A stretch of DNA of 62,918 nt, filler included, from Reclinomonas americana ATCC 50394 (taxonomy: Eukaryota): the NCBI GenBank assembly GCA_048213135.1. It is 7 parts of 3 records of this genome, joined end to end, with 100 filler letters (N's around TTAATTAATTAA, not from the genome) between each part and the next. Parts side by side here need not be neighbours in the genome. Positions count along the whole stretch, not along the records: positions 1 to 15,931 come from PS015346.1; 6 more parts are not named here. The stretch is one strand, 5' to 3'. Positions 1 to 62,918 of the stretch are shown one piece after another. The position numbers were made by a program, and so were the translations under genes. How positions within the stretch are numbered: position 1 is the first letter of the stretch; each line of letters opens with the position of its first letter. Under the pieces are notes generated by a model. It had not been told where the DNA came from. It saw only the letters and a program-made list of their open reading frames with translations, and made no database searches.

Positions 1-5
1 CCGTC

Positions 6-60
<55 letters not shown>

Positions 61-215
61 CCTCTCTCTCGCTCTCGCTCTCTCTTTGTCCCTCTCTCTC
101 TCCCTTCCCCTCGCTCTCCCTCGCTTCCTCTTGCTCTCTCTCTTTCTCACTCTCCCTCTCCCTCTCCCTCTCCCTCTCCCTCTCTCTCTGTCTCTATCTC
201 ACACACGCGACACAG

Positions 216-3756
<3,541 letters not shown>

Positions 3757-3966
3757 AAAACTCAAGAATATAGTCGACCCAATAGTTGTTTTGCACGCAC
3801 AAACCGCACATCTAACATCGCTTCACTCCACTCCACTCCATAACACGCACAAAAAATAATACTACATCGCACAAAACAATTCACAAAAATGCACACAAAA
3901 ATTGAACACTAAAAATCGCAAAAAAATATGACACTACCACCACACGCCGCCGCCGGTGAGACTCTC

Positions 3967-5560
3967 TCACGGAGTCGGTGGTAGGTCGAGTTCCCCAGTG
4001 GGGCACTTGCTTTCGACAATGGCTGCGCCAAAGTCCTGTGGCACGAACGCGATGAGAAGGCATGTGGTGTGGTGGAATGAAACCTAGGACACCTCCGCAA
4101 CTTCGTATTCCTCTCGCAGAATCCACACGTTTTCATACGTGGACAGCGAGGAGACAGTGGCCGCACCGCGCCACACATTATACAGGCGATCGGGAGTCGC
4201 CACCACATTTGGCTTTGCGCCCTCGCTGCGTCGGCGCTGGTACACCTCTCGCTGCAGGCGCTGACGGAAGCCCTCCATCATGGTGGATCCGCCGGAGACG
4301 ACAATGTTTTGCAAGAGCGTGGCTTGCGCATCCGGATCGCACAGCGACAACACACGACACACTGCAGCGAGAAAGAAGAGAGGAGATTCAGCACCAGCAC
4401 AACCCAATAATTTAGTCCTCCCTTCCCCACCCTGTCCCTCTCCCTCTCCCTTTCTACTCACCATGGTTGGCGATACCGGGCATACCCACGCGGTGCGTGA
4501 CAAGCTCGGGTCGGAACAGCGGCTCGGCACACTCGCGCCGCTCCGAGCTCACCACAATGGCGCGACCGTCGGGCAGCTGATACGTGGTCTCCCAGTCTGC
4601 ACTGACAACTGCGGCGGCGTTGACAGCGACGGACGATGCGTCGGACTCAGGGTCCAACTGCACATGTGCCAATGCCTCCTTCACCATGCGCGCATGCTCG
4701 GCCGTCACCGTCTGACCATGATCGCGCAACAACAGATCTTGCAAGTACGCCGTCACATCCTGTCCGGCCACAGGCAGTACATGCACAGCCTGCACACAGA
4801 ACGATGTGAGAAAAACGGCACGAAAAAGTCTGGCGATAGAAACGCAACGTGAGCCATCAGCTGTCCTTGCACAAACGGCACCACAGAGGAGATGCCATGA
4901 CCGCTTTCCACAACCAGGCCAGTGAGACCGACACCAGCGGCATACAATGCCATCTTTGGCGCGTACTCCAGGGACACGGCGGGCGCGTGGAACACGTTGA
5001 AGATCATGTCGACAACTGCGAGAGAGAGAGAGAAAGAGAGTGTCAGAAAGTCTGTTACGTTGACAATTGGTCGACCGCCAGCCGCAACTCTTGGCTCGTG
5101 CCGCCTGATTGGTGCCCGGGGCCACCGTGACCACGACTGGATGATTGGCCACCGGCACTCCGAGCTCGTGCTCAAACACGTGCTCCCACAGTGCTTGCAC
5201 GTCGTCCCAGTTTACCGCTTGAGCGCGCTCAAACGGACTCAGGCACTCATAGATGCCGCGGTGATTGACGGGCTCGTTGCCACACACAGTCGGCGCACCG
5301 CTTCCCTCCGGGGCCCGCCACACTGAACTCCGCACCACACAATGCGGCTGCCGCTCACCAGAAAAGCCGGCTTTGGTATACCCTACACACGAATCATTGC
5401 ATGGTGAGGAGACGAACGAATGGATGACACAGGCGATGAATAGAAAACAAGCACACCAGATCCAGAATCCACTGCACATGTAAAGCATCGCAATGAGCAT
5501 GCGGTCAAACAGCAGCGCAGAGCACGCAGGGAGGAGAGACGCAACAGACAAGGGCGCGTT
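3967..5560 (-). CDS. Divergent actin-related (Arp-like) domain, the C-terminal part of the gene above
   Basis: Spliced motifs ALVLDSGSGYTKAGFSGE, VNWDDVQALWEHVF, TGLVVESGHGISSVVPF, YQLPDGRAI, ECAEPLFRP, NIVVSGGSTMMEGF, VWRGAA and WILREEY...GAAIVESKC are collinear with actin. Confidence 0.93.
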
Positions 5561-8500
5561 CATGCAGGGCCGCCGAAAACGTGGCGCCAACCGAGGAACG
5601 TGCCGCCATAGCTGTGGATCCGTGGTATTCCGCTCCACCGTCGCCAGACTGGACTGTCGACTCGGCCGCTGTCCCACTTGCACTCGAATCTGAAGCGAAG
5701 CGCACCGACTTGCGACGTTTCTCCAACTTGGGCGACAAGCGGCCGGACACTGACGGTTTCCGCGCCTGCTCAGCTCCGATTGGGGCCAGCATCAGGGACG
5801 CCACCGCAATCGACGGACCGGCCGGATTGAGAGGCGACAGACGACCTCCAGCCACAGATCCGCCCAGGTTGCTTGATGCCACAGCCGACGAAGCGACCAT
5901 CATCACTGGCGTCGACGGCAGTGCCGAAGGCGGGGCCGCAATGATTTCCATGGACGACGAGGACCCGAATAGCGACATGCTGCGACGACGGCGTGCCGCT
6001 GCGCGCATGTCGGCTGCAGAAGTCGCATTCCCGTCGCCAGGAGCCAGCGCAGACTGCGTCGTTGCACTCGAAGGCTGTCGCCAGCAACACGACAGAAAAG
6101 TCAGCGAAATAACCGTGAGGCGACACCAACGTGAACTGTGCGGACGCAACGGCAGCACTGGCGACTCCGGTGGCACCGGTGCCCTCGCTTGTCACCTGCG
6201 CAGGCAGGTACTTGTGCCAGGTGCGAGCCTCGGCACGCAAGTCGCCGGCCAGTGCCTCGCCGAGAGCCACCAGTCGGCCAATGCGCTCCTGTTGAAGCTG
6301 CGTCGGATCAGACGCTGTGTGGGGGGCGAGGGAGAGTGAAGCGGTGAGCGATGCAAATTGTTGAAGCACGGGTGCACACAGACGAACTGACCTCGTGTCT
6401 TGAACGAGCCGAGCACCTGCTGATGCAACAGATTGTTCCTGTACAGCTCACTCGCGTCTTCCATCGGGAGGACACACACATGCGCCGCCTCCTCGTTGAT
6501 TTCCGTGAGGAGCTGGTGGATGGTGGACGGCTTTGTACCAGCACCACCACCAGCACCACCGCCATTCTGTGTGAATACACAGAGCGCGTCAGCAACGCGT
6601 AGCGTGGTGACAATGGAGGATTGACAATGCACCTCGTAGTCATCGGTTGGACGGCCCATCAGTTTCATACACGACACGTGCAACTGCTTCAACGCCTGCA
6701 CGCGAGAGTTGTCGAGTCAGCGCACGCGCACACACTCACATGCAAACGACATTATGAAGATCACCTCATCAGATCCGAGTACATCAGCCTGCGCTCGTCG
6801 CAGCTCGTCACGCTCCTGAGTGAGAAGCATGATTTCTTCGTCCAGGTTGTCCGCCTCGGCCAGACTCAGTCGCACACTCTTCCAGGCCTCGATGCGCTGC
6901 AGGGCCACACGCGGCAGTCAGAGGATGCAGTGGCGCAGACAATGGCTGCCATGGTGACTACACGCATACACACCTCTTCCACCATCAGCAGTGCTTCGCG
7001 CAGATCGTTGATGCGATCACGGACGGCGTTAGTGCGCAGCTGCAGCGGACTGTGGATGTCACGACGGCCGGCTCCAGAGGCCTGACAAGAGACATGAATT
7101 AGCACACGCACTGTCGCAATTGTGCAACCAATCAATCTACTTCGGTTCTGCCGCACCTTCAAAATACGCAGAATCTCCTCCTCCAGCACAATGGCCTCCT
7201 GCAACTCTTGCTGCTCCTGCTTGAGGTCATCGAGCGTGATGCGAATCGGCTCAAACTCCTCTGCCAGTGAGCGCAAATGCGCCAGCTCCTTTTCGGCCTC
7301 CGAGTGACGCAAGGTGCACAAAGCAAGCTCTTGCGAGACGCGCTCCAGGTCGGACGACAGCTGCAAGTTGCTCTCCTGCAGCGACTTACGATCTCGCTTC
7401 ACCGAGCGCAATGTCGACTCGGCACTCTCCAGCGAGGCTTGCAGGCGGTCGCGCTCAGCTTCAGCCTTGGACGAGGCATCCATCTGATACAACACCAGCA
7501 TGCAGTGAGAAGGATGTGAGGATCATCAAAATGAAAAGGGCGACAAACCTGTGCCTCCAGTGAGCTGCTGAGATTGGTTCGATCGATGGTGAGCGTGCGC
7601 ACTTGCTGCGTCAGTGCCTCCAACTGTATCTGCGAGATTTGCAGACGATGCAGCTGCTCGTCGGTCACCGACGCGCCAGTGTGCCCGGTGGAGCGGTGTG
7701 AACTGTTGAGTTCGGCCAGCAAGCGGTCGCGCTCCTGCAGCAGCGAACCCATTTCCTCCATGTGGGTCTCCAGCGAGGTTTGCAATCGCACGTTCTCCGT
7801 CTCCACCGTGCGCGCCTCCTTTGAGCGTGTTTGCAGCTCACGTCCCTGCAGCTCGCAAAGGCTCTTCACGTTGGCCAACTCGACCGTCAACTCCTCCACC
7901 GTGCGGTTCAACTCGTCGAACTCTGACACCAAGAACTCGTGAGCAGTCTTGTCGCTCTCCGAATCCTCCACGCGCTGGCGCAGAGCGGCCAGTTCAACGT
8001 CCTTGCTCTCGACGTCACGGGAGCGTTGGGCCAACACACTCATGGCCTGCCACAAACACGCATGAGCATTTCGAGGAAGTGATAGATAGAGAGAAGAGAC
8101 ACAATCGATGCAGACGTCACCTCAGCAAGCTGTGCGGTCAGCGCGTCCTTCTGCATGCGAGCATCGGCAGCATCGCGTTCCGCTTGAGTCACCGCGGCGA
8201 CAGAGGCCACCGACGAGGCAGCATTCGATTTCAAATGTTCGTTCTCCTCGCGCATCTCGGCCAGCTCCGACTCCATCGCGTGCGCCTCATCGAGCAACTC
8301 AGAAGTCGACAGCAGCTGCCGCTTCGTGTCCTCGAGTTCCGCCAGCACGTCATCAAGCTCGCTGCGAGGCACTCGTCCCGCCTCCAGCTCCTCAATCGTG
8401 AGTCGCAGAGCAGCGTTACTGCGCTGCTCTTCCTGTTAATGCGCAGAAACAGACGAGTGAGGTGACGGGATACAAAAATAACAAGGATCAGCAAGCGAGT

Positions 8501-11500
8501 CGCACCTCGAGCGCCGTGTTCGTCTCCAACAGGATTTGATAGTACTCGTCACGCTCCGCGTTTGCCGCTTGCAGTTGCTCCTCAAGACTGGATTGTGAGC
8601 CTTGTGTCGTCTCCGCGAATCGTGCACTCTCAACTCGGAGCTGACTAATTTGCTCCTTCAGAGCCGCCTCCGTCGCCACAGCTTGTTGCACCTGCTCCTC
8701 CAGCGCAGCTACTCGCACACTTGCGGCGTCAGCCTGAGAATGCAGTTGCTCCTTCAGAGCCGACTCCGTCGCCGCGGCTTGCTGCACCTGCTCCTCCAGC
8801 GCAGCTACTCGCACACTTGCGGCGTCAGCCTGAGAATGCAGTTGCTCCTTCAGAGCCGACTCCGTCGCCGCAGCTTGCTGCACCTGCTCCTCCAGTGCAG
8901 CCACTCGCGCACTCGAATCACCAGCCTGAGACTGCATTTGCTCCTTCAGAGCTGACTCAATCGCCACAGCTTGTTGCACTTGCTCCTCCAGAGCAGCTAC
9001 TCGAGCACTCGCGGCGTCAGCCTGTGCCTGCAGTTGCTCCTTCAGAGCTGTCTCCGTCGCCACAGCTTGTTGCACTTGCTCCTCCAGAGCAGCTACTCGA
9101 GCACTCGCGGCGTCAGCCTGTGCCTGCAGTTGCTCCTTCAGAGCTGTCTCCGTCGCCACAGCTTGTTGCACCTGCTCCTCCAGCGCAGCTACTCGCACAC
9201 TTGCGGCGTCAGCCTGAGACTGCAGTTGCTCCTTCAGAGCTGACTCCGTCGCCACAGCTTGTTGCACTTGCTCCTCCAGTGCAGCCACTCGAGCACTCGC
9301 GGCATCAGTCTGAGACTGCAGTTGCTCCTTCAGAGCCGTCTCCGTCGCCACAGCTTGTTGCACTTGCTCCTCCAGTGCAGCCACTCGAGCACTCGCGGCA
9401 TCAGTCTGAGACTGCAGTTGCTCCTTCAGAGCCGTCTCCGTCGCCACAGCTTGTTGCACCTGCTCCTCCAGCGCCGCCACCCGTGCACTCGCGGCATCAG
9501 CCAGAGACTGCAGTTGCTCCTTCAGAGCTGACTCCGTCGCCACAGCTTGTTGCACCTGCTCCTCCAGCGCAGCTACTTGCACACTTGCGGCGTCAGCCTG
9601 AGAATGCAGTTGCTCCTTCAGAGCCGACTCCGTCGCCGCTGCCTGCTGCACCTGCTCCTCCAGAGCCGCCACTCGAGCACTCGAATCACCAGCCTGAGAC
9701 TGCAGTTGCTCCTTCAGAGCTGACTCCGTCGCCACAGCTTGTTGCACTTGCTCCTCCAGTGCGGCCACTCGCGCACTCGCAGAATCAGTCTGAGACTGCA
9801 GTTGCTCCTTCAGAGCCGCCTCCGTCGCCACAGCTTGTTGCACTTGCTCCTCCAGAGCCGCCACTCGAGCACTCGCAGCATCAGCTTGAGACTGAAGTTG
9901 CAACAGCTGCTCCTTCAGAGCTGCCTCCGTCGCCACAGCTTGCAGCAACTGCTCCTCCAGTGCGGCCACTCGCGCACTCGCAGAATCAGCCTGTGCCTGC
10001 AGTTGCTCCTTCAGAGCCGTCTCCGTCGCCACAGCTTGTTGCACTTGCTCCTCCAGAGCCGCCACTCGTGCACTCGCAGATTCAGCCTGTGACAGCAGTT
10101 GCTCCTTCAGAGCCGTCTCTGTCGCCACAGCTTGTTGCACCTGCTCCTCCAGCGCAGCCACCCGTGCACTCGCACCGTCAGTCTGAGACTGCAGTTGCTC
10201 CTTCAGAGCCGTCTCCGTCGCCGCAGCTTGTTGCACCTGCTCTTCCAGTGCAGCCACTCGCACACTCGCAGAAGCAGCCTGAGATTGCAGTTGCTTCTTC
10301 AGAGCCGACTCCGTTGCCGCTGCCTGCTGCACTTGCTCCTCCAGAGCAGCTACTCGAGCACTCGCAGCATCAGCCTGAGACTGCAGTTGCTCCTTCAGTG
10401 CCGTCTCCGTCGCCACAGCTTGTTGCACTTGCTCCTCCAGAGCAGCTACTCGAGCACTCGCAGCATCAGCCTGAGACTGCAGTTGCTCCTTCAGAGCTGA
10501 CTCCATCGCCGCAGCTTGTTGCAGCTGCTCCTCCAGAGCCGCCACTCGTGCACTCGCAGAATCAGCCTGAGACTGCAGTTGCTCCTTCAGAGCCGACTCC
10601 GTCGCCACAGCGTGTTGCACTTGCTCCTCCAGTGCGGCCACTCGCGCACTCGCGGCATCAGCCTGAGACTGCAGCTGCTCCTTCAGAGCCGTCTCCGTCG
10701 CCACTGCCTGCTGCACCTGCTCCTCCAGCGCAGCCACTCGCACACTCGCGGTCTCAGCCTGAGACTGCAGTTGCTCCTTCAGAGCCGACTCCGTCGCCAC
10801 AGCTTGTTGCACCTGCTCCTCCAGCGCAGCCACTCGCACACGCGCGGTCTCAGCCTGAGACTGCAGTTGCTCCTTCAGAGCCGACTCCGTCGCCACAGCT
10901 TGTTGCACTCGCTCCTCCAGTGCGGCCACTTGTGCACTTGCAGCATCAGTCTGAGACTGCATGTGGATTTGAATCTCAGCCAGCTGGAATTCCAAACTCG
11001 ACGCTCGCTGCTGCGCGACCTCCGACTCCTCAGTCAGCGCGGCGACACGCGATTGCAGCAGAGATGTCTCTGCACGTGCCGCCTCCAGTGATGCTGAGCA
11101 ATCTTGCAGTTGAGACTCGACGGTCGCTGCCTCGGTGGTGGCACGAACCAGCTGCTCTTGCAGAGTTGAATTCTCGTCCACTGACTCGTCGAGGTGCTCT
11201 TGCATCTCGGTGATGCGCCGCCGTTCCTGCTGAAGCTGTTGAATCGTTGTCGTCAGCTGCTGCTGGCCGTCCGACTGCTGCTGCTGCATCAGCTGCTGAA
11301 TGGCCTGCAGCTTTTCCTCCGATGCCTCCACTGCAGCCTGCAAACGGATACGCTCATCCTCCAACGTAGCTGCCTCCATCATCGCAGAAACAAGCTGTTC
11401 ATGCAATGTCGCGGCCTCCTCACGTGCCTCCTCCAGCGAATCGGCGAGACTCTGCCGCTGTTCCTGAGCGTCGCGAGCCAAAGTTGCTTCCCTCTTCTTC

Positions 11501-14500
11501 GACTCGGCAAGTCGCGCCTCTACGTCTGCCAACTTGGCCTGCTCAGTCGACAACGCAAGTGCACCGGAGACGCGCTGTTGCTGCTCCGCCGCCAACGCGA
11601 TCTCAATCGACGCAATGTGATCTCGTGCAACATCAAGCTCACGCCCTCGAAGAGCCAGCTGCTCCGCTGTAACCGTGGTCACCGCCGCTTGCGTGACTCG
11701 AGTGACCAACACTTCTGCGGTAGCACATTGACGCTCGTCGGCAAGCGCACCAGCAAGCTCTCGAACGCGATCTTCCGCACGGTGCAAACTGTCTGCCGTG
11801 CGAGCCAGCTGCGCACAATGCTGGTCAACGGTTCTTGAGACGCCTGCGACTTCGTCCAGTAGCGCAGCCTCGATTCCCAGGGTGACGGCTCTACCAGCCA
11901 TGGTTGAAACCACCAGCGCAGACCGCAGCTCGGCAATCTCTTCGGCCGAACGAGCAGCGTCACGGAGCGTATCGTGCACAGTGGAGCTCAACACTGTGAG
12001 ATCGCACTCAGCCTGGTGCAGCTGCAGGCGCAGTCCATCAAGTCGCTGGGTGGCAGCCGCTAGAGCATCCCGTGACAACTCATCGTCAACTTGCAGTTGA
12101 TCACAGCGGGCCGATTCATCGGCCAGCGACTGCTGCAGAAGCGAGCACTCAAGCGTTGATGCTGTGTTTGCACAAGTCAGCGTTATTGTGACTATGAAAA
12201 AAAGAGAAGAAATTATACACACCACGAAGCGCAGATTGTGTGTCCACGAGGACAGCATCGACATGGTTGAAGATATTCTCGTTCACGATGCGTGCAACCA
12301 GAGCGCGACCGGTATCCAACGCGAAATCGTCGGCACGCTGGCGTTCAGTAGCCTGGCACTGCCGTTCAGCAGCCTCCAGTTGCGCCTTCAGCGTCATCAT
12401 TTGCTCTGAGTGAGCCTGCTCAGTCGATAGCCTGTCATGCTCAGCAGCCTCGAGTTGCACTTTCAGTGCCGTCACTTGATCCGAGTGAGCCTGCTCAGTC
12501 GATAACCTGTCATGCTCAGCAGCCTCGAGTTGTGCCTTCAGCGCTGTCACTTGCTCCGAGTGAGCCTGCTCAGCCGATAATCTGTCATGCTCAGCAGCCT
12601 CAAGTTGCGCCTTCAGCGCCGTCACTTGCTCCGAGTGAGCCTGCTCAGCCGATAATCTGTCATGCTCAGCAGCCTCAAGTTGCGCCTTCAGCGCCGTCAC
12701 TTGCTCCGAGTGAGCCTGCTCAGTTGACAGCCTGTCATGCTCAGCAGTCTCGAGTTGTGCCTTCAGTGCCGTCACTTGCTCCGAGTGAGCCTGCTCAGTT
12801 GACAGCCTGTCATGCTCAGCAGTCTCGAGTTGCGCCTTCAGCGCCGTCACTTGCTCTGAGTGTGCTTGCTCAGCCGATAACCTGTCATGCTCAGCAGCCT
12901 CAAGTTGCGCCTTCAGCGCCGTCACTTGCCCCAAGTGCGCCTGCTCAGTTGACAACCTGTCATGCTCAGCAGTCTCGAGTTGCGCCTTCAGTGCCGTCAC
13001 TTGCTCCGAGTGTGCTTGCTCAGCCGATAATCTGTCGTGCTCAGCAGTCTCGAGNNNNNNNNNNNNNNNNNNNNNNNNNNNNNNNNNNNNNNNNNNNNNN
13101 NNNNNNNNNNNNNNNNNNNNNNNNNNNNNNNNNNNNNNNNNNNNNNNNNNNNNNNNNNNNNNNNNNNNNNNNNNNNNNNNNNNNNNNNNNNNNNNNNNNN
13201 NNNNNNNNNNNNNNNNNNNNNNNNNNNNNNNNNNNNNNNNNNNNNNNNNNNNNNNNNNNNNNNNNNNNNNNNNNNNNNNNNNNNNNNNNNNNNNNNNNNN
13301 NNNNNNNNNNNNNNNNNNNNNNNNNNNNNNNNNNNNNNNNNNNNNNNNNNNNNNNNNNNNNNNNNNNNNNNNNNNNNNNNNNNNNNNNNNNNNNNNNNNN
13401 NNNNNNNNNNNNNNNNNNNNNNNNNNNNNNNNNNNNNNNNNNNNNNNNNNNNNNNNNNNNNNNNNNNNNNNNNNNNNNNNNNNNNNNNNNNNNNNNNNNN
13501 NNNNNNNNNNNNNNNNNNNNNNNNNNNNNNNNNNNNNNNNNNNNNNNNNNNNNNNNNNNNNNNNNNNNNNNNNNNNNNNNNNNNNNNNNNNNNNNNNNNN
13601 NNNNNNNNNNNNNNNNNNNNNNNNNNNNNNNNNNNNNNNNNNNNNNNNNNNNNNNNNNNNNNNNNNNNNNNNNNNNNNNNNNNNNNNNNNNNNNNNNNNN
13701 NNNNNNNNNNNNNNNNNNNNNNNNNNNNNNNNNNNNNNNNNNNNNNNNNNNNNNNNNNNNNNNNNNNNNNNNNNNNNNNNNNNNNNNNNNNNNNNNNNNN
13801 NNNNNNNNNNNNNNCTCGAGTTGCGCCTTCAGTGCTGTCACTTGCTCCGAGTGAGCCTGCTCAGTTGACAGCCTGTCATGCTCAGCAGTCTCGAGTTCCG
13901 CCTTCAGCGCCGTCACTTGCTCTGAGTGCGCCTGCTCAGTCGATAATCTGTCATGCTCAGCAGTCTCGAGTTGCGCCTTTAGTGCCGTCACTTGCTCCAA
14001 GTGCGCCTGCTCAGCCGACAATCTGTCACGCTCAGCAGTCTCGAGTTCCGCCTTCAGCGCCGTCACTTGCTCTGAGTGTGCTTGCTCAGCAGTCTCGAGT
14101 TGCGCCTTCAGCGCCGCCACTTGCTCCGAGTGAGCCTGCTCAGTTGACAACCTGTCACGCTCAGCAGTCTCGAGTTGCGCCTTCAGCGCCGTCACCTGCT
14201 CCGAGTGAGCCTGCTCAGTCGATAACCTGTCATGCTCAGCAGCCTCAAGTTGCGCCTTCAGCGCCGTCACTTGCTCTGAGTGTGCTTGCTCAGCAGTCTC
14301 GAGTTGCGCCTTCAGTGCCGTCACTTGCTCCAAGTGCGCCTGCTCAGTTGACAATCTGTCATGCTCAGCAGCCTCGAGTTGCGCCTTCAGCGCCGTCACT
14401 TGCTCTGAGTGTGCTTGCTCAGCAGTCTCGAGTTGCGCCTTCAGCGCCGTCACTTGCTCTGAGTGTGCTTGCTCAGCAGTCTCGAGTTGCGCCTTCAGTG

Positions 14501-15931
14501 CCGTCACCTGCTCCGAGTGAGCCTGCTCAGTTGACAATCTGTCACGCTCAGCAGTCTCGAGCCGCCCCTGCATCGTTGCCAGTTCTTCGCGAGCAACAGC
14601 CAGCTCATCTCGTGTTGACTTTCGCCGCCGCTCTGAACTGGTAAGCTTACCAATTGAGACGAGATTAAGCAGCCAGGCGTGTTGACGCTCGCCATCAGCA
14701 GCCTCCAGTTGCGTGCGCAATACCTCCCTCTGCTCGGTGGCCGCGCGCAGCTGATCCGCCGTCTCACGTCGCAATCGGGCGCATTCCTGTTGCACCTGAT
14801 CACGGCTGCTCGTCACAGCGGCAAGTTCAGCACGCGTGTTCTGCAGTGTGCGCTCCGCACTCTCCTGCATGGCCGCCGCCTCCTGCGCAGCACGCTGGCA
14901 GGCATCGTGCTGTTGGTCTCACTTGTTAGTTACCAGATAGCATCAGAGACACGGCGAATGGGGGAGCAGAATTCACCTTCCACTGCAGCTGCTCGACGCG
15001 CGACTCGAGTTGTACGCGTTCTGCCGTGCTTCGCTCCAGCTGCTCCTCGAGGCGGCGCACATTTGCACCGTGGTCACGCTCCACCACGTGTGCCTCCTCA
15101 AGCAGTCGCTCCATGTCATCCGTCTGCTGCTGACACCGGTCACGAAGGGTGGCGATTAGGGCCGACAGCTGCTCGTTTTCCAGCTTGTTCACCGCCAGTT
15201 CAGATCGAGCAGACTCGAGCGAGCGTTCTAATCTGACACGCTCCAGCGCCGCCTGCTGCACAACCACATTGCAGTGCTGTTCAACAGCTGCCGCGCCTTC
15301 CCGCACTCGCTCCAATTCGCTGGTCTTGGCCCGCACAGCGGCTCTGAGTTGCTCAACTTCAGCATCCAGCTCGCCGATGCGAACGTCACGCTGCGTTGGC
15401 ACAGTGTCAGCGACAGTCAACAAAGCCAACACCCGCAGAGAGCATAGCACACAAACCGGATCAGGAGGCACTTCCTCTGGAACCACGTCGCCAACAATGA
15501 GCTCCTCCGCCTCGCCACTGGCACTGACCGGTGCCCGAGGAGCGACGGCGGACAAAGCATCCGCAAAGCTCGGCGGCTCCGACAGCTGCGCCTGGTGTCT
15601 CTCGGGCACCACGACAGCCGCGTGCTCTCGGCCAGACTGATAGCTGCGTCTGGTGCGCGCGGCCTGTCGGAGCTCGCTGCACGTCGCCTCGGCGGCGGCC
15701 AGCTGCTCCTGCAACTCGGCCACTGTCGCGGCGTGCCTGCGATCAGATGCGGCCTGCAACCTCAACGCATCGTCCAACATGCGGCCTTGTGACTCGACCA
15801 CCACGTCGCACACTGCTGACGCCGCGGCAGCTTGCACCGTATGTTGAGCAAGCGTGATGGCATTGTCTTCGGCCTGCTGATTTTCAGTCTGCATGACTTG
15901 CTCCTCGAGACGCAAGACCTCATCCACCAGA
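3967..15931 (-). CDS. Giant (~3,500 aa, 5'-incomplete) tandem-repeat coiled-coil protein with a C-terminal actin-fold domain
   Basis: About 20 GT-AG introns of consistent phase join the E/Q/A/L-rich ORFs (14926-15927, 13041-14870, 12149-13000, 8488-12264, 8040-8372, 7399-8055, 6866-7501 and others) through a Ser/Ala linker (5546-6074) to the actin domain. The first stop in the spliced frame is at 3967-3969. A gap at 13055-13814 lies inside the repeat array. Confidence 0.8.
8655..10960 (-). repeat. Coding tandem repeat, 96-bp / 32-aa unit (SALKEQLQSQADAASARVAALEEQVQQAVATE), about 24 copies
   Basis: Visible in both DNA and translation; one copy near 9900 carries a 3-aa insertion. Confidence 0.97.
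12370..14560 (-). repeat. Coding tandem repeat, 75-bp / 25-aa unit (TALKAQLETAEHDRLSTEQAHSEQV) with 54-bp / 18-aa variants
   Basis: Directly visible on both sides of the 13055-13814 gap. Confidence 0.97.
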
Positions 15932-15975
15932 NNNNNNNNNNNNNNNNNNNNNNNNNNNNNNNNNNNNNNNNNNNN

Positions 15976-15987
15976 TTAATTAATTAA
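15976..15987. other. Artificial scaffold linker TTAATTAATTAA; also at 21926, 28149, 48098, 52791 and 59961
   Basis: Identical palindromic all-frame-stop 12-mer embedded in N-runs six times. Confidence 0.97.
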
Positions 15988-16729
15988 NNNNNNNNNNNNN
16001 NNNNNNNNNNNNNNNNNNNNNNNNNNNNNNNTTGCTCGCACTGACGCACTCCTCCTCACTGCTTGTCACGCACTCACTCACGCACGCACGCACGCACACA
16101 CGCACACACTCGCTCACTCGCTCGCCTGCTGCGGAAGATCTGCTTGTGAGGCGTGATTCGTGATCAGAGGGTGAGAGGCGCGCGCGAGCAACGTCCCGCC
16201 TTTTTCCGAAACCGGACCGATATTATTTCCTGTATTTATTTTGGTAATAGTGACTGAGATTGCACGTGGAAGAACGGAATGCATCGATGTGCGATAACGA
16301 GGTGCTTTGAAGTGAAGGAGCGAAAGGCGAGGAGAGGCAGGAAATTCGTCGAATTCCGGTCGAATTATTGGAATTGTGGATTTCCACGACGCCGACAGCA
16401 GTGCAACAACAACGACAGCAACTTTGCAAATTCCAAGAGCTTCACAGGTGCAGAAACTCAGATGTCACGGAAAAAACGAGGAAAAGTCGAGATGACTAAT
16501 GCTGGCGTTTCTGCAAGAGAAACCACGGCTCACGACAAGCATGGATTCGACGCCGAATTCCAAACAGGAATGCAGAAAGATAGCAACAGGTGCTGGTGTC
16601 AGAACACATAGGAAAAACCAACAAAGCCATGCAACGTGCAAGAAAGTCCGGGAAGGCGCTGAGGTGCAGTCGAGTGGTTGTCGCTGATGATGGTGATGCT
16701 CACGGGAGTTGTCACTGCCGTCTGTTGAT

Positions 16730-17070
16730 TCTGGCAACGGCACCGTTGCCAGATGTAATGGTCGTGGCGCGCAGCGCAACTGCACAGTTTCGACAGCAAG
16801 CGATCCGTGTCGTCACTGCTTCGACGCTCCTGAGGTGAACGGCCATACACCAGTTCGGCCACGTTGTCACCAGTCCGTTTCGGGACGATGCCACCGGAGC
16901 CAAACACCAGTGTATAGAAGACTACGCGCTTCAACGTGTGTTGCTCGACAGCACGCATCAGATCGCGATACTTCTCCGTTTTCTTCTTAGCAGCCGCAGC
17001 GTCTCCAGCGAGCTCTTTCTGTCATCTTGCAGTCGTCCGTCAGTCGGCCATGATGATGAATACGGTTGAA
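16730..17070 (-). mobile_element. Possible decayed 3' fragment of an RLE-type non-LTR retrotransposon
   Basis: One intron-free frame reads IIMAD*RTTAR*QKELAGDAAAAKKKTEKYRDL...VVFYTLVFGSGGIVP...LLSKLCSCAARHDHYIW. This resembles the D...A...KxxKY...(hydrophobic)GxxG end of restriction-like endonuclease domains and contains two in-frame stops. Confidence 0.35.
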
Positions 17071-17246
17071 CTTGGTCATCAAGACAGCTGTTGCTTGTTT
17101 GTTGGCGAATGAATTGTTGTTGTCAGCAGCGACCTTTAAGAAACACCCTTCTCGGCATTCAATGCAGCAAAACTGGCATCACGTAAAGGAATACATTCAA
17201 CCTCGATTCAGCACCCATTCTTTCCCTCTCCCCTACTCTCTCCCTC

Positions 17247-27539
<10,293 letters not shown>

Positions 27540-28020
27540 TGTCAATCGCTCAATACATGAAAGTTGTCAATGGTTGCCGGATTCGGGAGGTTTCTCGACG
27601 TCGCGATGGTCGTAGGTTCAAGAGAAGCTCACTGCCTTGCTGTGCCATCTCCGCTCGCGTTTGTTGCACGAATGCAGAAACAGCTGCATTGCATGAGGCT
27701 TTGTTCGCCGGATTCGAAGATTCCGAAGGCCACAGAGGAAGGCTCACTTGCGCGTCTGCACAGTGCGCTATGCAGCACACTTGTAGCAGAGTCATATAGT
27801 GCGCAATGCCGCAAACTCGTGCTCTGTTTTGCACTGTTTCGAGGTTTTCCGAAGGACTTTTCGTCTGCCATCATCTCTGTGCACGACGCGAGGAAGACAA
27901 CCATTGCCTCGCTCACCTACACACTCACGCGGCACTTCATCTCCACTACTTGGCCCACTGCGAAAAGCTGTCAGTTGTTGCCGGATTTGGATTTTTCGCG
28001 GGCTTTTTCTCATCGTCAAC
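27540..28020. promoter_or_regulatory. Probable bidirectional promoter between DIS3L2 and MPI
   Basis: Divergent ATGs are 481 bp apart and the interval is free of microsatellites. Confidence 0.5.
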
Positions 28021-28225
28021 ATGGCGTCGTGGTGTGTTGAGCTGGAGTGCCCTGCGCAGACGTATGCGTGGGGTCGTGTTGGTCTCACCAGCTCTGTTGC
28101 GCGANNNNNNNNNNNNNNNNNNNNNNNNNNNNNNNNNNNNNNNNNNNNTTAATTAATTAANNNNNNNNNNNNNNNNNNNNNNNNNNNNNNNNNNNNNNNN
28201 NNNNTCTCGTCGTCGTCTCTCTTCT

Positions 28226-28297
<72 letters not shown>

Positions 28298-31200
28298 TGC
28301 TCTCTGTCCTCCCTCTCTCATGCTGCATTGCTTCACTTCCTCTGTCTTGCATTTCTCCTCATCTGTGTGTGTGTCTCTCTCTGTTCGCTCTCTGTCCCTC
28401 TCTCTCTCCTGCTACACGATGTTTCACGTCGCTGTATTTCTCCTCATCCTCCTTGCGTCTCTCTCTCTCTCACTCACCTTTTCCCATCCTCTCCTTGCAC
28501 TTGTCATCCTTGTCCCTGCCCTGCCTTCCCCTTCATTCTGCAATTTTCTCTTTCCCTCTCACTCTCTTCTCGTTCTACATTCTTCTCCTTGCCTCTACCT
28601 CTCCCTTCTCCTCTATCTCTCTCTTTCTCTCCTTTCCTCCCCTCTCTTTGCATTTCGTCGTGCTCCCTTGTTACTCTCTTGCTCCTCTCATTTGCCTCCT
28701 TCTCCTTCCATTCCTCCTCACTTCCCTGATCCACGCAGGCGACTCGAGCTGCATCCAGGAGACCAGCCCATACGCCGAGCTGTGGATGGGCACGCACCCG
28801 AATGGTCCCGCGCGCATCCGTTCCGCTGGGGACTCACAGTTGCTCTTCCCTCCCTCCCTCGCCCTCCCTCCCTTCCCTCCCTCTTTTAACGCACTCCCCG
28901 CTCTCTCAGTGGCACGCTGCTGGTCGACTTTCTGCACAGCGAGGCCGGAGCGCACTTTGTCGGCGATGAAGTCCGCGCGCGTTTTTCCGACGGCAAGTCC
29001 CCTTTTCTTCTTCAAAGATATCGTCGTCGCTCTCCATCTCACCCTTCTACACACACAGAGGGCCTGCCGTTCCTCCTCAAGGTGCTCTCCGTCAACAAGG
29101 CCCTCTCCATTCAGGCGCACCCCGATTCCACATTGGCGCGGCAGGTGAGCAAGTGCCTCCTTTTCCCTTTCCCTCCTAAGAAACTCACAACACCGCGCAG
29201 CTCTTTGAGAACCACCCCGACGTGTACAAGGACCCCAATCACAAACCGGAAATGACGGTGGCACTCACTCCGTTTGAGGGTCTGTGTGCGTTCCGACCGC
29301 GTCACGAGCTCATTCACTATCTGGCCACGGTGCCGGAATTGCGGTGCGTGCCGTCCCCTGCTTTTGGCTTGTGTCGTCACTCACTGACTTGCCCTTGTTG
29401 TTCAGTCGCGCTGTCGGCGAGGAAAACGCAGTGGCCATGGAGTCGCACAGCGGCGACGACGAGTCGTTCAAGCCGATTTTGCGTGCGGCGTATTCTGCGC
29501 TCATGGATCTGCACGACAAGGGCGTGCAAGTGTTGGTGGAGCCGATTGTCGAGCGCATCAACAGCCACTCGGTGAGTGGAAACTGCAGAATCGCATGGCC
29601 GGTGGACAGACGTCTCACCTGCCCCCGCTCGCTCAGGAGAACACGCCGGAGGAGAATCTCATTCGACGGCTCGTTGGCGACTACGGCACGGCTGATGTCG
29701 GCGTGCTGAGCGTGTTCTTCCTCAACCTGGTCACGCTGCAGCCAGGCGAGGCGCTGTTCCTTGCCGCCAATGAGCCGCATGCGTATCTGTTGTTGCGTCT
29801 GAGATGAAGGAGAAGGGGGGTGAAGGGGATGAGAGGGATGAAGGGAGAAGGGAGATGAAGGAGAAGGAAGGGATGAAGGAGAAGGGAGAAGGGAGAAGAA
29901 TAGAGAGAGAGAGAGAGAGAGTGAGGCAGAGGCAAAGGAGGGAAAGGATGAGGCAGAGACAAAGACGGAAAGGATGAGGCAGAGGAAGAGGAAGAGGAAG
30001 AGGGAGAGGAAGAGGAAGAGGAAGAGGAAGAGGAAGAGGAAGTGGAAAAGGAAGAGGGAGAGACAGAGGCAAGGAGGCAGAGGCAGTGAGGCAGTGGACG
30101 AGGCAGAGAGGCAGAGGCAGAGGCAGAGGAAGGGGCAGAGGCAGAGGCAGAAGCAGATGCAGAGGCAGAGGAAGAGGAAGAGGCATAGAGAGAAAGGATG
30201 AGGCAGAGGCAGAGGAAGGGAAAGAGGAAGAGGGAAGAGGCTGAGGAAGAGGCAGATGCAGAGGCAGAGGATGAGGCAGAGGCAGAGGATGAGGCAGAAG
30301 CAGAGGAAGGGAAAGAGGAAGAGGGAAGAGGCTGAGGCTGAGGAAGAGGAAGGGAAGAAACGAAGAGGAGGTGGAAGGGGCAGAAGCGGAGGAAGAGGAA
30401 GAGAAGGAGAAAGAAGACGAGAAAGAGGAACAGGCATGAGCAATCAAAGGCCACACACCACACCGCACGCATCGAGATATTTCGTTTCCGCCGTCCCTCT
30501 CCTTCTCTTTGTCGTATTCAACCTCTCCCGCATCATCTTATCCCGTTGATCCAGTCTGTCCTTATCTCCTGACTGCTTTGCTTCATACTGCTCTCTGGCT
30601 CTTCCGTCTCTCTGGTGGGAGGCACGAGCTACACAATGCCGTCTGTCACAAAACGCTATCTCGTTTCCACCGTCCCCGTGCTGTACTTGCTCTCACTCCG
30701 CCTCTGCCGCTGCATCTTTTGCCGTTCTCTTGACCGCTTTGTTTCGTGCCACTGCCTGGCCCTTCTGTGTCTGTGGTATACAGCGTCGTACATCACAGAG
30801 CATGCGCGATATCTCGTTCTCCCCTCTGCTGCACCGTGTGCCCCTGCCGCTGCCTCTTATTCTCTTGATCTCTCCTCTTTGCTAGTCTTTCTTTGCTTGT
30901 CCTTTGCTTCTTACTCTTTCCCTTCACCCCTTTGCAGCGGTGACTGCGTCGAATGCATGGCCTGCTCCGACAATGTCGTGCGCGCCGGCCTCACGCCCAA
31001 GTACAAGGACGTCGCCACCCTGTGTCGCATGCTCACGTACAACACTGGCAAACCGGCCGACTTGGGCCTCTTTTATCATGCCCGCGAGGCGTCGCCAGGT
31101 TGGTTTTTTTGTGCCACAACCGGCTCCCGCAATTCTATTCCTTCATCTTCATCACATCTTCGCCACAGGAGTCTGTGCCTACGTGCCCCCGGTTCCCGAA

Positions 31201-31443
31201 TTCCAAATGCACCGAGTCTCCGTTGGCGATGCCGGACCGCCGTCTGCCGATTACGAGTGCCGCGGTCCGTGCATTCTGATTGTCCTCGATGGCAGTGGTG
31301 CGGTGCGCAATCAGGCCGACGGCAGCGAGGTGGCGCTGCGCACTGGCGTGATTCACCTGCTGGCCAACGGCTCACGCCTCTCCTTTGTCTCCGACTCACA
31401 CCTGCTGGCGTTTGTGGCCAGCTGCAACTTTTCGGCCTTGTGA
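28021..31443 (+). CDS. MPI: Mannose-6-phosphate isomerase, type I
   Basis: Motifs [87 protein letters not shown] and YVPPVPEF. One GC-AG intron near 28993. Confidence 0.97.
29950..30350. repeat. (GAGGCA/GAGGAA)n hexamer array in an MPI intron
   Basis: Directly visible. Confidence 0.93.
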
Positions 31444-31537
31444 TGCTCACACAGTAAACAACAGAAACAAGGAGAGAGAGACTGGTCTTATTGTTGTTCT
31501 GTGCTCTCCTCTCCGACACAATATATGTATGTAGAGA

Positions 31538-34500
31538 TTATCTCCGCCCTCCGCTGCGCTTCATCGGCAAGTCGGGGAAGCGCAGTGGTGTCTTCAGGTA
31601 GACAATGGTGCGCGCCACAAAGTCGCCGGATGCCGGCGCAGCCGCAGATCGCGATCGCTTGCTGCTACCGGTGCTCTCTTCCGCCGCCGCCGCCTCATCC
31701 TCCTCCTCGGTGGCGCCTGGCATCGGTTCGTCGCCGTCGAGAATCACAATCTTGCCACTGCGTGACGCAAACACAAGAGTTAGCACACTGGACGACGACA
31801 ACACACAGCGGTGTGCCAGCAACGCAACGATGTCCGGCTCACACGAGCGGCTTCCTGCGCGCACCCGAGCTCGCGGAAATGCGTCAAGAGCTGCGCCCGA
31901 CCAATTCCCAAATCGTCAATCAGCGGCGTCGGGTCCAACCGGAAGTCGGGTGACGTGGAGAGCGCCAGCACCAGCGCGTAGTTGAGCATTTTCAGCTTTT
32001 TCGCCTCGCTCCACGAGTAGCTGGCCGGTGTCGGTCCCTCGGCCGGTCGCAGCTCCATGAAATCGGTCTTCAGGCGCTCGTACACCTCTGGCGGCGCAAA
32101 CAACATTTGCGACAATCTCTTGTGGTCCTCCTCGTTGCGCAGCACCTTGCGGTGCGCCTTGTACAGTTTCAGGAGCATGCGGCAGTAGACCAAGATCGAC
32201 AGCACGAATTCGACATTGTCGGGAGCGGCGACGAGAGAGTCGAGCACGCTGAGCACAAAGAACGACTCCTTCTTCTCCCGCCTCGCCTCAGCCAGCTGCT
32301 CTGGTTCGGACACCAGGCGGAAGAGGTGGCGTGTGTCGAGGGCGTTCCACTGTTCCGTGGTCAAAATGCTGCCGAGAGGGTAGACGTCGGCGGGGGTCTC
32401 CGCGTCCAGGTTGAAGGGGGGGAGGAGGGGGCGGTCTGTAAAGGGGAAGGGGGTGGGAAAGGGAAAGGGTGAGGGGGTAAAAAGGGAAAGGGTGAAGTGG
32501 GGGAAGGGAGATTGGGGAAAGGGGGAAGAGAGGAAGGGGGAAGGGGGAAGGGGAAGGGGAAGGGGAAAGGGTGAGATGGGGGAAGGGGATAGGGGTAGGG
32601 AAATAGGGGGCGGGGAGGCTTGAGGGCTGAGGGTTGAGGGTGGAGGATTGAGAGTTCAGTGTGCAGGGTGGAAGGATAAGGGAATGAAAAGAGGAGAGTA
32701 AAATGTGGAAGGTGGCGGGTGCAGGGCTGAAGATGGAAGCAGATGGGAATGGTGGAGTGAAGTGGGCAGAGTGGCGGTAAAGTGTGAGGGTAAAATGTGT
32801 AAGGTGATGCGTGGAGGATGGAAGAAGGATGGCGGTGAGAAGTGAAATTTAGTTGGCTCAGATCTGAGCGCGGAAAGTGGATGCTGTAGAATGGAGATCA
32901 AACAAATAGGGACAGCTGCAAGTGCAGAGTTGGGACTGAGGGCGAATATAGAGACAAGCGAGAGAGGGTGGGGGCTGAGGGTAGATTAGAATGGAGAGGC
33001 AGGATGTGAATTAAGCAGTCCGCACAGCAACACGATGTGATGAGAAAGTGAGCGCACGGCACTGTGCAAAGAGTACAGGATAAGCACAAGCAGCGACACT
33101 GCTTGCCAAATAAAGAGGGACTTCCCTGATGCGTCTGTCTGATGACGAAAAGGGAGGAGAAGAGATTGAGGACACAGACAGAGAGAAGAAAGAGATACGT
33201 CCTCTGTCAAAGGATTAAACAACCATCGAACTGTCTCATGCTCCTTTCCCAATCGGCCACTCACCCACTTCCACCGACACAGTGGCAGCGCGCGCCACCC
33301 TACCCAGCAACTCCGATCGCTGAGCCACCAGGCCCATCACATGACTCACGTCGCCCGTGCGCTCGTACGACACCTGATACTCGGCATTCGCTTTGATAGA
33401 GTTGCGCTTCTGTACGCTGCCAAACTCGCCATGTAGCCTCTCCATGTCCTGGTGGAATGCAGTCAGATTGCCTGTGTGCACTGGCAGATGGAGATGAGCA
33501 AATAAAACAACAGACCTTGTAGCGGCCCTCGGGGTTGTGCGAGTTGGCGGTGAGGAGGGTGTCACGACGCGCGCCTTCGCGGCGCACCGTTTGCATCATG
33601 CGCACGGGTTCGGGGACTTCGACGACGCGGACTTTGTTGGTTTCGGGGTCGTAGAGGCCGACGGCATACCTGCATATAGGGGAAGGGGGTGGTGAGGAAA
33701 GGGGTGGGGGAAGGGAGGGGAAGGGAAAGGGAGGGGGAAGGGAGGGGCAAAGAGGGGAGAGGGAGGGGTAAAGAGGGGAGAAGAGAAGGGGAAGGGAGGG
33801 GAAGGGAGGGGAAGGGAGGGGATGAGGTGATAAGAGGGGAAGGGAATGGAAGGAAAGGAAGAGAGGGAGGGAAGAGAGGGGAAGAGACTAGAGGTGATGA
33901 GAGGAGAGGAGACAGGAGAGAATGGAAGGCAAGAGAGAAAATGAGAAGGGAAGAGAAAAGAAGAGGAGTGAAATGAGAAAACGGAGAGACAGAGCAAGAG
34001 ATTGACAATGCATCACGACAACATCACAACTGGGCTAATACAACAAGTGGTGCAAGCGACGAGGAAGGAATACTCTCTCTCTCTCTCTCAAAGAGAAAGA
34101 AAGAGTCTCACTCTGAGAAAGAAAGGCTCTCTTAAAGAGAGACGTAGCCATACTCGAGGCGAATGGCGAAAAGCGAACTCATCGTCTTCATGACAGACGA
34201 GGCAACAGAAGAACTAGGAATGACCAGATATACATCGAGAACTGTGCCACCTCAGGCCTCCCTTCCACCCTCCCCCAGCCACTCACCGCACAGCACGTGA
34301 CGACGACCGCGCAGGGTTGGCTCGACCCTCGTACTGCAATCGCTCGGTCTCGGCCCGGTAGATGACGCGGTTCGGCAGCCGCTTGCCCTCCAGGCTCGCT
34401 GCGACAGAGGGCGACGAGGCCGCGACCACTGCCAGTGGTCGCTTTCGATCGAAGCGGGTGAAATGCAGCTCGGAGAGGTGCGAGGGGACGCAGCCGGGGA

Positions 34501-35132
34501 AGGTCACTGTGGAGGGGGAGGAGGGGAAAGGGGGTGAGAGAGAGAGAGGATGCAGAGGGAGTGAAGGTGTGTGAATGAGCAAGTGTGTGTGTGTGTGTGA
34601 GTGAGAGAGAGAGAGAGAGCGAGAAAGAGAGAGAAAGCAAAGGCGTGTCGCTGATGACGATTACTGACGAGGTGCATGGAGTGACGTGAGTGCGTGTGGG
34701 TGCGTGTGTATGTATGTACGCATGTGTGTGTGTGACTGCGCTTGTGTGTGTGTGTGTGTGTGTGTGNNNNNNNNNNNNNNNNNNNNNNNNNNNNNNNNNN
34801 NNNNNNNNNNNNNNNNNNNNNNNNNNNNNNNNNNNNNNNNNNNNNNNNNNNNNNNNNNNNNNNNNNNNNNNNNNNNNNNNNNNNNNNNNNNNNNNNNNNN
34901 NNNNNNNNNNNNNNNNNNNNNNNNNNNNNNNNNNNNNNNNNNNNNNNNNNNNNNNNNNNNNNNNNNNNNNNNNNNNNNNNNNNNNNNNNNNNNNNNNNNN
35001 NNNNNNNNNNNNNNNNNNNNNNNNNNNNNNNNNNNNNNNNNNNNNNNNNNNNNNNNNNNNNNNNNNNNNNNNNNNNNNNNNNNNNNNNNNNNNNNNNNNN
35101 NNNNNNNNNNNNNNNNNNNGAGAGACAGAGTG

Positions 35133-35177
<45 letters not shown>

Positions 35178-35499
35178 TCTCGCGCACACACGCGCACATG
35201 CACTGTGTCACTCTCATCATGCAACTCGTCACACACTGCAATCAGCAGAAACGCGCCTTCTCTCTCTCGCACACACACTGCCTCTCTCTCATTACTCTCA
35301 GAATGCACTCTGCACACACAAGAGGGGCGAGTGTGCTGCTCGTGCACATGCACATGCACAACCCACTCACTCTCATTTCCATCTCTCACTCTCTGCGCTC
35401 TTCATTCTCACTGCGAGAGTGGACGACGCAACAGAGAATAGGTGGCTCGCCTGAGCTCACACGCACAGACACGACGTCCTCGTCTCCTCCGGCCGCCAT
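31538..35499 (-). CDS. RPA49: RNA polymerase I A49-like subunit (RPA49/PAF53/POLR1E family)
   Basis: First exon MAAGG...EPPIL (35499-35433) splices in phase to LTFPGCVP (34506). Further motifs: AETERLQYEG, EFGSVQKR, LLPPFNLDAETPADVYPLGSIL, KMLNYALVLAL...LIDDLG...HFRELGC and YLKTPLRFP. Confidence 0.85.
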
Positions 35500-36198
35500 C
35501 TCCACCGTAGACTACGAGTGGTTATGTAAATTGACGAGTCGGTTTCTAAACTGATTTGGTGACCAGACCGGCACACCTTTATCTTCACGTCGTCCACTGT
35601 TATGTCATACGCGCACAAACACGACATTAGGCCGACGTCTCTACCATCAGGATGAGAAATTTGCAGTATCAAGTCAGTTTCCTCGAGCGCATATATATAG
35701 CTCGAGCTCTTTAGGTTCTGAAACGTCTGTATGATGTACTGAGCATTAAACCTGTGGGTCTTTCGTTGTTATGCGATGCAGATCACAGTTCCTGATTCAA
35801 GTTCCGACGAAGCGAAGACAACGAGGATGCCTGTTCAGCTGCGTTTCGGCCAATCCAGAGATTGGATGTGCCGTGTACGATCGCAGAAAACGCTACACGT
35901 CCATGCAAGCGCGTGAAATCCACCGTTCAACCACGCGTTCTCGACTTGTGAGAGCGAATTCGAACAAACGCACAAGAAACCTGCCGCTGCCATCAAGGCT
36001 GGTGTTTGTGTTGATGTTTTGGATATGGCTGTCCTCGGTAATCAAGACACCTGTCGCTTGCTCACGCTCACCCTTGACCCGTCCTCTCTGTGCCATCTCC
36101 CAACATCTACCTTTATATCTCCCTTCCTTCACACACACGCACACGCACACATGCACTGTACAGTTAAAATAGTACACACAAACGCTCCATCACGCGCC

Positions 36199-39070
36199 TC
36201 ATGTCAGCTGCCTCGGATCCGACGCGTACTCCCACTGGCATCGCTGGTCGAGATCCTCGTAGAAATCGAGATACTCCCGCACATTCTGCTTGCGCACAAA
36301 CGGGAAGAGCACGTTGCTAGAGGTGCTGGTGGTGGCAATGAGTGAGCGTGCGTGGCTGGTGGCGCGACGCATCGGTGTGCACGAGTGCTTGGCCGCGACG
36401 GCGCGCGCCGCCTCGCCCGGCACTCGCGGCAACTTGCTCATCTCGAGCAGCACATCTTGCGCGGCCACCAGACCCGCCGCGATCCCGTCGTCAATGTGCG
36501 AGTAGACCCACGCCGCCAGCGGGATCAGTTGCTCGTGAAGCAACTGCGTGCATACGTGAGGGAGTGCGAGAAGCAAAGAGAGAAGGGAAAAGAATCCACC
36601 TCTTTTGAGGCCGACTCGAATTCCAGCAGGTGAAACGTGTGCACGTCGAGCAGCAGCTTGAGGAGAAGCAGGTGCGACCCGGAGACAATGGAGCGCCGAA
36701 TCGACCGTACTGTGGTCTACAATACAGAGGTCAGTACGCCATGCACGTCATGGTCTCGCCTCCGCGCGACGCACCTCGAGCGTGTCTAATGACGGCAACA
36801 TATTGACCAGCTCCACAAAGGCGCGCGCTCGAGCCGCACATTCTGCCTGCTCGCGCATGATTGTCGTATCACCATCGCCGCTCTCGCACGGCGCGGACGA
36901 CGATGGTGACTGCGATAATGGCCGCTTCAACCGCAAATGTCTCCACGTGGTGGCGGTGGCCAGCGGCGGTCCCCGGTCCACGTCCATGTAGTACCTGTAG
37001 TGCTCCTCGACGACCTGCACCAGGCACTGCAGCATGTCGTCCCCACCGAGGACACGCGACAGGGAGAGGTAGCCGGCTGCACATAGATGAAGAGTGCGTG
37101 AGCTTGCGCTTCATGTGTGCGTGGCAAGAGCGTGGAGACTTGCCTCCTTCCAGGCACTTGAAGACTTCGACACCGAGAGCCGTGTTGCACGGATGAATGC
37201 GCGAGAGGATGACTGCGGGCAAAGGGCGATGAGCAGGAGGACGTGAAACGATTTACGTCCTTCACACACGCACGCACCAGCATCTTGCGGGTCCACTGGT
37301 CTGCCGTGCAATCGACTGCGATACGGGCGCGCCCACATACGTGGCTCGCAGCTGCGTAGCAATGTGTCGGCAATGAATAATTCGGAAGAGATTAAGCAAG
37401 TTGTTGGAGGGCGCAACTCTTCGCTGGCATCCGAGTCGGAGCTCTCGTCACTGATTGGGAGGAGGACAGTGAGTGTTTGTGAACGTGATGGATCGACGAT
37501 ATGCAGATCGGAGTGAACCAGTGGGAAAAGAGAATAGAAGGGAACGTGATTGTCGTGTGCCCGAATGTGAAAGAGTGAGTGCTGGTGAATGTGATGGATG
37601 GACGAGGTGACGATATGCAGATCGGAGTGAACCAGAGGAAAAAAGCGAGAATAGAAGGGAACGTGAATGCCGTGTGTCCGAATGTGAAAGAGTGAGTGCT
37701 GGTGAATGTGATGGATGGACGAGGTGACGATATGCAGATCGGAGTGAACCAGAGGAAAAAAGCGAGAATAGAAGGGAACGTGATTGTCGTGTGCCCGAAT
37801 GTGAAAGAGTGAGTGCTGGTGAATGTGATGGATGGACGAGGTGACGATATGCGGATCGGAGTGACCCAGTGGAAAAAGCGAGAATAGAAGGGAACGTGAT
37901 TGTCGTGTGCCCGAATGTGAAAGAGGAAAGGAAGCGTGAAGGGAGTGTGTGCAAAGTTGAGCTGCAACGTCAACATGATACAGGCGCGGAAGACGCGTGA
38001 AGGAGAAAGGCATGAACGAGTCAGCGTGCAAAATAAGCGGGACGACACGCGTCCGCGTGAAAGAAATTGCAAGTGCCCTTTCTCTCCCTCACTCCATACC
38101 TGTCGCCATCAAAGAAGTCCACCACCGACACATACTGCAGCGGGTCTTCGTCTCCACCTGCATCCTCCACGCCTCTGCGCCCGCCGCCGCGACCACCATC
38201 CTCCTCATACCCGACCGGCACAATCTCGTCATCCTCATCCTCATCTTCTTCTTCATCCTCCTCCTCCGCCCCCGCCTCCTCCTCGGCCGCACGGCGAACA
38301 TCCATGATACGCCGCCGCACGTACTCCTCATACGAGGTCACGTCGTTTTCCACACCATAATGTTCCTCCTCGTCTTCTACTTCCTCCTCGTCCTCCTCCT
38401 CCTCCCCATCCTCGTCAAACACGCCACCTCCAAACGGCACCAAGTGACGCATATGCCCCATGTCGTGATCCACATCATCATCGCCCTCCTCCTGCTCATC
38501 CTCACCTCCTCCATCTCTCCCACTGCGCAGCGACAGGTACCGATAGTCGTGCGACTCCTCGTCGGCATTGTCGGGCCCATGTCGCCACGCTGACGCAGAG
38601 AACACCAGTGGCGAGTGGCGACGTCGCAGCATGTACTCGTCTTGTTCCTCCTCGTCCTCCTCCTCCTCTTCGTCCTCATCGTCATCGACGACTGCCTCGG
38701 GTGCAATAGTCACCACCGGAGGACTGGTGTGTGTGCGAATGAGATGATCACGGGACATTACATAACAGAGGGCGCTCCGCTGCTGTTGTGTAATGCCACA
38801 CTCACCGATGATGCGAGTGGCGCGAGAGAGGGCGGCGATCGTCTGCGAATGTTGTGTGCGGAGAGCCGTGAGCATCAAATTTTACAAGAGAGCGTCTGTG
38901 TGTGTGTGTGTGACTCTCTCTGTCTCTGTCTCTCTTTATGTGTGTGTGTGTGATGTGTGGAAAGAGGGAAGTGGAGAGAGAGAGGGAGAGAGAGTGAGCG
39001 CGTGTTTTGATCACCTCCGAGACGCCAAATTCGACTCATTGTTCGTTCGCTGTTCTTCACGGTTGAGCCC
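36199..39070 (-). CDS. Hypothetical multi-exon protein with a long Asp/Glu-rich N-terminal region; start uncertain
   Basis: Acidic open frame ~38100-38725 plus several GC-rich exons with GT/GC-AG boundaries, ending ...EYASDPRQLT* at 36199. No recognisable domain. Confidence 0.6.
37496..37925. repeat. Intronic minisatellite, 117-bp unit, about 3.7 copies
   Basis: GTGACGATATGC recurs at 37607, 37724 and 37841. Confidence 0.93.
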
Positions 39071-39543
39071 CCCTCTTGTCGTGCGTGCGTGTGAGAGTGA
39101 TGAACGAGAGAGAGAGAGGGAATCAACGAGGGCACACACAAGCGCGCGAGGGTTTGTGCTGGTGTTTGAGCACAAAAGTGGCCAATTGTGATGTCCGAAC
39201 TCGCGCAAGAGAATTCGCGCCAAAATCACATACAGAAACGTCATGCAGCAAAGGCAAGCGTGTCACGCAGCTCTTTGGAGTAAAGTGAGATAACGCACGC
39301 CTCCAGAGATGAAGCAGCAAAGGAGAGGAAGCATGTAAACAACGCACATCCGGAATGAATGCGAGGTGCATGCGATGGATGGGAGGGGGCAAGATGGGAA
39401 CGAGAGACAGCTGGGCGAGAAAGAAGAGTGTGCGGAATGTAGAGAAGAAAAAGAATGAGCGAGTGGATAAGTAAGAGCTCTTCCCATTTGTATTTTAAAA
39501 AGAAAACACGAATAAAACACCTCTCTCCTGCTTCACGCGCTGC

Positions 39544-54200: not shown

Positions 54201-57200
54201 AAAAATCTCAGTTATGCGTACACAGACGGTGACCAGTTTGACATCGGCTGTCACTAATAGCTCACACACGACAATACACTATGAGAAACATACCTGACTC
54301 ACGGAACCGTACAAGAGCATGGCACCACCACCGTTGGCGATATTAGTGTGAACTGCTCCGCATTAAGTGAGTTGACAACGACCGACAACACCAAGGTGCA
54401 CATCGAGCACTCTGCTACCAACCGTTGGAAACACCATTGCCGCTTGCCATGTTCGACGAGAATAAGCAGTTGTTGACGGCCTGCGGAATAATGAGCGATT
54501 CAATCCAGAGGTAAATCTTTGTCGGAGAGAAGCGTACAACTTAAAAAAACATACCTGCACCACAGCAACACGGTTACCAAAGATTAGCATCACGCCACCG
54601 CCATTTGTCTTTCCATCCTCTCCGACAGCGTCTCCAATGGAAGACACTGCGCGCAGTTGAGCCGCATCGATTAGGGACAACACCACAAAAAAACGATCGC
54701 TCACTCATGTGACGACAGAAAGAGCATGCCAGCATGCGCGTCTTCACTTACCGACGCTACGCCCATTGCCGTTGGCAGTGTTACCAACAAACGTACAGTT
54801 GCTAGAGGTTTGCGACAACTGCAATCACTCGCGGTGAGGAGGTCACTGCTGCAATAATAAGCAGACTCTCTGCTCGTATATCTGCAGCTACTGCGCGACG
54901 ATTCTCTAGGAACGCACCTTTTCACCACCTTGGTTAAAATTGATTAACATGACGCCACCACCGTTTGCAGAGCTGACTCTCACTGCCAACAACAACCATA
55001 GCAGATCTCAAACGCCGTACTCCACCGCAGCAAGCCCCCCCCCCCCCAGGCGAAATGGCACACACCTCCATTTCCATTGCTTTCAGCTCTGTTCAACGTG
55101 AACGCGCAGCTGGTGATGGTCTTCACAATCAAATGCGCTATGCGTGTTAATGACATGCTTGTAGCGAAAGATGGAGGCAATGCCTTTCTGTACAGACAAA
55201 ACACACACCTGCTCGACATTAAAACCACCATCTATAGTGATCAGCATGACACCACCGCCACTTGACAGGGAATACACACCTGTACACAAACACATTGACA
55301 AAATGCCACACCAGCAAAGTTCCACACACACGTCAACGACGCTGTGCTTCTCACCGCTATTTCCGTTGCTGTTGGCAGAGTTTGAGGAAAATGTGCAATT
55401 GCTGATGGTCTGCGACAGCTGTGATGGCATCACGTTATTCAAGCGATGAGCGCAATCACAACGATGATCAAAACACACCTTGCTGGCGCTCGCGAACAAA
55501 AGAACGCCACCGCCAGCACCAATAGCTCTCGTGCTCCCTGATCCTCCTCCGTTTGCGTTGTGATCAGCGTGGTTGAACAAGAACGTCGATCCAGTGATCT
55601 GCTAGAGCAAAAGACTCTTGTATTAGCTCCATCCGGTAACACGATCGCAACGGCTCGTAGAACTCACGGTCTGCGTTGCCGACTTCGACACGTCGTTGTA
55701 AGATGACCAAATAACGCCTCCGCCGACGCGTATACCGCCACCAACGTTTGCATTTTCCGACGCCGTGTTATTGAGAAACCAGCTGTCCAAGATCTGTCGT
55801 CCGTGGGTAGCAGGTGAGCGGGCAGAAATTCATCAGCTCGGCACCATCTCGATGTTCACAAAACCTCAACCGTACTTGCTCCAGACGTCCAAACAACCCC
55901 ACCGCCGCAGTCACCCGCAAAGCCTAGTTGATCACTTCCCCCTTTGCAGTTGCTGGTGGCCCCGTTCAGGGTGGCCGTCACATTCTGCACGATACCTCAG
56001 TATATAAGCACATGGTGGTCTGCTGTCTCTCGCCCCGCAGCTTTCATCAGACCTTCAGTGATACAATGGGTGATAATGCAGCTGACGCAAAAAGCGCCCA
56101 AATGGCTCCGCCTCCAACTTGTCGGCCACCACTTGCAGACGCATAAACGCATAGCGGGTCATCTGGTGACGGACATTGTATGCTACTGCCACTGTTGGTC
56201 ACCAAGTTCCCAGCCAACGAAGTGCCTTGAAAATCAACCAACAGCGCGTTGTTGACAAAAAGGCCACCACCGCCCACATGCGTGAACCCGTTCGACCAGA
56301 AAAGGCCACCATTTCCGCATTGAAACACCGTGTTGTTTGTCCACACGCCGCCGACATCTGTTACCGTCGCCGACGTTGGATCCGTCACATACATCGCACC
56401 ACCGCCCGTCTTCATCCAAGTGAGGTTCGTGGCCGTGTTGTTGACAAAACGAGTATCCACAGTGTTGACGACGACTCCACCGGAACCCGACACGAACACG
56501 GCACCCCCACCCGCGCTGCCCTGCGACACCGATATATCACCCGATCCGACAACGGAGTTGTTGGAAAACTCGCTGTCTTGGAAGACAACAGCGGCGCCAG
56601 GTGCGAGGTTGACAAGCGATAAGGCGGCTCCGGAGGCATCGTCACCGAACTTGGTGCAACCATGCCACGTGGAGCCTGCGACTTGAACCGCAGAGAACGG
56701 GCCAGACACGAGCACGGCGGAGGATAGTGTACCACTTGCAGCAGCACTGTGGTCCACGAACTGCGAGTTGATGATGAACAGCGATGCGGTGGTGGTAGAG
56801 GGAAGCGCAGTGGCGTCAAGCTGCAGGGCGCCCGCCGTGGAATCGGTAAAAAGACATCCAGAGATCACGACTTGTGGAGACGGTGTTGAAGAGAGAGCGC
56901 TCCACGAGACCGCTGGCTGACCGCCGGTAACGGAAAGGCCCGTCATTTCGAAGCGTTGTGAATCTTGCACAATGACGGACGCCATGGCCGACATTTGTAA
57001 GACGGGCGGTGGCGATGTCGACGACGATGCCTGCAAGGTGACGTTGCGACCTGTTTGTGTGTGAGAAGCGGAGTGAGTTGAAGAAGGGAGAAGACGCGCA
57101 ACTGCATCAAAGAGTGAGAGAGATATATAGAGATAGAGATAGAGAGAAAATAATGCGCGATCGCGAGGATAACAAGGGGAAAGTGGGGACAAGAGCAGGG

Positions 57201-58440
57201 GAGGTCAATATAGAAGGGAGGAGAGGAAAACAAGAGCGGGAATGAGCACACGAAGAGGATGGCTTTCCTCAGATCTCCCTCTTCATCTCCCTCACTTCCA
57301 CTTGCCACGGCCGTTGGACAAGGGAAAGATTATCCACCTCCCGCGCTTATCTCCCTCTTTCCTCCTTTCCCCCCACTCTCACTTGCCACGGGAAGGACAA
57401 GAGAAAGGCTATCCACCACCCGTGCTTATCTCCCCTCTGTCCTCCTTTCCCTCACTTCCACTTGCCACGAGAGGGACAGAGAAAGACTATCCACCACCCG
57501 CATTCATCCCCCATCTTTCCTCCTTTCCCGCTTCCACTTGCCACGGTCGTTGAGTGAGAGTGACGAGAGGGACAAGGGAGAGACTATCCATCTCCCGCAC
57601 GCATCTCCCACTTTCCCCCTTTCCCTCACTTCCACTTGCCACGGCCGCTGAGTGAGAGTGACGAGAGGGACAAGGGAAAGACTATCTACCCCCCGCACTC
57701 ATCTCCCCCCTTTTCCCCCTTCGCCCGCCGAGTGAGAGTACTGAGAGGGAATAGAGAAAGACTGTCTACTCTCGCACTCATTTCCCTCTTTCCCCCTTTC
57801 CCTCACTTCCACTTGCCACGGCCGCCGAGTGAAGAGTGACGGGAGGGTTAAGGGAAAGACTATCCACCTCCCGCACTCATCTCCCCTCTTTCTCCTTCTC
57901 GCGCTCTCTCTCGCTCTCTCGCTCGCTCGCACATACGCACACGAACGCGTACACTCACCTCCAAGTGAGAGCGGCGCGGTCAAGACGAATATGTCGCTGG
58001 CAAAAAGCACTTGCAGTGCCCATTCGAGCGATGCGGCCGAGTACCCACGTTGGGCACACGATGCCATGATCTGGTTCAGCGCACAGGGCGTAACAGAATC
58101 ACCACACGGTGTGGATAACGACCCGGCGGCGGCGACATTAACTGGCGGACATGATTATTGATGTGGCAATATCAAGACTGTTTTCATCACGCAACACACG
58201 CACACGCACCTGCACACTGCGACGACGGAGGCGCAGCTGTTGGGAAGAATGCGCGCTCATCCAAACGCAGAACTAGCGCACGTGTGTGTGTGAGTGAGAG
58301 AGAGTGGGATGGGAGGCGGACACAACTCCGGACAGGTCACGCCACCCACGCTCACCGCTGGCTCTCGCAGTGGACGACATAGCGACGAGGGAGAGTAGCA
58401 GCAGCAACACCACTGCTACTCTCCACACGCGAGACCACAT
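48289..58440 (-). CDS. Large secreted or surface parallel beta-helix protein (Pmp-like GG[A/G]x / FxxN repeats), 3'-incomplete
   Basis: Signal-peptide exon MWSRVWRVAVVLLLLLSLVAMSSTARA (58440), an N-cap VNVAAAGSLSTPCGDSVTPC, then dozens of CTFxxNxA...GGG(V/A)hh repeats. It has long exons at ~56050-57051 and 48289-50243 and many small exons between. Confidence 0.85.
57290..57890. repeat. Intronic degenerate tandem repeat, ~85-110 bp, about 6-7 copies
   Basis: CACTTGCCACG and AAAGACTATCCACC.CCCGC recur. Confidence 0.85.
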
Positions 58441-60110
58441 GAGGCGGTAAATGATTCGTGCGATGTTGCGCGGGTGGCGGTTTCTTGCACCACTCTAGTA
58501 GATATTCTGCACACATACATTCCAGATGTGAGGCAACAATGCAGGTGGTTTGCGAGGAGAAAACCATCGCACGTTATTTTCTCTCTTCGCCGTTTTTTTG
58601 AGTGTGTGATCGTGTCCCGCGAGATGAACTTCGGCAAAAAAGTCAAGCATGGCCGACTTTCGCTGGCGCCGACCACAATAAAATTGCCGACAAAAGTAAG
58701 AGGTTGTACTGCATAAAGCGGCGCGTGATAGCGCAATGATCGACGTCGGGACTCGAGGGAAGGGGAAGGGAGGGGAAGGGAGGGGGAGGAGGCGAAGGGA
58801 CAGGGAGGGGAAGGGAGGGGGAAGGGACAGGGAAGGGGAAGGGAAGGGAAGGGAAGGGAGGAGGGAGAGGGAAGAGGGAGAGGGAGGGGTAGGAGAGGGA
58901 AGGAGGAGGAGGAGGAGGAGGAGGAGGAGGAGGAGGAGGAGGAGAGGAGGAGGAGGAGGAGGAGGAGGAGGANNNNNNNNNNNNNNNNNNNNNNNNNNNN
59001 NNNNNNNNNNNNNNNNNNNNNNNNNNNNNNNNNNNNNNNNNNNNNNNNNNNNNNNNNNNNNNNNNNNNNNNNNNNNNNNNNNNNNNNNNNNNNNNNNNNN
59101 NNNNNNNNNNNNNNNNNNNNNNNNNNNNNNNNNNNNNNNNNNNNNNNNNNNNNNNNNNNNNNNNNNNNNNNNNNNNNNNNNNNNNNNNNNNNNNNNNNNN
59201 NNNNNNNNNNNNNNNNNNNNNNNNNNNNNNNNNNNNNNNNNNNNNNNNNNNNNNNNNNNNNNNNNNNNNNNNNNNNNNNNNNNNNNNNNNNNNNNNNNNN
59301 NNNNNNNNNNNNNNNNNNNNNNNNNNNNNNNNNNNNNNNNNNNNNNGGGAAACGAAGAGGGAAGGAGAAGGAAGACGAGAAGAGGTGAGCGGTGAGAGAG
59401 GAGAGGAACACAAGAGAAGAGAAGAGAGACGGAAAACAAGACAGAATGGATGAGAACAGCAGAGAAGAGAAGAGAAAGAATGTATGAGGAAGAAACGGGA
59501 GTCAGTCATTGTAAACAGGCAGCACCTTCCTTCTCGCCGGGATGTGATTCTCACAAGCATTCTGTGCAGGCCTGGTGCGAGACGTGCCGCACACTAGGGG
59601 ACGGTAACCTCTGGTGAGTCGAATTGCAAGAACTCGGCTCTCTATCTTTCTATTCCTCTGTTTGCATGTCCCCTCGTCTTCTTCCCTGCTCTCTCTCTCT
59701 CCATTATCTCCGGCTCTCACTTCGTCTCTCTCTATCCTTCCTCTCCATCTTTGCTCTCTTTCTCACACCCCCTCAACATTCACACACACTCTCTATATCT
59801 CAGTGTGCCAGTCTGTATGTTTCTGTTTATCTGCATGTCTGTCAATGTCTGTGCCTGTCTGTCTTCTTCTCTCTGCCAATCTTACCTATTCTCTCTCCGT
59901 CTCTCTCTCTCTCTCTNNNNNNNNNNNNNNNNNNNNNNNNNNNNNNNNNNNNNNNNNNNNTTAATTAATTAANNNNNNNNNNNNNNNNNNNNNNNNNNNN
60001 NNNNNNNNNNNNNNNNGTCTCTGTCGTCTCTCTACTCTCTCGTCTGTCTCTCTGTCTCTCTCTCTCTGTCTCTCTGTACTCTCTCGTCTGTCTGTCTGTC
60101 TGTCTGTCTC

Positions 60111-60165
<55 letters not shown>

Positions 60166-60205
60166 CATCCATCTCTCTGTCTGTCTGTCTTTCCGTCTGT
60201 CCGTC

Positions 60206-60268
<63 letters not shown>

Positions 60269-60399
60269 GACTCTCTTTGTGCATGTGAGTGTCCGTGCCT
60301 TGTGAATGCAACTCAGGTTGTACACATTGTATTTTTCCTTTGGGTCTATAAATCTCTTCTTGTGCACCCTGGCCTTCCACCATCTTGGCCTTCCGACAG

Positions 60400-62700
60400 C
60401 TCACCCTCTCCATCACCACGCAGCGATACTTCCATCCCGTTGAAGACCTGCGCGAGCTGCTCCAGGACCTCAAGTATGTGTACCTGCTGCCGGGAGCATA
60501 TGGCGAATCCGCAAGGTATCTTTTGCATTCGTACACACGGATGGCGTCGACTTCTCTCACTTCTCCTCCCTCCACATCGCAGATTCATCCTGTCCATGAT
60601 CCAGCAAGAACTGGCGATTTCAGGCCACGCCTTCCGCACCCGCTTCGCACAGGACAGCATGGCGACGCAAATCAGCGCCGAGGTGTCGGTGGTCACACGC
60701 CCCGATTCGCAGTTTTGGTGTGTATTTCACGAAAGCGACACGCGGCTCTGGCATTCACATTCACACTCACTCTGTTCTTGGCTAGTGGCGTCGCGTACAT
60801 TGTCATCAACCCGCTGGCGGCACGTAGTCCGCAGTTTGTCAGCTCGCTGATGGTGTGCCGCACTGGCATGTCGCTGCACTGGGTGAAGGCGTGCCTGTGG
60901 TTGAGTTGCGTCTGACAAGTGGTGCACTTCTGCAACGATTTCGTGTGCCGACACCTACACGTCGCAGATGTGGTGGAGCAGCTGGTGGGCGTCGATCTGT
61001 CGTTTGTGCACAAGTCGCAGCATTTGCCTGCGTCCATCTTTGCGCAGTATTACGACCGCGTTGCGCACCCGTTGACCAGTGGCGATCTCGAAGCGTTGCG
61101 TCGTGGTCAAGTCCATTGGTGTCGTGTCACAGGAATCTCACCTCCCTCCTCATTGCAGTGCAAGACGGATAGCCGGCAGCGACAAGGACGAACTGGTGAC
61201 CACGCACTTTGCGTCGGCCGCCAGCGAGAAGAAGTGGGAGTACACCCGCAATCCACCGTTGCGTCTTGCGCGATCAAGATGAGTGCTTACTTGAATCTGA
61301 CCTCCCAATGGACTCAGTTTGCCGGGCTTGGAGATCCGTCTGCTGTGCCTGGCGGAGGAGGCCGACGACATGTCGACGCTGCCTCGCCAGTCCAAGACAC
61401 AGCCGCGCAACAACTCGTACCACTTGCTGGAGCATCTGCTCATGTCGACCACCGATCGGTGTGTCTTGTCATACAAATATTGGAGATGACGACGGTTTCT
61501 CACTTATTTCCTTGTACCCTCAGTGAGCTGAGAATCGGCGTCGCTGGTGGCCACGGCACGCTGATGCGGTTCCTCACCGGCTACGCGTGCTTGCGGAAAG
61601 CACAACCCGAGCTGCTGCGAGGTGAGCATGATGTCTGCTCACGACGTGCCTTGCTATTGCTGAACACACACACGTTGGCAGATCGCGACCTCAAGTTCTA
61701 TCTCTTCCCGCTCGGCTCGTACAATGGACTGCCGGCTGTCATGTCGGCGTATGATGGCTGGTACGGGCGTTCGCTGGTGGCCCCGCTGCAGGTGAGATGG
61801 AGGAGGAAAGCGAGGAGAGAGGGAGAAGGGGAAAGGGAGAGTTGAGAGAGAGAGCATGGCGCGCATTCGTGCTCTCGCCATGCGAGAGAGAAAGAGAGTA
61901 CGGCCGTGGAAAATGTGTCCTTTCTGTTTTGGGAAGAGCATTTATGCGGAGCGCATGCTTCTCTTTTGTGAGGAGACCAAGAACGACAGAGAACTATGTG
62001 TGGTGAAGCAGAACTTTCTGTCGTGTGTGACAAGTCTTGGTGAGCATTCGAACAGAGCGCATGTTTTGGGCAAGATAATGCTTGAAGAGAGAGACTGAGT
62101 TGTGAAACACTCTGCGTGTTTGTGCAGAACCCATACTTTGTGTCTTGTGAGAGTATAGATGAGAAACGTATCCTGTCTCTCCTCTCGCGCCTGCCGCTGA
62201 CACCGCACGCACAGTTTGAGACCGAGACACTGCCGTTGCTGGAGGTGGATCTGGAGGCCATTCGGCAAGACATGCTGCGACCGGATGACGCACCGTGCGT
62301 TTTCTTACCACATGCCCCTTGTTCCTCGTGTATTACTTATGATAGCTTGCACACAGCGATGCTCTGCTCGAGTTCGAGACCGATCTGAAGATCACCAAGA
62401 GCGTGATCCATCATCACTCGGAGCCGGGTGTTGCGTTCATGGTTGCTGTTGTCACCTCTGTATCGTTGTTGCTTGTCTTACCCATCACGCAGTTGATCAT
62501 TGGCAACGAGATCCGACTCGCCGCACAGCACGAGGGTTTGTCGATCGTCACAGCTGCGATTCTCGCCCATGCACATGCCTCATCAACTTGTCACAGGCCT
62601 CAAGTTCATGGCCGAGCGATCCAAGTTGTTCGAGGTGCCGGCAATGTTGACCCACAATCTCGTGCAGTCGTACTTCCGTGATGCGCACTACACGCTTGAT
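60400..62700 (+). CDS. PI3K class IB regulatory subunit (PIK3R5 p101 / PIK3R6)-like protein, partial at both ends; PACS-like protein is the alternative
   Basis: Spliced segments YLLPGAYGESARFILSMIQQELAISGHAFR...YIVINP, LRIGVAGG..TL...GYACLR...LKFYLFP, AYDGWYGRSL and LVQSYFRDA follow the order of p101-family motifs as I recall them (WPxPY...I..ELKAPG...LLLNP; RVVVFG...AY..LR...LQFFYVP; LDPWYERN; YYCRFA). Confidence 0.6.
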
Positions 62701-62840
62701 GTTGCGTTTGCTGACTGTGTGGGAGGGCAAAAGAGGGAGGGAGAGAGAGACACATACACTGAGAGCCAGCTTGTGATACGATCTGTGTTGTTTATGTGTA
62801 TGTGTGCACCTGCGTGACGACCTCTGTGTGCTTTGCGTGC

Positions 62841-62918
<78 letters not shown>

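Follow-up and report, generated by a model that had tools for sequence, protein, structure and literature searches.

Actin-family proteins are as a rule stand-alone, and N-terminal attachment is a geometry that actin folds tolerate. In the primate POTE-actin chimeras, the actin part is a young intronless beta-actin retrocopy behind ankyrin and helical repeats, and the extension of filactin from Dictyostelium discoideum is, to our knowledge, not a long coiled coil. Hundreds of nanometres of parallel coiled coil with globular heads at one end are found in the myosin II tail and the golgins. The original paper on the POTE-actin chimeras is reportedly that of Lee et al. in PNAS in 2006. In the accessible text on the POTE ankyrin domain family, the actin parts of the primate members E, F, I and J group with beta-actin homologues (PMC7870945), and the accessible text on filactin describes its C-terminal actin domain as 'extremely homologous to conventional actin' and places the actin-domain motifs at residues 739-791 in a table (PMC2441452); the word 'coiled' has 0 occurrences in that text. 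Orphan actin-like proteins and divergent Arps, such as the apicomplexan ALPs and the non-canonical Arps of Drosophila, are stand-alone proteins with a full-length fold, about 30-40% identity and no canonical class; in the apicomplexan ALP survey (PMC1334187), 'coiled coil' is absent (0 occurrences), and 'extension' is used solely for an alignment parameter. No coiled-coil-actin fusion was found in the literature searched on actin-like proteins, filactin and orphan Arps.

We studied a locus of Reclinomonas americana ATCC 50394 (GCA_048213135.1) in which a long rod and an actin fold follow one another on the minus strand. The window, that is, the whole stretch of DNA analysed (62,918 nucleotides, filler included), consists of contigs of a draft assembly with gaps, joined by N44-TTAATTAATTAA-N44 linkers, one of which lies at 15932-16031. 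The locus would form one minus-strand gene, its 5' end cut by the contig boundary, that runs from the rod through a region of ~134 aa and a leash to the actin fold (Table 1). The parts, their order and the continuity of coding and splicing are present in this DNA, and we put the probability that the predicted gene is a true rod-actin fusion at roughly 0.7. A sequence-only reading had placed the gene at 3967-15931. The stop is the TGA at 3969-3967; position 15931 is the end of a contig and not of the gene, so the N-terminus is missing; that reading had overlooked both this and the 760-N gap in the rod. DNA similar to the gene was not found by blastn on the other contigs of the window, and the missing N-terminus therefore does not lie within it. 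We counted zero stops in the 661 codons 5' of the gap (15931-13815) and, with introns removed, zero in the 2,596-2,619 codons (depending on the donor) from 13054 to 3967. The predicted fusion has at least 3,271 sequenced residues, or ~3,500 if the 760 N of the gap are counted as they stand. Rfam families and tRNAs were not found in the window. Elsewhere in it, an A49-like ORF had 0 scoring relatives among 5,140 candidates, and the Atlas gave generic RNB clusters only.

Table 1. Parts of the predicted gene, with positions along the window
Feature	Position	Strand	Details
Sequenced part of predicted gene	15931->3967	minus	open frames, splice signals, Pfam Actin
Rod, 5'-most sequenced part	13815-15931	minus	exons 15931-15457, 15390-14977, 14909-13815
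Rod 5' introns	15456-15391, 14976-14910	minus	frame logic and splice signals
75-bp (25-aa) tandem array	12366-~14561	minus	at least 18 units sequenced, gap inside
Assembly gap, 760 N	13055-13814		within 75-bp array
Rod exons 3' of gap	13054-12299, 12132-8506, 8432-8121, 8046-7549, 7483-7157, 7081-6974, 6896-6765	minus	
Rod introns 3' of gap	12298-12133, 8505-8433, 8120-8047, 7548-7484, 7156-7082, 6973-6897	minus	
96-bp (32-aa) tandem array	8650-10961	minus	24.0 copies, 88% matches, score 3248 (TRF)
Intron between rod and non-coiled region	6764-6696	minus	GT..AG, phase kept
Non-coiled region, ~134 aa	6127-6695	minus	exons 6695-6633, 6566-6392, 6314-6127 (alternatively to 6151 or 6196)
Introns in non-coiled region	6632-6567, 6391-6315	minus	
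Junction intron	acceptor 6075; donor 6126 (52 nt), 6150 (76 nt) or 6195 (121 nt)	minus	all donors in phase
Ser/Ala/Gly/Pro-rich linker exon, 176 codons	5546-6074	minus	ends in first actin residues; seven in-frame ATGs
Actin-fold module, 401 aa from ATG 5609	3967-5609	minus	TGA stop 3969-3967
Actin coding pieces (seven)	5609-5546, 5471-5457, 5382-5089, 5015-4849, 4789-4462, 4361-4093, 4035-3967	minus	
Microexon, 15 nt	5471-5457	minus	encodes LDSGS of first phosphate-binding loop

The Pfam search for the actin part, which the sequence-only reading had called for, gave 87.1, 31.0 and 78.0 bits for three ORF pieces with the Actin profile (PF00022), above the curated cut-off of 27; the pieces matched profile positions 14-114, 113-168 and 310-398 of 410, which places the part in the Actin/Arp superfamily. 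After removal of its six introns (all GT..AG, 57-100 nt), residues 19-389 of the 401 aa aligned with residues 22-404 of a 410-aa actin-family protein (E 5e-54), indicating, at the level of sequence alignment, a colinear full-length actin fold from the N-terminal phosphate loop to the C-terminal helix. The first actin motif had been assembled as ALV/LDSGS/GYTKAGF, and the microexon gave LDSGS exactly. Identity to actins was 27.4-39.1% in 122 full-length alignments (at least 330 columns) among 161 fetched proteins. In the PDB search with two actin exons, the best 60 matches of each were all conventional actins, not Arps, and the best named matches of the last actin exon were Arp2 (40% identity, E about 5e-4).

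We found that the nucleotide-binding motifs are kept, with LDSGSGYTKAGF (the first phosphate loop) and VSGGSTMMEGF (the GGSTM adenosine motif) aligned with their counterparts in conventional actins. At the catalytic site, the alignment with conventional actins showed Ala in place of the conserved Gln, Ser in place of the conserved His and, at the acidic positions of the second phosphate loop, Glu and His in place of two Asp (ESGHGISS versus DSGDGVTH); the replaced Gln and His are presumably Q137 and H161 of actin ATP hydrolysis. Compared with the aligned actins, the D-loop region lacks six residues and the plug region has six extra ones. By its catalytic residues, conservation and D-loop, the module does not qualify as a catalytically competent, polymerising conventional actin, and the heads probably bind nucleotide but hydrolyse it poorly.

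Like filactin, the predicted protein is far longer than its actin fold, which forms the C-terminus. The actin domain of filactin is described as near-conventional, whereas identity of the present one to the fetched actins does not exceed 39.1%, and its catalytic Gln and His are replaced. The accessible table, with actin motifs at residues 739-791, also makes filactin several-fold shorter than the present protein. Unlike in filactin, the extension here would be a helical rod of at least 2,581 aa followed by a predicted disordered leash. The protein therefore has the N-terminal extension of the filactin type without its near-identical actin domain. POTE-actin, too, has an actin module as the C-terminal end of a longer protein. 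Unlike that of POTE-actin, the module here is highly divergent and has six introns, including one on each side of the 15-nt microexon, and a recent retrocopy origin of the POTE-actin type is therefore excluded. With the orphan ALPs and Arps it shares the full-length fold and the range of identity, and it may likewise fit no canonical class; those proteins stand alone, whereas the present actin fold is apparently fused.

The rod has a sequenced length of at least 2,581 aa, gap excluded, and the ~3,000 aa of coiled coil estimated from the sequence alone was a fair figure, since the gap has to be added. It is acidic, rich in Ala, Glu, Gln and Leu and almost proline-free (only 3 prolines in 1,920 residues). 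The 96-bp array to which the sequence-only reading had pointed is real, and TRF reported the 75-bp array in two rows, at 12366-13054 (9.2 copies, 90% matches) and at 13815-14561. On the rod, the Pfam matches were no more than generic coiled-coil cross-matches. AlphaFold2 modelled 572 of the 600 residues encoded by 10333-12132 as helical (mean pLDDT 68.5). Hydrophobic power reached 69.5 at period 32/9 (3.556) in the 96-bp array, where the shuffled 99th percentile was 8.8, 18.7 at period 25/7 (3.571) in the 75-bp array and 13.8 at period 3.54 in a non-repeat part of the rod, the latter two also above their shuffled 99th percentiles (8.1-8.8 for the three significant segments). The other two of the five rod segments fell below theirs (8.0 vs 8.4; 6.2 vs 9.2), so the coiled-coil check proposed earlier came out positive for helix and for periodicity in three segments, and not significant in two. 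In both arrays the period (32/9 and 25/7) is consistent with repeat units made of heptads and a single hendecad.

Residues 160-420 of the 600-aa rod piece, folded as two copies, scored 0.32, and the best of 3 controls 0.00; two was the copy number examined. In a microbial benchmark, 21 of 30 solved one-chain pairs reach the score mark and 0 of 23 single chains do; in a eukaryotic one these numbers are 17 of 29 and 0 of 30, and pairs without an older solved relative reach the mark in only 1 of 7 cases. Contact agreement between runs was at least 95%, the partner pLDDT was at least 83, and residue i contacted residue i every 3-4 residues, from which we infer that two rods pair parallel and in register. 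The dimeric rod of the sequence-only reading thus gained support from a prediction that passed its controls, and the pass may come from the model's memory of coiled coils in general. Taken together, the rod has the helix and the ~3.5 period of a two-stranded parallel coiled coil and, by prediction only, the self-association. In its predicted parallel in-register pair and its heads at one end it resembles the myosin II tail and the golgins, whereas the heads would be C-terminal actin folds and not motor, GRIP or Rab-binding domains.

Between the rod and the actin fold lie the non-coiled region and the linker exon. The non-coiled region 6127-6695 matched no Pfam family at E<=0.01 (Tubulin was at chance level, E 0.17), and its stretch 6312-6196 had a codon log-odds of +23.6 bits. 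The linker was modelled by AlphaFold2 for the most part as coil, with a mean pLDDT of 49.4, and its ~173 residues are probably a disordered leash. It had been claimed that no start codon directly precedes the actin domain. This is incorrect: the exon has an in-frame ATG at 5609-5607, 18 codons ahead of ALV, and a further six on its 5' side (6008, 5978, 5951, 5903, 5900 and 5792). A separate actin-like protein of 401 aa or more is therefore possible: the coiled-coil gene would end near the junction and a second gene would start from one of the seven in-frame ATGs within 6074-5546 (6008 to 5609), giving 401-~535 aa, a Ser/Ala-rich N-terminal extension included or not, or an internal promoter would make the short protein beside the fusion. 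The 401-aa product from ATG 5609 aligns full length with actin-family proteins of 375-410 aa, a family whose members, as noted above, usually stand alone. Moreover, an accidental link is easy to find, as the critical junction holds 222 phase-compatible GT-AG pairs of 30-450 nt, including 75 of 45-170 nt. With so many pairs, a GT-AG chain alone proves nothing, and the phase-compatible linkage offered earlier is not evidence in itself. The five introns listed there (6973-6897, 6764-6696, 6632-6567, 6391-6315 and 6126-6075) do have GT-AG ends, keep the phase and leave the chain free of stops, and donor 6126 turned out to be only one of three.

We regard two genes as unlikely in view of the splice and coding signals at the junction. 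There, a strong 3' splice site at 6075 has in-phase donors inside the rod coding sequence, and the junction intron shifts reading from the rod frame into the linker frame. With a PWM built on 17 acceptors other than 6075, this acceptor scored 11.1, the best of 34 AG in 6278-5550 (next 5.2), above all 287 exonic AGs (maximum 8.9) and also higher than any of the 17 known acceptors in leave-one-out scoring (maximum 10.7); the introns used for training are models themselves, and homology backs only the six of the actin module. At -30 the site has a branch-like CTGAC, and T makes up 40% of its final 40 nt. This branch-motif and T-rich signature occurred at 0 of 155 exonic YAG, and along 13054-3967 it marked only seven known acceptors and 6075; it was defined after the 6075 site had been inspected, and the acceptor PWM is the cleaner test. 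The donor PWM was weak and did not separate 6126, 6150 and 6195, and an out-of-phase GT at 6130 scored like the in-phase 6126.

The linker 6074-5610 was 3-periodic (chi-square p 1e-5), and the controls were negative (downstream sequence, p 0.105 and 0.14; pooled introns, p 0.37); in the second half alone (5849-5610), 3-periodicity was not significant (p 0.10). By codon log-odds the linker frame scored +20.1 bits, the sole positive value of the six frames (next best -6.1). Over 6074-5774, where the rod frame is still open, the linker frame had +12.4 and the rod read-through frame -24.3 bits, and position-specific frequencies put the linker over the rod frame by 29.1 bits, a margin reached by 10 of 2,000 shuffles. 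The 64 nt from acceptor 6075 to the first in-frame ATG likewise favoured the linker frame, indicating that its coding signal begins at the acceptor, upstream of any start codon that a second gene would use. Synonymous-codon bias was too weak to tell the frames apart, and 30-nt bins were too coarse, and a sliding 150-nt position-specific score too noisy, to resolve the coding frame. Before the junction the rod ORF lacks a credible stop; without splicing, its frame runs on to a first stop at 5772-5770, which sits 236 nt past ATG 6008. Furthermore, an out-of-frame ATG at 6028 comes before every in-frame ATG after the acceptor. The parts are separated by neither an AT- or T-rich UTR-like stretch nor a homopurine/homopyrimidine tract; only 1 of the window's 52 such tracts falls in 3967-15931, and in an intron. 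GC was 0.63-0.65 over 5600-6399 and 0.45 just past the true stop. The proposal of one ORF from coiled coil to C-terminal actin thus stands on acceptor 6075, the coding statistics of the linker and the lack of a rod stop or UTR-like sequence, and not on its false premise of a missing ATG.

The linker periodicity could also come from a gene on the plus strand and not from the sense exon: a stop-free 280-aa ORF (5497-6339) spans the linker region, and position-specific frequencies put the antisense frames just 6-10 bits under the linker frame. We hold this to be extremely improbable. With the full codon model the plus frames scored -38.6, -6.1 and -10.8 bits against +20.1 for the sense frame, the ORF crosses the well-supported sense exon 6312-6196 and two introns, and Pfam gives it no match at E<=1. 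The GC-rich window has many long antisense ORFs, one of them, of 854 aa, opposite the 96-bp array. An assembly artefact, in which the contig misjoins a coiled-coil gene and an unrelated actin-like gene or indel errors create the continuity, is suggested by the nature of the window, with its draft contigs, its linkers and its internal N gaps, one inside this gene, and by contig ends that lie frequently in simple repeats. The stretch 5546-6400, however, holds no N and no repeat, and composition and splice signals are alike on both sides of the junction. A chimera would not be expected to put the top acceptor, in-phase donors and an open, coding-like linker exactly between the parts, and we consider such an artefact very unlikely.

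Among 1.84 billion representative proteins there is no close relative of either the rod or the actin half. The HMMER scan of these representatives gave 1,877 matches at E<=0.001, the best of which were ordinary or mis-predicted tandem actins with 35-42% identity, and it found no close relative; the window's own protein was not present among them. The rod had 0 matches among 3,133 scored candidates of 2,117-5,000 aa, and the last actin exon, compared with longer proteins, had 5 matches among 369 candidates, the best at 41% identity. In metagenomes, 485 pattern matches were obtained, of which 0 were confirmed, and an exact 60-mer search gave 0 matches.

If the rod and the actin fold are one protein, the paired rods would measure ~380-420 nm, with a pair of actin-like heads attached to one end by flexible leashes. 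The heads may act as docking modules that bind conventional actin, at the filament end or side, or each other, and the protein would tether actin to whatever the missing N-terminus binds. We infer a function as a tether with docking heads; the roles of ruler, nucleator or fibre put forward in the sequence-only reading are likewise hypothetical. A more specific proposal, which we consider speculative and rather improbable, is a 'tethered actin', a new kind of cytoskeletal element: two hydrolysis-poor actin folds, kept next to each other on the flexible leashes of a parallel dimeric rod of ~400 nm, would imitate a short-pitch actin dimer. Conventional filaments would be seeded, capped or anchored by this pair at a set distance from whatever structure the N-terminus binds. 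If true, this would be a built-in nucleator, anchor and ruler unlike anything in model organisms.

Nearly all actin folds are free-standing, and the few known fusions, filactin and POTE-actin, join a near-conventional actin to modest extensions. A protein of at least 350 kDa with ~400 nm of paired coiled coil, a disordered leash and a divergent, probably hydrolysis-poor actin fold would be a different design, and one that routine gene callers would split or truncate. If the fusion is true, the actin fold would be usable as the terminal docking head of a fibrous protein, and the protein would serve as a natural test case for the way in which an actin-like domain tethered at its N-terminus meets filaments.

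We found that Pfam Actin matched three minus-strand ORF pieces with 87.1, 31.0 and 78.0 bits (cut-off 27), in line with the sequence-only reading, which had proposed a giant coiled-coil rod fused to a C-terminal actin-fold domain. The actin module comprised seven coding pieces (5609 to 3967, minus strand) and six introns, all GT..AG and 57-100 nt long. A microexon supplies LDSGS, and therefore the first phosphate loop reads ALV-LDSGS-GYTKAGF, exactly as in the sequence-only reading. The spliced product from ATG 5609 was 401 aa and aligned end to end with a 410-aa actin-family protein (residues 19-389 on 22-404, E 5e-54), although it was divergent: 161 fetched proteins yielded 122 full-length alignments, with identities of 27.4-39.1%. 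When 1.84 billion representative proteins were scanned, none was closer than ordinary actins, and when two actin exons were compared with the PDB, the best 60 matches listed per exon were conventional actins, with no Arps among them. In the alignment with actins, the GGSTM motif was retained, as was the first phosphate loop, while the conserved Gln and His of hydrolysis (Q137 and H161 in actin numbering) were replaced by Ala and Ser. The second phosphate loop reads ESGHGISS, versus DSGDGVTH in the aligned actins. Relative to those actins, the D-loop region lacks six residues and the plug region has six extra.

Upstream of the actin module, long minus-strand open frames form the rod, which is rich in Ala (19%), Glu (14%), Gln (12%) and Leu (12%), carries a net charge of -229 over 2,581 sequenced residues, and contains 3 prolines among the 1,920 residues that follow the 760-N gap. 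The 96-bp array described in the sequence-only reading proved to be real. Hydrophobic periodicity was judged against the 99th percentile of shuffled sequences (8.1-8.8 for the three significant segments). The 32-aa array gave a period of 32/9 = 3.556 (power 69.5), the 25-aa array 25/7 = 3.571 (power 18.7), and one non-repeat part 3.54 (power 13.8), while two further non-repeat parts stayed below the threshold (8.0 versus 8.4; 6.2 versus 9.2). Neither repeat unit is divisible by 7, and with 32/9 and 25/7 as the strongest harmonics, the units fit, in our reading of the spacing, one hendecad combined with three heptads (32 residues) or two (25 residues). AlphaFold2 on 600 rod residues (10333-12132) predicted 572 as helical, forming six helices, the longest of 166 residues (mean pLDDT 68.5). 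At a rise of 0.1485 nm per residue, the rod would be about 383 nm long as sequenced and about 421 nm counting the gap at face value. None of 3,133 scored candidate proteins was a relative of the rod, and Pfam returned generic coiled-coil cross-matches only. Several rod introns are models from frame logic and splice signals; they shift the length of the rod by no more than tens of residues.

Coordinates of the features along the stretch
Feature	Position	Strand	Remark
Six identical N44-TTAATTAATTAA-N44 blocks	15932-16031, 21882-21981, 28105-28204, 48054-48153, 52747-52846, 59917-60016		All-frame stop linker
Internal N gaps of first piece (1-15931)	500-1408 and 13055-13814		
75-bp tandem array	12366 to ~14561	minus	Interrupted by 760-N gap
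96-bp tandem array	8650-10961	minus	24.0 copies, 88% matches
Microexon, 15 nt	5471-5457	minus	Encodes LDSGS of first phosphate loop
Last small intron of actin module	4092-4036	minus	Removal restores actin-like C-terminus
Stop codon TGA of actin module	3969-3967	minus	

The fusion had been argued from the lack of a start codon immediately before the actin domain and from a chain of GT-AG introns. The former does not hold, since there is an ATG at 5609, 18 codons upstream of ALV, preceded by six further in-frame ATGs, all within the linker exon. If there were two genes, or a second start within one, these codons could be used. The intron chain is indeed phase-compatible, but such chains are cheap: 222 phase-compatible GT-AG pairs exist at the critical junction, 75 of them spanning 45-170 nt. 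Independent evidence was therefore sought. With a weight matrix built from the 17 other acceptors of the locus (35 intron and 3 exon bases), the AG at 6075, where the rod frame would pass into the linker frame, scored 11.1. It was the top of 34 AG sites in 6278-5550 (runner-up 5.2), and exceeded all 287 exonic AGs (maximum 8.9) as well as all known acceptors when these were scored by leave-one-out (maximum 10.7). A branch-like CTGAC lies at -30, with 40% T in the final 40 bases; of the 15 introns first examined, 13 had a CT[GC]A[CT] motif 20-37 nt upstream of the acceptor. A stricter splice signature was found at none of 155 exonic YAG sites and, along 13054-3967, marked only seven known acceptors and 6075, but the weight matrix is the fairer test because this signature was defined after 6075 had been seen. 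The matrix score, branch-like motif and T content together indicate that a genuine intron ends at 6075. Three donors inside the rod coding sequence (6126, 6150 and 6195) are all in phase with it, and the weak donor matrix does not choose among them; codon scores declining stepwise from 6196 to 6076 (+5.2, +2.4, +0.4 bits) mildly favour the 52-nt intron originally proposed. Across the locus, 11 of 17 introns begin GTG, and four have donors (12298, 5545, 5088 and 4848, minus strand) reading GTTGCG or GTTGCA, not GTRAGT-like.

The linker exon (6074-5610) was 3-periodic (chi-square p 1e-5), whereas the controls were not significant (downstream sequence, p 0.105 and 0.14; pooled introns, p 0.37); its second half alone gave p 0.10, not significant. 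When the six frames of the linker were scored with a 64-codon model whose training set was other exons, only the linker frame was positive (+20.1 bits; next best, -6.1). Over 6074-5774 the rod frame scored -24.3 bits versus +12.4 for the linker frame, and with position-specific frequencies the linker-over-rod margin was 29.1 bits, matched by 10 of 2,000 shuffles. The linker frame was also preferred in the 64 bases from the acceptor to the first in-frame ATG; the earliest ATG after the acceptor, at 6028, is out of frame. An antisense gene is an unlikely source of the periodicity: the stop-free plus-strand frame opposite the linker (5497-6339, 280 aa) scored negative in the codon model and matched no Pfam family, and both it and the 854-aa stop-free frame opposite the 96-bp array (8649-11213, plus strand) resemble shadow ORFs opposite GC-rich coding sequence. 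GC was 0.63-0.65 over 5600-6399 versus 0.45 directly past the true stop. Homopurine/homopyrimidine tracts (at least 95% pure across at least 40 nt) numbered 52 in the whole window, covering 4,292 of 59,316 non-N bases (7.2%); one fell within 3967-15931, in an actin intron. Against two genes, the rod frame has no credible stop of its own and, read straight on, stays open to 5772-5770. Taken together, the splice site, the coding signal, and the absence of a separate rod stop and of intergenic-looking sequence favour a single gene as the best reading (probability about 0.7), and we consider two genes or an additional start rather unlikely.

The 62,918-base window, analysed here through its sequence and through database comparisons, is not a single molecule but draft contigs chained by N44-TTAATTAATTAA-N44 linkers, and adjacency across these blocks is therefore meaningless. 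Position 15931, taken earlier as the end of the finding, is actually the end of the first contig; the gene, on the minus strand, lacks its 5' part. An assembly artefact as the source of the rod-actin arrangement is very improbable. The eukaryotic genes in the window have about 57-60% GC and short GT-AG introns (52-166 nt), and (TC)n occurs at several contig ends. On the minus strand, an 881-aa stop-free frame (48098-50743) runs into a contig linker and had no Pfam match. It encodes 16% Gly, 13% Ser and 11% Ala, and its numerous repeats of the GGG-x-L and N-x-x types suggest a beta-helix-type surface protein. An ORF at 31780-32655 (minus) carries an RNA polymerase I A49-like domain (PF06870, E 1.4e-32), and none of 5,140 word-sharing candidates in a large protein collection scored as a relative, which suggests a poorly sampled lineage. 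Another (18301-19737, minus), which encodes part of an RNB exoribonuclease domain (PF00773, E 5.3e-11), adjoins long AGGGAG-type purine tracts (18740-19700).

With introns removed, the frame was free of stops over 661 codons on the 5' side of the gap and 2,596-2,619 on the 3' side, predicting a protein of 3,271 sequenced residues (354 kDa), or about 3,524 if the gap is of true size. The rod is followed by about 134 residues without a family, a linker of about 173 residues (Ser 20%, Ala 19%, Gly 9%, Pro 7%) and a 383-residue actin fold. AlphaFold2 modelled the linker mostly as coil (mean pLDDT 49.4; single sequence, suggestive only). In a two-copy fold, residues 160-420 of the 600-aa rod piece scored 0.32, versus 0.00 for the best of three controls. 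The pass mark was reached by 21 of 30 proteins solved as one-chain pairs and 0 of 23 solved as single chains in a microbial benchmark and by 17 of 29 pairs and 0 of 30 single chains in a eukaryotic one, but by only 1 of 7 eukaryotic pairs without an older solved relative; the rod may have passed because it resembles solved coiled coils in general. The runs agreed in at least 95% of contacts (partner pLDDT at least 83), which joined residue i with i at 3-4-residue spacing and therefore describe a parallel, in-register pair. Thus, the earlier proposal of a dimeric rod gained modelled support; its chains may pair in this way.

In filactin, as in the candidate, actin follows an extension, but the filactin actin domain is close to conventional actin whereas the candidate's is divergent; the filactin extension is not known to be a long coiled coil. 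POTE-actin is an intronless beta-actin retrocopy, in contrast to the six introns of the candidate's actin module. Orphan actin-like proteins are likewise divergent but stand alone, whereas the candidate is fused. A coiled-coil-actin fusion was not found in the main texts of the searched literature. We propose that the candidate is an actin-fold fusion protein of striking and poorly precedented architecture, known from one draft contig.

Two chains would form a parallel rod presenting two actin-like heads at its C-terminal end on flexible leashes. The heads are predicted from sequence to bind nucleotide with little turnover and no normal polymerisation, because the hydrolysis residues are gone and the D-loop is short while the binding loops are kept; they would instead be docking modules, binding either conventional actin or one another. 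N-terminal attachment is probably the geometry that actin folds tolerate: filactin is described as actin joined via its N-terminus to an extension (PMC2441452), and PMC7870945, which also cites and briefly describes POTE-actin, notes that C-terminal tags can perturb actin folding. Most likely, the protein would be a long tether or anchor that connects actin to a partner of the missing N-terminus, of which a nucleator or ruler role would be a bolder version.
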